From positions 1 through 60,723 of IMG/VR virus record IMGVR_UViG_3300027743_000005: a stretch of DNA of 60,723 nt; one strand, given 5' to 3'. This document shows, piece by piece, positions 1 through 60,723 of the stretch. Source of the DNA: a virus (taxonomy: Duplodnaviria; Caudoviricetes). The notes below the pieces were generated by a model. That model was not told the origin of the DNA and did no database searches. It worked only from the letters and a program-made list of their open reading frames with translations. Made by a program: the position numbers and the translations under genes. Positions within the stretch are counted from its first letter, which is position 1. The number at the start of each line of letters is the position of its first letter.

Positions 1-127
1 ACTGCTGCCACTCGTCGGAGTCGACGATGCCGACGCCGTCGATCGCCTTGCGGATGACCGTGCCGAGCGCCCCGGTGAGGGAGCCGTCGACCTTGTCCTC
101 CTTGGCCTCCTCCATCAGCCGGTACTG
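1..127. repeat. 127-bp terminal direct repeat (identical to 60597-60723); circular assembly overlap
   Basis: actgctgccactcg...ccggtactg is present at both ends and falls inside a CDS; 127 is a common assembler k-mer. Confidence 0.97.
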
Positions 128-1456
128 ATCGCGCAGCCCGTCAGCGGCGAGGCAGATCGCCTCGGTGCCGATGTTCCCCAGCACGCCGTCGTTGAGCGTG
201 ATGGCGTAGCGAACGCTGCGGTCGAAGCACTCCCGCACGAAGGCGGGCATGTACCCCTCCGTCCTGCGGAAGACCTCGTCGAAGTCCGTGTCCGGGTCCA
301 GTGCCTTGCCGATGACCCTGCGGGCCAACTGCTCCACACCGGCCCGGTCCATCGCCCCGACGTGGATCACCGCGCCGATGCGTCCAGGCCGGAGCATCGC
401 CTTGTGAATGTCCTCGGCGTGGTTGGTGGTGAAGACCGTGAGGAGCTTCATCCCCTTGACCTTGATCCCGTCGAGCATGTCGAGATGGCGCTCGATGGTG
501 CTGCCCGACTGCGGCCCCGCCATCGTGTCCACGTCCTCGGCGAACACGACCGCCGGTTGGTACATGCGGGCCATCTCCAGCGTCTTGGCCAGGTCGTCCT
601 TGCCCGGTCGGCACATCAGGAAGGTCCAGCCGTGGGCCACCGCGATCTGCGCCGTGAGCAACGCGGCCAGGCTCTTGCCGGTGCCATACGGACCCTCGAA
701 CAGCACGGCGAACTTGCCGTCCTGCCCCAGCTGCTCCAGCAGGTCGGCGTGGCGGATGAACGCCCACACGTCGCCCTCCAGGCGACGCAGCACGCTCTCG
801 GTGTAGACCACGTCGCGGGGGTCGACCTTCGACACGTCGATGAAGTTCTCGGCGCCGTCGATGGCCATGCCCTTGTAGATGGAGCTGTCGAGCAGGAACT
901 GCTCGATGAGCTTGAACAGCCCGTCGAGATGGCGGCGCCACTTGCGCGGTGCCTCCACGTTGACCTGGAAGATGATCCCGAGCTCAGGGTCCCTGGTCTG
1001 GCCCAGGATGAGTGTCGCCCGGTCCATGCCCGGGATGGTCATGGCTCCCCACGGCACCTGCTCGGTGTCGTTCTGCCCGGGGCCGACCTTGATGTCGATC
1101 AGCTGGGGCAGGTCCCGCCCGAAGAACGAGTAGAGGGTCTTGCCCAGCGTGAACCCGGCGAACGCCTTGATCGCCAGCTGTGTCGCCCTCGCTCCGTCCC
1201 ACGGTCGGTACGGGAAGGTCTTGCTGAAGGAGAACAGGTTCTCCTCGTCGTCTCGGCGCTTCTGGAGGAACTCGATGCTGCTCTCCAGGGTCGCGCCCGC
1301 GGGCAGCACGTACTTCGTGCCGTCGAAGACGATGTCGTCTTCGGTGCTGAGCAGCCCTCCGATCTCGGCCAGTCGCTGGAGAGCTTCCTCTCGCAGCAGC
1401 TGCTCCTCGCTCGGAGCGAGCGCGCCATCGGCGCGCGGCTTTGCTTTCGCCACCAT
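1..1456 (-). CDS. AAA+ ATPase (~496 aa); continues across the junction to stop TGA at 60562-60564; missing from the ORF track
   Basis: Manual translation from ATG 1456 (SD GAAAGGAACC): Walker A GPYGTGKS, Walker B VVFAEDVD, SRH TTNH..AMLRPGR. Confidence 0.92.
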   Translation of the reverse strand, partial: MVAKAKPRADGALAPSEEQLLREEALQRLAEIGGLLSTEDDIVFDGTKYVLPAGATLESSIEFLQKRRDDEENLFSFSKTFPYRPWDGARATQLAIKAFAGFTLGKTLYSFFGRDLPQLIDIKVGPGQNDTEQVPWGAMTIPGMDRATLILGQTRDPELGIIFQVNVEAPRKWRRHLDGLFKLIEQFLLDSSIYKGMAIDGAENFIDVSKVDPRDVVYTESVLRRLEGDVWAFIRHADLLEQLGQDGKFAVLFEGPYGTGKSLAALLTAQIAVAHGWTFLMCRPGKDDLAKTLEMARMYQPAVVFAEDVDTMAGPQSGSTIERHLDMLDGIKVKGMKLLTVFTTNHAEDIHKAMLRPGRIGAVIHVGAMDRAGVEQLARRVIGKALDPDTDFDEVFRRTEGYMPAFVRECFDRSVRYAITLNDGVLGNIGTEAICLAADGLRDQYRLMEEAKEDKVDGSLTGALGTVIRKAIDGVGIVDSDEWQQ

Positions 1457-1458
1457 GC

Positions 1459-1528
1459 GGTTCCTTTCCTCAATGCCCGGGGGTAGTTCCGGGTCGTGCC
1501 CTGGCCTGGGTACGAGCCAGACCAAGGC
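1459..1528 (-). promoter_or_regulatory. Minihelix-like leader element E1
   Basis: RNA GCCUUGGUCUGG-CUCGUAC-CCAGGCCAGGGC (12 bp, two G-U), then ACGA, a 5-bp hairpin and GAAAGGAACC. Confidence 0.8.
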
Positions 1529-1536
1529 GGGTCTTG

Positions 1537-1758
1537 TCAGACCAAGCGGGCGGCGAGGAACGCCTCCATGTCGCGGTGGGCGTCGAGGCACCACTCGCAG
1601 GGCCGCCGGTTCATCGGGGCCGCGTCGACGTAGACGATGGCGCCGTCCGGCAGTGGGTCTGTCACCCGCTGCCCGCACAGCGCGGTGCGGGCCAGGTGCT
1701 TCGGGACCAGGTGGTACACCGGATCGCCGGTGCTGGTGGGTAGGGACAGGGACTTCAC
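1537..1758 (-). CDS. Hypothetical protein, His/Cys (possible Zn-binding)
   Basis: GTGA overlap with upstream gene; H...ALCG...CxxC. Confidence 0.6.
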   Translation of the reverse strand: MKSLSLPTSTGDPVYHLVPKHLARTALCGQRVTDPLPDGAIVYVDAAPMNRRPCEWCLDAHRDMEAFLAARLV

Positions 1759-1988
1759 AGCTCCACGTGCTCCACGTCCACGACGCACATGCGCCCGTCC
1801 TCCATCGGGAAGCGGTACGTGCCCGGTTCGCCGTGCATGGCGATGAGCTTGAACGCCACCACGTGGGCGTGCTCGTCGCCGAGCGGGTCGACCTTGACGG
1901 TGCCGATGCGCGTGCTGACGGTCACGTCGAAGCTGAGCATTCCCTCTTGGTCGACCGGCAGGGACGTGCCGTTCTGGGGTCTTGCCAT
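1755..1988 (-). CDS. Hypothetical protein
   Basis: Strong SD GAAAGGAACC; protein-like composition. Confidence 0.75.
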   Translation of the reverse strand: MARPQNGTSLPVDQEGMLSFDVTVSTRIGTVKVDPLGDEHAHVVAFKLIAMHGEPGTYRFPMEDGRMCVVDVEHVEL

Positions 1989-1989
1989 T

Positions 1990-2055
1990 GGTTCCTTTCT
2001 GTCTGACCACGGTGGTCAGATCGTGGACCGGGAGGGGTACGAGCCCTCCCGGTCC
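1990..2055 (-). promoter_or_regulatory. Minihelix-like leader element E2
   Basis: Perfect 12-bp stem 2025-2036/2044-2055, loop CUCGUAC, ACGA, 8-bp hairpin 2002-2020, SD. Confidence 0.85.
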
Positions 2056-2056
2056 T

Positions 2057-2299
2057 TCATTCCTCCACGTCCTTGAACATGGCGTCCCAGCAGGCGCTGT
2101 GGATGCCCGTCATCAGCGTCTCCCGGTCGCCGGGGGACATCTCGGGCATCGCCACCTGAATGTGGCGCTTCGGCCCGCCCACCGCCTTGTCGTGGCGCCA
2201 CGCCTCCAGCTCGTCTGTGTAGGCCGTCACCGACGACGGCAGGTCGCAGAGGGGGCACACGCCCTCCACGACGGTCGTCGGCCGCTCCGGCAGGCTCAT
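2057..2299 (-). CDS. Hypothetical protein (CxxC...HxxC)
   Basis: ATGA coupling; CPLC and HSAC motifs. Confidence 0.75.
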   Translation of the reverse strand: MSLPERPTTVVEGVCPLCDLPSSVTAYTDELEAWRHDKAVGGPKRHIQVAMPEMSPGDRETLMTGIHSACWDAMFKDVEE

Positions 2300-2499
2300 C
2301 GCGCGCTCGCCCGTTCGATGTGGTCGGCCAGCAGCTCGGCCACCAGGGCAATGTCAGCGGCAAGCTGAAGGAAGTCCGCAGTCACCGGCTCGTAGGAGTG
2401 TTCGGCGTTGATCACCAGGCTCTCCAGCTCGCTCGCCTTGGCCCGAAGCAGGCGAACCGCCTGACCCGGGGACGGCCGCTCATCGTGGACGCCGCTCAC
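2296..2499 (-). CDS. Hypothetical protein
   Basis: Coupled overlaps at both ends. Confidence 0.65.
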   Translation of the reverse strand: MSGVHDERPSPGQAVRLLRAKASELESLVINAEHSYEPVTADFLQLAADIALVAELLADHIERASAR

Positions 2500-2687
2500 T
2501 GGCGCACCCGCAGCTTCAACCGCTGGCCGTTGCCCGTCCCCAGGCCCACGCCGACTTCCTGGAAGTGGGCCTCACAGAGGTAGGCCCACGGTCCCATCGT
2601 CGTGCGGGCGTCGTAGCGAGCCAGCGTCGGCTCGGCATGGTCGAGCTGGCAGTTGGGGAGCTCGAGCACCTCCACCTCCTCGCTCAC
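2496..2687 (-). CDS. Small actinophage-type protein (ARYDARTTMGPWAYLCEAHF...GLGTG)
   Basis: GTGA overlap; resembles a common small actinophage family. Confidence 0.7.
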   Translation of the reverse strand: MSEEVEVLELPNCQLDHAEPTLARYDARTTMGPWAYLCEAHFQEVGVGLGTGNGQRLKLRVRQ

Positions 2688-2878
2688 GGCTCGACCTCGA
2701 TCTCCCCGGCCGCCACCGCAGCCTCGTACGCCCTGGCCTCGGCGTACTCGGTCTGCCACTTCCACGGCTTCTCCACGACGTCGGCGATGGTGCCAGCGTC
2801 GTAGTTGTCGGAGTCGGCCATGAAGCGGGTGAGGAACACGAGGTTCTCGTGCACCGTCCACCACTCGGTCTCAGGCAT
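2684..2878 (-). CDS. Hypothetical protein
   Basis: SD GAAGGGAAC; downstream of element E3. Confidence 0.75.
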   Translation of the reverse strand: MPETEWWTVHENLVFLTRFMADSDNYDAGTIADVVEKPWKWQTEYAEARAYEAAVAAGEIEVEP

Positions 2879-2882
2879 TGCT

Positions 2883-2949
2883 GTTCCCTTCTGCCCGCTC
2901 CCCGATGGAGCAGGTCGTACCTGGAGGCGGTGTCGAGCCGCGTCCGGGT
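2883..2949 (-). promoter_or_regulatory. Minihelix-like leader element E3
   Basis: 12-position stem 2919-2930/2938-2949 (10 paired), loop CUCGACA, ACGA, 8-bp hairpin 2894-2914, SD. Confidence 0.7.
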
Positions 2950-3229
2950 GGTTGACGGAGGGAGCGCGGGATCGCGCCCGCGCTCCCTCCGTTGCTAAGG
3001 AACCTGGTGGAGCGCCAAGGCAACAGCCGTGCGTTTCTAAGCTCCACCGCTCCGGCCCAGGGACGCGCCGATGAGCCAGTACCGTCTACGGGACCCACTC
3101 CCTCTGGTACGCAAGCTCACCGGAGCACGAAGCCTTCACCGGATCAGATTCGCCGCCATCGGACCGGGTTGTCTCTCCCGACCGTGGTCGACTCGGGCCT
3201 CGCCTGTCACACCCAGGCGCCCGTGATGT
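2950..3229 (-). ncRNA. Candidate structured non-coding RNA (~280 nt)
   Basis: Gap with no convincing ORF in a densely coding arm; nested helices (3006-3013/3041-3048, 3049-3055/3120-3126, 3072-3076/3115-3119, 3079-3083/3106-3110) and a perfect 16-bp hairpin at ~2955-2992; flanked by E3 and E4. Confidence 0.55.
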
Positions 3230-3260
3230 GGACGGGGCGGGCTACGAACCCGCACCGCCC
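3226..3260 (-). promoter_or_regulatory. Minihelix-like element E4
   Basis: GGGCGGUGCGGG-UUCGUAG-CCCGCCCCGUCC-ACAU; the upstream gene's stop codon lies in the loop. Confidence 0.7.
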
Positions 3261-3826
3261 TGCGACCGGATCACCGGCCGCTTGCTCTGCTTGTGCGCCC
3301 ACACCGGAGGCACTTCGCCCCGGCGCCGGGAGCGAGCCTTGGCCCGCTGCCGGTTGCGCTCGGCCTTGTCGGCCAGGGCCTTACGCCGTGCCGCCTCGGT
3401 GGCGCCCCGCCTGATCTGGCGGCGCCGGTACTCCTGCATCGCCGCCCGCTCCAGCGCCGTCGTGCCGCCCGGTTGGTCCAGCGGCCCGGCCAGCGCCCGG
3501 TTCTCGTCGGTCGTGGGGGCCTTCTCCCGGGACCGCATCCGCTGGGTCTGCGGCTTGCGCGCCCCCGGCGTGGGTCGGAACCCGACGCCCTCCACGAACA
3601 TGCGCTCCCACCTGGCCCCCGAGAACTGCTGCTCGTAGGGGTTCCCGATGGGTGCAGCCACCCCCGCCCCGACCGGCAGGTGGTCGAGGCGGGGGGGATC
3701 GGCCTTCTTCTTGGGGAAGAAGGGTTTGGCCTTGGCCGCGCCCGGCGAGGGCTTCAGGTCCGGCCCATGCAGGCAGACCGAGCACCACTCCGGGGCGGCC
3801 CCAGGAATGTGGGGGCACTCAGCCAC
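3242..3826 (-). CDS. Basic hypothetical protein with N-terminal CxH...CxxC motif
   Basis: 194-aa ORF overlapping upstream gene; Arg/Lys-rich C-terminus. Confidence 0.65.
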   Translation of the reverse strand: MAECPHIPGAAPEWCSVCLHGPDLKPSPGAAKAKPFFPKKKADPPRLDHLPVGAGVAAPIGNPYEQQFSGARWERMFVEGVGFRPTPGARKPQTQRMRSREKAPTTDENRALAGPLDQPGGTTALERAAMQEYRRRQIRRGATEAARRKALADKAERNRQRAKARSRRRGEVPPVWAHKQSKRPVIRSQGGAGS

Positions 3827-4001
3827 GGCGCCCGGCCCGCTCCGGCCACAGGAACTCGCACGCCCGCACCCGCACGGCGGGATCGGTGTCCTCGTTCAGG
3901 CCCTCGTGGATGACGAGCGGCCCGCCTCCGCAGAAGTCGGCAAACAGCGCCATCACGCCGGGCCGCGCCATGTCCAGCACCGCCCGTTCCAGCTCTTCCA
4001 T
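3819..4001 (-). CDS. Hypothetical protein
   Basis: ATG 4001 with SD GGAGAGAGGAG; first gene after the promoter at 4069-4097. Confidence 0.65.
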   Translation of the reverse strand: MEELERAVLDMARPGVMALFADFCGGGPLVIHEGLNEDTDPAVRVRACEFLWPERAGRRG

Positions 4002-4068
4002 CCTGGCTCCTCTCTCCTCCGGGGGTACGAACCCCGGCCTGCGCCGCCCGCCCCGCGGGGGCACCCTT

Positions 4069-4097
4069 ATTCTACCCGCCCGGCGGCGGTACCGCAA
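4069..4097 (-). promoter_or_regulatory. SigA-type promoter TTGCGG-N17-TAGAAT
   Basis: Near-consensus hexamers; shares 16 bp with the promoter at 7644-7673. Confidence 0.75.
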
Positions 4098-4129
4098 ATC
4101 GGGCGCAGTCGCAGGGGCAGTAGGGCTGC

Positions 4130-4390
4130 TCACGAGATCACCCCTCTCAGCCGCTTCACTCCGGCTTCGGGCCTGCTCACATCGGTGAAGGCCACGCCTC
4201 CCCGGATGCCGTACAGCGGCAGTCCGGCGTCGTGCTCGGCCACCGCCTCGGTGGCGCACTCCACCCGCACCGGGCAGGTGCGGCACTGCGCCAGCGCCAG
4301 CGAGCGCTTGGCCCGGCCCGCGCGTCCGGTGCCCCACTCGTCGGGGAAGGGGCTGTGCGCCCCCTCCCGCTCACACGCTGCGCCGGTCAT
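4130..4390 (-). CDS. whiB: WhiB-family Fe-S transcription factor
   Basis: C...CRTCPVRVEC and YGIRGG (variant of GVWGG). Confidence 0.85.
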   Translation of the reverse strand: MTGAACEREGAHSPFPDEWGTGRAGRAKRSLALAQCRTCPVRVECATEAVAEHDAGLPLYGIRGGVAFTDVSRPEAGVKRLRGVIS

Positions 4391-5004
4391 GCCAGCCTCC
4401 GGCGCGTCCGGCGCATGAGCACGCCGCCCACGCCCATCAGCAGCACCGCCGTGCCGATGAAGAGCTCCGGGCCGGAGCCGGTTGCGGGCAGCGTGGTCAC
4501 CGGGGCTGTCCGGGGCAGCACCACCACGCCGGTGACCGGCGGCGGGGTGACCGTGACCGGCGTGTCGATCTGCACCGGCACGGTGGTGACCACCGGCTCG
4601 GGCGCAGGCGGGGTGTCGCTGGTCGGCGGTGCGTAGATGGGCACGTCGTCGGACACGCACTGCGGTGGCCCACCGATGGGCGCCCCGTAGTGCATCCCCT
4701 CGGGGCAGGGCGGCATCGTCGTGGGTGGGGCCACCGGCCCGCAGTCCACGCTCGACCAGTCGATGGTGTAGCGGGCCTCCTCGGAGCCACCGTCCCAGAT
4801 GATGCGGACCAGCGTCGGCCCGCGCGTCCCGGTGGCATCGAGGCGTGCCCGGTGCTCGTAGCGGGTGGAACCCAGCGGTCCCACCGCGGCCTGGAAGTTG
4901 TCCCCCGTCTCCACCCGCGCGTCCGCCGCGACCGGGTTGGTGATGACGACGTGGGTGATCTTGGCGGACTCGCCGCAGGTGATCGGCTCGACGGTGACGC
5001 TCAT
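4387..5004 (-). CDS. LPXTG cell-wall-anchored protein (LPATG), no clear signal peptide
   Basis: Pro/Thr linker, TLPATG, hydrophobic helix, RRTRRR tail. Confidence 0.8.
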   Translation of the reverse strand: MSVTVEPITCGESAKITHVVITNPVAADARVETGDNFQAAVGPLGSTRYEHRARLDATGTRGPTLVRIIWDGGSEEARYTIDWSSVDCGPVAPPTTMPPCPEGMHYGAPIGGPPQCVSDDVPIYAPPTSDTPPAPEPVVTTVPVQIDTPVTVTPPPVTGVVVLPRTAPVTTLPATGSGPELFIGTAVLLMGVGGVLMRRTRRRLA

Positions 5005-5132
5005 GCCGTCCCCCACCACATGGCCAGGGCGACGGCGACCACGAACAGCACGAAGCCGGTCAGGACCCACTGCCACGAGGGCTGCACCGGCCGGTTGTCG
5101 GGCTGCTCGTCGAGCTCCGGGAAGGCGGTCAT
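5001..5132 (-). CDS. Small single-TM protein (43 aa)
   Basis: MTAFPELDEQ...WVLTGFVLFVVAVALAMWWGTA; ATGA overlaps at both ends. Confidence 0.6.
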   Translation of the reverse strand: MTAFPELDEQPDNRPVQPSWQWVLTGFVLFVVAVALAMWWGTA

Positions 5133-5473
5133 GACTCGTCACCACCCAGCGCCCGCTCGACCAGCTCGACGGCGACCAGCTCGTGGCGCAACACGAACCG
5201 CCGCAGCCGCAGCCGCCGCCGTCGTTGCCGCTCCCACTTGGCGTTGCGCCGAGCCTGTGCCGGTCCGGCGATGGCAGCACGACGGGCCTCGTGCTGTTCG
5301 GGCGTCCCGACCCACATGCGCCCTCCACTGGCGCCATCGGTGGGCAGCGGACCGTGCTGGCGGACCAGCGCCCTGGTGTTGCGGGCCGTCTCGATCTGCG
5401 CCCTGGTGCCCCGGTCGTGCCAGTGCACCAGGCCCCAGGTCCGGAGGCTGAGGCTCTTGCGGAGGAAGCTCAT
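5129..5473 (-). CDS. Basic hypothetical protein
   Basis: ATGA overlaps at both ends. Confidence 0.6.
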   Translation of the reverse strand: MSFLRKSLSLRTWGLVHWHDRGTRAQIETARNTRALVRQHGPLPTDGASGGRMWVGTPEQHEARRAAIAGPAQARRNAKWERQRRRRLRLRRFVLRHELVAVELVERALGGDES

Positions 5474-5907
5474 GACCGCCCCCTCGCCGTGCGCTCCAGC
5501 CGCTCGCCGCAGGGCACGCAGATGATGCGGCTGGGGTCGAGCAGCGTCTGGCTGTCCTTGGGCCAGTAGGTGGCACCCTCGGAGCGGTAGCGGTGCCAGT
5601 CCTGCTCCAGCGGGGTCGGGTGCCGGTCCAGTTCGACCAGCACCCCGAAGCCCATGTCGTAGTGGTTGTAGACCCGGGTGCCCACCTCGAGAGCCACCTT
5701 GTGGCCACAGGCCAGGCGCCTCGCGGCATCTTGCGCCACCTTGGGTGCCTGGATGGCACCGCTCAGGCCCTCCTCGGCGGCCAGCTGCGGGCAGCCGTCA
5801 CGGTGGAGGAGCTCGATGGCCCCAGCGCCCACCTCGGGTGCGTCGTGCCAGTCGGCACCGCAGCCCGGGCAGGGCGTGAGGTCGATGGTGTACCACTCGG
5901 CGCTCAC
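5470..5907 (-). CDS. Hypothetical Cys-containing protein
   Basis: GTGA overlap; CPGC, LACGH and CVPC motifs. Confidence 0.65.
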   Translation of the reverse strand: MSAEWYTIDLTPCPGCGADWHDAPEVGAGAIELLHRDGCPQLAAEEGLSGAIQAPKVAQDAARRLACGHKVALEVGTRVYNHYDMGFGVLVELDRHPTPLEQDWHRYRSEGATYWPKDSQTLLDPSRIICVPCGERLERTARGRS

Positions 5908-6230
5908 CAGATCACGCTCAGCACGTCGTCGATGGACCCGCCGCACAGGCCCTTCAGGAAGACTCCTGCGGCCTTGGCGTCGGCCACCAGCTGGGGCTTG
6001 ATGTTGCGCCCGCCCATCACCTGGTAGGTGGGGATGCGGACCCGGCACGGCGTGCCGTGGCGCGTGGTGCCGTGGCAGTAGGACAGGTCCATCGGACCGG
6101 CCCAGCTGTCGCCCACGAAGCGGATGCGGGTGATGGCCGCCAGGTCCGGGTCCGTCCACTCCAGGGTGAACGACCGGGCCACGTGTGGCTCGACCAGCGG
6201 GTTGATCTCCCGCGAGTACTGCTCTGTCAT
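5904..6230 (-). CDS. Hypothetical protein
   Basis: SD GAAGGGAACC; preceded by a UUCGUAC-loop hairpin. Confidence 0.75.
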   Translation of the reverse strand: MTEQYSREINPLVEPHVARSFTLEWTDPDLAAITRIRFVGDSWAGPMDLSYCHGTTRHGTPCRVRIPTYQVMGGRNIKPQLVADAKAAGVFLKGLCGGSIDDVLSVIW

Positions 6231-6525
6231 CTCGGTTCCCTTCCGGGCCGTACGAAGGCCCAGGTTGATGTGGGTCGCCTGCTGGCGTCCCTGGCAACGC
6301 TGCGGTGCAGCGCTCCCAGCGAGGCCAAAAGTCGATTACCGCGCTGCCAGGTGGCGGCGGGCGGCGGAGCCGGTGCCCAGCACGCTTCCGGCTGGGGGAA
6401 CGGGCCACCCACCCACCCCTCCCCTTCGGGGAGCTCGGCGCCAGCGGCAGCCGCCTCCCGCGCCCCAGCCGCCAGCGCGCCCGCGCGCCAGCGGCCCGGG
6501 CTGAGCGCCCGGGCCGTCGTGGCCA

Positions 6526-6921
6526 TCAGTAGTCCACCCCTTCGCAGGTCAGGAACCCGTCACGGGTGTCGCCGACCAGGTCGTCGCCACCGCTGTTGTC
6601 GCAGTCCAGCTCGGCTGCGGCGATCGAACCGTCGCCACCGTCGACCGGGATGCGGACGTCCAGCCGTTGGGGCGGCACCACGTCGCAGTCGGGGAAGGTG
6701 CCAGCGTCGATGACCACCACGTGGCCAGCGCACTGCCCGGGCACGGTCAGCGCGGCGACCGGCTGGCGCACGGCCGGAGCCGGTGCAGCCACGGTCACCC
6801 AGGGTTCGGCGAACGGCGGCAGCTCCACGAACGTGGTGGAGCTGCCACCAGCGGTGGCAGCCACCGCGCTACCGACGACGACCAGCGCGCACAGCGCACC
6901 GGCCACAGAGAACTTGAGCAT
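6526..6921 (-). CDS. Secreted/membrane protein with signal peptide
   Basis: MLKFSVAGALCALVVVGSAVAA; SD GGAGG; four Cys in the mature part. Confidence 0.7.
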   Translation of the reverse strand: MLKFSVAGALCALVVVGSAVAATAGGSSTTFVELPPFAEPWVTVAAPAPAVRQPVAALTVPGQCAGHVVVIDAGTFPDCDVVPPQRLDVRIPVDGGDGSIAAAELDCDNSGGDDLVGDTRDGFLTCEGVDY

Positions 6922-7037
6922 GGGACCCTCCAGGGTCGAGACGGGTGCCCACGGTGGGCACCCCTGGCTAGGCACGTGACCGTGCCCACCCAGGGGCGCC
7001 CCAGCCCGAAGGCCGGGGAGCCACCCGTAAGGACGCC

Positions 7038-7595
7038 TCAGCTGGCGACCACCTCCTCGGCAGGCACCTCGACGACCGGCGCGTCGACGACCGCGTCGGC
7101 CACAGGGGCGTCGACCACAGGGGCAGCCTTGGCCGCCTTCCGCGCCCGCTTGGGCTTGGGAGCGGCCAGGGTCCCGTCAGGCAGGACCCAGCCCTTGGCC
7201 GACCAGGTGAGCTGCTGGGACTTGTCGGCCCGACCGGCGGCGTCCACGATCAGGCCGTGAGCCTTCTCCCACTTCGCGATCTGGGCCGCGTCGTGGGTGA
7301 GCTTGGTGACGGGGTCGAAACGACCGGCGACCTTCTTCCCGGCGACCATGGTCATGGGGGAGAACTTCCGCTCACCGTTGCGGACCTGGTCCCAGCGGGT
7401 GAACCCGTCCACCTTCGCGGCCATCTGCGCGACGGCCAGCGCGTTCGTGGTCGGGCGCCCCATGACCAGGCAAAGCTGGCCATAGGTGGTCCAGAAGGGA
7501 CCCTCCGGGATGGACTCAAGGGCGGCGCGGACGGCCACCGTGTGGGCGTTGACCTTCACGGTCGGGACAGGGGAAACTGACTTCTTAGCAGGCAC
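7038..7595 (-). CDS. Alkyltransferase-like (ATL/MGMT DNA-binding fold) protein with Lys/Ala/Pro-rich tail
   Basis: IPEG..TTYGQL..MGRP...A.AVA...WDQVRN and HGLIVDAAGRAD resemble ATL motifs (IPEGxxxTYGxIA, PWHRVVN, EGV..D..GRVD). Confidence 0.6.
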   Translation of the reverse strand: MPAKKSVSPVPTVKVNAHTVAVRAALESIPEGPFWTTYGQLCLVMGRPTTNALAVAQMAAKVDGFTRWDQVRNGERKFSPMTMVAGKKVAGRFDPVTKLTHDAAQIAKWEKAHGLIVDAAGRADKSQQLTWSAKGWVLPDGTLAAPKPKRARKAAKAAPVVDAPVADAVVDAPVVEVPAEEVVAS

Positions 7596-7643
7596 TTTCG
7601 GTTCCTTTCGTGGCCCGAGCGGGGCGCCCGGGGTGATGTAGAA

Positions 7644-7673
7644 AGGATAGCCGGTCGGGCGGCGGTACCGCAA
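7644..7673 (-). promoter_or_regulatory. Leftward early promoter TTGCGG-N18-TATCCT
   Basis: Heads the leftward arm; same TTGCGGTACCGCCGCC as 4082-4097. Confidence 0.7.
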
Positions 7674-7852
7674 CCGATCGGGCGGATTAGGTCAGAGCTC
7701 CTAGCGATACCGCCCATCGGCGGGAACGATAGGGGGTGGTGGCGAACGGACGTTCGTGCCGGACCCGGCTCCGTGCTCACTACCTGCCTGCTACAGCCCA
7801 GTTTCCGACCCCCAACCTGCCGCCGCCCCGCGACGGGCGACCCCATCCGCAT

Positions 7853-7936
7853 CCGTATACGGGAACCCCCAGCGGTATACCGGAAGGGGCCTCCTAAGCC
7901 GTACACGTGTACGGGATGGAGGAGTACGGTATACGG
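7853..7936. promoter_or_regulatory. Cluster of GTA-TAC palindromes (putative operators) in the divergent control region
   Basis: CCGTATACGG 7853-7862, CGGTATACCG 7873-7882, CCGTACACGTGTACGG 7899-7914, CGGTATACGG 7927-7936. Confidence 0.6.
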
Positions 7937-7937
7937 C

Positions 7938-8333
7938 ATGAGTAGACCCCAGACGAAGGGGCCGCCGGTCGCCGTGCGGCTCACGCTCATGGCCATGGAG
8001 CGCGCCCAGGCGCGGGCCGACGACGCCGGGCTACCGCTGCGGCGGTGGGTGGAGGCGACCCTCGAACGGGCGCTTTTGCCTTCGGAGAAGGCCGACGTGG
8101 CAGACGCTAAGGGTAGGCACCCCACCACGAAGCGTGTGCAGTCGGCTACCGAGGCGGAAGACCCCGACGTCGCCCGGTTGACCACGCTGCGCGACTCGCT
8201 GACCGGGGTGGTGCCGCCCGACGACCCGCCGGACTGCGAGCACCCGCGCTCCGACGTGCGCGCCGGAGGCATTCGGGTATGCCGCGACTGCGGGGCCATC
8301 AAGGGCATCGGCGGCCTCTGGCGGGTGCCGTAG
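7938..8333 (+). CDS. Ribbon-helix-helix-like DNA-binding protein with C-terminal CxH...CxxC
   Basis: PVAVRL strand followed by amphipathic helices; CEHP...CRDCG. Confidence 0.6.
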   Translation: MSRPQTKGPPVAVRLTLMAMERAQARADDAGLPLRRWVEATLERALLPSEKADVADAKGRHPTTKRVQSATEAEDPDVARLTTLRDSLTGVVPPDDPPDCEHPRSDVRAGGIRVCRDCGAIKGIGGLWRVP

Positions 8334-8387
8334 GGGGCCACCCGTAGGGAGAAGGTGCCGCAGCTTCGCGGCGGGTAAGGTGCGGTC

Positions 8388-8579
8388 GTGCCGATGCCGT
8401 CGAAGGGGACCAGACGCCGCTTGACTGTGCGGGTGCCGATCGACACCTACCTCGGTGCCGCCCGGGCCGCGGCCGCCCGGGGGTGGTCGATGACCGGCTA
8501 CGCCTCCTACGCCCTGGGCGAGCAACTCAAGCGCGACGCCAGCGCCACCACCCGTCTGGAGCAGACCAACAGTGGATGA
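8388..8579 (+). CDS. Ribbon-helix-helix protein
   Basis: RRLTVRVP...AAAARGWSMTGYASYAL pattern. Confidence 0.65.
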   Translation: MPMPSKGTRRRLTVRVPIDTYLGAARAAAARGWSMTGYASYALGEQLKRDASATTRLEQTNSG

Positions 8580-9087
8580 CGCCACCCGGGCCGAGGAACT
8601 GGCGATGTACGACCCCGGCGAGGCCCGGGGGCCGTCGCGCCGGGAGCGCTCGGGCAACGCCGCCGTCGCCCTGCGCCTGGCCGGGGCCAGCTACGCCGAG
8701 ATCGCCGACGCCCTGGCCTTCGCCGACGCCAAGGCCGCCCGCAGCGCGGTGGAGACGACGCTGGCCGCCAGCGCCACCGCGCACTGCCGCGAGCAGCTGC
8801 GCTCCGAGGAGGCCGGGCGCCTGGAGCGCCTGTTGCGGGGGGTGTGGGGCAAGGCCACCAACCCCGACCACGCCGAGCACCTCCCGGCGGCCAAGGTGGC
8901 GCTCGCCATCATCGACCGCCACGTGCGCCTGTACGGGCTGGACGCCCCCGCCGAGGTGGTGGTCCACTCGCCCACCACCGCCGAGATCGACTCCTGGGTG
9001 GCGGGCATGACGGCCACGTCGCTGGCCGACCTGCGGGCGCTGGAGGCCACCGTCGTGGACACCGAGTCCTCCGTTGTCGACGCCTGA
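8572..9087 (+). CDS. terS: Terminase small subunit (HTH)
   Basis: ALRLAGASYAEIADAL HTH; RLYGLDAP motif; upstream of TerL. Confidence 0.75.
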   Translation: MDDATRAEELAMYDPGEARGPSRRERSGNAAVALRLAGASYAEIADALAFADAKAARSAVETTLAASATAHCREQLRSEEAGRLERLLRGVWGKATNPDHAEHLPAAKVALAIIDRHVRLYGLDAPAEVVVHSPTTAEIDSWVAGMTATSLADLRALEATVVDTESSVVDA

Positions 9088-9427
9088 TGAGCACCTGCCC
9101 GGCGTGGTCGACGGCGACGACCTGCAAGCGTGGATCGACGGGCGCCTCGACGCCGCCACCGACCGGGTCCGGTACTGGCGCTACCGGGTGCTGGGCGGGG
9201 ACCCGTCCACCATCGTGAGCCAGCTGCCGGGGCGGCGCCGGGTGTCGATGGAGGTACCGCTGGGCGAGTTCGTCATCCTCCGCGACCACGCCAAGCGCCG
9301 GGACCTGACGGTGGTGCGGTTCATGCGGGCGGCCACCGCCTACGCCCTGATGATGGAGGGGGTGCCGCCCGAGCAGCGGGAGTGGCTGGGGCACTATGGC
9401 ATCTGGGCACCCGAGGAGGCACCATGA
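9074..9427 (+). CDS. Hypothetical protein (possible RHH in C-terminal half)
   Basis: Lies between terS and terL; ATGA coupling to terL. Confidence 0.6.
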   Translation: MSTPDEHLPGVVDGDDLQAWIDGRLDAATDRVRYWRYRVLGGDPSTIVSQLPGRRRVSMEVPLGEFVILRDHAKRRDLTVVRFMRAATAYALMMEGVPPEQREWLGHYGIWAPEEAP

Positions 9428-10809
9428 CCACCGCCGTCGACCCGCAGGCGTACAAGGGGTGGTCCCCGGCGGCCCAGGCCAAGGCCCTGGAGAAGCTCCA
9501 GGCCGCCCGCAACGAGGCGTGGCGCCCGTTCTACTGCCCCGATGCGGCCTGCAACGGCAAGCCCCACGACGTGTGGGAGTGGAACCACGCCCGGGCCGAC
9601 CAGCGCCCGCCCACCGACGCCGACTGGCTGGTGTGGCTGCTGAAGTCGGGCCGGGGCGCCGGGAAGACCCGGGCCGGGTCGGAGTACACGCACCGCATGG
9701 CCAACGTGACCCACCGCCTGGCCATCGTGGGGGCCACCGGCGCCGACGTGCGCGACATCATGCTCGAAGGCGAAAGCGGCCTGCTGACCATCGCCGCCCC
9801 CGACTTCCGCCCCGCCTACGAGCCGTCCAAGCGACGGCTGACGTGGCCCAACGGCGCCGTGGGGACGACGTATTCGGCCGAGGAACCCGACCGCCTGCGC
9901 GGCCCCGAGCACGGCTACGCCTGGATCGACGAACCGGCCCACTGGGCCCTGATCCAGGAGGCGTGGGACAACCTGCTGTTCGGCCTGCGGATCGGGCGCC
10001 GCCCCCGCATCTGCGCCACCACCACGCCCAAGCCCCGCAAGTGGATGAAGGAGGTCACCGCCGACCCCCGCACGCGCCTGGCCACCGCCAGCACCTACGA
10101 CAACATCGACAACCTGGCGCCGACCTTCGCCGAGATCGTCATCGCCCGCTACGAGGGCACCCGCCTGGGGCGCCAGGAGATTCACGGCGAGCTGCTCGAC
10201 GACATCGAGGGCGCGCTGTGGACGTATGACCTCATCGAACCCGACCGCCTGCCCTTCGCCCCCGAGCTGACCCGCGTGGTGGTGGCGGTGGACCCCGCCG
10301 GTACCGCCAACAAGACCTCCGACGAGACCGGCATCATCGTCGTCGGCTTCCTGGAGGGCCATCTCTACGTGCTGGCCGACCGCAGCGGGCGCTACTCGCC
10401 GCTGGGGTGGGCCAAGGCCGTCGACGCCGTCTACGACGAGTTCGCCGCCGACGCCGTGGTCGCCGAGAAGAACTACGGCGGCGACATGGTGCGCCACACG
10501 TTGCAGTCGGCCGGTGTCACCAAGCGGATCATCCTGGTCACGTCACGGCGGGGCAAGGCCATCCGGGCCGAGCCGATCGTGGGGGTCTACGAGCAGCACA
10601 AGGTCCACCACGTCGGCATCTTCCCTGAGCTCGAGGAGGAGATGACCTCCTGGCGGCCGTATGAGGACAACTTCAGCCCCAACCGCCTCGACGCCCTGGT
10701 CCACGGCGCGACGAACCTGCTCGGGCGCCACGCCCGCGCCGACATCGCCACGCCTGCGTCGCTGCGCCAGCGGGCGGAGTCGGCCGGGCTGAGTGTGGTG
10801 GCGTCGTGA
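9424..10809 (+). CDS. terL: Terminase large subunit
   Basis: GRGAGKT Walker A, LRGP..AWIDE Walker B, TTTP, VAVDPA nuclease motif, DETGI, NRLDAL. Confidence 0.96.
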   Translation: MTTAVDPQAYKGWSPAAQAKALEKLQAARNEAWRPFYCPDAACNGKPHDVWEWNHARADQRPPTDADWLVWLLKSGRGAGKTRAGSEYTHRMANVTHRLAIVGATGADVRDIMLEGESGLLTIAAPDFRPAYEPSKRRLTWPNGAVGTTYSAEEPDRLRGPEHGYAWIDEPAHWALIQEAWDNLLFGLRIGRRPRICATTTPKPRKWMKEVTADPRTRLATASTYDNIDNLAPTFAEIVIARYEGTRLGRQEIHGELLDDIEGALWTYDLIEPDRLPFAPELTRVVVAVDPAGTANKTSDETGIIVVGFLEGHLYVLADRSGRYSPLGWAKAVDAVYDEFAADAVVAEKNYGGDMVRHTLQSAGVTKRIILVTSRRGKAIRAEPIVGVYEQHKVHHVGIFPELEEEMTSWRPYEDNFSPNRLDALVHGATNLLGRHARADIATPASLRQRAESAGLSVVAS

Positions 10810-10984
10810 CTACGACTGCGACTGTGACTGGCCGGGGCGCTCCCGCTGCTCCCGCTCACGCTGCTCGCGCTCGCGGCGCTCGTCGGGCGTCTCGTTGGGG
10901 TCGGGCGTCTGCGGGGTCTGCTGTTCGCTCATGCCCGCTGCGTTCCCGCCTGGCCGTGAACCATACGCCGGGGGTGTGACACAG

Positions 10985-11329
10985 ATGCTGGCCGACGTCA
11001 CCGTCACGCTCGACCAGCCCGTCACCATCGTCGCCGCCTTCGTGGTCGGCGTGCTGGCCGTGGCCCGGGCCACCCGTCTGCTCATCGACGACGACTTCCC
11101 GCCGATCGTGAAAGTTCGCGAGTTCTACGTGTCCCACGTCCCTACAAGGTGGGAGGGTCTGGCCGAGTGCCCCTGGTGCATCTCGCCGTGGCTGTCGCTC
11201 ATCGACCTGGCGTGGGCGTGGGGCACGGGATTGCACTGGACGTGGTGGTTCGCCAACACGTGGTTCGCGGTGGCGTGGCTGGCGGCGTTCCTGTGCGCCC
11301 GCGACATTCCCCCCGACGCGAGGGGCTGA
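10985..11329 (+). CDS. Membrane protein (DUF1360-like)
   Basis: ARATRLLIDD...CPWCISPW; hydrophobic segments; located before the portal. Confidence 0.75.
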   Translation: MLADVTVTLDQPVTIVAAFVVGVLAVARATRLLIDDDFPPIVKVREFYVSHVPTRWEGLAECPWCISPWLSLIDLAWAWGTGLHWTWWFANTWFAVAWLAAFLCARDIPPDARG

Positions 11330-11466
11330 TGTTCGGCTGGTGGCGGTGGCGCCGGTACCAGCGTCAGTGTCCCCATCCCTCGTGGGCCATCCGCTTCATC
11401 CACGGCGACGAACGGTTCATGGGCTACGCCAGCCAGTGCACGGCGTGCGGGAAGCTGTTCCGGTGA
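11329..11466 (+). CDS. Small Zn-ribbon protein
   Basis: CPH...IHGDE...CTACGK; coupled overlaps. Confidence 0.6.
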   Translation: MFGWWRWRRYQRQCPHPSWAIRFIHGDERFMGYASQCTACGKLFR

Positions 11467-12098
11467 GGCTGCTCGACCTGTTCTGCGGGGCGGGCGGGGC
11501 GTCGGTGGGCTACGCCCGAGCGGGCTTCGAGGTGGTGGGCGTGGACCACGTCGACCAGCCCCGCTACCCCTACGACTTCATCCGCGCCGACGCCCTCGCC
11601 ATTCTCAGGCGCCCTGAGTTCCTGGCCGACTTCGACGTCGTCCACGCCTCGCCGCCGTGTCAGGCATGGTCGGCCTACCGGCGCCGCCGGGGCGTGAACC
11701 GCAACGCCGTCGACCTCATCTGGATCACCCGGCGGATGCTCATGGCCCGGGCCAACGTGTGGGTGATCGAGAACGTCCCCGGTGCCCCGCTCGTCAATCC
11801 GGTGCAGCTGTGCGGGTCGAGCTTCGGCCTGTACGTGCGGCGTCACCGCCTGTTCGAGTCCAACGTCGCCCTGGTCGGCTCGGTGTGCAGCCATCCCCGC
11901 GAGCGCGCCTTCCCCCCGGCCAGCAACCGGCCCAACCCCCGCTTCACCGTCGAGGTCGGCACCTACCGGGTGCGCCGGGAGCTGAGCGCGGCGGCGATGG
12001 GCACACACTGGATGACCGGCGACGAGATGACCCAGGCCATCCCGCCCGCCTACACCGCCTTCCTCGGCGAACAACTACTCGGTGCCCTGACGGCCTGA
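11463..12098 (+). CDS. Short C5-cytosine DNA methyltransferase
   Basis: LLDLFCGAGG (I), HASPPCQ (IV), IENV (VI), RRHRLF (VIII), QAIPPAY (X). Confidence 0.9.
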   Translation: MRLLDLFCGAGGASVGYARAGFEVVGVDHVDQPRYPYDFIRADALAILRRPEFLADFDVVHASPPCQAWSAYRRRRGVNRNAVDLIWITRRMLMARANVWVIENVPGAPLVNPVQLCGSSFGLYVRRHRLFESNVALVGSVCSHPRERAFPPASNRPNPRFTVEVGTYRVRRELSAAAMGTHWMTGDEMTQAIPPAYTAFLGEQLLGALTA

Positions 12099-12123
12099 GC
12101 GTCGGGTCTACGCTCGTCGCCCA

Positions 12124-13923
12124 ATGGCGCGCACCCGGACACCGGAAGCGCCGCTGAAGGTTCCCAGCGGCTTCGTGGCCTCGGCCGTGCGACTCCCCAC
12201 TTCCTCGCGGAACATGGCGGGCCGTCCCGAGGGATGGCAGAACCAGGCGTGGAACTTCTGGGAGACGACGGGTGAGTTGCGCTATGTGGCGCAATGGACC
12301 GGCAACGTCCTGTCCCGGGCCAACCTCGTCCCGGCCAAGCGTGAGGGCCGGATGCTGGTGCCCATCATGGACGCCAAGGACCCGGCCACCGAGGCGATGG
12401 AAGCGCTGTACGGCGGGCCACAGGGCCAGGCCCAGATGCTCCAGCTGTTCGGCATCCACACGACCGTCGCCGGTGAGGTCTACATCGTCAACCGCGCCGC
12501 CCGCGACGACTGGAACTGCCTGGCTGCCGGGAAGGTCACCCAGCTCGGCAACGGCGCATCGGGCACGGTGCGCCTCCAGGCCGACTTCGGCACCGAGGGC
12601 GGGCCGGAGTCGCTCAGCCCCCAGGACCTCGTCATCCGCACCTGGACGCCGCATCCCCGCGACCCCACCCGGCCCGACAGTCCGGTACGGGCCAACCTGA
12701 ACACCCTCGGGCAGATTCGCAGCTACGACGCCCACATCAACGCCCAGGTCCGGTCCCGCCTGGCGGGCAACGGCATCCTGTTCCTGTCCAACGAGGTCGA
12801 CTTCCCGGTCCCCGCGGGCGCCGACCCTGCCGCCTCCCCGGCCACGCACTTCATGAAGATGCTGGCCGAGGCGATGATGACGCCGATCGAGAACCCCGAG
12901 GACCCCTCGGCGCTCGTGCCCATCGTGGCGATGGTCCCGACCGACTCGCTCGGCAAGAACGAGTGGATCAAGTTCTGGACCGACCTGGACGAGAAGGTCG
13001 TCGAGATGCGCGACGCCGCCATCAAGCGGCTGGCGCTCGGCCTCGACGTACCGCCCGAGGTCCTGCTGGGCGTTGCCGACGCCAACCACTGGAACGCCTG
13101 GCTGAGCGAGGAGTCCGCCGTCAAGGCCCACCTGGAGCCGAAGCTCGCCATCATCGCCTACGCCCTGACCGAGCAGTATCTGCAACCGGCGTTGAAGGGA
13201 CTCGTCCCCGACGCCGAGGACTACTTCGTCATCGCCGACACGTCCGGCATCCGTCTGCGGCCCAACCGGAGCCAGGAAGCCATCGAGCTCTACGACCGGG
13301 GCGAGCTGAGTGGCATCGCCCTGCGCCGGGAGACGGGCTTCCAGCAGGAGGACGCGCCGGGCGACGAGCAGGTGCGTATCTGGTTGCTGCGGAAGATCGC
13401 TACGGGTTCCACCAGCCCGGAGCAGACCCAGGCCGCGCTTCACCTCCTCGGAGCCGACTTGGGTCTGCTCCCCGACTCGGGAGCCAACCGACCGCCGCCC
13501 GACGACCAGCGAACCGACGTCACGCCCGAGCTGCCCAACCGCAACCCGCCGTCGCGCCGTCGGGCCGAGGAGCGCGCCACCCGGGAGCAGTCGAGCCTGG
13601 CGGCGGCGTGCGACGTGCTCGTGTACCGCGCGCTGGAGCGCGCCGGGAACCGCCTCCGCAACGCTCATCCCCGTACCGACACGACGAAGATGGCGCCCAC
13701 CGACGTCTACAAGCACCTGGCCGGTGATCCCGACCATCTGCTCGCCGGGGCGTGGGACTGCGCCTTCGCCGTGCTGGAGCCGTACACCGACGACGCCGAT
13801 GGCGTCATCGCCACGCTCGACTTCTACGTGCGAGGGTTGCTGGGGAGCCACCGCGACCACAGCCAGGTCGTGATGGCGGCGCTCATCGGTTCCCGGCCGG
13901 TGGCGCTGGCCCCCGTCGAATAG
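12124..13923 (+). CDS. Portal protein
   Basis: 599 aa after TerL; GELRY, SRLAGNGILF and RLALGLDVPPEVLLG..NHW motifs of actinophage portals. Confidence 0.9.
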   Translation: MARTRTPEAPLKVPSGFVASAVRLPTSSRNMAGRPEGWQNQAWNFWETTGELRYVAQWTGNVLSRANLVPAKREGRMLVPIMDAKDPATEAMEALYGGPQGQAQMLQLFGIHTTVAGEVYIVNRAARDDWNCLAAGKVTQLGNGASGTVRLQADFGTEGGPESLSPQDLVIRTWTPHPRDPTRPDSPVRANLNTLGQIRSYDAHINAQVRSRLAGNGILFLSNEVDFPVPAGADPAASPATHFMKMLAEAMMTPIENPEDPSALVPIVAMVPTDSLGKNEWIKFWTDLDEKVVEMRDAAIKRLALGLDVPPEVLLGVADANHWNAWLSEESAVKAHLEPKLAIIAYALTEQYLQPALKGLVPDAEDYFVIADTSGIRLRPNRSQEAIELYDRGELSGIALRRETGFQQEDAPGDEQVRIWLLRKIATGSTSPEQTQAALHLLGADLGLLPDSGANRPPPDDQRTDVTPELPNRNPPSRRRAEERATREQSSLAAACDVLVYRALERAGNRLRNAHPRTDTTKMAPTDVYKHLAGDPDHLLAGAWDCAFAVLEPYTDDADGVIATLDFYVRGLLGSHRDHSQVVMAALIGSRPVALAPVE

Positions 13924-13931
13924 GAGGCGTG

Positions 13932-16289
13932 ATGGACAACGACAGGGCCGTGCGCCGCATCACGCCGATGGTCACCCGCGCCATCGGCGCGACCGAAGCG
14001 GAGGAGCGCCGCGCCGCCCTCCACCTCATCGCCGAGGAACTGTTCGCCTCGGCGTGGGACGAACTCGATCCGTCCAGCGGACCCGAGGACATTCAGGGCG
14101 AGGTCGACCGCTTCGCCGCCTCCATCATCGGCGCCGTGGACGCCACCACCGACGAGTCCGATCCCGAACTCGTCGCGCAGTGGATCGTCACCGCTGCCAT
14201 CAACGCCGCCACCGTCGCCGCCGCCGAACCCGGCGCCCGCTTCATCTGGCGCACGATGCAGGACGACCGCGTGCGTGAGATGCACGTGCCGCTGCACGGC
14301 ACGACCACCGCCGCCGGTGTGCCCTTCGACGTCGGCGGCTACCCGCTGATGTACCCCGGTCAGCCGGTCGGTCCGCCCGACGTGTGGATCAACTGCCGGT
14401 GCCGCCTCGACGTGGCCGCGTCCGACCAACTGGCCGCCGCTGCCGGACCCAGCGACGGCATCGCCGTCGTAGCGCGCGTGGCCGACGCCGATCGTCTCGC
14501 CGTCGCAGGAGGGCTGCCGCCCGAGGGCCTGCACGCCACCCTCGGCTTCTTCGGCCACACCGGCGAGCAGTCGCAGCAATTGCGCGAGACGCTGGCGCAT
14601 TGGGTCAGCAACCAGTCGCTGATGGCCGAGGCCAGCGTCGGCGGCGTGGCCCGCATGGGCGACGACGACCCGCAGGCGACGGTGCTGCTGTTGGAGTCGC
14701 CCGAGTTGGAAGCGCTGCGCCGCTCGCTCGAAGGCGTGGCCACGCCCGACGGCAAGCATCCGCACTTCACCCCGCACATGACGCTCGGCTACGGCATCGA
14801 CCCGCCCGACAGCGCGCCGCGCTCGGTCATGCTCGACGGCGTGGAGCTGTGGTGGGGCGACGATCACGTGACCGCCGCCATCTCCGAGGAGCCGTGGTCG
14901 AAGTGGTCAGCCGCTGACTATTCCATCGAGCAGTGGCACAGGGCCTGTCTCATCCATCTGCACAGCGGCGCGCCCACGTCCAAGGGCGAGTGCAAGCTTC
15001 CGGTGCGGACCCCGACCGGGACCGTGAACCGGGCCGGTGTTCACGCCGCCGCGGCTGCTCTGGCTGGCGCCCGCGGCGGCGTGAACGCACCCGCTGAGCA
15101 GAAGGCCAAGGCCCGCCGGGCGCTGCGTGGCCTCTACTCGCAGCTGAAGGAAGAGCCGCCCGACTCGCTCGCCGCCTCCCTCGATGACGAGGCCCTCGTG
15201 GCGGTAGGCCCGGTGAACACCCACGACGCCCCGGGCTGGATCACCAACCCGCGCGAGACGCAGCGCTTGCGGACGTACTGGACACGCGGCAAGGGCGTGG
15301 CCAAGATCGGCTGGGGCGCGCCCGGCGACTTCAACCGCTGCCGCCGCCAGCTGGGCAAGTACATCCACAACAAGGCGTACCTGGACGGCACCTGCGCCAA
15401 CCTGCACTACGTCGCCCTCGGCTTCTGGCCCAACCAGGGTCCGCACAAGGGCAAGCACGGCCATCGTGGGCATCGCCTGTCGGCCGCCGCTCTCGAACCC
15501 ATCGACGTCCAGCTCGACTCGCCCGAGCTACTAGCTGTGCTCGCCGCCTTCTCAGCGGCCGACGAACTGGAGGACACCATGCTCCCGCCCATCGAATGGT
15601 TCCAGGACCCCGGATTCGACGGCCCCATGCCGCTGACCATCTCGGCCGACGGTCAGGTCAGCGGCCACCTGGCGACGTGGGACACCTGCCACGTCGGCAT
15701 CGACAAGCAGTGCGTCACGGCGCCGCGCTCGACCCACGACTACGCCTACTTCCGCACCGGCGAGGTCGAGACGGCGGGCGGCCCGGTGTCGGTCGGCAAC
15801 ATCACCATGAACACCGGCCACGCCGGGGACGACCTCAGCCCCAACGAGACGGTGCGCCACTACGACCACACCGGCACGGTCGTGGCCGACGTCGCCGCGG
15901 GCGAGGACCAGTTCGGCATCTGGGTCGCGGGCGCCACGCGTCCCGGCGTCACCGAGGCCCAGGTCCACGCCGTCAAGGCGGGAGCGCTCTCGGGCGACTG
16001 GCGGCGCATCGCTGGCAACCTCGAGCTGGTGGGAGCGCTGGTGGTGAACGTCCCCGGCTTTCCCATCCCCCGCGTGTCGATGGCGGCCTCGGGCGACATG
16101 GTTCTGTCGCTCACGGCGGCGGCCATCGTGACCGTCGATCCCAACGTCAGCTACGGCCGTATCGAGCTGGTCGTGGAGAAGGGCGTCACCGCCGCGCTGG
16201 ACAAGCGGGACCGCCACGCCCGCGCCGCCCGGATCACCGACGCCCTCCGCGCCGAGCGTGCCCGTCGCCTGCTCGAAACCGTAGGGTGA
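13932..16289 (+). CDS. Multidomain head protein: MuF-like + 2H phosphoesterase + two small domains + capsid maturation protease
   Basis: WRTMQDDRVR..H...YPG.P..PP...INCRC (MuF); LHATLGF and PHMTLGY (two HxT motifs); GHLATWDTCH...LSGDWR...VNVPGFP (protease). Confidence 0.85.
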   Translation: MDNDRAVRRITPMVTRAIGATEAEERRAALHLIAEELFASAWDELDPSSGPEDIQGEVDRFAASIIGAVDATTDESDPELVAQWIVTAAINAATVAAAEPGARFIWRTMQDDRVREMHVPLHGTTTAAGVPFDVGGYPLMYPGQPVGPPDVWINCRCRLDVAASDQLAAAAGPSDGIAVVARVADADRLAVAGGLPPEGLHATLGFFGHTGEQSQQLRETLAHWVSNQSLMAEASVGGVARMGDDDPQATVLLLESPELEALRRSLEGVATPDGKHPHFTPHMTLGYGIDPPDSAPRSVMLDGVELWWGDDHVTAAISEEPWSKWSAADYSIEQWHRACLIHLHSGAPTSKGECKLPVRTPTGTVNRAGVHAAAAALAGARGGVNAPAEQKAKARRALRGLYSQLKEEPPDSLAASLDDEALVAVGPVNTHDAPGWITNPRETQRLRTYWTRGKGVAKIGWGAPGDFNRCRRQLGKYIHNKAYLDGTCANLHYVALGFWPNQGPHKGKHGHRGHRLSAAALEPIDVQLDSPELLAVLAAFSAADELEDTMLPPIEWFQDPGFDGPMPLTISADGQVSGHLATWDTCHVGIDKQCVTAPRSTHDYAYFRTGEVETAGGPVSVGNITMNTGHAGDDLSPNETVRHYDHTGTVVADVAAGEDQFGIWVAGATRPGVTEAQVHAVKAGALSGDWRRIAGNLELVGALVVNVPGFPIPRVSMAASGDMVLSLTAAAIVTVDPNVSYGRIELVVEKGVTAALDKRDRHARAARITDALRAERARRLLETVG

Positions 16290-16293
16290 GCCG

Positions 16294-16431
16294 ATGGGTT
16301 GCGGCTGCGGCAAGAAGCGTGTCTACATCGTGACGACCAAGGCGGGCGCGACCAAGCAGGTCGACTCGCTGTCGGCGGCGCTGGCCGTCGTGCGGGCCGA
16401 GGGCGGCCGGTACCAACTCGCCAAGGTCTAG
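16294..16431 (+). CDS. Small MGCGCG protein typical of actinophage head regions
   Basis: MGCGCGKKRVYIV...AVVRAEGGRY; below the ORF-track cutoff. Confidence 0.7.
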   Translation: MGCGCGKKRVYIVTTKAGATKQVDSLSAALAVVRAEGGRYQLAKV

Positions 16432-16701
16432 ATGCTCCAGCTCATCCGGCGACTGGCGCTGCCGATCGCCGTGACGAGCCTTGTGGTCAACGCCCTCATG
16501 CTCATGGCTTCGGCCGTCATCTGGATCATGGCGGCCATGAACGGCTGGCTCGACAAGGTGGAGTTCGTCAGCCACGTCTCGATGCTGGCCCTGGTGTTCG
16601 CTGCCGTGAGCGGTGTGGCCGCCGCCCTGGCGGGGATGCTGGCGCTCATGCCGACGCCTGAGCTGGAGGAGAAGCTTGCCCCCGGGGATGACTCTGCGTA
16701 G
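16432..16701 (+). CDS. Two-TM membrane protein
   Basis: Two long hydrophobic stretches. Confidence 0.6.
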   Translation: MLQLIRRLALPIAVTSLVVNALMLMASAVIWIMAAMNGWLDKVEFVSHVSMLALVFAAVSGVAAALAGMLALMPTPELEEKLAPGDDSA

Positions 16702-16817
16702 AGTCCCGCCCAGCAACCCGCCCGGTTCAGAGCGAAGCTCCCGAGCGTCCAGGCCCCGAAGGGCCGGTGTGGTTGGCGGTTCCCCCTGTCCACCCTCGGA
16801 ACCCGTCGGAGGCCCTC

Positions 16818-18743
16818 ATGCCGTTCGAACTGCCGGAGAACCTTGACCAGCTGTCCGTCGCCGATCTCCAGGCGCTCATCGACGCTGGCCTCGATGCCTT
16901 CCGTACTCTCGACATCAGCGACGCGTCTCCCGACGACGTGCTGGCCGAGGGCGAGCGGATCGCGCCGCTCATCACCCGAGCGCGGGAAGCGCTGCGCGTC
17001 GCCGAGGCTCACGCTGTCGGCCGCCGCGATCGCATCTCCAACCTCGTCAACGTGGTCGAGGCGCAGTCGCCCCAGGAGCCGCCCGATCCACCGCCCGATC
17101 CCAACGCCCCCCCGCCCGAGTCGACCGCCACGGAGACCGTGGCTCCTGCTCCCGCCCCCGCTCCCGCCGCCGAGCCTGCCCCGGCAGCCGTCGAGACGGT
17201 GACGCCCGAGTTGGTTCCCGCCTCGGCTGCGCCCTCCCGTCAGTCGCCTGCCCGGCGCGCCGCGGCCAACGCCACGACCACCGTCGCGGCCCCGCCTCGT
17301 ACTCCCGCCGTGGCCACGCTGACCGCCGCTGCCGACGTTCCCGGCATCCCCACCGGCGCTCCGCTCGACGGCCTCGATGCGGTGTGCGCTGCGGTCATGG
17401 CCCGCATGCGAGCGCTGCCGACCGGCCGCATCGGCAGCACGCCGATCCGCAATCGGTACGGCGCCGCCACGATCCGCCTCGGTGGCTTCGACGACCTGTC
17501 GCAGGACGCCAAGGTCCACGACGACTACGGCCTGGTCTGGGCGGCGGGGAGCGAGGCTCGCCTGCCCGGCGGGTCGCTCACCGCAGCCGGTGGCTGGTGC
17601 GCTCCGTCCGAGACGCTGTACGACCTCTGCCAGTTCGAGACGGTCGACGGCATCCTCGACGCCCCCGAGGTCAACATCACCCGAGGCGGCATCCGCTGGA
17701 CGCCCGGCCCCGACTTCAGCGACATCTACGACGCCTGCGGCTTCTTCCTCACCGAGGCAGAGGCCATCGCGGGGACGGCGCAGAAGGACTGCTGCATGGT
17801 CGAGTGCCCGCCCTTCGATGAGATTCGCCTCGATGCCATCGGCCTGTGCGTCAAGACGCCGCTGCTGACCAACTCGGCCTACCCCGAACTGGTCCGCCGG
17901 TTCATGGAGGGCGCGCTGGTCGCCCAGCAGCACAAGGTCAACAAGTACGTCCTCGACACGATGGCGGCCTCGACCGGCGCCCCGGTCGTGCTCGACGACG
18001 CCGGGGCGCTCACCATCAGCATGGAGATGCTGGAGTTGCTGGCGGTGGGCATGCGCTACCGCTACCGCATGAGCCAGACGCAGACGATCGAGGTCGTCCT
18101 GCCCTTCTGGGTGAAGCCGCTCATCCGCGGCGACCTGGGCCGCCGGGCATTCAACACGAACCGGAACATCAGCGACGCCGAGCTGGATGGCTGGTTCAGC
18201 TCCCGCAACATGCACGTTCAGTGGGTCTACGACTGGCAGGACCTGGCCGTCGACCTGTGCGCCGTGACGGTGCCCGCCACCGTCGACGCGCTCATGTACC
18301 CGGCCGGGACCTGGGTCCGGGGCCGCGCCGATGTCATCAACATCGACGCCGTCTACGACTCCGCCGGTCTGGCCGAGAACGTGTTTACGGCGCTGTTCAT
18401 GGAAGAGGGCATCCTCGCCGTCCAGCGCTGCACCCACACCTGCCTCGTGACCATCCCGATCTGCGTCAGCGGCCGGACCGCGGCTGCGGACATCACCGAG
18501 TGCGCCACATTCCCTAGCGGTGGGGGCGGCGTTGTAGCAGCCACCGGAGCCACGGCCGGAATCCCCGGCACGTTCACTCCGTCTGGTTCGACGCCCCCGG
18601 CCAGCCCCGCGGCCATGACCGGCCTCACCGCTTCGCCCAACACGGCGTGGACGACGGGCCAGTACGTCCAGACGGGCACCGCCGGTGCTGCCGGACGGAG
18701 CTACTGGAACGGCACCGCCTGGACACAGGGCGCCGCGCCGTAA
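16818..18743 (+). CDS. Major capsid (hexamer) protein with N-terminal scaffold-like region and C-terminal decoration domain
   Basis: LTAAGGWCAPSETLYD, RGGI, AYPEL, QWVYDWQ motifs; Pro/Ala linker; SD GGAGG. Confidence 0.9.
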   Translation: MPFELPENLDQLSVADLQALIDAGLDAFRTLDISDASPDDVLAEGERIAPLITRAREALRVAEAHAVGRRDRISNLVNVVEAQSPQEPPDPPPDPNAPPPESTATETVAPAPAPAPAAEPAPAAVETVTPELVPASAAPSRQSPARRAAANATTTVAAPPRTPAVATLTAAADVPGIPTGAPLDGLDAVCAAVMARMRALPTGRIGSTPIRNRYGAATIRLGGFDDLSQDAKVHDDYGLVWAAGSEARLPGGSLTAAGGWCAPSETLYDLCQFETVDGILDAPEVNITRGGIRWTPGPDFSDIYDACGFFLTEAEAIAGTAQKDCCMVECPPFDEIRLDAIGLCVKTPLLTNSAYPELVRRFMEGALVAQQHKVNKYVLDTMAASTGAPVVLDDAGALTISMEMLELLAVGMRYRYRMSQTQTIEVVLPFWVKPLIRGDLGRRAFNTNRNISDAELDGWFSSRNMHVQWVYDWQDLAVDLCAVTVPATVDALMYPAGTWVRGRADVINIDAVYDSAGLAENVFTALFMEEGILAVQRCTHTCLVTIPICVSGRTAAADITECATFPSGGGGVVAATGATAGIPGTFTPSGSTPPASPAAMTGLTASPNTAWTTGQYVQTGTAGAAGRSYWNGTAWTQGAAP

Positions 18744-18759
18744 CTCGGCACCATCAGCG

Positions 18760-18811
18760 TCGTACCGGGGGAACCGGAAGGTGGGACCCCTGCCGGTTCT
18801 CCCGGGGCGAC
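18760..18811 (+). terminator. Long GC-rich hairpin after the capsid gene (attenuator or stabiliser)
   Basis: CCGGGGGAACCGG...CCGGTTCTCCCGG inverted repeat; no U tract. Confidence 0.45.
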
Positions 18812-18839
18812 ATGACCAGCAGAAGGGAGGAGGAAGCCG

Positions 18840-19634
18840 ATGGCCACCACAGGGATCGCTCCACGAGCGCCATACGAACTTCAGCCGCCCGAACTGATCC
18901 GCGGCGGTGTCCTCTCCGTCGCGACCGTCGTCGACGTCACCGGCCACGAACTGCTGGGCGTGGAGGCGGCGACCGACGCCTGCGCCGAGGCCCGCGAGTG
19001 GGACCAGTGGTGCACGGTGACCGGCGAGGAGGAGAAGTGGTTCGATGAGTCGCCCGAGTGGGTGTCCGGCGATCCCTTCGCCGTCTACGCGGGTGTCGAA
19101 TGCGACATGCAGACGATGGAAGAGGGCAAGGCTCGCGCCGCCCGTCGTCTCGCCTACGCCGAGAACCGCGCCGTCGACTTCCACGTCTACACGATGCTCA
19201 CGGCAGGCACCGAGATCGACGTGATCGACCTGGGTGGCTCGGTCCCCATCCCGTCCGGCATCGGCGCGGCTGAGGCATGGGCCGCCACGGTGTACGGCGG
19301 CGTGCCGACGCTGCTCATCCCGCGTCTCGTCGTGGAGTGCGCCTGCTCGTGCGGCGGTCTTCTACCCAAGCTCGACGGCACCTTGACCACCTGCGCCGGT
19401 TCCGACGCCGCCCCGTTCTCGACGCCCGTCACCATCCCGTTCGATCAGACGAGCGAGGCCACCATGTTCGTCACCGGGCACATCACGCTCCTGCGTGGCC
19501 CGGTCATGACGTTCTCCGTCCCCTCGATGGTCGAGACGGACGGGACGACCCATCCGCCCCGCGCTCTCGCTGAGCGCATCTACGTCCCTGTCTTCGACTG
19601 CCTCGTGGGCAAGCTCGAAGTGAACTGCGGCTAA
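18840..19634 (+). CDS. Minor capsid / capsid pentamer protein
   Basis: Follows MCP; PFAVYAGVEC and ALAERIYV motifs. Confidence 0.7.
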   Translation: MATTGIAPRAPYELQPPELIRGGVLSVATVVDVTGHELLGVEAATDACAEAREWDQWCTVTGEEEKWFDESPEWVSGDPFAVYAGVECDMQTMEEGKARAARRLAYAENRAVDFHVYTMLTAGTEIDVIDLGGSVPIPSGIGAAEAWAATVYGGVPTLLIPRLVVECACSCGGLLPKLDGTLTTCAGSDAAPFSTPVTIPFDQTSEATMFVTGHITLLRGPVMTFSVPSMVETDGTTHPPRALAERIYVPVFDCLVGKLEVNCG

Positions 19635-19649
19635 CCCCAGGAGGAACTC

Positions 19650-20573
19650 ATGGCTGCCACGTCCTTCCCCTTGGTCCGAGGCCGCACGATGCGCGTGACG
19701 GGCCTCGACGGGTGCTGCACGCCCGCCTACGGACCGGACAACTCGGTCGTCACCGAGGGCTTCGTCTCGGTCGCCCTCACCGCCACCGTCAACACGCCCG
19801 ATGAGATCGTCGTCACCAACGCCAACGGCAAGACCTGCGTGCGCGACACCGGCTGCCCGGAGTTCCAGGGCTACGGCGTCGAGCTGACCTTCTGCGACGT
19901 GACGCCCTGCCTCTTCTCGCTCATCACCGGCCAGCCCGTCGTGCTCAACGCTGATGGCGACGCCATCGGCTTCCGCATGAACTCCGGCATCAGCGCCTGC
20001 GACCGTGGCTTCGCTCTCGAGGTCTGGATGGGCGTCCCCGGCGTGGCCTGCTCCGGCGCTGCCGGTGCTTTCGGCTACCTCCTGCTCCCCTGCCTCCAGG
20101 GCGGGGTCATCGGCGACTTCACCATCGAGAACGCCGCCGTCACCTTCACCATCACCGGCGCCACCACGAAGGACGGCAATGGCTGGGGAACCGGCCCGTA
20201 CAACGACGTGATGGGCGATGCCACCGGCAACCCCGGTCCGCTGCCCGACCCGCTCGATCCCGACGACCACCTCTACGTCGCCTTCACCACCGTCGCCCCA
20301 CCGGAGCCGACCGAAGGTTGCGTCGAGCTGACCCCGACCACGCCGTTCGCCACCGGAGCCACCGAGGTCGCTGGGGCCGCCGGTAACTGGACGCCGTCCG
20401 GCAACCAGCCCCCGGCCAATGTGCCCAACCTGATCGCGGGCACGCCCAACACCTTCGTCGCCTCCCCGACCACGGCCTGGGGCGCAGGTTCGTACGTGCA
20501 GACCGCCACGTCCGGCGCCGCCGGTCAGGCGTACTGGAACGGCACGGCATGGGTCGCTGGCGTCGCACCGTGA
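19650..20573 (+). CDS. Major tail (tube) protein with C-terminal decoration domain
   Basis: RGRTMRVT.LDGC, NANGKTC, GFALEVW, WGTGPYN motifs. Confidence 0.85.
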   Translation: MAATSFPLVRGRTMRVTGLDGCCTPAYGPDNSVVTEGFVSVALTATVNTPDEIVVTNANGKTCVRDTGCPEFQGYGVELTFCDVTPCLFSLITGQPVVLNADGDAIGFRMNSGISACDRGFALEVWMGVPGVACSGAAGAFGYLLLPCLQGGVIGDFTIENAAVTFTITGATTKDGNGWGTGPYNDVMGDATGNPGPLPDPLDPDDHLYVAFTTVAPPEPTEGCVELTPTTPFATGATEVAGAAGNWTPSGNQPPANVPNLIAGTPNTFVASPTTAWGAGSYVQTATSGAAGQAYWNGTAWVAGVAP

Positions 20574-20587
20574 TCTAGCCTCCGCCC

Positions 20588-21376
20588 ATGGCCGAGACAT
20601 GCGTGCCCTGGGACCTGGACAGCGCGTGTTGCGATAGCTGGGACGCGCTCGACCCCACGCTCCAGGAGCGCGCGACCGATCTGGCGTGGGACACCATGAA
20701 GGTGCTGACCGGGGGCCGCGTCGGCTCCTGTCCGGTCGTCATGCGCCCCTGCCTCACCGGGCCGTGCGACTGCTGCATCGGCTGGTGGGGGCAGGGCTGG
20801 ATGAACCCCGTCCTCATCGCCGGGGAGTGGGTCAACTGTGCCTGCGGGCGCCCCGAGTGCAGCTGCGAGCGCCTGTGCGAGATCGCCTTCCCCGGCCCGG
20901 TCGCCGTCATCAACGAGATCACCGTCTCGGGCGCCGTGCTCGCTCCCCACAGCTACCGAGTCGACAACGGCAGCATCCTCGTCCGCGAGGACGGTGAGTG
21001 CTGGCCGTCGTGTCAGAACATGGGCGCGCCGCCCGGCGACCCCGGCACCGTCGTCATCACCTACACACCCGGCATCGTTCCCAACGGCTCGGGCCTGTGG
21101 GCGGCGGGCGTGCTGGCGTGCGAGTTCGCCAAGGCGTGCTCGGGCGGCAAGTGCCGTCTTCCCGCGGCCGTCACGTCCATCGCTCGTCAAGGCGTGAACT
21201 TCCAGATGCAGTCGGCCATGTTCGTGGACGGGATGACCGGCATCCGCGAGGTCGACGCCTACACCATGTCCGTGAACCCATACCACCACCTGACGCCGCC
21301 GATGGTGTGGTCGCCCGACATGCCCTCGCAGAGGCACCGCTACGAGACGTTCCGATCGCAGCCGACGCCGCCGTGA
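20588..21376 (+). CDS. Head-to-tail adaptor
   Basis: Cys-rich; LACEFAKAC...CRLP...RQGV...TGIREVD..VNP. Confidence 0.75.
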   Translation: MAETCVPWDLDSACCDSWDALDPTLQERATDLAWDTMKVLTGGRVGSCPVVMRPCLTGPCDCCIGWWGQGWMNPVLIAGEWVNCACGRPECSCERLCEIAFPGPVAVINEITVSGAVLAPHSYRVDNGSILVREDGECWPSCQNMGAPPGDPGTVVITYTPGIVPNGSGLWAAGVLACEFAKACSGGKCRLPAAVTSIARQGVNFQMQSAMFVDGMTGIREVDAYTMSVNPYHHLTPPMVWSPDMPSQRHRYETFRSQPTPP

Positions 21377-21867
21377 CCACCGTCGAGCTTCCGGCGCCGA
21401 CGATCATGCCGTACCTGGCGGCGCTGTCGGACTGCCTGTGCACCGAACTCACCGAGACGGGCGCGGGCGAACCGTGCTGGTGCGGCGTCATCCCTGGCTT
21501 CCTGGTGAGCCTGGAGTACTGCGACAACTGCGCCGAGACGGCGTGCGGGATGGGGTGGGTGCGCGCCGCCGGGGTCTTCCCCTACGACACCTTCCCTATT
21601 GCCACACTCGACGCCAACTGCAACAAGCCGCTGGCGTGGCAGATCGAAGTCGGCGCTGTGCGCTGCATGCCCATCCCCGGCGACGGCGAGATTCTGACGC
21701 CCGCGCAGATGCTGGAGGTCACGCTGAACCAAGCCGCTGACACCGAGGCGATGTACCGGGCGTTGGTGTGCTGCGATGCGCCCCAGATGACGGTCGAGCG
21801 CTTCCAGCCAATCGGCCCCGAGGGCGGCTGCGTCGGCGGATTCTGGATCGCCTACCTTGGCCTCTAG
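21373..21867 (+). CDS. Tail terminator-like protein
   Basis: GTGA overlap; GPEGGCVGG motif; position in the neck module. Confidence 0.65.
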   Translation: MTTVELPAPTIMPYLAALSDCLCTELTETGAGEPCWCGVIPGFLVSLEYCDNCAETACGMGWVRAAGVFPYDTFPIATLDANCNKPLAWQIEVGAVRCMPIPGDGEILTPAQMLEVTLNQAADTEAMYRALVCCDAPQMTVERFQPIGPEGGCVGGFWIAYLGL

Positions 21868-22306
21868 GGTCGACGTCGACGTCAACGACGCCGCCATCAT
21901 CTCGGCGTTGAACGCTCCCGGCCGCGCCGTGTTCCAGTGGCGCGACGATCTGGGCAACGCCATCGTGAACGCCGCACGCGGGTTGTCGCCCGTCAACGAC
22001 CCGCTCAACGCCATGCACCGTGGCGGCATCGTCGGCACGTACAAGGCGTCCTGGCGGTTCAGCCGCGCCGGGTCGAACCAGCATCGCGTGCGTCTCACCG
22101 TCATCAACGACAGCGACCACGCCGAGTTCGTCGAGTACGGCCGCGCGCCCTCGGAGAGCTGGGAGCGTTTCTCTTGGACGCGCTGGCAAGGTCGGATTCG
22201 AGTGGCCCGGTTCGGCACCCGCGGCTACTCGGGCCGACACGTGCTCCAGCACGCCACCAACTCAGCTGTCGCTGCGGCTACCGGCGGCACCGCCGGACGG
22301 ATCTAG
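21857..22306 (+). CDS. HK97 gp10-like neck/tail completion protein
   Basis: SPV...G.YKASW...HAEFVEYGR. Confidence 0.7.
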   Translation: MASRVDVDVNDAAIISALNAPGRAVFQWRDDLGNAIVNAARGLSPVNDPLNAMHRGGIVGTYKASWRFSRAGSNQHRVRLTVINDSDHAEFVEYGRAPSESWERFSWTRWQGRIRVARFGTRGYSGRHVLQHATNSAVAAATGGTAGRI

Positions 22307-22332
22307 CCTCCGGCGCCACAGGAGGTCCCACC

Positions 22333-22725
22333 TTGAAACAGTTCAAGACCGCGGCCCACCGCGGCAGCCCCGCTGTTCCCAACGCCGTCGACATTCAGTT
22401 CCAGTGGGACGAGGAGACCCTCACCGCCCACGCCCCATCGAGCGGCCAGCTGGCGCTGCTGTTGTCCAACATGGTCGACGGCAACTTCCGCCTGGAGTCG
22501 CTGGGAGCGCTGTTCGACTTCCTCAAAGGCGTGCTCGATGACGAGGACTACGCGGTCATCCATGCCGATCTACAGCAGGGCCTCGACATTCAGTTGATCG
22601 TGGAGCTGATCGAGGCGCTGATCGAGGAGTGGTCGGTGCGCCCTACTACACCTGCCGTCGTCTCGTCGCGATCGCGGCCGACCACTGGCAGGCGATCGAC
22701 GGCGAGGCCAGCTGCAACGGCGTAG
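22333..22725 (+). CDS. Tail assembly chaperone (G)
   Basis: TTG start after AGGAGG; ends EEWS.RPT plus a Ser/Thr tail; upstream of tape measure. Confidence 0.8.
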   Translation: MKQFKTAAHRGSPAVPNAVDIQFQWDEETLTAHAPSSGQLALLLSNMVDGNFRLESLGALFDFLKGVLDDEDYAVIHADLQQGLDIQLIVELIEALIEEWSVRPTTPAVVSSRSRPTTGRRSTARPAATA

Positions 22726-23009
22726 ACCTCTGGGCCCTGCCGCCGCAGTCGTGGTTCAACACGATCTGGTACTGGGCCATCCAGCGCGTGAAGGACCCGG
22801 ACCGCTTCAACTTCGAGTTGGAGCGCCCGCCGCCGGGCCACACGCAGGTCGTCACCGAGGGCGATCTCGAGCAGGACGGCGCGTCCTTCATGGCCTTCGC
22901 CGCAGCGATGGGAGCGGCGCCCGCCATCCGTCAGGGCACCCTCCCGGCGAGTGAGGGCGTACCATCGCCCGACAGCAGCTCAGCCAGGAGCGACACCGGA
23001 GGTAGCTGA
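22641..23009 (+). CDS. Frameshifted extension of the tail assembly chaperone (GT)
   Basis: Overlapping -1 frame opening at CGC-CCT-ACT / CCC-TAC; ends at the TMP start. Confidence 0.7.
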   Translation, partial: PYYTCRRLVAIAADHWQAIDGEASCNGVDLWALPPQSWFNTIWYWAIQRVKDPDRFNFELERPPPGHTQVVTEGDLEQDGASFMAFAAAMGAAPAIRQGTLPASEGVPSPDSSSARSDTGGS

Positions 23010-26000
23010 TGGCCGGGCCGACTGTCGGTCACATCGAGGTAACCGTCGATGCCGACACCGGCAAGCTGAAGGCTCAGGTCACGGCGGCGGGCAAAGAGGC
23101 GGGCAAGGGCGCCGCCGATCAGATCGACTCCGAGCTGGGCAAGGTCGACGGCTCCCAGCTCAAGAAGAAGATCGCCCTCATCAAGAAGCAGGTCGAGGAG
23201 CAGCTCAAGAACATCGACGTCGACCTGGACATCGAGGCGGACACCGCCGACATCAAGGCGGCCAAGGCCCAGATCAACAAGGGTCTGTCCGGCATCGAGG
23301 CCGAGGTCGGCGTCGATGTGGACGAGACGGAACTGGCCTCTGCCCGCTCTGAGATCGAGGGCGGCATGGGCGACAGCGGGAACAAGTCCGGCGACGCCTT
23401 CGGCAAGGGGTTCGGCCGCGGGCTGAGCGGCCGGATGAAGCTGATCCTCGCCGGGATCGTCGAGTTGGGCGAGCCGCTCGTCGCCATCTTCGAAGGGCTC
23501 GCCTCCGTCATCACGCAGGTACTCGGCTCGGCCCTCCAGGCCCTCGGTGGGTCCATCGGCGCGCTCACGCCCCTGCTGTTCGGCCTCGGCGCCGGGGTCG
23601 CTGCCGTGCTGGTCGGGTCGAAGGGGATGGTCACCGCCTTCAAGGCCATCAACACCGAGTTCGCCACCGCTCTGGAAGAGGGCCGGGCCTTCAACCTCCA
23701 GGCCGAGGACATTCAGAAGGCGCTGAAGGACCTGACCCCGGCCGCCCGCGACACCGCCGTGGCCTTCTCGGAAATCCTGCCCCAGCTGCACGGCATCCAG
23801 GAGGCCGTACAGGAGGCCCTGTTCGCCGGGATGGGTGACGTCCTGCGTGACCTCGCCACCAACGTGATCCCCGACGTCGGCGAGGCCCTGGTGATCGCCG
23901 CCGGACAGGCGAACACATTCGGCAAGGACCTGGTCGCCGCGCTGAAGACCATCGACTTCTCGCAGCTTGTCGGCGGACTGACTCCCGCTATGGCGAGCCT
24001 GAGCGACGCCATCTCGACGGTGGTCCAGTCCATCGGGCCGTTCCTCACGGCCGCCACCCCGGCCGCCACCCGCCTGGCCGAGATGCTGAAGCTGTCGGCC
24101 GAGAGCCTTCTGGCGATGGTCACGGCGGGCCAGCAGAGCGGCGCCATCAACGACTTCCTCCAGGACGGCCTCTCCGCGCTCTCGACGTGGTGGGACCTGC
24201 TGAAGAACATCGGCGCGACGCTCTTCACGATCTTCCAGGCGGGGGCCGAAGGCGGCACCGGCCTGGTGCAGAAGCTCTCCGACATCGTGGGCAAGTTCAA
24301 CGAGTGGCTGAACACCGGCCCCGGCCAGGACGCCCTGCTCCAGTTCTTCGCCACCGGGCGCCAACTGCTGTCGGACCTGACCCCGCTCCTCGAAGGGGCG
24401 GTCGGCTTCTTCAAGAACCTCGTTCAGCCCAACACCCTGACGGCCATCGCTGACATCGCCACGAACCTCGGGGCGATGCTGCCCGTGCTGGGGGAGCTGT
24501 TCAACATCTCCGGCCGCATCAGCGTCTTCCAGCTGCTGGCGCAGGCGCTGGCGCAGATCGCCGAGGCCATACAGCCGCTGCTTGTCCCGCTGAAGCAGAT
24601 CGCCACCGTCATCGGTGAGACCTTGGCCGAAGCCCTGACCGCACTTCAGCCCCTGCTGAACGCCGTCGGTCGGCTGCTCGGGCAGCTTCTGCGGGCCGTC
24701 GCCCCGCTCGTGCCGATCATCGCGGACCTGTTCGTCCGGGCCGTCGAGTTCCTGGTCGATGCCTTCACGCAGCTGGAGCCTGTTCTCTCGCCCGTCATCG
24801 ACCTACTGACCAAGGAGCTCGCCGAGCAGCTGCCCCTCGTGGTCGACGTCTTCGACGAACTGTTCAAGGCCCTCACGCCCCTGATCCCGGTATTCATGCA
24901 GCTCGTCAGTCAGGTCCTGCTCGTCATGGCCCCGCTGCTGCCGGTCCTGGTGACCTCGGGCCTCCAGCTCGTCACCGTGGGGGCGCAGCTGCTGACCGCC
25001 TTCGCGCCCCTGCTGACGGTCTTGCTGCAACTGACCAACGAGGTCCTCGTCGCCCTCACTCCGCTGCTGCTGACCATCAACGGCGCCCTTGCCGGGTTCT
25101 CCAGCGCCATCGGCACTGTGGTCGAGGCGCTGACCGATCTTGTGGGCGTCGTAGCGGACGCCTTGGCCTCGATCCTGGCCGAGTTCGGCGGCGTACTGGC
25201 CAAGGTCATCGGGATCGTCGCGGGTTGGGTCCAGGGCGTCATCGACTGGTTCGTGAACCTGTTCAACCGCCTCATCGGCAACAGCATCATCCCGGACCTC
25301 ATCAACGGGATCGTGAACTGGTTCCTACGCCTACCGGGGATGCTCGCCGGGCTGGGCGGCCAGCTGATCGCGATGGTGGTCGGGTGGTTCGTGGAGATGG
25401 CCGCGTCCGTCATGTCCACGCTGGCGGGCTGGGCTCTCGAGGTGGTCGCCTTCTTCACCGCCATACCGGGGCAGATCGTCGCCGCCATCTCCACCGGCAT
25501 CGGCGTCATCACCGCCGTCGGCAAGTCGCTCGTGGGTTGGATCATGAGCGGCATCACCAGTGCCGTCGAATCGCTCCTGGCGTGGGGCCGCGGGCTACCC
25601 GGTCAGGTCGCCAGCGCCATCAGCGGCGCCGCCAGCTCGCTTGTCGGCGTGGGTCGCTCCATCGTCGACTTCATCCTCCAGGGCATCGGCTCGATGGGCA
25701 GCGCGATCACGTCGAAGATCAAGAGCTTCATCCCCAGCCCCGGCGACATACTCAGCGGCATCGGCGGCGCCGTCAGCGGTCTCAACCCCTTCGACGCCGA
25801 GGGCGGCGTCTACGCCTCGCCCACGGCCAAGATCATCGGTGAGGCGGGCCGGGAGGCGGTCATCCCGCTCGACCGCCCGCTCAACCTCGTGGACCCGAGC
25901 GTGCGGGCAATGGCCGCGCTGCTGCGGGGCCAGACACTGCCGACGCAGAGCGGCCAGCCTGGCGCCGCCATCAACAAGCAGGTGAACGTGTACCAGACCA

Positions 26001-26074
26001 TCACGCCGGTGTCGGCTGATCCGGTGGCCGTAGCCGCTCAGGTGATCAACCGCGCCGCGGCGATGGCGAGCTAG
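23009..26074 (+). CDS. Tape measure protein
   Basis: 1021 aa, Ala/Leu/Gly-rich helical repeats; C-terminal GEAGREAVIPL. Confidence 0.93.
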   Translation: MAGPTVGHIEVTVDADTGKLKAQVTAAGKEAGKGAADQIDSELGKVDGSQLKKKIALIKKQVEEQLKNIDVDLDIEADTADIKAAKAQINKGLSGIEAEVGVDVDETELASARSEIEGGMGDSGNKSGDAFGKGFGRGLSGRMKLILAGIVELGEPLVAIFEGLASVITQVLGSALQALGGSIGALTPLLFGLGAGVAAVLVGSKGMVTAFKAINTEFATALEEGRAFNLQAEDIQKALKDLTPAARDTAVAFSEILPQLHGIQEAVQEALFAGMGDVLRDLATNVIPDVGEALVIAAGQANTFGKDLVAALKTIDFSQLVGGLTPAMASLSDAISTVVQSIGPFLTAATPAATRLAEMLKLSAESLLAMVTAGQQSGAINDFLQDGLSALSTWWDLLKNIGATLFTIFQAGAEGGTGLVQKLSDIVGKFNEWLNTGPGQDALLQFFATGRQLLSDLTPLLEGAVGFFKNLVQPNTLTAIADIATNLGAMLPVLGELFNISGRISVFQLLAQALAQIAEAIQPLLVPLKQIATVIGETLAEALTALQPLLNAVGRLLGQLLRAVAPLVPIIADLFVRAVEFLVDAFTQLEPVLSPVIDLLTKELAEQLPLVVDVFDELFKALTPLIPVFMQLVSQVLLVMAPLLPVLVTSGLQLVTVGAQLLTAFAPLLTVLLQLTNEVLVALTPLLLTINGALAGFSSAIGTVVEALTDLVGVVADALASILAEFGGVLAKVIGIVAGWVQGVIDWFVNLFNRLIGNSIIPDLINGIVNWFLRLPGMLAGLGGQLIAMVVGWFVEMAASVMSTLAGWALEVVAFFTAIPGQIVAAISTGIGVITAVGKSLVGWIMSGITSAVESLLAWGRGLPGQVASAISGAASSLVGVGRSIVDFILQGIGSMGSAITSKIKSFIPSPGDILSGIGGAVSGLNPFDAEGGVYASPTAKIIGEAGREAVIPLDRPLNLVDPSVRAMAALLRGQTLPTQSGQPGAAINKQVNVYQTITPVSADPVAVAAQVINRAAAMAS

Positions 26075-26082
26075 GAGGCGCC

Positions 26083-27501
26083 GTGTACCCCGGATGGCTG
26101 GCGCTCGGGTCGGGCGACCCGATCTACGGCGCTCCGTACATCGAGATCGTCAACAACGCCCGCGTCTTCGCCTACGCCCGCAACATGGGCATCTGCTGGC
26201 TCCAGGAATGCGAGGACTGCGAGACGGCGAACCAGGTGCTCCCCGGCGGCGGCGTCTACACGTCACCGGGCCAGGACCATGCGCCGTGGTTCGACCCCGA
26301 CAACCCCGACACGTGGGGCTTCCTCGGTGTCGTCGGACTCGACGTGCAGGGCGACTTCACCTCGACGCGCGCCGTCACCGTGTCGAACGCCGTCACCTTC
26401 GGCGGCGTCCTCGGCCCGCCCTACTTCGGCCCGCGCACGCTCGTGGTGCGCTGCCTGGCGGTCGCCGTCGACGAGTGCTCGCTGACGGCTGGTCTCGAGT
26501 GGCTCAACTTCTTCGCCGGGAACCCCGAGGAGCCGTGCCTGGGCGACAACCTCACCTTCTTCGACTGCTGCCCCTGCATGTGCGAGGACGACGATGCAGA
26601 GGGCCAGTGCTGGCCGAACGACTACGACAGCTTCAACGCAGGCCCGGCGTGCGACACCGACAACCTGTGGCCCGCGACCTACGACGAGCTGATCCTCGGC
26701 CCCGACCCGTCCCTCGGGCCGTGGTGCCTGTGGCCGCGCATCTACAACGACCTGAACGCCGGTCCGCCGTCGTGGTCGTGCTGCGCGCACTCCTGCGTGG
26801 TGCCGTACCTCCGCCAGTACTACAACGCCATGATCACCGGGGGGCCGACCGTCATCCAGCACCCGAAGATGAACACGTCGGGAGCGATGGCCGAGTTCGA
26901 GCTGACCATCGTGGCCGCCAACCCGGCCAAGCACACGCTGCCCGATCCCTTCTCGCCGCTGCCGCCCGACAGCGGCGGTGTGCTCATCACCGACCCGCCC
27001 GATCCGGTGGTCGAACCGACCCCTGACCCGTTCGACCTTCCGGGCGTGACCTCCATGCGCTCGCTCGCCCGCACGCTCACCCGGACCGAGCCGCTACCGG
27101 CGTTCACTCCGGCGATGCAGTGGCTGCGGAGGGAACTGCCGTGGCACGCCCCCGAGGGCCGCTCCTTCAGCGAGAAGGCGCCTGTCATCCAGATCGTCAG
27201 CTACTCCGAACAAGCAGAGCAGGTTCGGATCGGGCTGTGGGCCGGGGACGTGCGTCTGGCGGGCTGGCTCATCCCCTTCATCCCGCCCAACACGATCCTC
27301 ACCATCGACAACTCCCGGCGCGTGGCCATCGTCAACCACAGCGGCGAGATACGCCGCCTCGGTGCGTTCGTGCGCGACTGGCGCGGCGACCCCATCAAGT
27401 ACATCTCGGTCCCGCACGGCAACTATCGGCTGACCATCGACCAGGAGGTGGACAAGGCCGTTCGGCTCCTGCTGCGGGCGTCCGCCGTCTCGGTGTCATG
27501 A
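26083..27501 (+). CDS. Minor tail protein (distal tail-like)
   Basis: Directly after TMP; EIVNNARV.AY and APWFDPDNP motifs. Confidence 0.75.
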   Translation: MYPGWLALGSGDPIYGAPYIEIVNNARVFAYARNMGICWLQECEDCETANQVLPGGGVYTSPGQDHAPWFDPDNPDTWGFLGVVGLDVQGDFTSTRAVTVSNAVTFGGVLGPPYFGPRTLVVRCLAVAVDECSLTAGLEWLNFFAGNPEEPCLGDNLTFFDCCPCMCEDDDAEGQCWPNDYDSFNAGPACDTDNLWPATYDELILGPDPSLGPWCLWPRIYNDLNAGPPSWSCCAHSCVVPYLRQYYNAMITGGPTVIQHPKMNTSGAMAEFELTIVAANPAKHTLPDPFSPLPPDSGGVLITDPPDPVVEPTPDPFDLPGVTSMRSLARTLTRTEPLPAFTPAMQWLRRELPWHAPEGRSFSEKAPVIQIVSYSEQAEQVRIGLWAGDVRLAGWLIPFIPPNTILTIDNSRRVAIVNHSGEIRRLGAFVRDWRGDPIKYISVPHGNYRLTIDQEVDKAVRLLLRASAVSVS

Positions 27502-28607
27502 GCACGCTCGACACCGGGTTCACCTGCGGCACGCACCGCGCCATGATCTACGCGCGCGGCGGCGAGGACTTCCTCGGGGAGCTGACGCCGCTCACGGCCG
27601 TGCGCTGGCAGCGAATCCGTGACGAGGTATCGACCGCCGAAGTCGTCGTGCCGACGCACGAGTGTTGCGAGCTGCTGGGCGATCTCCGCACGATCGCGAT
27701 GGAGCTGCATATCTTCCGCAACGACGTCGTGGTGTGGCAAGGACCCATCGTCCGGCTGGAGTACGAGTGGGACACCGTGCGGGTGTACGCCGAGGACATT
27801 CTGTGGGTGGCGAAGCGCACAGTGCTGACCGTGGGCTACAACCAGAGCTACCCGAACATCGGCAACGCCGTGAGCCGCATGGACTGGCTGCTGCGGAACC
27901 AGTGCTACGCCCTCAACGGCGATCCGTGGAAGATGCTGTCGCACCTGCATCCGCTCCACCACCCGGCCGACCCGAGAACCTCGCGCATCATCAACGCCTT
28001 CCAGATGTACGTGTGGGAGGACTTCGACAAGTACGCCGAGGACATGGGCACCGACTACTGCGTCGTCAACCGCGACGTCTTCTACTTCGACATTCATCTG
28101 GCGTGGACCGAGCTGCCGACGCTCGACGAGCAGTACATGAGCCAGTTCCCTCGGGTGGTCGAGTACGGCTACCAGTGCTACACGCGCGGCTTCGTGACCA
28201 ACGGCAAGGGCTACGCGGGCGTGGCCCAGAACGCCGACTGGTTCGACGAGTACGGCTGGATCGACCTGCTCATCTCGAACACGACCGAGGGCACCAGTAC
28301 ATCGCAGCCATCGACCGGCGACTTGCAGCAGTGGACCGAAACTGCTGCCCACAACATCGAGGACTCGGTCCCCGCCCCGGTGCAGGTCATCATCCCGGCC
28401 AACACCACCCTGCTCCCCGGCGCGCCGTGGCACATCGAGCAACTGATCCCCGGCGCCTGGTTTCCCGTCACCGTCACCCGCCTGTGCCGTTCCGTGACGG
28501 AGTGGCAGCGCATCCACGAGGTCGTCGTCAACGAGTCGGCGCCCAACGGAGAGACGGTCAGCTTCACCGCCATCAGCGCCCCGAACGTCCGAGTGGAACC
28601 GACCTGA
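27498..28607 (+). CDS. Minor tail protein (baseplate hub-like)
   Basis: ATGA overlap; VRWQR.RDEVS.A and ELHIFRN..VVWQGPI. Confidence 0.75.
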
Positions 28608-28608
28608 G

Positions 28609-31176
28609 ATGCACCAGGAGATTCAGCGGAAGCAGTCGCTGCCCGCCTACCTCACGAACCTGAACACCCGCCTGGCGTGGGTCGAGCGCCGCCCGATGGG
28701 CGACATGCAGTGGCGCGACACCACCTTCGGCTCCGTCCCCTGCACCGAAGACCTTCCCGCCGACGCCCCGGACGGCGCGCGCTACCTCGTCGTCTGTCTC
28801 GGCCAGATCGCCACCCAGCAGCCAGACGGGTCGTGGGTCTACAGCCCCATCCCCGACCCGCCCCCGAGCGGTGGTGGCGAGCCTGGCCCGGAAGGCCCGA
28901 TGGGTCCTGCTGGTCCGACTGGTCCCGCTGGCCCGACCGGCCCGCAGGGTCCGACTGGCCCGGCCTCGACCGTGCCTGGTCCACAGGGACCGCCCGGTGC
29001 TCAGGGTCCGCAGGGTCCGACCGGAGCGACCGGAGCGACCGGACCGCAAGGTCCGCAAGGAGCTGGCCTCGTCATCCTCGGAGAGCTGGACGACCCGAGC
29101 GAGCTACCGGCGCTGCCCTGCACGCCCGGCACCGCATGGGTGATCGACGGCATCCTCTGGTCGTGTAGCGGCGCGGGCGGCTGGGTCGACGCCGGTCCCG
29201 TCGTCTCGATGGCGGGCACCGGCTACTTCGCCACCACCGCCATCGGAAATGCCGCCATCTCCAGCGTCACAATGGCGGCGCTGTCGTGGAACGACCCGTA
29301 CCTCATCCGGGGCTGGACGCACGACATGACCTTCTACACGGTCGATGCGGACGGCGTGTACGGCTCGGCCATGAACCTCACGGTGACGGGCGCGGCGAGC
29401 GATTGGGTCATCCTCCGCATGCAGCAATACCGCGGCGGCACCCTCATCAAGGCGGTCGACGGAGTGATGGAGGGCGTCGACAACATCGCGAGCAACACCT
29501 TCGCCCAGGGCAGTCTCCACGCTCAGTTCGACATGAAGGCGGGCGACTACCTCTACTGCTCGGCCCAGGCTCCGGTGACGGGCGTGAAGACGGAGACCCG
29601 CTCGTCGTGGGTCGTCTGGTCGATCGGCGGAGCGAAGGGCGACACCGGCCCGGCGGGACCGACCGGCGCGACCGGCGCCCAGGGCATCCCCGGCGTCCAA
29701 GGCCCCCAGGGGCCGCAGGGACCACAGGGTGTGCCGGGCACGACCGGACCCGACGAGGTCCGCATCGCGGCCACGCCGCCCACCGTGACCGCGGGCGAGC
29801 CTGAGCTCTGGGTGGACACAACGGTCCCGTCCGCTCCGGTGATGAAGTTCTGGGACGGCGACTCCTGGGAGGCCGTGTCCTCCGCTGGTGGCGGTGGTCT
29901 GTCGGGCTACTGGTACAGCGCTACGTCCGGCGTCACCAGCGCGGGCGGCAATGCCGTACCCACCAGCGGGGCGCAGATTTACTGGGGGCCAGCGCTGCGG
30001 GCGTCGGGCTGGACTCGCCACGCCAACACGTCGGCCATCGTCTGCAACCTCGCGGGTCGCTACGCGATTGATGTGAGCCTCTCGCTGGTCCACATCACGG
30101 GCGCCTCGGCCTACGAGATCATCGAGCTTCGCAAGTACAACACCGGCGGCACGCTGCTCGAAGCGTCCACCCACGTCGGGCCGGGCACCAGCCTCAACTG
30201 GTACACGCAGCCCCAGGCCGTGGCGATCATGGACTTCGCCGTGGGCGACATGATCACGTGCTTCGTGACGCCCAACCAGGCGGCACAGATTGACGGTCGC
30301 AGCGCCATCGTCATCACCCCGGTCGGCGGCGCCAAGGGCGACAAGGGCGACCCAGGCAACGCCGCGATGGGCTTCTGGTTCAGCAACTTCAGCGGCCCGT
30401 CCTCGATCACCGGAGGCGCCGGGAAGATACAGCTCACCCCGAACCCGCCCACGCAGTCGGCGGGCTTCTACCGCCACGCCAACGGCACCGTGGTCGTGTG
30501 CGACGTCGCCGGGTACTACCGCATCGGTCTGCACGCCGCCTTCACCGCCACCACGGCGACGCAGTACACCGACACCTACATCGAGGTCCGCGACCCGGTC
30601 ACGTTCTCCACGATCCTGGCGTCGTCCAACCCGATCGGCTCGGGCTACCGCTCGGGCGTCACCGGGGACTACTTCTCCCACGACGGCGAACTGGTCTGCT
30701 ATCTGCGCCAGGGCGACTACATCTCGCCGCACATCGCCGCCGACGCCACCCGGAACTTCCAGGCGTCGCGCTCGTACCTGTCGATCACGCCGGTCGGTGG
30801 TCCGCAGGGAGCGCAGGGGCCGCCAGGTTCGGCGGCGGGCACGACGGCGTGGACGGCACTGCCGTTCTCCGCGGGGTGGGCCAACTACGGCAGCGGGTAC
30901 CAGCCGTGCCAGTACCGACTGGAAGGCGACCGGGTGTTCCTGCGTGGCCTGTGCGTGCAGTCGATCCTCGGCAACAACACCATCGCCGTCATGCCGGTCG
31001 GGTTCCGCCCGCCGACGTTGGTCATGCTCCACACGATGGGCTTCGGCAACACGCAGAAGGACCACATCAACCGCATCGACCTGACCGCGGGCGGCGCCCT
31101 CGGGATGCTCCCGCCCGTCAACGAACTCCAGGGCTACTTCACTCTCGACGGCCTTTCGTGGTCGATCACCGCATAG
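28609..31176 (+). CDS. Collagen-repeat tail fibre with three repeated beta-rich (C1q-like) domains
   Basis: GXY runs; three units G[YF][WF]...S..I..VGG; C-terminal WTAL...[12 protein letters not shown]...PVGFRP. Confidence 0.85.
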
Positions 31177-31183
31177 GAGCGCC

Positions 31184-31510
31184 ATGAGCTACAACAGCCT
31201 GTCCGCCCAGAACGCCGACATCGAGTTCTCCAATCGCATCACGGCGGCGGTCGAGAAGGAGGCGCACAACAACCCGGCATTCGGGGACACCGACTACGGG
31301 ACGGCGGTGATCCGGGGCCAGGTCGGCGCGCAGCTGCTCTTCTGGCCGGTGTGCATCGCCACCGAGGCGGCCTACGAGGCCGCTCTGCTCAACCACGTGC
31401 TCAACCCCGGCAAGGACGAGTCCGTCGTCACCGACGCCGCGATCCTCTCGGCCATCCAGGCGAGCTGGCCGCCCGACCCCTGGCCGCCCGAGTCGACCCC
31501 GCCCGCGTAG
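31184..31510 (+). CDS. Tail-associated hypothetical protein
   Basis: SD AGGAG; VTDAAILSAIQASW motif. Confidence 0.7.
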   Translation: MSYNSLSAQNADIEFSNRITAAVEKEAHNNPAFGDTDYGTAVIRGQVGAQLLFWPVCIATEAAYEAALLNHVLNPGKDESVVTDAAILSAIQASWPPDPWPPESTPPA

Positions 31511-31563
31511 TGCCGGTCCCGATGAACACCGCCACTACTGTTCGCCAGACGAGGGAGGTGTAG

Positions 31564-32160
31564 ATGCCCGGTCAGACCCCCAACCGCGCGTACCCGTATC
31601 CGCTGGATGCGGACCCGGTGGACGTGGCCCTCGACATCAAGAAGCTGGCCGACGCGGTCGATGCCGACACCAACACGCTCTTCACGTTCGCCCCGGTCTA
31701 CGCCGACATCAACGACCTGAACCTCCGTGCGCCCAAGACCACCGGATCGAAGGCCCGCACCGCCAACCCGATCGCTGAGTACTACTACAGCGGTTCGGCG
31801 TGGGTGCTGACGTGGAAGCCCGCCAGCGGCTGGAGCAACCTCCCGCTCGGCCCCGACTGTGTCCAGCAGGGCGGCAGTCAGGTGTGCCAGTACCGCACCA
31901 CCAGCGATGGCGAAGTGCAACTGCGCGGGGTGTGCACCATCTTCGGCAGCCATCCAGGCAACCAGTCCCGCAACATCGGCACCGTCCCCATCGGCCTGGC
32001 CCCGGCGTTCACCAGCTGGCAGCTCGTGCCCAACGCCAGCGACAGCGCCTACCGGGTCTACGTCCGCACGGACGGCCTGATCCTGTTCGGCCCCATCGGC
32101 CTCGACGCCGGAATCGCCCTGGACACAATCCAGTGGCCCATCAACAACTGGACGGCGTAG
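31564..32160 (+). CDS. Minor tail / receptor-binding candidate A
   Basis: N-terminal TPNR.YPYP anchor; gp28-like C-terminal domain (QYR...EVQLRG...P.GLAP). Confidence 0.75.
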   Translation: MPGQTPNRAYPYPLDADPVDVALDIKKLADAVDADTNTLFTFAPVYADINDLNLRAPKTTGSKARTANPIAEYYYSGSAWVLTWKPASGWSNLPLGPDCVQQGGSQVCQYRTTSDGEVQLRGVCTIFGSHPGNQSRNIGTVPIGLAPAFTSWQLVPNASDSAYRVYVRTDGLILFGPIGLDAGIALDTIQWPINNWTA

Positions 32161-32736
32161 ATGCCTGGCACCACTCCGAACCGCGGCTACCCCTACCCGC
32201 TCGGCGTCGACCCGATCGACGTGGCCATGGACATCAAGCGGCTCGCCGACGCCGTGGATGCCGACTCTCAGGTCATCGAGGACGACCTCGCCAGTCGTGG
32301 CGGTGGCCTCGTCGTCGCCAACTTCGGTGGCACCGCCGGGCGCGGCTGGAAGGTAGTGAAGGCCAACGTCGACGTGCTCGGCCAACCCGCCATCGTGCGC
32401 GTCGGGATGGACATCGGCTGGATCGCTGACCCCACCCACATCTACGAGACGGTCGGCTACTGCACTGGCATCACCTACGCCAGCGGCACCGCCATCACCG
32501 TGGGCGAGCTGTGCATCGTCGGCGGCGCCACCGAGCCGACGAACACGCAGATTTCAGCCACCCACCAGAACCCCTCCCGGTCCCACTCGATCACGCTTCT
32601 CGAGACTGGCCTGACCGGCCAGGTCTACCGACACCTGGCGATGACCAGCGACGGCCAGCCGTCCACGGTTCTCCGCATGACCGCCAGCGCCAGCTTCCCG
32701 GCGATCTTCTACGTCAAGGACTTGGGGGCCGCCTGA
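32161..32736 (+). CDS. Minor tail / receptor-binding candidate B
   Basis: First 35 aa nearly identical to A; different C-terminus ending FYVKDLG. Confidence 0.75.
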   Translation: MPGTTPNRGYPYPLGVDPIDVAMDIKRLADAVDADSQVIEDDLASRGGGLVVANFGGTAGRGWKVVKANVDVLGQPAIVRVGMDIGWIADPTHIYETVGYCTGITYASGTAITVGELCIVGGATEPTNTQISATHQNPSRSHSITLLETGLTGQVYRHLAMTSDGQPSTVLRMTASASFPAIFYVKDLGAA

Positions 32737-33161
32737 TGGCACGCTGCCGTTGCTCCGGCGATATCTGCACCTGTGGCATAGAAGGCGGGACGGGCGTCGT
32801 CGTTGAAGGGTCGGGCGGCTTCAACGACCCGTACGTCATCTCCGTACCGATCCCGACGCTCATCACCTTCGAGCCTGGCGACGACGTGGCCTTCACCGTC
32901 ACCGGCGCGGGCACCGAGATCAGCCCGCTCGTCGTCAGCGCCGAGGTGAACTGCCTCAACTGCGCCGACGCCACCACCGCGGCCGTGGGCGACGTGCTCA
33001 CGATGAACGCCTCGGGGCAGTGGGTACCGGGTCCGCCCAACCAGGTCGCGCCAGGCGCCATCCATACCGGAGCGGGCCTCGTGGGCGATGGCTCCCCAGG
33101 AGCGCCCATCCGCATCGACGTCTGCACCTACGGGGACTTGAAGGCCCTCTGCGTGCCGTAG
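32736..33161 (+). CDS. Minor tail protein (Cys-rich N-terminus)
   Basis: MARCRCSGDICTC; repeats G.G...DPYVIS / G.GT...PL / GDGS...PI. Confidence 0.7.
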   Translation: MARCRCSGDICTCGIEGGTGVVVEGSGGFNDPYVISVPIPTLITFEPGDDVAFTVTGAGTEISPLVVSAEVNCLNCADATTAAVGDVLTMNASGQWVPGPPNQVAPGAIHTGAGLVGDGSPGAPIRIDVCTYGDLKALCVP

Positions 33162-33171
33162 TCTCCGGCGC

Positions 33172-33369
33172 GTGCCGGACGAAATCGTGGATGAGTCCGA
33201 GTCGGACGACGGCGTAGGTCTGTACCTCTTCTGGCGCTTCGTCGCCTGGCGGGCGCGCCGTGGCTTGCCCGCCGTGGACCTAGATGACCTCGCTCGGGTG
33301 CGGGAGATCGTGGCTGAGCTCAACGAGCTCCTGGAGGGTGCCCGCGTCACGCGGGTGCAGCGGGCATGA
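33172..33369 (+). CDS. Hypothetical protein
   Basis: ATGA coupling to the lysin; -10-like TAGTCT 7 nt upstream. Confidence 0.55.
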   Translation: MPDEIVDESESDDGVGLYLFWRFVAWRARRGLPAVDLDDLARVREIVAELNELLEGARVTRVQRA

Positions 33370-34286
33370 CCTACCGCTGGCTGCGCGACATGGACCAGGC
33401 CCTCGCCGCTCATGGCATCCCCTACGTTGAGGAAGGGGACTGGAGGAACAACGGCCGCCCCGCCTCTGACTTCCAGTTCAACCCGCAGGGGGTGCTGTGC
33501 CATCACACGGCATCCCCAGCGGGTACCAGCGATCGCACCGACATCAACGTGATCCTGGCCGGGAACTCGTCAGCCCCCGGGCCGATCAGCCAGATCTACA
33601 TTGGCCGGTCGGCCACCTGCTACCTGCTGGCGGCGGGACGCGCGAACCACGGCGGCAAGGGCATCCGCCCCGGCTGGGACAGCTCGTGCCAGGACATGAA
33701 CGAGCTGCTCATCGGGATCGAGGTCGGCAACAACGGCGTGGGCGAGGTCTGGCCCGACCCGCAGACCACGATCTACGGCCAGGTCGTCAACGCCCTGTGC
33801 GAGTGGTACGGCTGGGACATCTGGTCGCAGGTCTTCCTCCATGCGACCACCGGCCCGCCCAACCAGGGGTGCAACTCCAAGATCGACCCGGCCGGGCCGT
33901 GGCAGTGGCAGCCGAACATCGGCGCCAGCACCTGGAATCTAGATACTTGGAGGCAGTTCTGCGTCGAGCAGGGCGGCGGCACACCGACCCCACCAGGAGA
34001 CGAGGACATGGCGTACGTCATCTACGAATCGAAGGACGCGGCGGGCAACCGCTGGGCGTGGGCCGACTTCCTGGGCCTGGAAGCAGGCGGGCTGTGCGAG
34101 TCGGTCGTGTGGATCAGCGGCGACTACAAGGCGCAGATCGAGCAGTCGGGCGCCAACGTTCAGCACAAGCCCCGAGCGTGGGGCGGCTACAAGACCTTCC
34201 GGCTGGAGGGCGGCATGCCCCAGGGCGACCAGCAGTACGCCTGGTCGGATCAGCCAGGGGTGGACTTCCGGGTCGTCGACAGATGA
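33366..34286 (+). CDS. Endolysin, N-acetylmuramoyl-L-alanine amidase (Amidase_2)
   Basis: GVLCHHTAS, AGRANHGG, IGIE, H...KIDP Zn-amidase motifs. Confidence 0.9.
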   Translation: MTYRWLRDMDQALAAHGIPYVEEGDWRNNGRPASDFQFNPQGVLCHHTASPAGTSDRTDINVILAGNSSAPGPISQIYIGRSATCYLLAAGRANHGGKGIRPGWDSSCQDMNELLIGIEVGNNGVGEVWPDPQTTIYGQVVNALCEWYGWDIWSQVFLHATTGPPNQGCNSKIDPAGPWQWQPNIGASTWNLDTWRQFCVEQGGGTPTPPGDEDMAYVIYESKDAAGNRWAWADFLGLEAGGLCESVVWISGDYKAQIEQSGANVQHKPRAWGGYKTFRLEGGMPQGDQQYAWSDQPGVDFRVVDR

Positions 34287-34299
34287 CAGGCTGACCTGA

Positions 34300-34352
34300 G
34301 GTCCTCGGCGGGGGACCGGAGGGCGCAGCAGGCCCCTCCCTCGCCGGGGGCC
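34300..34352. terminator. Hairpin between convergent late and early arms
   Basis: CCTCGGCGGGGGA...TCCCTCGCCGGGG inverted repeat at the convergence point. Confidence 0.5.
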
Positions 34353-34353
34353 G

Positions 34354-34851
34354 CTAGCCCACCACACACGTAGCCACGACCCGGTTCTGATCGGGGTCGC
34401 GCTCGTGAACGGTGATGGTCGCCACCGTGAAGCCTCTCGGGCACGTTGGTCCCGGTGGTCCTTGCGGGCCAACCTGGCCCATCGGTCCGGCCGGACCTGG
34501 CCCCCCGACTGGTCCGGCCGGACCTTCCGCTCCATTCTCCCCCGGCGGCCCCTGGGCGCCTGTAGCGCCTGTTGCGCCCGCTGGCCCTCGTTGGCCCGCT
34601 GTGCCCGTTCCCGGCGGCCCTGCGGCGCCCTGGCTACCCTGTGGCCCTTCTGGTCCCGCTGGGCCGGGCGCGCCTTGCGGCCCGGGGGGGCCTGTCGCTC
34701 CGGGGTCACCTGCCGCCCCGGTCGACCCGGGTGGGCCGACCACCGTGATCGGCGGTGGCGGCTCGCTCTGGACAACTGCCGCCGTAGACGCGGCCACCGA
34801 GGTCGCGCCGAGCACCGCGCCAGCGGCCAGGAGGATGATGTCGAGTCTCAC
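34354..34851 (-). CDS. Secreted/membrane-anchored collagen-like protein
   Basis: Hydrophobic N-terminus, long GXY run, C-terminal TCP.G...TC. Confidence 0.85.
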
Positions 34852-35105
34852 CAGGGTCTCTCCGGTGGCGGCATCCCCTGGTCCACCATCTCCGTCTCCA
34901 GCCGGTGGGCGTAGGCCCGAGCGATGACGTCGTGGTCCCGGCAGTCGGCCAGCTCGCTCCCCAGCTCCTCGAGCTCATCCCTGGCCTGGCGTCGTTCCTT
35001 GCTGCGAGCCTCACGGATGGCGTAGCGCACGCCGAAGGAGGTCGTGATGATGGCCGCGACCCCGGTGATGATGGCCGTGATGCTCAGGCCGTCGGCGGCG
35101 GCCAC
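34848..35105 (-). CDS. Single-TM protein with coiled-coil C-terminus (lysis-cassette type)
   Basis: N-terminal TM then heptad-like charged helix; GTGA overlap with the collagen gene. Confidence 0.65.
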
Positions 35106-35111
35106 GGTGGC

Positions 35112-35327
35112 TTACTCGCGCCGGGCGATGGCGGCGTTGGCCCAGAACACCGCCTCTTCGATGGCAGTGACGGCCAGGCTCTGCTCGCGGCACTCCGGCG
35201 TTGCCGCCACCACCTGGGCCGCCATATCCAGCCCCGCCGACCTGATCTCCTGGTACCGATCTGGCTGGTCTAGGCGAGGTGGGTGGTACGTGAACCGAAC
35301 CGCCAGCTCATCGGCGTCGATGGTCAC
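35112..35327 (-). CDS. Acb2/Tad1-like helical hairpin protein (candidate signalling-nucleotide sponge)
   Basis: RFTYHPP...RYQEIR...CREQSLAVTAIEEAVFWANAAIAR resembles the RExSLAxTKLEEAxMW hairpin of Tad1-like proteins. Confidence 0.65.
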   Translation of the reverse strand: MTIDADELAVRFTYHPPRLDQPDRYQEIRSAGLDMAAQVVAATPECREQSLAVTAIEEAVFWANAAIARRE

Positions 35328-35560
35328 AGCACCAACCAGGCGATCGACAACAGGCAGAGGCCCGCCGGAATGAGGAAGGGCGTCCACCACAGCACCGGAC
35401 GCCGCACCGCCGTCCCCGCCGGGGTCTCGTCGTGGTGTAGGGCGCGCGCTGCTGGCACGAGCGAGATGAGCGCCGCCAGCCCGAACACGATGGCGGCGAT
35501 GAGGAAGAGCACGTCGGCCGTCGCCGTGTTTCCGGTGGAGATGTCAGCCAGGGTCAACAT
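35324..35560 (-). CDS. Two-TM membrane protein (holin candidate)
   Basis: 78 aa with two hydrophobic helices near the lysin. Confidence 0.6.
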   Translation of the reverse strand: MLTLADISTGNTATADVLFLIAAIVFGLAALISLVPAARALHHDETPAGTAVRRPVLWWTPFLIPAGLCLLSIAWLVL

Positions 35561-36009
35561 GCGCGGAGCCTACGTCCGCATCGAAGGCGGCGATGGCCTG
35601 CTGAAGGTTCCCCACCGTCCCCGGTCCCGGCCTCGCCCGCCAGGCCCGCGCCGCCACGAGAAGCTGTGGCCAGCGCGGGTCCAGCGGATGCGATGCTTCG
35701 TCCATGAGTGACATTCAAGGCTCGCCCACCTACGTAGACCCCGACAGCCCCGAGCGGCAGATTCCCGAGGACGAGGCCCCGTACCACCACCCTGAGGACT
35801 GAATCATTCGATCATCCCTCGCCGGTACAGCGCCGCCAACACCACGTCGGCGTACTGCTCGGCGTTCAGCGCCAGGTGGTAGTTCGGCACCGGGCGGCGG
35901 GTCAGTGCATGATGGTGGAGAGCTGCCGAGGCCACGTCGAAGGCCGACGTCGACCTCTCCATGAGGTTGACGTCGGCCAACACGTCGGACGGGAAGGCGG
36001 GCAGCCTGA

Positions 36010-36609
36010 CTACCGTCCGCTTAGCACGGCCCTTTCGAGTTCGGTCAGATCCCATGTGGCCAGCACCGCCCAGAGGTCGCCTCGGATATGACGGATGAGC
36101 GCCGGATCAACCGGCGGCGTCGGGTCCCACTTCTCGACCTCCCACAGCACGTGGCAGCGGGACAGGCGCGGACGGCGCGGGCGGAACCGAGGCGGCACGA
36201 TCGGCACGATGCACGACCCTCGCCAGGCGCGGTTCGTCCACATCGTGGGTGGCGCCTGATGGGTTCGCACGACATGCGCCCCGACGAGCGCGCCCCGGCT
36301 GTTGTCGTTGCGCCGGTCGGCGAACGTCAGGCCCCAGCGGTCGGGGTTGTGGCCGCCGGACTGGACCGTCACGTGGCACTCGGTGGCGTCGGCGCGGGCG
36401 ACGGCGAGGCGGGGCATGCCGTTGTCGAACCACCCGCCCCGGTCCATGCACTTCGACAGCTGGATCACCGGCAGGCCGCGGGCGGCTGCCCGGTAGCCCA
36501 TCGCGATCGCCTCGTCCTCGGCATTGCGGTCTGTCTTCAACGACTCCTCGTACTCAGCGAGGCGGGCCTTGGCCTCCTCGACGGGAATCTCGATGGTTGC
36601 GATGTCCAT
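36010..36609 (-). CDS. Conserved-looking hypothetical phage protein
   Basis: PRLAVARAD...HVLWEVEKW...DPALIRH..GDLWAVLATWDLTELER. Confidence 0.8.
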   Translation of the reverse strand: MDIATIEIPVEEAKARLAEYEESLKTDRNAEDEAIAMGYRAAARGLPVIQLSKCMDRGGWFDNGMPRLAVARADATECHVTVQSGGHNPDRWGLTFADRRNDNSRGALVGAHVVRTHQAPPTMWTNRAWRGSCIVPIVPPRFRPRRPRLSRCHVLWEVEKWDPTPPVDPALIRHIRGDLWAVLATWDLTELERAVLSGR

Positions 36610-36947
36610 CAGCGTTGTTCCTCTCGTAGTGCGTGGTCGATGAACTCGGGCATGCCCGGCCCCGAGTGACGGGTCTCTTCTGGCTGCACCTGCCGTACGG
36701 CGCGGGTGAGCTTCTTCAACAGCCCTCGGGCCTGGGCTGCCATCTGCGTGCAGGCGAGCACGACCGTCTCGTCGGCGTCCTCCCACTGGTAGCTCTGGAG
36801 GATCGGAACGGTGGCCTGGATGATCTCCAGCTCTCGCTGCATCCCGGCGGCGAGGCGTTCGTTCTTGGGTAGGTGCTTCTTGGCCTGGTCGGCCACTCGT
36901 CGCTCCACCTCCTCGAGCGCAGCCGGTAGGTCGATGCCCTCAGTCAC
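36609..36947 (-). CDS. Hypothetical helical protein
   Basis: Coupled overlaps. Confidence 0.65.
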   Translation of the reverse strand: MTEGIDLPAALEEVERRVADQAKKHLPKNERLAAGMQRELEIIQATVPILQSYQWEDADETVVLACTQMAAQARGLLKKLTRAVRQVQPEETRHSGPGMPEFIDHALREEQR

Positions 36948-37176
36948 GGGCCACCACCAGATGCGCCTGCGCCATCGCGTCGTAGAGCGCCTGGAGCGCG
37001 TCGACGTTGATGGCCCACCCCGAGTTCCCGGCGCCCGCCCCGCACGTCACCCGGCACTCGAACGCGCCCGACGAGAGCGGGTACCACGCCTCGGGCCAGA
37101 AGCCGTTCCGGTGGAGCAACACGAGCAGATTGTCGAGCGTGACCTTCTCACCGAGGTAGTCGACCGCCGTGCTCAC
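36940..37176 (-). CDS. Hypothetical protein
   Basis: Fits operon packing. Confidence 0.6.
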   Translation of the reverse strand: MSTAVDYLGEKVTLDNLLVLLHRNGFWPEAWYPLSSGAFECRVTCGAGAGNSGWAINVDALQALYDAMAQAHLVVARD

Positions 37177-37339
37177 GCTCGGCCCCCTTCCGCCTGTCCC
37201 GGGCCTGTATGACCTTCGCCGTGCGGCGCCGGTCGGCTCGGTTGGTGGTCGGCAGGCCCTGCTCGTCGATGGCCCGGTTCATAAGCCTCAACGACTCGGG
37301 GCTGGCGCCCCGCATGATGACCCGGCTGGCCGTCGTCAC
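37148..37339 (-). CDS. Hypothetical protein (NRADRR motif)
   Basis: GTGA overlap. Confidence 0.5.
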   Translation of the reverse strand: MTTASRVIMRGASPESLRLMNRAIDEQGLPTTNRADRRRTAKVIQARDRRKGAEREHGGRLPR

Positions 37340-37653
37340 TTGGACGCCTCGGCGATCCGCTTCATGCGGGTCAGCCGGTCGTGCTCTTCCCGGAGGGTCT
37401 TGATCTCGGCGTTGATCGCGGCCCGCGCCGCGACCCGCTCCTCGATCTGTGCCTCCACGAAGGTGAGCGTGTTGATGAGTTGGCCCACGACGGCGTCATA
37501 GGGCCGACCGGCCTCGACGACCGGGGGCATCCCCGGTAGCTCGGGCTCCTCGATGTAGGACACGGCGGTGGGCTGAAACTCATCGCCGTCGTGGTCGTGG
37601 CCGCGCTCGCGGCGGGCCTCTGCCTCTTCGATCGAGTCCTTCCGGGTGCTCAT
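37336..37653 (-). CDS. Coiled-coil hypothetical protein
   Basis: ATGA overlap; C-terminal heptads. Confidence 0.65.
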   Translation of the reverse strand: MSTRKDSIEEAEARRERGHDHDGDEFQPTAVSYIEEPELPGMPPVVEAGRPYDAVVGQLINTLTFVEAQIEERVAARAAINAEIKTLREEHDRLTRMKRIAEASK

Positions 37654-37931
37654 GCCGCCGCCTCCAACTCGCGCCACAGCGCGCCGGAGCGGAACGCCTC
37701 GATGAAGGCGAGGGCCTCGTTGTAGCGGACGACCATCTCCCGCAGCCGGTCGACTTCCTCCTGCGACCAACGGCGGCGCTGACCGCTACCCGGGCAGCAG
37801 CCGTGCTCCAGGCGGATCGTTCCGACCCGCACCCAATGGTCAAGCTGGCGGTAGCTGATGCCGACCGCCTTGGCGACCTGGTGGCTGGAATAGCCCCCAG
37901 GCTTCGTAATCGTGATGCCGATGTCACTCAT
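37650..37931 (-). CDS. MerR-type HTH DNA-binding protein
   Basis: YSSHQVAKAVGISYRQLDHWVRVG...GSGQRRRWS. Confidence 0.85.
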   Translation of the reverse strand: MSDIGITITKPGGYSSHQVAKAVGISYRQLDHWVRVGTIRLEHGCCPGSGQRRRWSQEEVDRLREMVVRYNEALAFIEAFRSGALWRELEAAA

Positions 37932-38984
37932 GGTTGGGACCCCACTTTCGTCATCGAACTGATCAGCTCTTCCTTCCATCGTGGCCTCCCGCTGCTGCGG
38001 AAGGCGTGATACCGGCAGTACGGCACCGGCCTCTTGCTCGTCAAGAACAGCACCATCACGTCGGCGCCGTTCTCGCATCGCGACAGGTCACAGTTCATTT
38101 CAGCTCCTCCTCCACCAGCCACTCCTCGACCTGGGTCACGATCTCTCGCAGCGTGTACCTCACGCGGCGGTTGGTCACCGTGACGGTGTCGCCCATGTGG
38201 CCGGGCAGAAGGACTGCGGCGGCGCGGAGATGAAGCACGCACGCCGGGCACTTCCAATCCCAGACCGTCCACCTGTCGGCCGGGCGCTCGGGGAACTCGT
38301 GAGCGATCCACCACGGCCCTGGGCCGTGGGTGGCGATCGCTCGCTCGATGGTGATGTGGCCTTCGACGGTCATTTGCGTACCTCCACGCTCCCTCGGGCC
38401 ACCGGCCAGCTGTGCCAGCACGACTGGCAGACGATCCGCTGGGGCGTGAATCCAGGGACTAGCTCGTCGCCCACGAACACCGCTTGCAGCCCCTCGTAGT
38501 CGCCGAGCTTCAAGCCCGGCCGCTCGTTGCCGCGTTGACCGCAGCGCGGGCAAACCACCGGGCGGCCCTCAGGCATCGAGTCTCCCTTCGTGGCGCAGGC
38601 CGTCCCGGACGGAGCTGAGTGCCTCTTCCAGTTCTTCGGGCGGGTACCAGCCGTCCCAAGCGTCGTGGAACCAGCCTTCGTCGTTCACGGTGAGCAACGG
38701 GCGCTCGCCCGGTTTCGGCCGACTGCTCACTTGGGCCTCCGAAACTCGTCGGCCCGAGGGCACGTGGCGAAGTGCGTCGTGTAGCGCAGCGCCTCGCTGC
38801 GCGGTATCTCGCGCAGGTCCGCCACGACGATCACGACCGGCGTGCCATCGGGCATCCACCTGTCGACGTAGATGTTTCCCTCAGGGTCAGCTTCGGCATT
38901 GAGCGGTATGCGCTTGCCAGTCGCCCCGGTGACTGCCCAGCGAATAGGCGCCTCGCAGGCGCGGCACTTCGACTGCGGCCTCAT
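37928..38984 (-). CDS. Run of five small Cys-motif hypothetical genes (37928-38098, 38095-38373, 38370-38576, 38569-38730, 38727-38984)
   Basis: Consecutive stop/start overlaps; CxxC, CxxH and HFATC motifs. Confidence 0.6.
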
Positions 38985-39643
38985 ATGGCGGGCACCCACT
39001 TCATGGCCATCCTGACCATCGTTTCCAGCGCCGCCACCGCCTCAGGGCCCTCCTCGTTGGCCATCGCGTAGAGCGTGGGCAGGCCGCTGTCGATGGAGGC
39101 GGCGACTTCCTCGGCGGTCGCCTCCCGGCCCTCGCATATCCACTCGACGTCGCGCACGGCCTCGAAGTGGATGAGGATGCCGCCGCCCTCAGGACGGAAC
39201 ACCGACCAGTTGCCGGTGGTGATGAGCGCCGCCACACCGGGGTTCCGCATGATGGCGAAGCCAGGTGCGTCCTCGGCCCCGGCAGGCTTGTTCGCCTCCC
39301 GGCGGACCTTCTTGGGCATGGAAAGGAAGGGGCACGCCTTGGCGCTCCACTCGGCGCAGGCGTAGTGGTTGGGCGGCTCGGCGCTCGTGCCGTTCACCAG
39401 ACACATGGGTCCGGCGACGAACGTGCCGGAGTAGCCGGTGCGGGCCAGGCGGTTGCGCGTCAGGCGCTCGCCACAGACCCAGCACAGGTCCTCGCGCAGC
39501 GCCCGCACGAGGTTCTTGGAGTTCATGATGCGGAAGTCCGGCACCCCGTCGATCCACTCGACAAAGAAGGGCACGGGCCTGCCCACGCTGTCGCGCGGGA
39601 GCTGACGCATCGCTCGTGGCATGTTCGGAGGTAGATCGGGCAT
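38981..39643 (-). CDS. Conserved-looking hypothetical protein (GRPVPFFV...CWVCG...EPPNH..CA..S..ACPFL)
   Basis: SD GAAAGGAACC; Cys/His motifs. Confidence 0.8.
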   Translation of the reverse strand: MPDLPPNMPRAMRQLPRDSVGRPVPFFVEWIDGVPDFRIMNSKNLVRALREDLCWVCGERLTRNRLARTGYSGTFVAGPMCLVNGTSAEPPNHYACAEWSAKACPFLSMPKKVRREANKPAGAEDAPGFAIMRNPGVAALITTGNWSVFRPEGGGILIHFEAVRDVEWICEGREATAEEVAASIDSGLPTLYAMANEEGPEAVAALETMVRMAMKWVPAI

Positions 39644-40478
39644 TCAGGTTCCTTTCGTGATGCAGTCGTAGCGGCGATGGGTGGGGTTCTCGGCGGTGTG
39701 GGGGATGGGACCATCGGCCGGGACGCGCACGGCCTCGCCGCAGGTGTGACAGCGCATCTGGCACATCAGGCGCGAGCGCCCCTGCTTCGGCTTGGAGCGC
39801 GCCTTGGTCAACCCGAGCGCGGCGGCCTGCGCCGGGGTCAGGTTGACCGAGGCCATCAGTCGTCCCGCCAGCCAAGCGGTGACGTCCACAGGATGGGAAC
39901 GCACCAGTCCGGCTTGCCGACGTTGCACCCTCGCTTGGCCGCTGGCTCGCGCATGCGGCCGATCCACCAGATCGAGTCCACGTCGGTGCCGTCTGGCATC
40001 CCGATCGGCACGATGATGTCGTCGCCGTAGTGGATGATGCCGTCTCGCCAGCTAGAGGCGAGCACGTTGAGGATGATGGCGGTCAGCTCGTTCCCGGCGC
40101 TGCGCCCCTCGATGGAGACGCACGACGCCCACAACTCGGCCCAGCCGAGGCCCACGGTGTAGTTGAACCAGCTGTAGAGCAGGTCGTCCTCCGCGGTCGG
40201 GAACACGCCGACCTGGTTCCAGGGGTATCTGCCCTCGTAGCGCTCGGCGGCGGGGTTCAGGTCTTTGACGATGTGGAAGGTCGCCATCAGCAGACACACT
40301 CCTCGGGGACGCGCTGGAAGAACGTCATCGGCTCCTCATTGTCCGAGTAGCGCGCCGACGTCCAGCCCGCCAGCGGCGCGACGGTGACCAACTCCAGGAT
40401 CACGGTCGCCCCGCGCTCAGCCGCCCGCCGCTCCATCTGTCGCAGGTTGCACCGATTGCACTTCGTCAGCTCGCTCAT
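39644..40478 (-). CDS. Three small hypothetical genes (39644-39856, 39856-40287, 40287-40478)
   Basis: TGATG overlaps; the middle gene has a F.YTVGL motif. Confidence 0.6.
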
Positions 40479-40909
40479 GACACCTCCTCCTCGTCATCCA
40501 GCCAGGCGTCACGGTCGCCTTCCAGGCGGTCGTACTTCCGCAGCAACCGGCGCACGGCGACCAGAGCCTCGGGGCTGGGGTCCTCGATGTCGGCCTGGCC
40601 CCAATCGGCCGCTTCGTTCCCGGAGGCGAACAGCGGGACCGCCGCGGGCGGGATGCCGCCCGCCGGGCGCCAGATGCGGAGCGCCATCAGCTCGTGGTCG
40701 TGGCCGCGATTGCTATGGACGACCGCCCAGCCATGGCAATAGTGCTCGGGAGTGGCATGGCATCCGAACGTCGCCGGTGGCTGCATGGCGGTCTGGTTGT
40801 CGTAGGCGCGCAGCTTCTCGTACTCGGCCGCTGCCCACACCCCGCTCGGTACGTCGAGGCGGTAGGGGCACGTCGAGCACGGCTCCTTGCGGACGCTGCT
40901 GCCCGTCAC
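40475..40909 (-). CDS. DUF6283-like Cys/His protein
   Basis: PCSTCPYR.D.PSGVW...F.CH......C.GW. Confidence 0.7.
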   Translation of the reverse strand: MTGSSVRKEPCSTCPYRLDVPSGVWAAAEYEKLRAYDNQTAMQPPATFGCHATPEHYCHGWAVVHSNRGHDHELMALRIWRPAGGIPPAAVPLFASGNEAADWGQADIEDPSPEALVAVRRLLRKYDRLEGDRDAWLDDEEEVS

Positions 40910-41081
40910 GTCGGGTCCTCCAAGATGCGCCGTTCCTCGATGGCCTTGTAGCTGTAGCCCGGCACATAGCTCCCGTCGTTGGGGCTGTGGGTGAAGCACC
41001 ACGGCTCGTCGTCGTACTCGACGGTGTTCTCGCACCCTGGCGCGATGCAGGGATGCGGCTGGGAGAGGGAGTTGAGGTTGC

Positions 41082-41285
41082 TCACAGCCATGTCCAACGA
41101 TCGCCCGCCTCGGAACACAGGCCGAGCTTCGACCCGCCGTCCCAATCGACGTGCAGCGTGCCGATGGCGTCGATGAACCGCGCCGTGCCTTCCGTCCCCG
41201 GCGCTAGCCGCGTGTGCTCGTCCGTGCAGACAACGAGGCGCAGGCGCTTGCCTGCCACGCTGTCATCCCATTGGTCCGTCATCAT
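41082..41285 (-). CDS. DUF4314-like protein
   Basis: G.R.RLV...D....L.PGTEGT..FID.IGT.HV.WD.GS.LGL. Confidence 0.8.
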   Translation of the reverse strand: MMTDQWDDSVAGKRLRLVVCTDEHTRLAPGTEGTARFIDAIGTLHVDWDGGSKLGLCSEAGDRWTWL

Positions 41286-42366
41286 CGTGGGTTCCTTTCT
41301 GTCCCTGCGCCCCGAGTCCGAGGCTGTCCAGTGCTTCCTCCATGAACCGCCCCGCCATCCGAATGGTGGCGAGGGGGGCGCCCTGACGGAACGCCTCCAT
41401 CCGGGCCTCCTGCACCGCGCCCTGACGGGCGTGGAACCAGCAGAACCACAGGTCGTTTATGTGCATCTGCGCCGGGTCGCCGCAGTACTCGCACACTCGG
41501 TCCTCGCTGCCGCAGCCCTTCATGATTCGCCTCCTCCATCGTCGATGTAGGCACCACAACCACAGATATGCCGGGCCGCGTGATCGGTCGACAAGAGCCG
41601 ACAGACATGCGAGCGCCCGAGCATGGCGTCCTCCTCGTTGGGGTCCTCCATGGCCCACTCGAAACCGCACCGCTCCTCCTCCCCGTATTCGACGGTCAGT
41701 TCCAGTAGCTCCCGACAGACGCGCCCGTCCTGGTAGATGAACGGACAGCGGTCGGGGTGGATGGGCGTGCCGAGCGCGCCCACGGCGACGCTCCGGAAGT
41801 GGCCCTCGGGGCACGTCCAGCGATAGGTGTTCACGGCAGGATCGCCTGCACGACCGCCCACACGACGGCGAGGAAGATGGCAAGCAGCCCGGCCACGACC
41901 ACGATGGCCACGACGATGCCGACCCGGCGCATGGCGTCCGACTGATCGGTCATCGCATCCTCCTGCGTCGGCGCTGGCGCTGGTCGGCGAGCGACGGCGC
42001 GTCGGCGAGGCCGGTGATGAAGTTGTCGAACTCCTCCCGGTGGGCATCCACCAGCGCGGCGATGGCCCACAGCTCTTGGCGGAACAGCTCCGCGGTGCGG
42101 CCGTGAATCTCCCGACCGAGCGCTTCGACCGGGTCCTGATCCCACGACGGCCACCGCTGGGCGGTGTTGAGGCACGTCATGCAGCACTGCATCGACAGTC
42201 GCTGGGCGCCGAGATTGCGGGCCGCGTCGCGCAGCTGGTCGCGCGTCCACAGCCGCTCGCCCACGTTCTCGCTGGCGAGGCCGCACTCGGTCAGGCCCTG
42301 GTCTTCGCGCCACGGCGGCGACGGGCGCACGATGTGTGTGACCGGCGCACTGAGTCTGGTGTCCAC
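41263..42366 (-). CDS. Four small hypothetical genes (41263-41523, 41520-41834, 41831-41953 TM, 41950-42366)
   Basis: Coupled overlaps; Cys motifs. Confidence 0.6.
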
Positions 42367-43089
42367 CTAGTACGGCTCCTCGGGCGGTAGGTCGGGGTTG
42401 GCGGCGGGGGCGGTGAGGCCCTCGGCCTGCAACCGCTCGGCCTCCATGTCGAGCCACGCCCGCACGAACGTCAGCGCCTCACCGTGGCGGTTCGGCTGCA
42501 TGTCGCTCAGGCCCATGTTGAAGTTGTGGCGGAAGTCCTCGCGCAACCGCTTGGCCGTGTCGCCGTCGAGCATCGCCATCTCGGCGTGGACCATCTGCTC
42601 GGCCGGGGTGCGGTAGCCCTGGTTCTGCGCCGGAGCGCGCACGGCCTGCGTGGCCGCCCGCCCGTCGTCATCCTCGGGGGCGATGCCGAAGATGGTGAGC
42701 AGGCTGTAGCGCCGGGCGTAGGTGAGCGCGGAGCCGACAGCCTGTGCGTCATTGGGCAGACGCAGGCCCATCGGCGGGAACGTCAGCCACTCGCCATTCC
42801 CGTGTATCAGGGCGGTGGTGACGGTCATCTTGTCTCCGTCGGTCCCCGGCATCTGGAACACGCTCAGGTCGAACATCTGGCAGGCCCGCTTGACCTCGTC
42901 GATGACGTCGCCCAGGTCGGCGTAGCGGTAGGTGTACTTGCCGGTGTCGGCCGTCTGCGTCTTGGCGATGTTCTGCACAGCGTTCAGCGTCTTGGCGAAG
43001 GCCAGGATCACTTCCTGGCCGCTGGCGATGAAGCTGCCGGAAAGAACGAGGTCCTCCATGGTGTGGTAGCCCACGGCTTCGATAGTCAT
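42367..43089 (-). CDS. erf: ERF-family single-strand annealing protein
   Basis: Y.YADL, T.L.H.NGEW, Q..GSALTYARRYSL..IFGIA.EDDDG. Confidence 0.93.
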   Translation of the reverse strand: MTIEAVGYHTMEDLVLSGSFIASGQEVILAFAKTLNAVQNIAKTQTADTGKYTYRYADLGDVIDEVKRACQMFDLSVFQMPGTDGDKMTVTTALIHGNGEWLTFPPMGLRLPNDAQAVGSALTYARRYSLLTIFGIAPEDDDGRAATQAVRAPAQNQGYRTPAEQMVHAEMAMLDGDTAKRLREDFRHNFNMGLSDMQPNRHGEALTFVRAWLDMEAERLQAEGLTAPAANPDLPPEEPY

Positions 43090-43568
43090 GCTTCCCCTTC
43101 AAGATCGAGTTGGACCCGGTCGACGTAGGTCGTGGTCCGGTACTGGTCGATGTCGATGCCGTCGCGCTTGCCCGCCGCCTTGACACTCGAGAAGCTGGGC
43201 AGGTACTCCCACAGCTGGTCGACAACGGCGCGGCCGATGTTGCGGCGCGCCGGGTCCAGTTCGCCGGTGGCGATGTCGAGCGCCACCTTCCGCACGGCCG
43301 TCTCGCCCACGTCCTTGCGGAACTGCGCCGACGAGTGCTCGTGCAGCCAAGTGCTGCGCTTCTCCGGCTTCTTCTCCAGCCGCCCCACGCCCCGGACCAC
43401 CAGGGTCTCGGTCTCCATGCGGGCGGCCAGCTCGTCACTCAGGTCGTCGACCATCTGTCGCAAAGCGCTGCCAGCCTCCAATGCCAGGCGGTAGCGCTGC
43501 GCCAGCTCGGTCGTCTCGCCGACGATGGCGTCCTCGCCCATAGCCAGCAGATCGTCAACCCCAGCCAT
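43086..43568 (-). CDS. Hypothetical protein upstream of ERF
   Basis: SD GAAAGGAACC; ATGA coupling. Confidence 0.75.
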   Translation of the reverse strand: MAGVDDLLAMGEDAIVGETTELAQRYRLALEAGSALRQMVDDLSDELAARMETETLVVRGVGRLEKKPEKRSTWLHEHSSAQFRKDVGETAVRKVALDIATGELDPARRNIGRAVVDQLWEYLPSFSSVKAAGKRDGIDIDQYRTTTYVDRVQLDLEGEA

Positions 43569-43601
43569 ACGTGGTTCCTTTCGACGCGGGCCTACCGGAC
43601 T

Positions 43602-43626
43602 ATTCTACCCCGTCGCGCGGCGGCCG
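43602..43626 (-). promoter_or_regulatory. Promoter: CGGCCGCCGCGCGACGGG-G-TAGAAT
   Basis: -10 TAGAAT; upstream 18-mer identical to 49251-49268. Confidence 0.65.
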
Positions 43627-43668
43627 GACGCGGATACTGGCTGGTCAGCCCACTCACCCACAGGCTGC

Positions 43669-43677
43669 TGTGGATAA
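43669..43677 (-). promoter_or_regulatory. Perfect DnaA box TTATCCACA
   Basis: TGTGGATAA on +; a degenerate inverted partner TCACCCACA at 43654-43662. Confidence 0.5.
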
Positions 43678-43733
43678 ATGAGAGCCGCCGCCGAGCCTGC
43701 GGAAAGGAACGAGACGCAGGCCCAGCGGACGGC

Positions 43734-44361
43734 TCAACTACCCGGCGGGTTCGTACTCCCGCTGGGTAGATCTTGCCGCTTGCGGGGCGGCTCGTACACC
43801 TTGCCCCGCATGATTCGGCATGGAATGCAGGTCGGGGTGCAGCGCCGGGCGCCGTCACCCCACCGTTGGTCGGTGCAACCGGGCGGGCACACGCACGCCT
43901 TCCCGGCCATGTTGTCATCGTCGCAGCTGTAGTGGCGGGTGCGGCCAGGAACGGCCACAGGGCGCCCACAGATGTCGCTGCGGGGGGCGTGGGCCAGGAA
44001 CTGCCGGGCACGCTCCTCCGAGGCGAGTCCGGCCGCTCTGGCCTGCGTCATGGCATCCCGCACGCCCTCGGGGACGTGACGGCGTCGGCTAGCCACCAGC
44101 CGTCCAGTCGTGGCAATTGCCGCAGTACGACTCCCGGGCGTCGTTGGGGTTGTAGCTCGTCATCCCGCAGCGGGGGCAGGTGTAGCTCCCGGCGGGCTTG
44201 ACGTGGTGCCAGATGCCTTCCTCGCTGATCGCCCACTCCAGCGCGTCGATGTAGTCCCACAGGTTGACGAACCCGGCCTCGTGCGCTCGGGCCACTAGCT
44301 CGGCGGTGGCGAAGTGAGAGAGGGGCAGGCCCGTGAGCCTGCCCCTCGCCACGTCAGACAC
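43734..44361 (-). CDS. Two small Cys-rich hypothetical genes (43734-44051, 44089-44361)
   Basis: Multiple CxxC; TCPRCGMTSYNPND...YCGNCH. Confidence 0.6.
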
Positions 44362-45784
44362 GGCGCAGGCCGCGACGCCGGGTGAGCCAGATCAGACCGG
44401 CGCCACCGGACACGACCAGGAGGCCGCCGAACACCAAGGGCAGAGCGTCGGTCCCCGTCGCCGGGATGGAGCCACCACGGTTGGGCGGCACCGGCACCGC
44501 CTCGCCCGGCGTGAACGGCCCCTCGGGGCTGTTGCAGGCCGCCGTCTCGGGCGGATAGGCGATGTCGGCCTCGGACGTCAGCACGTCGGTCGCCTGCTGG
44601 AACAGCGGGCGCGACTCACCGAAGCCTGCGGGCAGCCCCGCCTCGCCGCCGGTCACCGGCAACGTGGCCACGATGTGCAGCCCGTCGCGGAACTCGGCGT
44701 CGCTCGGGTCGAGGACCCAGAACCCGTCGTCGTTCAGCATCCAGCCCGGCCAGTCCAGAGCCTCGCCCGTCACCGGGTCGACCTCAGCGCCGGGGTAGAC
44801 GACCCGGAAGCTGGTGTTGGCCTGGTAGACGATCTGGTGCGACTCGATCACGTCGCCGTCGAGGGTGCGGAACTCGAGAGTGCCGACTGTCCCGTTCAGC
44901 TCCGGCTGGTTGCCGAAGGTCAGTTCCACGAAGGGCGCGTCGCGCACGCACACGGTCGAGGCCGAGCCGATCGAGAACACGACGGGCGCCACCAGGGGTG
45001 TCGTGCTCGTGCCACCAGGCGGTAGCCCGGGGGCCGTGGTCGTGGTGCTCGGCGCGGTCGTCGTGCTCCCCGGCAACGTCGTCGTGCCACCCGGCACCGT
45101 GGTCGTGCTTCCAGCCACGGTCGTCGTGGTCGTTCCGCCGACCTGCGTGTCCGGCGTGCAGTCGGGGCAGGTCGTCGTGGTGCCCCCGGTGGAAGGAGGC
45201 GTGGTGGTCGTCCCGGTGGTGCCGGGGCAGAGGCCACTGATGTCAGGCGGCGGGCCACCGTTGTCGAAGCCGACCACGATGCTGCGCTCCTGCGCGTCGG
45301 CGAACTGGTCCCCGATCTGGACGTTGGGCCCAGGTGGGTTGGGGATGGCGTTCACACTCACGCTGATCGGCTGCTTGCCCGGCTTCAAGACCTCGGCCTC
45401 GCCGGGCTTGCGGACGTACTTGCACACCCACACCTTCTTGGGCGTCTCGGTGGTCGTAGTGGCCTCGGTGGTCGTCGTCGTGGCCTCGGTGGTCGGGATC
45501 GTCGGCACCGTGACCGGGTTGGTCACCGGCACCGTCGTCGACGCCGCTGTCGTGGTCGACGCCGCTGTGGTGGACGTCGTCGACGTGGGATACGACGGGT
45601 GTGTGGTCGTCGAGTAGGTCGGCGGAGCCGACGAGGACGTGGGATACGTCGGGTGGGTCGTCGGGTAGCTCGGCGCTGTGGTCGTGGGGTACGTCGGTGG
45701 AGGCCAAGCGTCAGCCCTCCCGACCCACAGACACACGATGCCCAGCACGGCGGCCAGCACCGCAACGATGGCGGTCCTTCTCAC
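44354..45784 (-). CDS. Secreted Thr/Pro-rich cell-wall-anchored protein (IPATG sorting signal)
   Basis: Signal peptide ending RADA, mucin-like repeats, KVWVCKYV domain, IPATG + TM + RRRGLRR. Confidence 0.88.
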   Translation of the reverse strand: MRRTAIVAVLAAVLGIVCLWVGRADAWPPPTYPTTTAPSYPTTHPTYPTSSSAPPTYSTTTHPSYPTSTTSTTAASTTTAASTTVPVTNPVTVPTIPTTEATTTTTEATTTTETPKKVWVCKYVRKPGEAEVLKPGKQPISVSVNAIPNPPGPNVQIGDQFADAQERSIVVGFDNGGPPPDISGLCPGTTGTTTTPPSTGGTTTTCPDCTPDTQVGGTTTTTVAGSTTTVPGGTTTLPGSTTTAPSTTTTAPGLPPGGTSTTPLVAPVVFSIGSASTVCVRDAPFVELTFGNQPELNGTVGTLEFRTLDGDVIESHQIVYQANTSFRVVYPGAEVDPVTGEALDWPGWMLNDDGFWVLDPSDAEFRDGLHIVATLPVTGGEAGLPAGFGESRPLFQQATDVLTSEADIAYPPETAACNSPEGPFTPGEAVPVPPNRGGSIPATGTDALPLVFGGLLVVSGGAGLIWLTRRRGLRRV

Positions 45785-46724
45785 GATGGTCCCTCTCTGT
45801 TGGTGATGCCGAGTCGCTCCATCGCCTCCGCCATGCGACGCGCGCTCGACCGCTTGCCCTCTTCGGTGGTCATGTCCACTTCAATCAGCTCGTCGCAGAC
45901 GAGGACGAGTTTGGCCGGTGGCTTCGATCCGGCGGTGATGGCGCCGATCATGGGCTTGTCGAGCAACACGGCGTAGCCGGTCTCGATGGCCAGCTTCGGG
46001 TCCGTCGCCCCCGACCACAGCGTCATGATGATGGCGCTGTCCTGCATCATGGGAAGCAGCTCCCGCCGAGCTCTCTCCAGATACGCCCTGGCCTGAGGGT
46101 CCTCGGACCAGTCCCTCGGTCTTCCTCCTGGCACGGCTGGTTCCTTTCAAGGTGGGAATCTTGTCAGCAGTCGGTCACGCTCAGTGCCAGACGACGTCAC
46201 CTGCCCTTTCCCGAGGGTCCGGGTCCATGCGGACCCGGACGAACTCGTAGATGGCGCCGCCGATCAGCGAGCCGATGGCGGCGGCGATGAACACCGCCAG
46301 GAGGGTCCTCTTGGTGTAGTGCAGCTTCATGGCCAGTGCTCCTGCATGTAGGCCAGCCCGAACAGGAGGCTGGCGATGGTGAAGATCGACAGACACGTCG
46401 CCAGGACGATGGCGAAGGCGGTCATGCACGCGCCGATGGCGACTACCTCCCACGGCGGCCGCTGGCGGCGGGTCACTCGATGACCTCGACGTCGGTCCGC
46501 TGGCTGTAGCGGGCCAGGATGACCGGGCGCCCGGTGGCACGCCGACATAGTTCGGCGTGCCAGCGGTAGCTCTCGATGCGCTCCCGGTCGGCGCCCATCA
46601 GCGGCATCCACCAGCCGTCGCCGGTGCGGTACCCGATCACCCCCTCTCCGTCGCTGGGGTCGGTCGACAGCCACGCCCACATCTCCTCGATGCGGGGGAA
46701 CGGTTGCTCGCCGTTGTCAGCCAC
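45781..46724 (-). CDS. Four small genes (45781-46134; 46181-46330 TM; 46327-46476 TM; 46473-46724)
   Basis: Coupled overlaps; SD GAAAGGAACC before 46134. Confidence 0.6.
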
Positions 46725-47319
46725 AGGCCCTCCCTGTCATCGGATCGCCGCGCAGCACCCAAGGGCACCATCCGCTGTGCTGCCATAGGTTGAACGCCGC
46801 GGTGAGGTTCGACCAGGGGTCAAAGCACCCATTCGGCGGACACGGCCATCCGCATAGCTGCATGAGGCCGAGCGCGTGGGCGCGCCCGCACGGCTGCGGG
46901 TTGTAGGCGCCCGGCCGACAGCCGGACTCCCGGTGCATCACGTAGCTGAGGACCCGACCCTGCTCCTCGGGCCACCCGATCTGGGCGGCCATCTCGTGCC
47001 ACTCCTCGCACCACTGCCACTCCGCTCGAGGTGGAGGTGGCGGTGGGTTCTGCGTGCACAGCAACTCGGCCATGAAGTCACAGCCGTGATTGGTCCGCAC
47101 TGCCATGCTCGGGGCTGGCTCCACTTCGATGCCCTCGGCCATCATGGGTGGCGCCGGGGGCGGTACGTCTTCCGCCGATGGGATCGCCTCCGGCACTGTC
47201 GATGGCGGCGGTGCGGTGGAAAGCAGATGGCTCGGCGGTACGTCGGTGTCGGTAGGCGTCGGTGTGGGGGGCGTGAACACGGCGAGCAACAAGCAGCCCG
47301 TCAGCGCCACGACCCTCAC
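46717..47319 (-). CDS. Secreted lytic transglycosylase (SLT/lysozyme-like)
   Basis: Signal-like N-terminus, Pro linker, RESGCRP.A.N...GLMQL...DPW.N...W.PW. Confidence 0.8.
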   Translation of the reverse strand: MRVVALTGCLLLAVFTPPTPTPTDTDVPPSHLLSTAPPPSTVPEAIPSAEDVPPPAPPMMAEGIEVEPAPSMAVRTNHGCDFMAELLCTQNPPPPPPRAEWQWCEEWHEMAAQIGWPEEQGRVLSYVMHRESGCRPGAYNPQPCGRAHALGLMQLCGWPCPPNGCFDPWSNLTAAFNLWQHSGWCPWVLRGDPMTGRACG

Positions 47320-47499
47320 CGGCTGGCCTCACAGTCCCGGCAGATGCCGAGTTGGACGGTTCCTGGTGACGGACGGGTAACAGATACAAGCCGCACTCGC
47401 CGACAGCGGGTGCAATAGCCGATGATCATCATTGCGGAGTGTCCTCTCCGTGGTAGTGGGCGGGCCGGGACGCGTGGGGCGTCCCGGCCCGATTGCTGG

Positions 47500-47916
47500 C
47501 TAGAAGGGTTCCTCCTCTGTTAGTTGGGTGTCCGGTCGGAGCGCTTCAACGAAGCGACCGAACAGCGACCAGTTCGGCTCCTTCCCCTGCCGAGCCTTCT
47601 CGGCGGCGTAGGAGCGCATGGCGATCTGGATGCCCTGCTCGAAGGTCGGCAGGTCGTGCTCGTGTGAGTAGTCGATGGCCGTGCCCATGTCGCGGCGTCG
47701 AGCCGCCAGCAGTGACTGGTACTCCTTGACGATGACGGCGAGGTTCGGGTGGCCGCCACGGTCCCAGTTCAGGATGACGTTGCGGACGGCCTGCGCGCCG
47801 ATGTCCGTGTCCATGCGCATCAGTTCGCTGGTGAACAGGTCAATCGCTTCCGCGGTCCAGAGCGATGTCGCCGCGACGAGCACGGTCATCAGGTCGCTGG
47901 CGTGGTCCCGATCCAT
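47500..47916 (-). CDS. Putative helicase loader-like protein downstream of the initiator
   Basis: Position after rep; AV.......P.LA.I pattern; SD GAAGGGAAC. Confidence 0.5.
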   Translation of the reverse strand: MDRDHASDLMTVLVAATSLWTAEAIDLFTSELMRMDTDIGAQAVRNVILNWDRGGHPNLAVIVKEYQSLLAARRRDMGTAIDYSHEHDLPTFEQGIQIAMRSYAAEKARQGKEPNWSLFGRFVEALRPDTQLTEEEPF

Positions 47917-48700
47917 TGGCGTTCCCTTCGGTCGTGTCGATGACAACCCGCCGTTCTTGCTCCGCCAGCGCCCGCTGCCGCGCGAGCGCCACCTGTGCCT
48001 CCGTCATTGGCCTTGGCGCCGCCGATGGCATCTGCGCCAGCGCCGCCCATTGGTTCGCGAGGGCGTGCGGCGTCAACGCTGCATCCCGGTACTTGTGGCG
48101 GTAGACCTCAGCCCGCCATGCCACGTCCTCGGGCTGCGCTTTCACCGCCCTCAGCTGCGCGACCGCCACGCCACACGCCCGTCGTTGAACGGGCGTCATC
48201 TCCTCATAGGCCATCCCGCACGCCTCGACCACAGCGTCGAAGAGCGGATTGCGCTCCCGCGGTTTCGCCGCCGCCCGCGTAGATGTTCCGTTAGGAACAT
48301 CTACCTCACTAACAGGAATCACTACAGGACTCTTAAGAGCGCCTGGCGCGCCGACGGTCGGTTCACCGGCGGTCGGTTCACCGGCGCCTGGAAATCCGTC
48401 GTCGGTGGGGGCGGGTAGCTCAGTAACGACCGTGTCGGTGACCCAATGGCCCCCGGCGTCCTGGTAGCGCTGGCGGGTGAGGTAGCCCGCATCCCGCAAT
48501 TCGTTCAGGGCCGTGCGGATGGCATCGCGACCCTCGGCCCGCTCGCCAGCGATCTCTGTGGCGTCGACACGCCAGTAGTCCGGCTTGCTCAGGATGAAGG
48601 TCAGCAACCCGAGGGCACGGAAGCTCAGCTTCGGGTCCTCGATGGTGCTCTTCTCGAACACGAGCCATCGCTCGTGCCGGGGCGCTCGCACAATCGTCAT
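47840..48700 (-). CDS. Replication initiator-like winged-HTH protein
   Basis: IEDPKLSFRALGLLTFILSKPDYW...EGRDAIRTALNELRDAGYL.R. Confidence 0.8.
   Translation of the reverse strand: MTIVRAPRHERWLVFEKSTIEDPKLSFRALGLLTFILSKPDYWRVDATEIAGERAEGRDAIRTALNELRDAGYLTRQRYQDAGGHWVTDTVVTELPAPTDDGFPGAGEPTAGEPTVGAPGALKSPVVIPVSEVDVPNGTSTRAAAKPRERNPLFDAVVEACGMAYEEMTPVQRRACGVAVAQLRAVKAQPEDVAWRAEVYRHKYRDAALTPHALANQWAALAQMPSAAPRPMTEAQVALARQRALAEQERRVVIDTTEGNANGSGPRQRPDDRARRGDIALDRGSD
48279..48385. repeat. Origin-like segment within the initiator gene
   Basis: 11-bp inverted repeat 48279-48304; TCACTA(A)CAGGA x2; palindrome CTCTTAAGAG; 15-bp tandem repeat 48355-48384; locally AT-rich. Confidence 0.6.
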
Positions 48701-48879
48701 CGCGTCAGCCTCCTTCTCGGAGGCGACCCAGCGATACGATGAAGCCCGGAAGTGCCGGGTGTGCGGGCCGCTGGGACGGCTCCTGCTCGGTTCGGTGTCC
48801 CCGGTCCATCCGGGGACACCGGCCTATCTTACTACCGCCCGCGGTGGCGGCGCTCAAATCCGACCACTGAGGGTGGCAG

Positions 48880-49278
48880 ATGCAGCGAGGCGGACCCCTG
48901 AAGCGCACGGGTGGCCTGAAGCGGGGCGCGCCGCTGAAGCGAGGCGATGGCCTGAAGCGCAAGGCCATCAAGGCCAAGCCGTTGAAGCGGGAAGTGCTCG
49001 ATCCCGAGCTGCGCGAGCGCATCCTGCGCCGGGACAAGGTCTGCCAGGCCCACCCTCGCGGTTTCGCCTTGGGCGTGTGCTGCGGAGGACGCCTTCACGT
49101 CCATCATCGGCGCCTCCGCAGCCAGGGCGGGCCGGACACCGAGGAGAACCTGATCGCCGTCTGCACGGTGCATCACCACCATCTCCACAGCGTCGATCGC
49201 GCTGGAGCTGAGCGTGCTGGCCTGGTCATCCGCACCTACCCGCCATTCGACGGCCGCCGCGCGACGGGCTATACTTAG
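48880..49278 (+). CDS. HNH endonuclease
   Basis: RD..CQ...C...HVHHRR.RSQGG....NL...C..HH. Confidence 0.9.
   Translation: MQRGGPLKRTGGLKRGAPLKRGDGLKRKAIKAKPLKREVLDPELRERILRRDKVCQAHPRGFALGVCCGGRLHVHHRRLRSQGGPDTEENLIAVCTVHHHHLHSVDRAGAERAGLVIRTYPPFDGRRATGYT
49246..49275 (+). promoter_or_regulatory. Promoter TTCGAC-N18-TATACT (leaderless start 49282)
   Basis: -10 TATACT 6 nt before ATG; 18-mer shared with 43609-43626. Confidence 0.7.
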
Positions 49279-49281
49279 GGG

Positions 49282-49779
49282 ATGGCTAACGGCCCGACCG
49301 CCGGTGACGAGATGTTCCCCGAGGGGGACCCGCTCGTCGCCTCCGTGGCCGACCTCGTGCAGCGCTACGGCTATGACGCCGTTCGCATCGAGCTTGGCTA
49401 CCACCAGCCCCTGTCCGTCGTCGCCAGCGCGCCAGCGCGCGTCACCGACCCCGAAACCAGCCACGAAGCCGGGCCTCGCTCGGCTGACCTATCCCGCTTC
49501 TCGGCCCACAGCCGTCAGGCGAAGCTCCTGATGGTCATTGCCTCCCAGAACCTCACCGACCAGCAGGCGGCGCTGCGCGTCATGGGGTCCTCCGCCACGC
49601 CCTCGCGACTGGAGGGCTGTCGACGGCGCATGAGCGACCTGCGCGCCGCCGGTTACATCTCTGACACCGGCCTGCGCCGTCACAACGTCGGCTCCGACGA
49701 CGAATCCATCGTGTGGCGCCTGACGCTGGCGGGGGAGAAGGCCCTCGCCAACCTGGCGAACACAGGTTGGAGCCGCTGA
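49282..49779 (+). CDS. Winged-HTH DNA-binding protein
   Basis: AR.TDPETSHEA; RRRMSDLRAAGYISDTG.RR...VW.LT..G. Confidence 0.75.
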   Translation: MANGPTAGDEMFPEGDPLVASVADLVQRYGYDAVRIELGYHQPLSVVASAPARVTDPETSHEAGPRSADLSRFSAHSRQAKLLMVIASQNLTDQQAALRVMGSSATPSRLEGCRRRMSDLRAAGYISDTGLRRHNVGSDDESIVWRLTLAGEKALANLANTGWSR

Positions 49780-50024
49780 TGATCTACGAGCCGATGCCAG
49801 AGGAGGAGCGCGTCCTCGACTCGTCCCAGCGGCGCGTCACCGCCGGGTTGCTCGCTGAGGACGAGCGCCGAGAGGCCATCCGCGCCCTCTACCGGGCGGG
49901 CATGACCCAGCGCGAGTTGGCCGAGCGCATGACCAAGGCCAGTCTGTCCGTAGGTGGCCCGGTGGTCACCGAGAACAGCGTGCAGAAGATCATCATGCGG
50001 CTACGGGTGAAGGAGCGGGTCTGA
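49779..50024 (+). CDS. Small HTH protein
   Basis: RREAIRALYRAGMTQRELAERM. Confidence 0.7.
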   Translation: MIYEPMPEEERVLDSSQRRVTAGLLAEDERREAIRALYRAGMTQRELAERMTKASLSVGGPVVTENSVQKIIMRLRVKERV

Positions 50025-50668
50025 TGGCAGTCCGAATCCATGAATCGCTCCACGGTCTGATGGTCCCCATCGACATGCTGATCCCCTGGCCGGACAACCC
50101 TCGCAGCGGCGACCTGTCGGCGTTGAAGGAGTCCATCCGCAAGAACGGCTACTACCAGCCCGTCGTGGTTCAGCGCTCGACCAAGTACGTCATCGCCGGG
50201 AACCACCGGATGCAGGCCATGCAGGAGTTGGGCGCCGTCGAGATACCGGCGCTGTTCGTGGACGTGGACGACGTGTCGGCCACCCGTCTGGCGCTCGCTG
50301 ACAACCGCACCAGCGACCTCGCTTTCTACGACGACGAGCAGTTGTTCAAGCTGCTCGAGGAGCTGGTCGCCAAGGACTCTCTCGACGGCACCGGCTACGA
50401 CCGCAGCGCCTTCGAGCTTCTGCTGCAAGGCGTGGGCGGAGACAACGTGACCGGCGGCATCCGTCAGGGCCTCATCCCCGGCGAGCGCCTGGACGAGTAC
50501 AACGACCTGGACATTCGCTCGATCATCCTCCCCTACGCCGGTGAGGAGTACGAGGTCGTGGCGACGGCTTTCACGCACATGCGCCAGGCTCTGTTCGTGG
50601 ACACCAACGCCGAGGTCGTGAAGATCCTGCTGACCAAGGCGCTGGAGGAAGTCGACGTTGAGCCATGA
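50024..50668 (+). CDS. ParB/Srx N-terminal domain protein
   Basis: L.PWPDNPR, SI..NG..QPVVV, VIAGNHR, LADNRT. Confidence 0.9.
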   Translation: MAVRIHESLHGLMVPIDMLIPWPDNPRSGDLSALKESIRKNGYYQPVVVQRSTKYVIAGNHRMQAMQELGAVEIPALFVDVDDVSATRLALADNRTSDLAFYDDEQLFKLLEELVAKDSLDGTGYDRSAFELLLQGVGGDNVTGGIRQGLIPGERLDEYNDLDIRSIILPYAGEEYEVVATAFTHMRQALFVDTNAEVVKILLTKALEEVDVEP

Positions 50669-51080
50669 TCCCCTGCGACGTGACGGTGTGCCCCAACGAC
50701 GCCGAGTGGGCCTTCATCGGCGAGGGTGGCGACCTCTACCTGTGCGACGACCACTTCGACTTCAACGTCGGGGACTCATCCCACTGGCGCCCTATCCCCC
50801 GCGAGGAACCGGCGTGACGACCTTCCTCATCGTCGCCCAATACCAGCACGCGCTGGAGTGGTGCCGCGAGCAGGACCCGCCTCGCAACCCGCGCGCCCGC
50901 GACCTCGTCATCATCTCGGTGGACAGCAACGACGCCACGTTCCGGCTGCGGGGCCGCAGGATGCAAGACGGCGATGAGGTCGTCGAGCACGTGATCTACA
51001 GCCATCTGTCGCAGCGTGGCTGGGAGACGCTCGGCGCCGTCGAGCACGAACTGGACATGATGCGGAGGTTCAGCGTCTGA
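50665..51080 (+). CDS. Two small hypothetical genes (50665-50817, 50814-51080)
   Basis: ATGA, GTGA and TGATG overlaps. Confidence 0.55.
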
Positions 51081-52096
51081 TGCAGCGCCTGCAATCGTCC
51101 ATCGAGCGGGTCACGTTGAAGCGCGGCGTGCCGATGACGCCGTGTACCTACGCCGTCGACACCAGCGAGCGGTGGGCCGGGACACTGGCGACGTGCGGAG
51201 CGATGATCCCGCACCGTCCCAAGCACCCCTGCCCGGAGTGCGGCCAGCACCAGATCAACGCCCACGCCCCTGACCCGCCCGAGGGAGCGCTCATCTTCGA
51301 CCGCGACGTCGCCATCGTGGACGCTGCCTCCAAGCAGGTCGTCGGGGTCTACGTCACGTGCGCCCACGACATCGCCACCAACCTCGCCGCCGACCTGCGT
51401 CAGGTCGACTTCGACTCGGCGCCGTTCATGCGAAGCCCGTCGACCGCGGCGCGCCTCAGCGGCATCTCGGCGGCCAGCCGGACGTTCGGCTACCAGCCCC
51501 CGGTGCCCATGCGTCGCCGCTACGGCTGCTCGCGCTCGCAGTTCAACGCCCAGCACCCCGCCGCCGCCGAACACCTGGCGGAGTTCTGCCGGGTGGCCGA
51601 GCGCGCCATGCGGACCTACGCCGAGGACGTGTACGCCACCACCGCCGATCAGGTCCGCAAGGCGATCCCCAGCGCCTGGCTCATCGCCGGGACGCCGTGG
51701 TCGAGCGGGATCATCAACAAGACGGCCTCGCTGCCCTACCACACCGACAAGGCGAACATTCCGATGTCGTGGTCAGCCATGCTCGGCGCTCGACGCAACA
51801 TCGAGGGCGGGCTGCTGCACTTGGCGGACTACGACGCCTGGTTCACCATCAGCCACGGCAGCATCATCATCTTCGACGGCCAGTCGGTGACCCACGGCGT
51901 GAGTCCGCTGCACCCCTCAGGAGCGAACCCCTGGCGCTACACGTGCGTCGTCTACGCCAAGCAGGGCATGAAGGTGTGCTGCGGCGACCCCAAGGAGGAG
52001 GCGAGGCGCGCCGCCCGCGCCGCCACCGACGCCGAGACGCTGCGGATCGGCAACCGCATCACCAAGCGCGGCCCCCGGCAGCGCAAGAAGGGCTAG
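51080..52096 (+). CDS. TET/JBP-like 2OG-Fe(II) dioxygenase
   Basis: TPWSSGIINKT..LPYHTDKAN (HxD), GG.L, FDG....HGVSP, RYTCVVY. Confidence 0.85.
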   Translation: MQRLQSSIERVTLKRGVPMTPCTYAVDTSERWAGTLATCGAMIPHRPKHPCPECGQHQINAHAPDPPEGALIFDRDVAIVDAASKQVVGVYVTCAHDIATNLAADLRQVDFDSAPFMRSPSTAARLSGISAASRTFGYQPPVPMRRRYGCSRSQFNAQHPAAAEHLAEFCRVAERAMRTYAEDVYATTADQVRKAIPSAWLIAGTPWSSGIINKTASLPYHTDKANIPMSWSAMLGARRNIEGGLLHLADYDAWFTISHGSIIIFDGQSVTHGVSPLHPSGANPWRYTCVVYAKQGMKVCCGDPKEEARRAARAATDAETLRIGNRITKRGPRQRKKG

Positions 52097-52614
52097 ACCA
52101 GCTGGCCGAAGGCGAGGAAGAACCCGCCCGGCAGCGAGGTCTGCACCATCAGGTCACCGAACGGCGGCTCGATGTTGGACGTGACCGCTTCGACCCTGAT
52201 GATCTCGTAGGCGCAGGCCACCGAGGGCGACCAAACCTCCAGCCGGTCCCCAGCGTGTAGCTCGGGGATGCGGGCGAAGGGCGAGCCGTGGGTGGAGCGG
52301 TGGGCCGCCAGGTGTAGGTGAGCGCACGGTTCGCCGGTGAAGGAGACCAGACCCTGGTCGATGACGTCCTGCCCACCCCGCACGGCGTTGAACACCCCGA
52401 CAGGCATCGCCACCGTGAAGCTGTCGTCGTGGTGCGGCGCGCGTCGCGCCCTCGCTCCCGCCGCCCCCGGTGCGAGGGCGCGGTGAACGAGGTCGGTCGT
52501 GGTGGGATCGGGCACAACCTTGCGAACGTCGGGCACCCCTGTCGATCGCAGCATCCATGCGACCGCCACGACCAACAGGGCCACCAGCGTCAGAGCGATG
52601 ACGTCACGGAGCAG
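52093..52614 (-). CDS. Membrane-anchored sortase-fold protein, Ser at the catalytic Cys position; start uncertain (CTG 52614 after GAGGAGG)
   Basis: N-terminal TM; LAAHRSTHGSPFARIPELHAGD..EV...YEI; L.VQTSLP aligns to sortase LTLxTCxP. Confidence 0.7.
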   Translation of the reverse strand: MLRDVIALTLVALLVVAVAWMLRSTGVPDVRKVVPDPTTTDLVHRALAPGAAGARARRAPHHDDSFTVAMPVGVFNAVRGGQDVIDQGLVSFTGEPCAHLHLAAHRSTHGSPFARIPELHAGDRLEVWSPSVACAYEIIRVEAVTSNIEPPFGDLMVQTSLPGGFFLAFGQLV

Positions 52615-53803
52615 GCGCGTCCTCCTCGTCGTCGGGTACCCAGAGAACCGGCATGATGGCGAACTCGATGAGGCCGAGCCTGATGCAGACCTCGATGATG
52701 GCGCCCTGCGTGGTGTTGGGCGGGAGGGTTGTCTGCTTGGCGAGACGGATCGCATCCCGCATCATCTCTGGCATCCGGCCGGACCCCGGTCCCTCCATCC
52801 AGAGTTCCTCGCCCGCCCGCGGCCCGTCGACAGTGTGGGTCACGCTCACGTCCTGACTCTCGTCGGCCGTGTCGACGCCCTGCACGACGAGGCAGGTGTG
52901 GACGTTCTGGTCGCCCGCTTCGTGGGCGCGGGCCATGTCGCCGTGGCGCATCGTCTCCGCCGCCTTCCGGCCCTCCTCCTCCTTGTAGTCCCGGGTCCAC
53001 GCCTCAACGATGTTGACGACCAGTTCGGTGTCGCGCCGGAACGACGCCAGGATCATCGCCGTCTCGGCGAAGGCGGGGGCGAGGTCCTGGGATGGGGCCA
53101 TCCGCACGACGAGGTAATCCCTCGGCCCGCAGATGATGAGCATGGGTGATAGCTCGCCGTCCCGCTCGAAGTTCTCGACGGCCCCGGTGAGCAACTTCTC
53201 GATGTGCTCGCGGTGTCGGCTCACGACGCCTTCTTCCGGGCGCGCTTGGCCGGGGCCTTGACCGGCCGCTCGACACCGCCGAGGCGCCTGACCTCGAGCT
53301 CCCGCTTGGCCAGCCAGAAGCGCTTGCTGTCTCGGTCGTCGAAACCCAGGCCCGCTTCCCGGTAGCCGTCGGGGTGCATGTAGCTCCGGCCCAGGAGCTG
53401 ACCGCCACGGTCGTTCACCACGTCCTCGCGGACGCAGTCGCAGCGCTCGCAACGCAGCGTCAGCTGGTTCCCGCCCAGCTTCGGTCGGCGCACGGCGTCG
53501 GCCGCGAACCAGGCATGGCCGATGGTCTGACACGTGATCATGTCGTCAGTGGTGGCCATCGTCGCCGTCCTCGATGATCTCCACGATGTCCTCGACCGGG
53601 ACGGGGAACAGCGTGTCCCGGTCGAACTCTGGGAACCGCACGCCGCACTGCTCTCGGTCGCCGTGCCGGGGCACGTCCCGCTCCTCGTCACTGATCGAGG
53701 CCCGGGTGCCGGGCGCGTAGACCAGCGTGCCGATGTTCCCTTCCCTCGTCCGCACCTTCGCTCGCCGCGCTGCGGCTTTGACCAACTGGACTCTGTCGTA
53801 CAT
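52604..53803 (-). CDS. Three hypothetical genes (52604-53224, 53221-53559, 53546-53803)
   Basis: Coupled overlaps; SD GGAGAGGAACC before 53803. Confidence 0.65.
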
Positions 53804-53864
53804 GGTTCCTCTCCTGATGGGACGGTCCCCCGGTGCGGGCGACACCGGGGGACCGCGATGGTTG

Positions 53865-54245
53865 CTATCGGTGGGAGGGTCTGCCGCGCAGAGGCGGCGT
53901 GAACCTGGCCACGTCCTCTTCCTTGAACACCAGCAGCCCCGACGGAGCGAGTTCGCCCGGGAGGTTGCCTTTGAGGTGCCAATCGTTCACTGTGCGGGGC
54001 GCCACCCCGAATCTCTCCGCCACGTCATCCTTCGTCAGCATCCCAGGCGGGACCACTTTGCCGCTTCCTCGCTTCAGCGCCAGCGCCTCGACTTCAGCCG
54101 TTGGCACGAACAGGTAGGTGCGGTCCCGAAGCCCGGTCAGCTTCCGTTCCTTGACCAGCTGATGGATGCGTTGCCGGGACACGCCCAGCGCGATCGCCGC
54201 ATCCGCAGCCGACATGAGCTTCTTGTCGTGGCGGGGGTTGGTCAT
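53865..54245 (-). CDS. Tandem excisionase-like HTH protein
   Basis: LMSAADAAIALGVSRQRIHQLV..KL and LTKDDVAERFGVAPRTVNDW..GNL. Confidence 0.85.
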   Translation of the reverse strand: MTNPRHDKKLMSAADAAIALGVSRQRIHQLVKERKLTGLRDRTYLFVPTAEVEALALKRGSGKVVPPGMLTKDDVAERFGVAPRTVNDWHLKGNLPGELAPSGLLVFKEEDVARFTPPLRGRPSHR

Positions 54246-54595
54246 GTCTGCCTAACCACCCCCAGATGTTCGAGCACCCAGGGAGGGACGGCGGTGGTCT
54301 CGCCGTTCCCATCGTCGCCGCCGGTCACGACGACCGGCCCGACGAGGCGGTCGCCCGCCTCCATGCAGTGGAACACGTCGACCATCGACCACAGGTCGTT
54401 GGCCCGGTAGTTGAGCGTCAGTCCCTTGCCCTTGCCGTCCTCGTCGCACCACAGCAGGATCGAGGAAGCGCTCGGCGCAACCTCCAGCCAGCCGCCGATC
54501 GCGGCCTTCATCGTGAAGAACTCGGTGTCGGGCAGCACGCTCACGCTGCCGTCGACCGCGATAAGAACCCCTGGAACGGGGGGGAGCTCATTCAT
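54242..54595 (-). CDS. DUF3846-like protein
   Basis: IGGWLEV...LWCDEDGK..GL.LN.RA...LVGPVVVTG. Confidence 0.75.
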   Translation of the reverse strand: MNELPPVPGVLIAVDGSVSVLPDTEFFTMKAAIGGWLEVAPSASSILLWCDEDGKGKGLTLNYRANDLWSMVDVFHCMEAGDRLVGPVVVTGGDDGNGETTAVPPWVLEHLGVVRQT

Positions 54596-54662
54596 CCAGT
54601 ACCTCCTCGGTAGTGCCGGGGCCGCACCGAGCGGGTGGCGCGACCCCGGCGATCTGGTCGTC

Positions 54663-55211
54663 TCAGTCCTGCTGGTTGCGGACCGAGACGGAGAAGTCCT
54701 CGACGTAGTCCAGGCCCTCGGTCTCTTCCACGCTCCTGAGAATGCGGGCGAGGCTGGCGAAGCCATCTTCGAGATAGCCATTGCGCGCCGTCAGCGTGAT
54801 CTCCACGACGAAGGACCGGGTGTCGGTCTGCGTGCAGTGCTGGAGCCACTGGTCCGACGTCTTGGCGTTCACGCCCTCGATCCAGTCTCCGTACTCGCTG
54901 CACCAGTCACGTCGCAGCGCCTCCTCGCGGAGGTCGTCGGCGATGATGGCGAGGTCGCGCCGCAGCCGCTGCTCAGTGCCGCGGAACGCCTCGACCTGAG
55001 CGGCCATCGCATTGAAGCCGGAGCGCATCCGGCGGTAGTCGATCTGCGCCTGTCGAAGCGCCATCCCGATCTCCGAACGGGTGGCCTGATCGCCACCTGC
55101 GTTGGCGGTTTCCCCGGAGTGGTCGTTGAAGACCCAGGACAGCCACGAAGGCACCAGGTCTACGACCGTCTCCAAGACGGCACCGTCGCCGTCAGTGTCC
55201 ACTGTGGTCAT
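54663..55211 (-). CDS. Hypothetical protein (coiled coil; EEA..RDWCSEY)
   Basis: SD GAGAGGAACC; downstream of element E5. Confidence 0.75.
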   Translation of the reverse strand: MTTVDTDGDGAVLETVVDLVPSWLSWVFNDHSGETANAGGDQATRSEIGMALRQAQIDYRRMRSGFNAMAAQVEAFRGTEQRLRRDLAIIADDLREEALRRDWCSEYGDWIEGVNAKTSDQWLQHCTQTDTRSFVVEITLTARNGYLEDGFASLARILRSVEETEGLDYVEDFSVSVRNQQD

Positions 55212-55213
55212 GT

Positions 55214-55283
55214 GGTTCCTCTCTCCTTGCCGAAGCTGGTGTGCCCCGGTCGCGGACGGATGGGATTCGACTCCCACCCGCCC
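55214..55283 (-). promoter_or_regulatory. Minihelix-like leader element E5
   Basis: GGGCGGGUGGGA-GUCGAA-UCCCAUCCGUCC (12 bp, two G-U; 6-nt loop), GCGA, 7-bp hairpin, SD. Confidence 0.75.
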
Positions 55284-55288
55284 CGTAC

Positions 55289-56512
55289 TCATCGGGTGAA
55301 GCTCGTCGCCGAGTGCATCGCTCCGATCGGGCCTTCCTCTGGCCCACGCCAATGGGCCTCGATGTAGACCAGGCGGTGCGTCTCGGGGTTCATCGAGCCG
55401 TCCGGCAGGCGCGCCGGGCCGAGGCTCTTGACGTGGACCCGACGCCAGTGCGGGCGCACCCGCACCCGATGATCGAGCGGCGTGCCCGTCCCCGTTTCGT
55501 GATGCACCGGGTCGTGCTCGCGCCGAAGCTTCAACACCGTGTAGTCGAGCAACGGCTTGCGCTTCGCCAGCCGCTCCCATTGGCGCACCGTGGCGCGCTT
55601 GGGATCGTCGCGGTGGCGGACCACGATCTCCTGCCACATCAGCCGCATGAAGGCCAGGAACCACCGCCGCTGGTAGGCCACCGACGAGGGCAACGTGCCC
55701 GGCCGGTAGCCCACCTCGTTCCGCACGGTCCAGGGCCGCCCGAAGCGCCAGGGGATCACCTCGATCGGCAGCAGTCCCTCGTCGACGGTCACCGGGTCAA
55801 GGTGATCGGTGATGCCGATTGCCTCCAGGTCGGCCATGTTGCCGTGCTCGTAGTCCCAGCCCGTCGTGTAGAAGAACAGGCTCACGCCGTCGCCCACGGT
55901 CTTGTCGGACATGCTCCCCATGCCTGGGTGGACCTGCCACCCCATCGCCCGCACCCACACGTGGAGCCGCTCATCCACCGCCCCCGTCTCCGGGTGAAGA
56001 TCGGTGACGATGAGCGGCTTCTCGAACACGGCGAACCCGCACGGTGTGAACAGGTCGGTGGGCCACAGCATCTCCGGCTCGGCCAGCTCGGCTGCCGAGG
56101 TCACCAGGTCCATCACGTCGCCGCTGACGTAGTGCGACACCGCCCCCGACAGCATCTGGTACTCGCGCTCACACAGGATTGCGCCCTGGAGGACCGACTT
56201 GTCATCGCCGCCGAACTGCTCGATGCCGATGATGGTCGATCCCTCCATCGTCTCGGCCCCGTACCGCAAGGCGAGGCCGACCGCGGGCTTGCCGGTGTCA
56301 TCGGGCAGGCCGTAGCTCGCCGAGAACTTGATCCAGCGCTGCACGTGGACGTTGGTGAAGGCCCGCTTCACATCGCGGATGCTCTCCGAGGGCGTGCCCT
56401 GGTTGACGTTGATGAGCGGGCGCCAGTAGGCCCTGGCTCGCTCGCTCTGCGACCACAGGGCCAGGTGGGCGTCAACGGCAGGGGCGAGACCGGACCACTG
56501 TCCGGCCTTCAC
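55289..56512 (-). CDS. Large hypothetical phage protein with C-terminal VR.HWR...I..HW.GP motif
   Basis: 407-aa ORF with GTGA overlap. Confidence 0.8.
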   Translation of the reverse strand: MKAGQWSGLAPAVDAHLALWSQSERARAYWRPLINVNQGTPSESIRDVKRAFTNVHVQRWIKFSASYGLPDDTGKPAVGLALRYGAETMEGSTIIGIEQFGGDDKSVLQGAILCEREYQMLSGAVSHYVSGDVMDLVTSAAELAEPEMLWPTDLFTPCGFAVFEKPLIVTDLHPETGAVDERLHVWVRAMGWQVHPGMGSMSDKTVGDGVSLFFYTTGWDYEHGNMADLEAIGITDHLDPVTVDEGLLPIEVIPWRFGRPWTVRNEVGYRPGTLPSSVAYQRRWFLAFMRLMWQEIVVRHRDDPKRATVRQWERLAKRKPLLDYTVLKLRREHDPVHHETGTGTPLDHRVRVRPHWRRVHVKSLGPARLPDGSMNPETHRLVYIEAHWRGPEEGPIGAMHSATSFTR

Positions 56513-57268
56513 GCGGGGTCCTCTGGATCGGGCATCCAGAAGCTGTCGTCGGCCGTGTCCACCACGTCGTCTTCGACCTCGTCTTCCTCGGCGTCGAAGT
56601 CGTAGATGCGTCGGTCGCTAGGTGCCGGGCGCTGGTGGCCCGACCGTCTGCTGCTGGCTCTGCTCACGAGGGCGCCCCCTCGCAACCGCACCCGATGTGG
56701 TGCTGGCCGTCCGGGTCGTCCGGGCAGGCATCGTCGTCGCCCATGCGGATCGCCTCGATGGTGACGCCCTCGCCGGGGAACAGCACGGCCAGCATCTCGT
56801 CGGCCTTCGCCTTCAGCCGGTCCACGTCGTCGGCATGGATGAGCACCATCTGCACCACGCAGCCCGGGACGCGCTCGTTCAGCCATGGCTGGGCCATGTG
56901 CGCCGAGCGGGGCACGAGGATGAGGCCCACCGTCTGGCAGTCCTCCTCGCTCAGCGCGCTCATCAGCAACGCCGAGCTCATCCTCCAGTCGGCGTCGGTG
57001 GGGTCGAGGACCATCTGCTCACCAATGCAGAACTCGCGGGCGAAGCGGATGACGTCCTCGTCGGTCAGTCTCTCGATGGTCACGACGGCGCCTCCTCGCT
57101 CTGGTGCGGTCGGCCCCACACGTGCTGGGGCGTCGGTCGGAATGCCACCGTGGGCGGGGACTCACCGAACTGCTCGATGAGCACCTGGAATCCCGCCTCG
57201 GCTAGCTCGGGCTTGGCTGGCACGGTCGCCACCCAGACCTTGCGGTAGTTCAGCTCTTGCTCTGTCAT
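56509..57268 (-). CDS. Three hypothetical genes (56509-56667, 56664-57083, 57080-57268)
   Basis: GTGA overlaps; SD before 57268. Confidence 0.6.
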
Positions 57269-57338
57269 GGTTCCTCTCCTGTCGTCCCGCCTGGTTGGCG
57301 GGGTCGTGGACGGCGGGGATGATGAGTCCCCGCCGTCC
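57269..57338 (-). promoter_or_regulatory. Minihelix-like leader element E6
   Basis: Perfect 12-bp stem 57308-57319/57327-57338, loop CUCAUCA, ACGA, 6-bp hairpin, SD. Confidence 0.8.
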
Positions 57339-57467
57339 GGCCCGACACGCCTTCAAAGGGAGTGGGCGGACACCCCCCGAGGCGGTCGGGCGACAATGCC
57401 GCTCGCAGCTTGGCGAGCGGCAGAAATGCGGTCACGCCTCGCTGGCGGATTTACAGACAGTCGTCAG

Positions 57468-57686
57468 CTAGTAGTCAGGCATGCCCTCGACGCTGCCGTC
57501 GTTGGCGTACAGCCAAGCGAAGCGGCGCCGCACGCCGAGGTCGTGAATCTCCTCGGCCAGCAGCTTGTAGAGCTCGAAGGCCGAGGCCGCCGGGTCCGCT
57601 GGCTGTTCGACGGTGAGCTTGTTGGTGAGCGTCTCCCGGTAGGCGACGTACCACCGCATCGCCGCCGCGTTCGGGTCGAAGGTCAT
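57468..57686 (-). CDS. Hypothetical protein
   Basis: ATGA overlap. Confidence 0.65.
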   Translation of the reverse strand: MTFDPNAAAMRWYVAYRETLTNKLTVEQPADPAASAFELYKLLAEEIHDLGVRRRFAWLYANDGSVEGMPDY

Positions 57687-58054
57687 GGGTTGGCCTCCAA
57701 CCACGCATCCATCTGGGCCCGCAGCTGAGCGGGCGGGAACCTGTCGTCGGTGAGCAGTTCGATGACCTCCTCGCTGATGGGACCGTGGTCGTCGCGCCCG
57801 AGGAGCGCGGCGCCGTGGATGGGCGAGCCGCCGTACAGCGCCCACGCCTTGAAGTTGATGCCGAGGCCGCGGCTGATGCCGTGGTCGTCCACGAACAGCA
57901 CGTGGGAGCGTGGCTCGAAGTAGGGGTGGCGGACGGCCACCACGTCCAGCTCATCGCCAATGAGCAGGCGCGCCTCTGCGGCGGTGTCGGTGAAGATGCG
58001 CGTGACCACACCGTCGGGCAGGATCAACAGGCCGAGCACTCCGGCGTTCATCAT
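57683..58054 (-). CDS. Second DUF3846-like protein
   Basis: LIG..LDVV...LFVDDHG...GL.IN.KA..LY....IHG.A.L.G. Confidence 0.7.
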   Translation of the reverse strand: MMNAGVLGLLILPDGVVTRIFTDTAAEARLLIGDELDVVAVRHPYFEPRSHVLFVDDHGISRGLGINFKAWALYGGSPIHGAALLGRDDHGPISEEVIELLTDDRFPPAQLRAQMDAWLEANP

Positions 58055-58055
58055 G

Positions 58056-58123
58056 GGTTCCTTCCTTGCACCCCGCCCGCTGCGGGGTTCGTACCCGGCC
58101 GAGGCGACGGGCCTCGACCGGGT
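58056..58123 (-). promoter_or_regulatory. Minihelix-like leader element E7
   Basis: ACCCGGUCGAGG-CCCGUCG-CCUCGGCCGGGU (12 bp, one G-U), ACGA, 7-bp hairpin, SD. Confidence 0.8.
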
Positions 58124-58145
58124 GGCAAGGCAGCGCACCCCCCGG

Positions 58146-59510
58146 TCAGCGCTGCTTTGCGTTCCGTTCCAGCTCCGCCTCCACCAGTGCCAGGGTGGCG
58201 TCGACGACGCTGTTGATTCCGAACAGCAGGTCGCGGAACGGCCCGTTCAGGCCACCGTCCTCGCTCGCCGCCATGTGTGCCTCACTCCCGGCCAGCCGCA
58301 TGGCGTAGAGATGGTCGGTCAGCCGACCAGGGTGGTCGAGGCTCACTGCTCCGTCGCCCGTCTGATCGCCTCGATGCCTTCCTCCCACAGCACCGACGTG
58401 TCGATCGGGTCGACCACCGCCCGCAGCACCAGCGCCTTGGCCACCGCCATGTCTTCGGGGCTGACCGAGCTGTCCTCCAGGACCGTCCAGTCGAGGCGGA
58501 ACCAGGCCGAGGCGTAGGTGCTGTCGAAGCGGTCGTCCTCGTCCCGGACATAGGTCGGCAGTGACCGCATGTATGTCCAGGCTTCCTCGTGGTCGCCACG
58601 GTTGCCGCCGCCGATGCGGGTGTAGACGTGGATCAGCGGCTCGTCGCCGTGCTGTTCCAACCAGTAATCGCGGAACCGGGACTCAGGCAGCGGCGGACGG
58701 AACCCGGCCAGCAACAGGAGGGCCGCTGCCGCCGGGTTCTGCCCGAAGATGACGTTATAGAGGCCCCCCGCCATCAGAGGCCCACCGACTTGGCCTGGAG
58801 GAACTCCAGCAGCTCGTCGAGGATCGCCATGGCCTCGGTGGACTGGAACACCCCGGTCGGGGGCGGCAACCAGCACACAGATACCCGGCCGAACGCATGG
58901 GCGACGGCCTCGGGAATGGGCGTGTCGGCGGGCAGGTTGGACGGTTCGTACTCCTCGCCCCGCAGCAGCTCGGCCTCGTCCACGAAGCGGGCCAGGTCGG
59001 ACTCGCGCAGCACCGCTGCGGTCCGGGGGATCGTGAAGTGCACGTCCCCGGTCGAGTCGGCCACGAGGATGGCGTCGTCGTTCATGATCGACTCCAGCGT
59101 GGCCAGGGCTTGCAGGACGGCCAGGGCCTGGTCGTCGGTGATGGTGACGCGCCGGACCTCGTGATCGACACGCCGGTCGCGTGCCGGTCCGTACTGCCTC
59201 ATGGTGGCGATGGCGTTCGCCAGTTCCGTCATGGACTCACCAGCCCGACGCAGCGCTCGGTGAGCGTGTCCTCCCATGCTGCGCTGAACCCCCGCCCGTA
59301 GTCACGAGGGGCCTGCGGTGGGTAGACCTTGCCGAACAGGTTGGAGAGGTCCTGGTCCATCGGGTGCGGCATGGCGATGACCTCCCGGGCCACGCTGCTG
59401 TCCAAGTAGTTGGTGGCGAGCTCGAGGTCCAGCTCCACGGCCATCGCCGCTGCCTCGCCATCGGCAGCCCCTTGTAGGTACCAGTCGCTCGGTTTGGTCG
59501 CGTCTGTCAT
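58146..59510 (-). CDS. Four hypothetical genes (58146-58346, 58343-58774, 58774-59232, 59229-59510)
   Basis: Coupled overlaps; 58343-58774 has LYN..FG.N, RFRD, TR.GGGNR, D.DD.FD.TYA. Confidence 0.7.
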
Positions 59511-59923
59511 GTGGTTCCTTCCTCATCGGTGGGCTGGGGCACCAGCACCTTGGTCTCGATCCCGGCCTTGCGCGCTGCACGCACTGTGGCCCACGTCCCG
59601 CTGCGCCTGATCTCTTTGGCCTGGCGGGGCGTGGCGATCAGGAGGTTCGCTCCGTAGATCGTGAAGTGGTTGCGGCGCAGCGCGCCGGTGCCGGTGTGGT
59701 GGATGGTCGTGTACTGCATCGGGGGCCACGTCTTGCCGACTGGCAGCCAGACGTGGAGGTCCCGACACCCTGCGTCGTAGGCAATCTCGTGCGCCTCCGT
59801 GTCGGCGCCCGCCGCGCCGCCGTGGTGGAACTGGAACCGACCCAGCCCCAGGAGGACGGTGCCCAGCTTCGAGCGCTGGTACAGCGTCATCCCGAACTGG
59901 GTCCCAGTGAAGGCGACCCTCAA
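59507..59923 (-). CDS. SLOG-superfamily (DprA/YspA-like) nucleotide-binding protein
   Basis: VAFTGT, HHGGAAGAD..AH, LRRN, LIATP, SGTWATVR.ARK.G. Confidence 0.8.
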   Translation of the reverse strand: MRVAFTGTQFGMTLYQRSKLGTVLLGLGRFQFHHGGAAGADTEAHEIAYDAGCRDLHVWLPVGKTWPPMQYTTIHHTGTGALRRNHFTIYGANLLIATPRQAKEIRRSGTWATVRAARKAGIETKVLVPQPTDEEGTT

Positions 59924-60477
59924 AGCACGGTGTGACCACACGACAGCTCGTAAGCCGTCGTGGGGTCAGCGGGGAAGACGGTGAACTCTCGCACCACCGC
60001 CCGCTTGGGGAGATCGTCACGACGCTGGCCGCCCCAGGTCGCCTCCCACGCATCAACGTTGTCCCAGCCGTCCTCGACGGCGCAGTTCGGACAGCCGATC
60101 ATCTCGACCTCGGGCACCGGCTTGCCGATGACCGGGAAGCCGTCGGAGCGGTGCCGCTCCGTCTCGAGCACCGTGTCCTCGGTGACGAGATCGTGCAACG
60201 CCATGACCCGGTGCTCGCGGCACACGTGGATGACGCACTTCTGTGGTCCGGGCATGCCCTCGTAGTCGCACGAGAACTCCAGCCGGTCCGACGCCTGGGT
60301 GCTGCACTCGGCATCGAACCAGCCGCCGTCCATGTCACGGATGATCTGGACGTGCTCGCATAGACGCTTGCCGTCGCGAGTGCGGACCTCCTCCGGTTCC
60401 CCGTAGCAGTAGTCGCACCCGACGCCGTCGCAGCGCTCGCACATCACCTCCATCACGACGATGTCCCTGGTTTCCAT
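59920..60477 (-). CDS. Cys-rich hypothetical protein
   Basis: SD GAAAGGAACC; CxxC.G.GC..C and LSCGH motifs. Confidence 0.7.
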   Translation of the reverse strand: METRDIVVMEVMCERCDGVGCDYCYGEPEEVRTRDGKRLCEHVQIIRDMDGGWFDAECSTQASDRLEFSCDYEGMPGPQKCVIHVCREHRVMALHDLVTEDTVLETERHRSDGFPVIGKPVPEVEMIGCPNCAVEDGWDNVDAWEATWGGQRRDDLPKRAVVREFTVFPADPTTAYELSCGHTVL

Positions 60478-60479
60478 GT

Positions 60480-60553
60480 GGTTCCTTTCAGATGCCACCA
60501 GGTCAGGATGCCTGGTGGTCGTGCCCGGACGGGGGTACGAGTCCCGTCCGGGC
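60480..60553 (-). promoter_or_regulatory. Minihelix-like leader element E8
   Basis: GCCCGGACGGGA-CUCGUAC-CCCCGUCCGGGC, ACGA, 8-bp hairpin 60495-60518, SD. Confidence 0.85.
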
Positions 60554-60561
60554 GGGGAGCA

Positions 60562-60723
60562 TCAGCTCCCGTTGCTGGCCTCGGCGGCGAGCGTGTACTG
60601 CTGCCACTCGTCGGAGTCGACGATGCCGACGCCGTCGATCGCCTTGCGGATGACCGTGCCGAGCGCCCCGGTGAGGGAGCCGTCGACCTTGTCCTCCTTG
60701 GCCTCCTCCATCAGCCGGTACTG
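60562..60723 (-). CDS. C-terminal end of the junction-spanning AAA+ ATPase
   Basis: In frame with 1..1456 after removing the 127-bp overlap (...EWQQYTLAAEASNGS*). Confidence 0.9.
   Translation of the reverse strand, partial: QYRLMEEAKEDKVDGSLTGALGTVIRKAIDGVGIVDSDEWQQYTLAAEASNGS
60597..60723. repeat. Second copy of the 127-bp terminal overlap
   Basis: Identical to 1-127. Confidence 0.97.

Follow-up and report, generated by a model that had tools for sequence, protein, structure and literature searches.

Our analyses of a 60.7-kb uncultured phage genome (60,723 nucleotides, the whole stretch that was analysed, hereafter the window) have identified a gene for a sortase-fold protein in which serine occupies the position of the catalytic cysteine, and which belongs to a small lineage, here called LQTS, with the same replacement. 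From the fold, homology, conservation pattern, phylogeny and gene contexts observed in this work, we infer export of the protein, catalysis by this residue (Ser160), a substrate in the wall and a benefit for the phage, and we tentatively prefer to explain the protein as an accessory component of the envelope, derived from the host, that has a Ser-His site and acts at the wall. The domain would be a trimmed sortase beta-barrel derived from the class E sortases, of a lineage that occurs in the Acidimicrobiia and in phages probably infecting them and has its nucleophile position fixed as Ser; the His stays invariant, as does an Asp that is also present in the class E sortase SrtE1, and the canonical Arg would be dispensable. 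The phage would most likely have acquired the gene from its host as an accessory ("moron") gene. Its product would most likely be a Ser-His acyl-enzyme catalyst outside the membrane, either a hydrolase or a transpeptidase, with peptidoglycan or wall-linked peptides as the target, so that the envelope of the infected cell would be altered; it would not be a dedicated sortase for the xPATG proteins of the phage. A more elaborate proposal, which taken as a whole we regard as rather doubtful, is that the LQTS proteins represent a branch of the sortases that in nature uses a serine nucleophile, with a Ser160-His105-Asp86 triad on the sortase barrel, and that they form acyl-enzymes with wall peptides; phages of Acidimicrobiia would have captured one of them for retailoring host peptidoglycan or wall-anchored proteins in the course of infection.

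Reading Frame, Start Codon and Active-Site Residues

The gene and the parts of it that are discussed below are as follows.

52093..52614, minus strand: Ser-variant sortase-like coding sequence, 173 codons from CTG plus the stop TAG at 52095-52093 (translation, GC3, homologues)
52612..52627, minus strand: Shine-Dalgarno (SD)-like GAGGAGG (52627-52621), 6-nt spacer and putative non-canonical CTG start (52614-52612) (sequence)
52543..52611, minus strand: hydrophobic helix at the N-terminus (residues 2-24), either a signal anchor or a cleavable signal peptide (AF2 helix, pLDDT ~95)
52423..52443, minus strand: RxPHHDD motif, residues 58-64, directly ahead of strand 1 (alignment A1)
52357..52359, minus strand: codon of Asp86 (IDQG) (invariant column of A3; HMMER alignment to 5cuw, Asp of LDRG)
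52300..52302, minus strand: codon of His105 (LAAHR), where sortases have their catalytic His, after strand 4 (invariant in A1, A2, A3 and A4)
52135..52137, minus strand: TCG codon of Ser160, where sortases have their catalytic Cys (LMVQTS vs LTLTTC) (alignments)

The GC content at codon positions 1/2/3 of 52093-52614(-) is 0.72/0.48/0.87, and GC by codon position also places a switch of the coding frame at ~52600-52620. Because of this switch, the open reading frame (ORF) that begins at ATG 52755 is not the gene, and a start at that ATG is ruled out, the stretch being coding in the frame of the upstream gene, whose TGA stop (52606-52604) lies inside the start region of the Ser-variant coding sequence. 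The same CTG, SD-like run and GAAGAGGAG are kept in the relative L003, and a canonical GTG is found at the equivalent codon in L004; these two observations make CTG 52614 a plausible start, and on sequence grounds we regard it as the putative start of the gene. An alternative start at GTG 52584 would truncate the hydrophobic segment, and ATG 52554 (Met21, the database gene call P0002) is ruled out because the hydrophobic helix would be lost and L003 has GCG where the window has this internal ATG. Fusion with the upstream gene by a frameshift is disfavoured as well, since it would put a hydrophobic anchor at mid-length into a protein that otherwise looks cytoplasmic.

A non-canonical start, Pfam and NCBIfam scores below threshold and the loss of catalytic residues are features that a captured sortase gene might show if it were a remnant in decay or without function. 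Such a remnant is very improbable here, in view of the intact frame with GC3 of coding type, the confident AF2 model, and the presence of the same Ser and motifs in 8/8 proteins of the phage subfamily and in distant cellular relatives. Homologues at 55-70% identity are present on other phage contigs, and dN/dS, at 0.42-0.66, is rather high and remains <1 in 5/5 phage pairs; no frameshift or stop was found in the gene among L002, L003, L004 and L092-L100.

The translation of 52096-52614(-) contains LAAHRSTHGSPFARIPELHAGD, YEI and LMVQTSLPGGFFL, and the protein consists, in order, of the N-terminal hydrophobic helix, a linker and the sortase beta-barrel, a domain of ~115 residues (residues ~58-173). 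Hydrophobic N-termini are also present in the homologues from L004 and L096, and the protein would be exported, either tethered to the membrane or freed by cleavage of a signal peptide. Directly ahead of the barrel, the residues R58, P60, H61, H62, D63 and D64 of the RxPHHDD motif are invariant in 8/8 sequences of A1, which covers the phage subfamily only; in the wider alignment only P60 among them is near-invariant.

Within the barrel, the invariant columns of A3 (17 sequences) are D86, G88, H105, H109, F113, G122, Q158 and S160. His105 aligns to the GHR motif of SrtE1, and Asp86 may serve as the third member of a triad. Ser160 is invariant in 8/8 sequences of A1 and 17/17 of A3, TC stands at the corresponding place in the class E relatives, and the TCG codon of Ser160 is two changes away from TGY. 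The 13 residues that follow it, LPGGFFLAFGQLV, form the C-terminal end of the protein and contain no Arg, so that the catalytic Arg at the start of strand 8 is absent from the window protein. Among the distinct Ser-type proteins Arg is present in ~9/33, vs 49/50 of the Cys-type relatives, in which it lies a median of 8 residues beyond the Cys. The only two cysteines of the protein, C97 and C134, both lie away from the nucleophile position, and, judged by where they fall among the strands of the model, either is unlikely to be a replacement nucleophile.

These results bear out most of what a preliminary description of this DNA, made from the sequence alone, had stated about the gene, viz. the GAGGAGG 6 nt before CTG 52614 (with the start itself only plausible), the quoted peptides, all of which occur in the translation, the N-terminal transmembrane segment, which corresponds to the helix of the AF2 model, the retention of the sortase His, invariant in four alignments, the Cys-to-Ser replacement at 52135-52137 by a codon more than one substitution from Cys, and the lack of a downstream Arg. 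Its proposal that the conservation of the Ser be checked in homologues has been answered by a Ser fixed in 17/17 rows of A3 and in 33 distinct family proteins, and the decay of this copy, which it had named as grounds for refutation, is contradicted by the same fixed Ser and by the intact frame.

The missing Arg argues against chemistry of the sortase type and equally fits a non-catalytic role. Mutants of Staphylococcus aureus SrtA in which the Cys is changed to Ser or Ala are inactive. The main rival to our preferred explanation is a non-catalytic pseudo-sortase, a possible but less probable reading, according to which the protein only binds a ligand at the membrane-wall interface, such as lipid II, a wall peptide or a sorting signal, and blocks or diverts host anchoring or pilus assembly, for example in superinfection exclusion. 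The loss of the canonical Cys (now Ser) and Arg, two catalytic residues out of three, the lack of Arg conservation in the LQTS family, the shortening of the substrate-reading loops, and the variable, moron-like positions of the gene, with an anti-defence-type Acb2/Tad1-hairpin neighbour in L096 and L098, would all agree with a binder. A pure binder, however, need not keep Ser in 33/33 distinct proteins alongside the invariant His and Asp, and the basal relatives of the family have Cys at that place (P0011), which suggests that the nucleophile position is still functional.

Fold, Phylogeny and Cellular Relatives of the LQTS Lineage

The AF2 model of the protein (pLDDT 85.9) has 8 strands within residues 65-172. 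A Foldseek comparison with the PDB gave 110 matches at E<=0.001, of which 5cuw (class E SrtE1) was first and the best 30 were all sortases; class E sortases were part of the AF2 alignment, however, so that the fold match depends to some extent on the sequence homology. The family profile built from A3 matches SrtE1 5cuw at E=7.8e-12 (HMMER), and the nearest clusters in the Atlas are sortase-domain proteins. In BFVD only 2 matches were obtained at E<=0.001, one of them an uncharacterised protein of Streptomyces phage TP1604. The sortase fold that had been proposed from the sequence is upheld by the model and by 5cuw as its best PDB match. The suggested comparison with the Pfam Sortase family PF04203 (MEROPS C60) gave a divided answer: the window protein scores 22 bits, under the gathering cut-off of 26.6, in a match that spans only positions 39-87 of the 125 in the profile, and the family relatives P0034 (36.4 bits), P0038 (43.3), P0023 (37.9) and P0011 (65.2) pass the cut-off. 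With the class E family NF033747 of NCBIfam the window protein reaches 28 bits vs a cut-off of 160, over residues 101-146 only. No PHROGs family was found for the Ser-variant protein and no DNA match to the region among GenBank phages; tblastn gave no match for P0001 or for the cellular relative P0014, and with the class-E-like query P0021 it gave weak matches in 7 records, none of them actinophages.

In the LQTS lineage (Q[TC]S) 33 distinct proteins were found, or 49 with cluster members, with only ~30% identity among the 33. The lineage is defined by the motif L-x-L-Q-T-S, a His motif (A/G)H(R/H)(S/T)(S/T)HG, a short turn to the last strand and a C-terminal end 11-19 residues beyond the Ser, and its members have signal peptides or anchors. 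The defining features are all present in the window protein, which the tree places inside the starred clade. In this tree, whose class E set consists of 17 of the ~50 Cys-type matches, a starred branch (100/98) separates 41 family rows from the 17 class E rows, the phage subfamily (8 rows, starred 100/100) is nested within the family, and the "LLQTC" protein P0011 lies at the family base. The tree was built without P0041 (a fragment with no His motif), P0002, P0009 and P0010 (identical or fragments), P0018 and P0033.

Cellular members of the Ser type are rare within the Acidimicrobiia. Among 80 genome loci, Ser-type genes are present in the Acidimicrobiia MAGs L005, L006, L008, L016, L019 (twice) and L076, and one cluster carries the NCBI label "sortase domain-containing protein [Ilumatobacter sp.]". 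A class-wide search matched 36/151 genomes at E<=1e-12, with only 3 places above 70 bits, 2 of which are of the Ser type by motif check (L101 and L102); by the same check L105 and L109-L112 are of the Cys type, and L103, L104 and L106-L108 gave no motif match. In some cellular relatives, although not in the phage subfamily, a PG_binding_1 domain is fused N-terminal to the Ser-type domain (P0034, 42.1 bits; P0027, 27.2 bits; P0134). In the 8 cellular loci examined, neither a phosphate ABC importer nor paired surface proteins were found as neighbours of the Ser-type gene.

Gene Neighbourhoods and the Sorting-Signal Proteins of the Phage

The position of the Ser-variant gene varies among phages, which is the behaviour of an accessory gene. 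In the window and in L003 the gene ends an early leftward operon, convergent with a gene for a Tet/JBP-type oxygenase. In L096 and L098 it adjoins the Acb2/Tad1-hairpin gene and a gene for a secreted SpaA-domain protein, and in L099 and L100 it follows a gene for a secreted GH-like protein. The order in L004 is a collagen-like gene (9432-9944), the Ser-variant gene (9929-10339, overlapping it), a 68-aa ORF and an Amidase_2-type endolysin gene. The window has a homologous collagen-like gene, which adjoins its endolysin gene.

34354..34851, minus strand: membrane-anchored collagen-like protein (Pfam Collagen, 55.9 bits)

These arrangements bear on the idea that the protein is a wall factor associated with lysis or virion release, a partner of the collagen-like membrane protein and the endolysin. 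The overlap with the end of the collagen-like gene in L004, only one small ORF ahead of the endolysin, and the pairing of collagen-like and endolysin genes in the window speak for such a role. We consider it quite improbable, since in the window and in L003/L093 the Ser-variant gene closes an operon of early type and is separated by ~18 kb from the lysis genes, and since it has other neighbours again in L096, L098, L099 and L100.

The preliminary description had gone further, joining the Ser-variant protein in one system with two xPATG proteins and listing a secreted SLT protein and a collagen protein in the same genome. The collagen protein is the one at 34354-34851(-); for the SLT only a sub-threshold match was found (46849-46956(-), 18.1 bits vs a cut-off of 21.3). 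Both of the ORFs with sorting signals exist:

44354..45784, minus strand: secreted protein with a signal peptide and an IPATG + hydrophobic + RRRGLRRV sorting signal, candidate sortase substrate (ORF scan)
4387..5004, minus strand: LPATG + hydrophobic + RRTRRR protein without an N-terminal signal peptide (ORF scan)

The IPATG protein has no Pfam or PHROG match, and its sorting signal is kept in homologues from L085 (IPITG), L086 (LPETG) and L093. The LPATG gene has an ATG that shares nucleotides with the stop codon of a 43-aa membrane ORF (5001-5132), and a relative of its product in L114 has the same N-terminus and tail and likewise lacks a signal peptide.

That the protein is a serine-type sortase dedicated to these two proteins, anchoring both to the wall, is unlikely. 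Two proteins with sorting-signal tails do share its genome, and one syntenic relative, L093, is besides the window the only record in which the Ser-variant gene occurs together with a homologue of the IPATG protein. The genes are nevertheless not adjacent, the xPATG genes lying ~6.3 kb and ~12.5 kb from the Ser-variant gene, and the LPATG protein has no signal peptide. A Ser-variant homologue occurs in 0/5 viral records with IPATG-protein homologues, one of which is rated 100% complete, in counts that rest on viral records most of which are incomplete. Conversely, L004 (39.7 kb, rated 56% complete), which has the Ser-variant gene, contains no IPATG homologue and 0 sorting-signal ORFs among 47 coding-like ORFs, by a scan that recovers both ORFs in the window, and no sorting-signal ORF was found within ~8 kb of the Ser-type gene in the 8 cellular loci scanned. 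Likely hosts also have class E sortases of their own, class-E-like sortases being present in 5/5 of the Acidimicrobiia genomes with Ser-type genes, and these could serve such substrates. Furthermore, the signal-reading Tyr and loop elements of SrtE1 are missing from the window protein. A complex prediction for the barrel (A3, residues 58-173) and the IPATG tail (408-450) gave a score of 0.02 (mark 0.32), which speaks neither for nor against binding. The link of the Ser-variant protein to the LPATG and IPATG proteins is not supported, nor is the proposed single system with the co-occurrence expected of it, in view of separate positions, no kept co-occurrence, the missing signal peptide and the trimmed loops.

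Comparison with Known Sortases

Sortases are known from textbooks as cysteine transpeptidases and are in wide use for protein ligation. A lineage in which the Ser is fixed, the His kept and the Arg dropped would represent either serine chemistry on the sortase barrel or the conversion of the barrel to a binding module, and either answer would be new for the sortase fold. Among full texts outside subscription journals and supplements, a literature search turned up no description of a serine sortase that occurs naturally. If the proposal of a serine triad is true, the LQTS proteins would be the first sortase-derived serine enzymes and theirs the first such use by a virus. The domain is small (~115 residues) and likely easy to express, so that the question of catalysis or binding is directly testable.

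The closest known protein is SrtE1 of Streptomyces coelicolor (class E; PDB 5cuw), which is both the best sequence match and the best fold match of the Ser-variant protein. The two share the (A/G)HR(S/T)THGxxF motif, the Asp of LDRG/IDQG, the Thr preceding the nucleophile, an N-terminal anchor and an actinobacterial origin. The catalytic residues of SrtE1 are His251, Cys320 and Arg329 (PMC5148588), vs His105 and Ser160, with no Arg, in the window protein. Relative to SrtE1, the beta3/beta4 loop has 5 residues instead of 16, with Tyr229 not kept, the spacing from the His to the nucleophile is 55 residues instead of 69, and the turn from the nucleophile to beta8 is 2-4 residues instead of 8; the window protein thus has trimmed versions of the loops by which SrtE1 reads LAXTG/LPXTG.

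Phage sortases were first reported in an October 2026 preprint, and the Cys is kept there (bioRxiv 10.64898/2026.10.24.761521). In that preprint, gut "huge phages" (>200 kb) are described as encoding sortase B, of the Bacillota-type class B with His, Cys and Arg, and as having a putative substrate gene always immediately upstream (bioRxiv 10.64898/2026.10.24.761521). Compared with the systems so described, the window comes from a 60.7-kb phage, and its protein is derived from class E, has Ser and no Arg, and is encoded with no adjacent substrate gene. What it has in common with them is the presence of a sortase-fold gene and of sorting-signal proteins on one phage genome, and it would provide a further case of viruses with envelope-directed host genes.

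Gene structure and predicted sortase homology

The gene considered here lies on the record of an uncultured virus, which is complete, has direct terminal repeats and spans 60,723 bases (~69% G+C). Its genes for a terminase large subunit, portal, major head protein, tape measure and Amidase_2 endolysin identify it as a tailed phage; no near relative of the surrounding region was found among GenBank phages.

52093-52614, minus strand: Ser-variant coding sequence, 173 residues by translation

All of the peptides quoted for this protein in the preliminary description are found in its translation, the residue at the place of the sortase catalytic Cys is Ser160 (codon TCG at 52137-52135) and no Arg is present downstream of it. 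The G+C by codon position over 52093-52614 is 0.72/0.48/0.87 and the coding frame shifts at ~52600-52620, around the stop codon of the upstream gene (TGA 52606-52604); because of this frame change and stop, a longer ORF from ATG 52755 was rejected as the gene. The sequence GAGGAGG does lie 6 nt before CTG 52614, the CTG and the GAAGAGGAG run are kept in the related phage L003, which has GCG at the codon of the window's first internal ATG, and at the codon equivalent to CTG 52614 the phage L004 carries GTG, a canonical start. Initiation at or near 52614 is thus favoured, and is our best guess for the probable translation start.

Taken alone, the protein is a weak sortase match, with 22 bits for PF04203, under the cut-off of 26.6; it scores 28 bits with the NCBIfam class E sortase model (cut-off 160), and no PHROGs family was found for it. 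With its relatives included the predicted match is clear, the best match of a 17-sequence profile being SrtE1, the class E sortase of Streptomyces coelicolor (PDB 5cuw, E=7.8e-12), followed by 39 more sortase chains. The AlphaFold2 model (65-row alignment, mean pLDDT 85.9) places a helix over residues 2-24 and eight strands over 65-172, with a disordered linker between them at 34-46. A Foldseek comparison with the PDB agrees with the proposed sortase fold (110 matches at E<=0.001, 5cuw at the top and the best 30 of 110 being sortases); class E sortases were contained in the model's alignment, so fold and sequence do not count as separate lines of evidence. Only two BFVD structures match the model at E<=0.001; one of them, the uncharacterised 198-residue A0A0E3M3L1 of the cultured Streptomyces phage TP1604, may be another phage sortase-fold protein.

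Conservation of the serine and distribution of the family

Searched exhaustively, 1.84 billion representatives yielded only 23 proteins at E<=0.001, with 3 of them reaching E<=1e-10, and word-indexed searches recovered 7 proteins, or 93 with a profile. Among all proteins collected, L-x-L-Q-[TC]-S stands in for TLxTC in 49, and the Cys motif is present in 50; without cluster members and the identical P0002, the 49 comprise 33 distinct Ser-type proteins. The invariant columns of a 17-row alignment are D86, G88, H105, H109, F113, G122, Q158 and S160, and Ser160 is present in 8/8 rows of the phage subfamily, as had been asked of its homologues. Of the 33 distinct proteins, about 9 have an Arg after the Ser (none in the phage subfamily), and an Arg is found in 49/50 Cys-type relatives, at a median of 8 residues past the Cys. 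Three proteins and locus L034 read 'LQTC'. The phage-subfamily protein P0006 (L097 102-524) reads LLIQCSLPGG, with a Cys at the Thr159 position beside the conserved Ser.

In a maximum-likelihood tree of 59 rows with its root set by an outgroup, a starred branch (100/98) parts 41 family rows from 17 class E rows and the 'LQTC' protein P0043, and the 8 phage-subfamily rows form a starred clade (100/100) nested in a family whose branching is otherwise poorly resolved, with the 'LLQTC' protein P0011 as first branch and L034 on a long branch. Nei-Gojobori dN/dS for five phage pairs is 0.42-0.66. Together, the conservation, the tree and dN/dS argue that Ser at the nucleophile position is a fixed and selected state. 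The possibility that this is a decaying copy, with Cys in close homologues, conflicts with the invariant Ser of the relatives and with these dN/dS values, and we regard decay as extremely improbable. Directly N-terminal of strand 1, residues 58-64 form R-x-P-H-H-D-D (window 52423-52443, minus strand), which is invariant in 8/8 of the phage subfamily, absent from cellular relatives and, in L004 and L096, placed at once after the hydrophobic N-terminus; the motif resembles one for metal binding or processing.

Among 80 species-representative genome loci, the Ser type occurs at L005, L006, L008, L016, L019 (two tandem genes) and L076, all from Acidimicrobiia or unclassified Actinomycetota MAGs, and the remaining loci have Cys-type sortases; one family cluster is named 'sortase domain-containing protein [Ilumatobacter sp.]' at NCBI. 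The family is rare in Acidimicrobiia, 151 sampled genomes having only 3 places >70 bits, 2 of them confirmed Ser-type. Class-E-like sortases are co-resident in 5/5 genomes with a Ser-type gene (3 above the curated cut-off). The cellular gene neighbourhoods are unlike one another, and no sorting-signal gene was found within ~8 kb of the Ser-type genes at the loci examined. PG_binding_1 lies N-terminal to the Ser-type domain in P0034, P0027 and P0134 and is just below cut-off in P0019 (L006), and P0135 has a long C-terminal repeat region. By eye and from translations only, the 'LVLQTC' gene at L034 and the Ser-type gene at L076 adjoin Flp/Tad- or type IV pilin-like ORFs (regions L034 8531-14063 and L076 9978-10514), for example one at L076 with a GFTLIEL prepilin-type N-terminus.

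The explanation we tentatively prefer is that the Ser-variant protein would be exported and host-derived, with a barrel of sortase descent that holds a conserved Ser-His site and Asp86 as its possible third member, and that its targets would be peptidoglycan or peptides linked to the wall; the phage would keep the gene as an accessory and not for anchoring its own xPATG proteins. The main rival, a non-catalytic binder, is in our judgement somewhat unlikely; the loss of the Arg fits it just as well as the preferred explanation.

Proposed substrates and phage gene contexts

As one of two possibilities, the preliminary description suggested that the protein is a serine-type sortase which displays phage proteins, and it pointed to two proteins with sorting signals.

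44354-45784, minus strand: IPATG protein
4387-5004, minus strand: LPATG protein

The IPATG protein has a signal peptide and a full sorting signal, and the sorting signal is kept in its relatives at L085 (IPITG), L086 (LPETG) and L093. At five viral loci (L087-L091) its homologues stop directly after LPATR, LPPTR, LPPAL or LPATE, without a hydrophobic tail; such ends may reflect frameshifts, shortened sorting signals or a C-terminal tag of another kind. The LPATG protein does have its tail; it starts MSVTVEPITCG and lacks a signal peptide, and so does not qualify as a canonical substrate of sortases. The start codon of its gene shares ATGA with the stop of a membrane ORF of 43 codons, which encodes the single hydrophobic helix MTAFPELDEQPDNRPVQPSWQWVLTGFVLFVVAVALAMWWGTA (window 4387-5132, minus strand), and a relative at L114 has the same N-terminus and LPATG tail with a different upstream gene.

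Co-occurrence of the Ser-variant gene with LPXTG genes is not maintained in the phages examined: it is present in 0/5 viral records with an IPATG homologue (one rated complete), although most of the records compared are fragments, in which a gene may be missed. The L004 record (39.7 kb, rated 56% complete), which has the Ser-variant gene, has no IPATG homologue, and none of its 47 coding-like ORFs carries a sorting signal, in a scan that recovers both sorting-signal genes of the window. Outside the window, the Ser-variant gene and an IPATG homologue are found together only in L093, a syntenic relative and not an independent case. Of the earlier proposal, the sortase fold and the Cys-to-Ser change stand, the xPATG link is not supported, and a dedicated serine sortase is improbable. 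The reported 'secreted SLT' is only a sub-threshold match (18.1 bits vs 21.3) at 46849-46956, within a stretch (46717-47328, minus strand) that shares a leftward gene block with the IPATG protein, ~1 kb upstream of its gene.

Members of the phage subfamily lie on 3 contigs from IMG/VR and 9 from metagenomes, each set including one contig of the window's own phage. In the window and L003/L093, the Ser-variant gene is the final gene of a leftward early-type operon, which includes an HTH/excisionase-like protein and a DUF3846 protein, and is convergent with a ParB-like gene and an oxygenase gene.

49859-50668, plus strand: ParB-N-domain protein, upstream of the oxygenase
51080-52096, plus strand: Tet/JBP-type 2OG-Fe(II) oxygenase (Pfam 37.1 bits, PHROG 6059)

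The stops of the oxygenase and Ser-variant genes have the palindrome CTAG in common, no terminator was found between them, and 49859-52096 (plus strand) may be a DNA base-modification module. In L004, the Ser-variant gene starts just before the gene of a collagen-like membrane protein ends (9432-10339 for both), followed by a 68-codon ORF and the endolysin; a lysis-linked role for the protein is, in our view, highly doubtful. L004 and the window (34354-34851, minus strand) both encode a collagen-like protein anchored in the membrane, whose C-terminal knob is conserved and contains Cys; in the window its gene is tail-to-tail with the endolysin gene. In the metagenome contigs L096 and L098, a SNF2-type helicase gene and then a gene with the hairpin domain of Acb2/Tad1, a family of anti-CBASS/anti-Thoeris sponges, precede the homologue.

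L096 998-1273 and L098 2-286, directly upstream of the homologue: Acb2/Tad1-hairpin-domain gene (Pfam 77.1 bits)

The L096 homologue faces a secreted protein with SpaA-type domains, and in L099 and L100 a secreted protein with a sub-threshold GH39 match precedes the homologue. Exported proteins are numerous among these phage neighbours, and the variable position of the gene appears to be accessory-gene behaviour.

Comparison with known sortases

Asp86 of the Ser-variant protein matches the Asp of SrtE1's LDRG. In S. aureus SrtA, an Asn at this place has reportedly been put forward as a third catalytic residue, and mutation of Cys184 reportedly abolishes activity. In full-text searches of papers outside subscription journals, supplements excepted, no natural serine sortase was found. 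SrtE1 has the triad His251/Cys320/Arg329, a 16-residue beta3/beta4 loop bearing Tyr229 and a beta6/beta7 loop that forms the pocket for the signal's Leu (PMC5148588). In contrast, the beta3/beta4 loop of the Ser-variant model has 5 residues (95-99), with a beta6/beta7 loop of 10 residues (145-154) and a 2-residue turn into the last strand, and the His-to-nucleophile spacing is 55, against 69 in SrtE1 (medians of 55 in the family and 60.5 in the Cys-type relatives collected). From these shortened loops we infer that the LAXTG/LPXTG-reading parts would be reduced. For phage sortases, no paper was found beyond an October 2026 preprint on class B enzymes of huge gut phages which differ from the Ser-variant protein in having His/Cys/Arg intact and their substrates adjacent (bioRxiv 10.64898/2026.10.24.761521).
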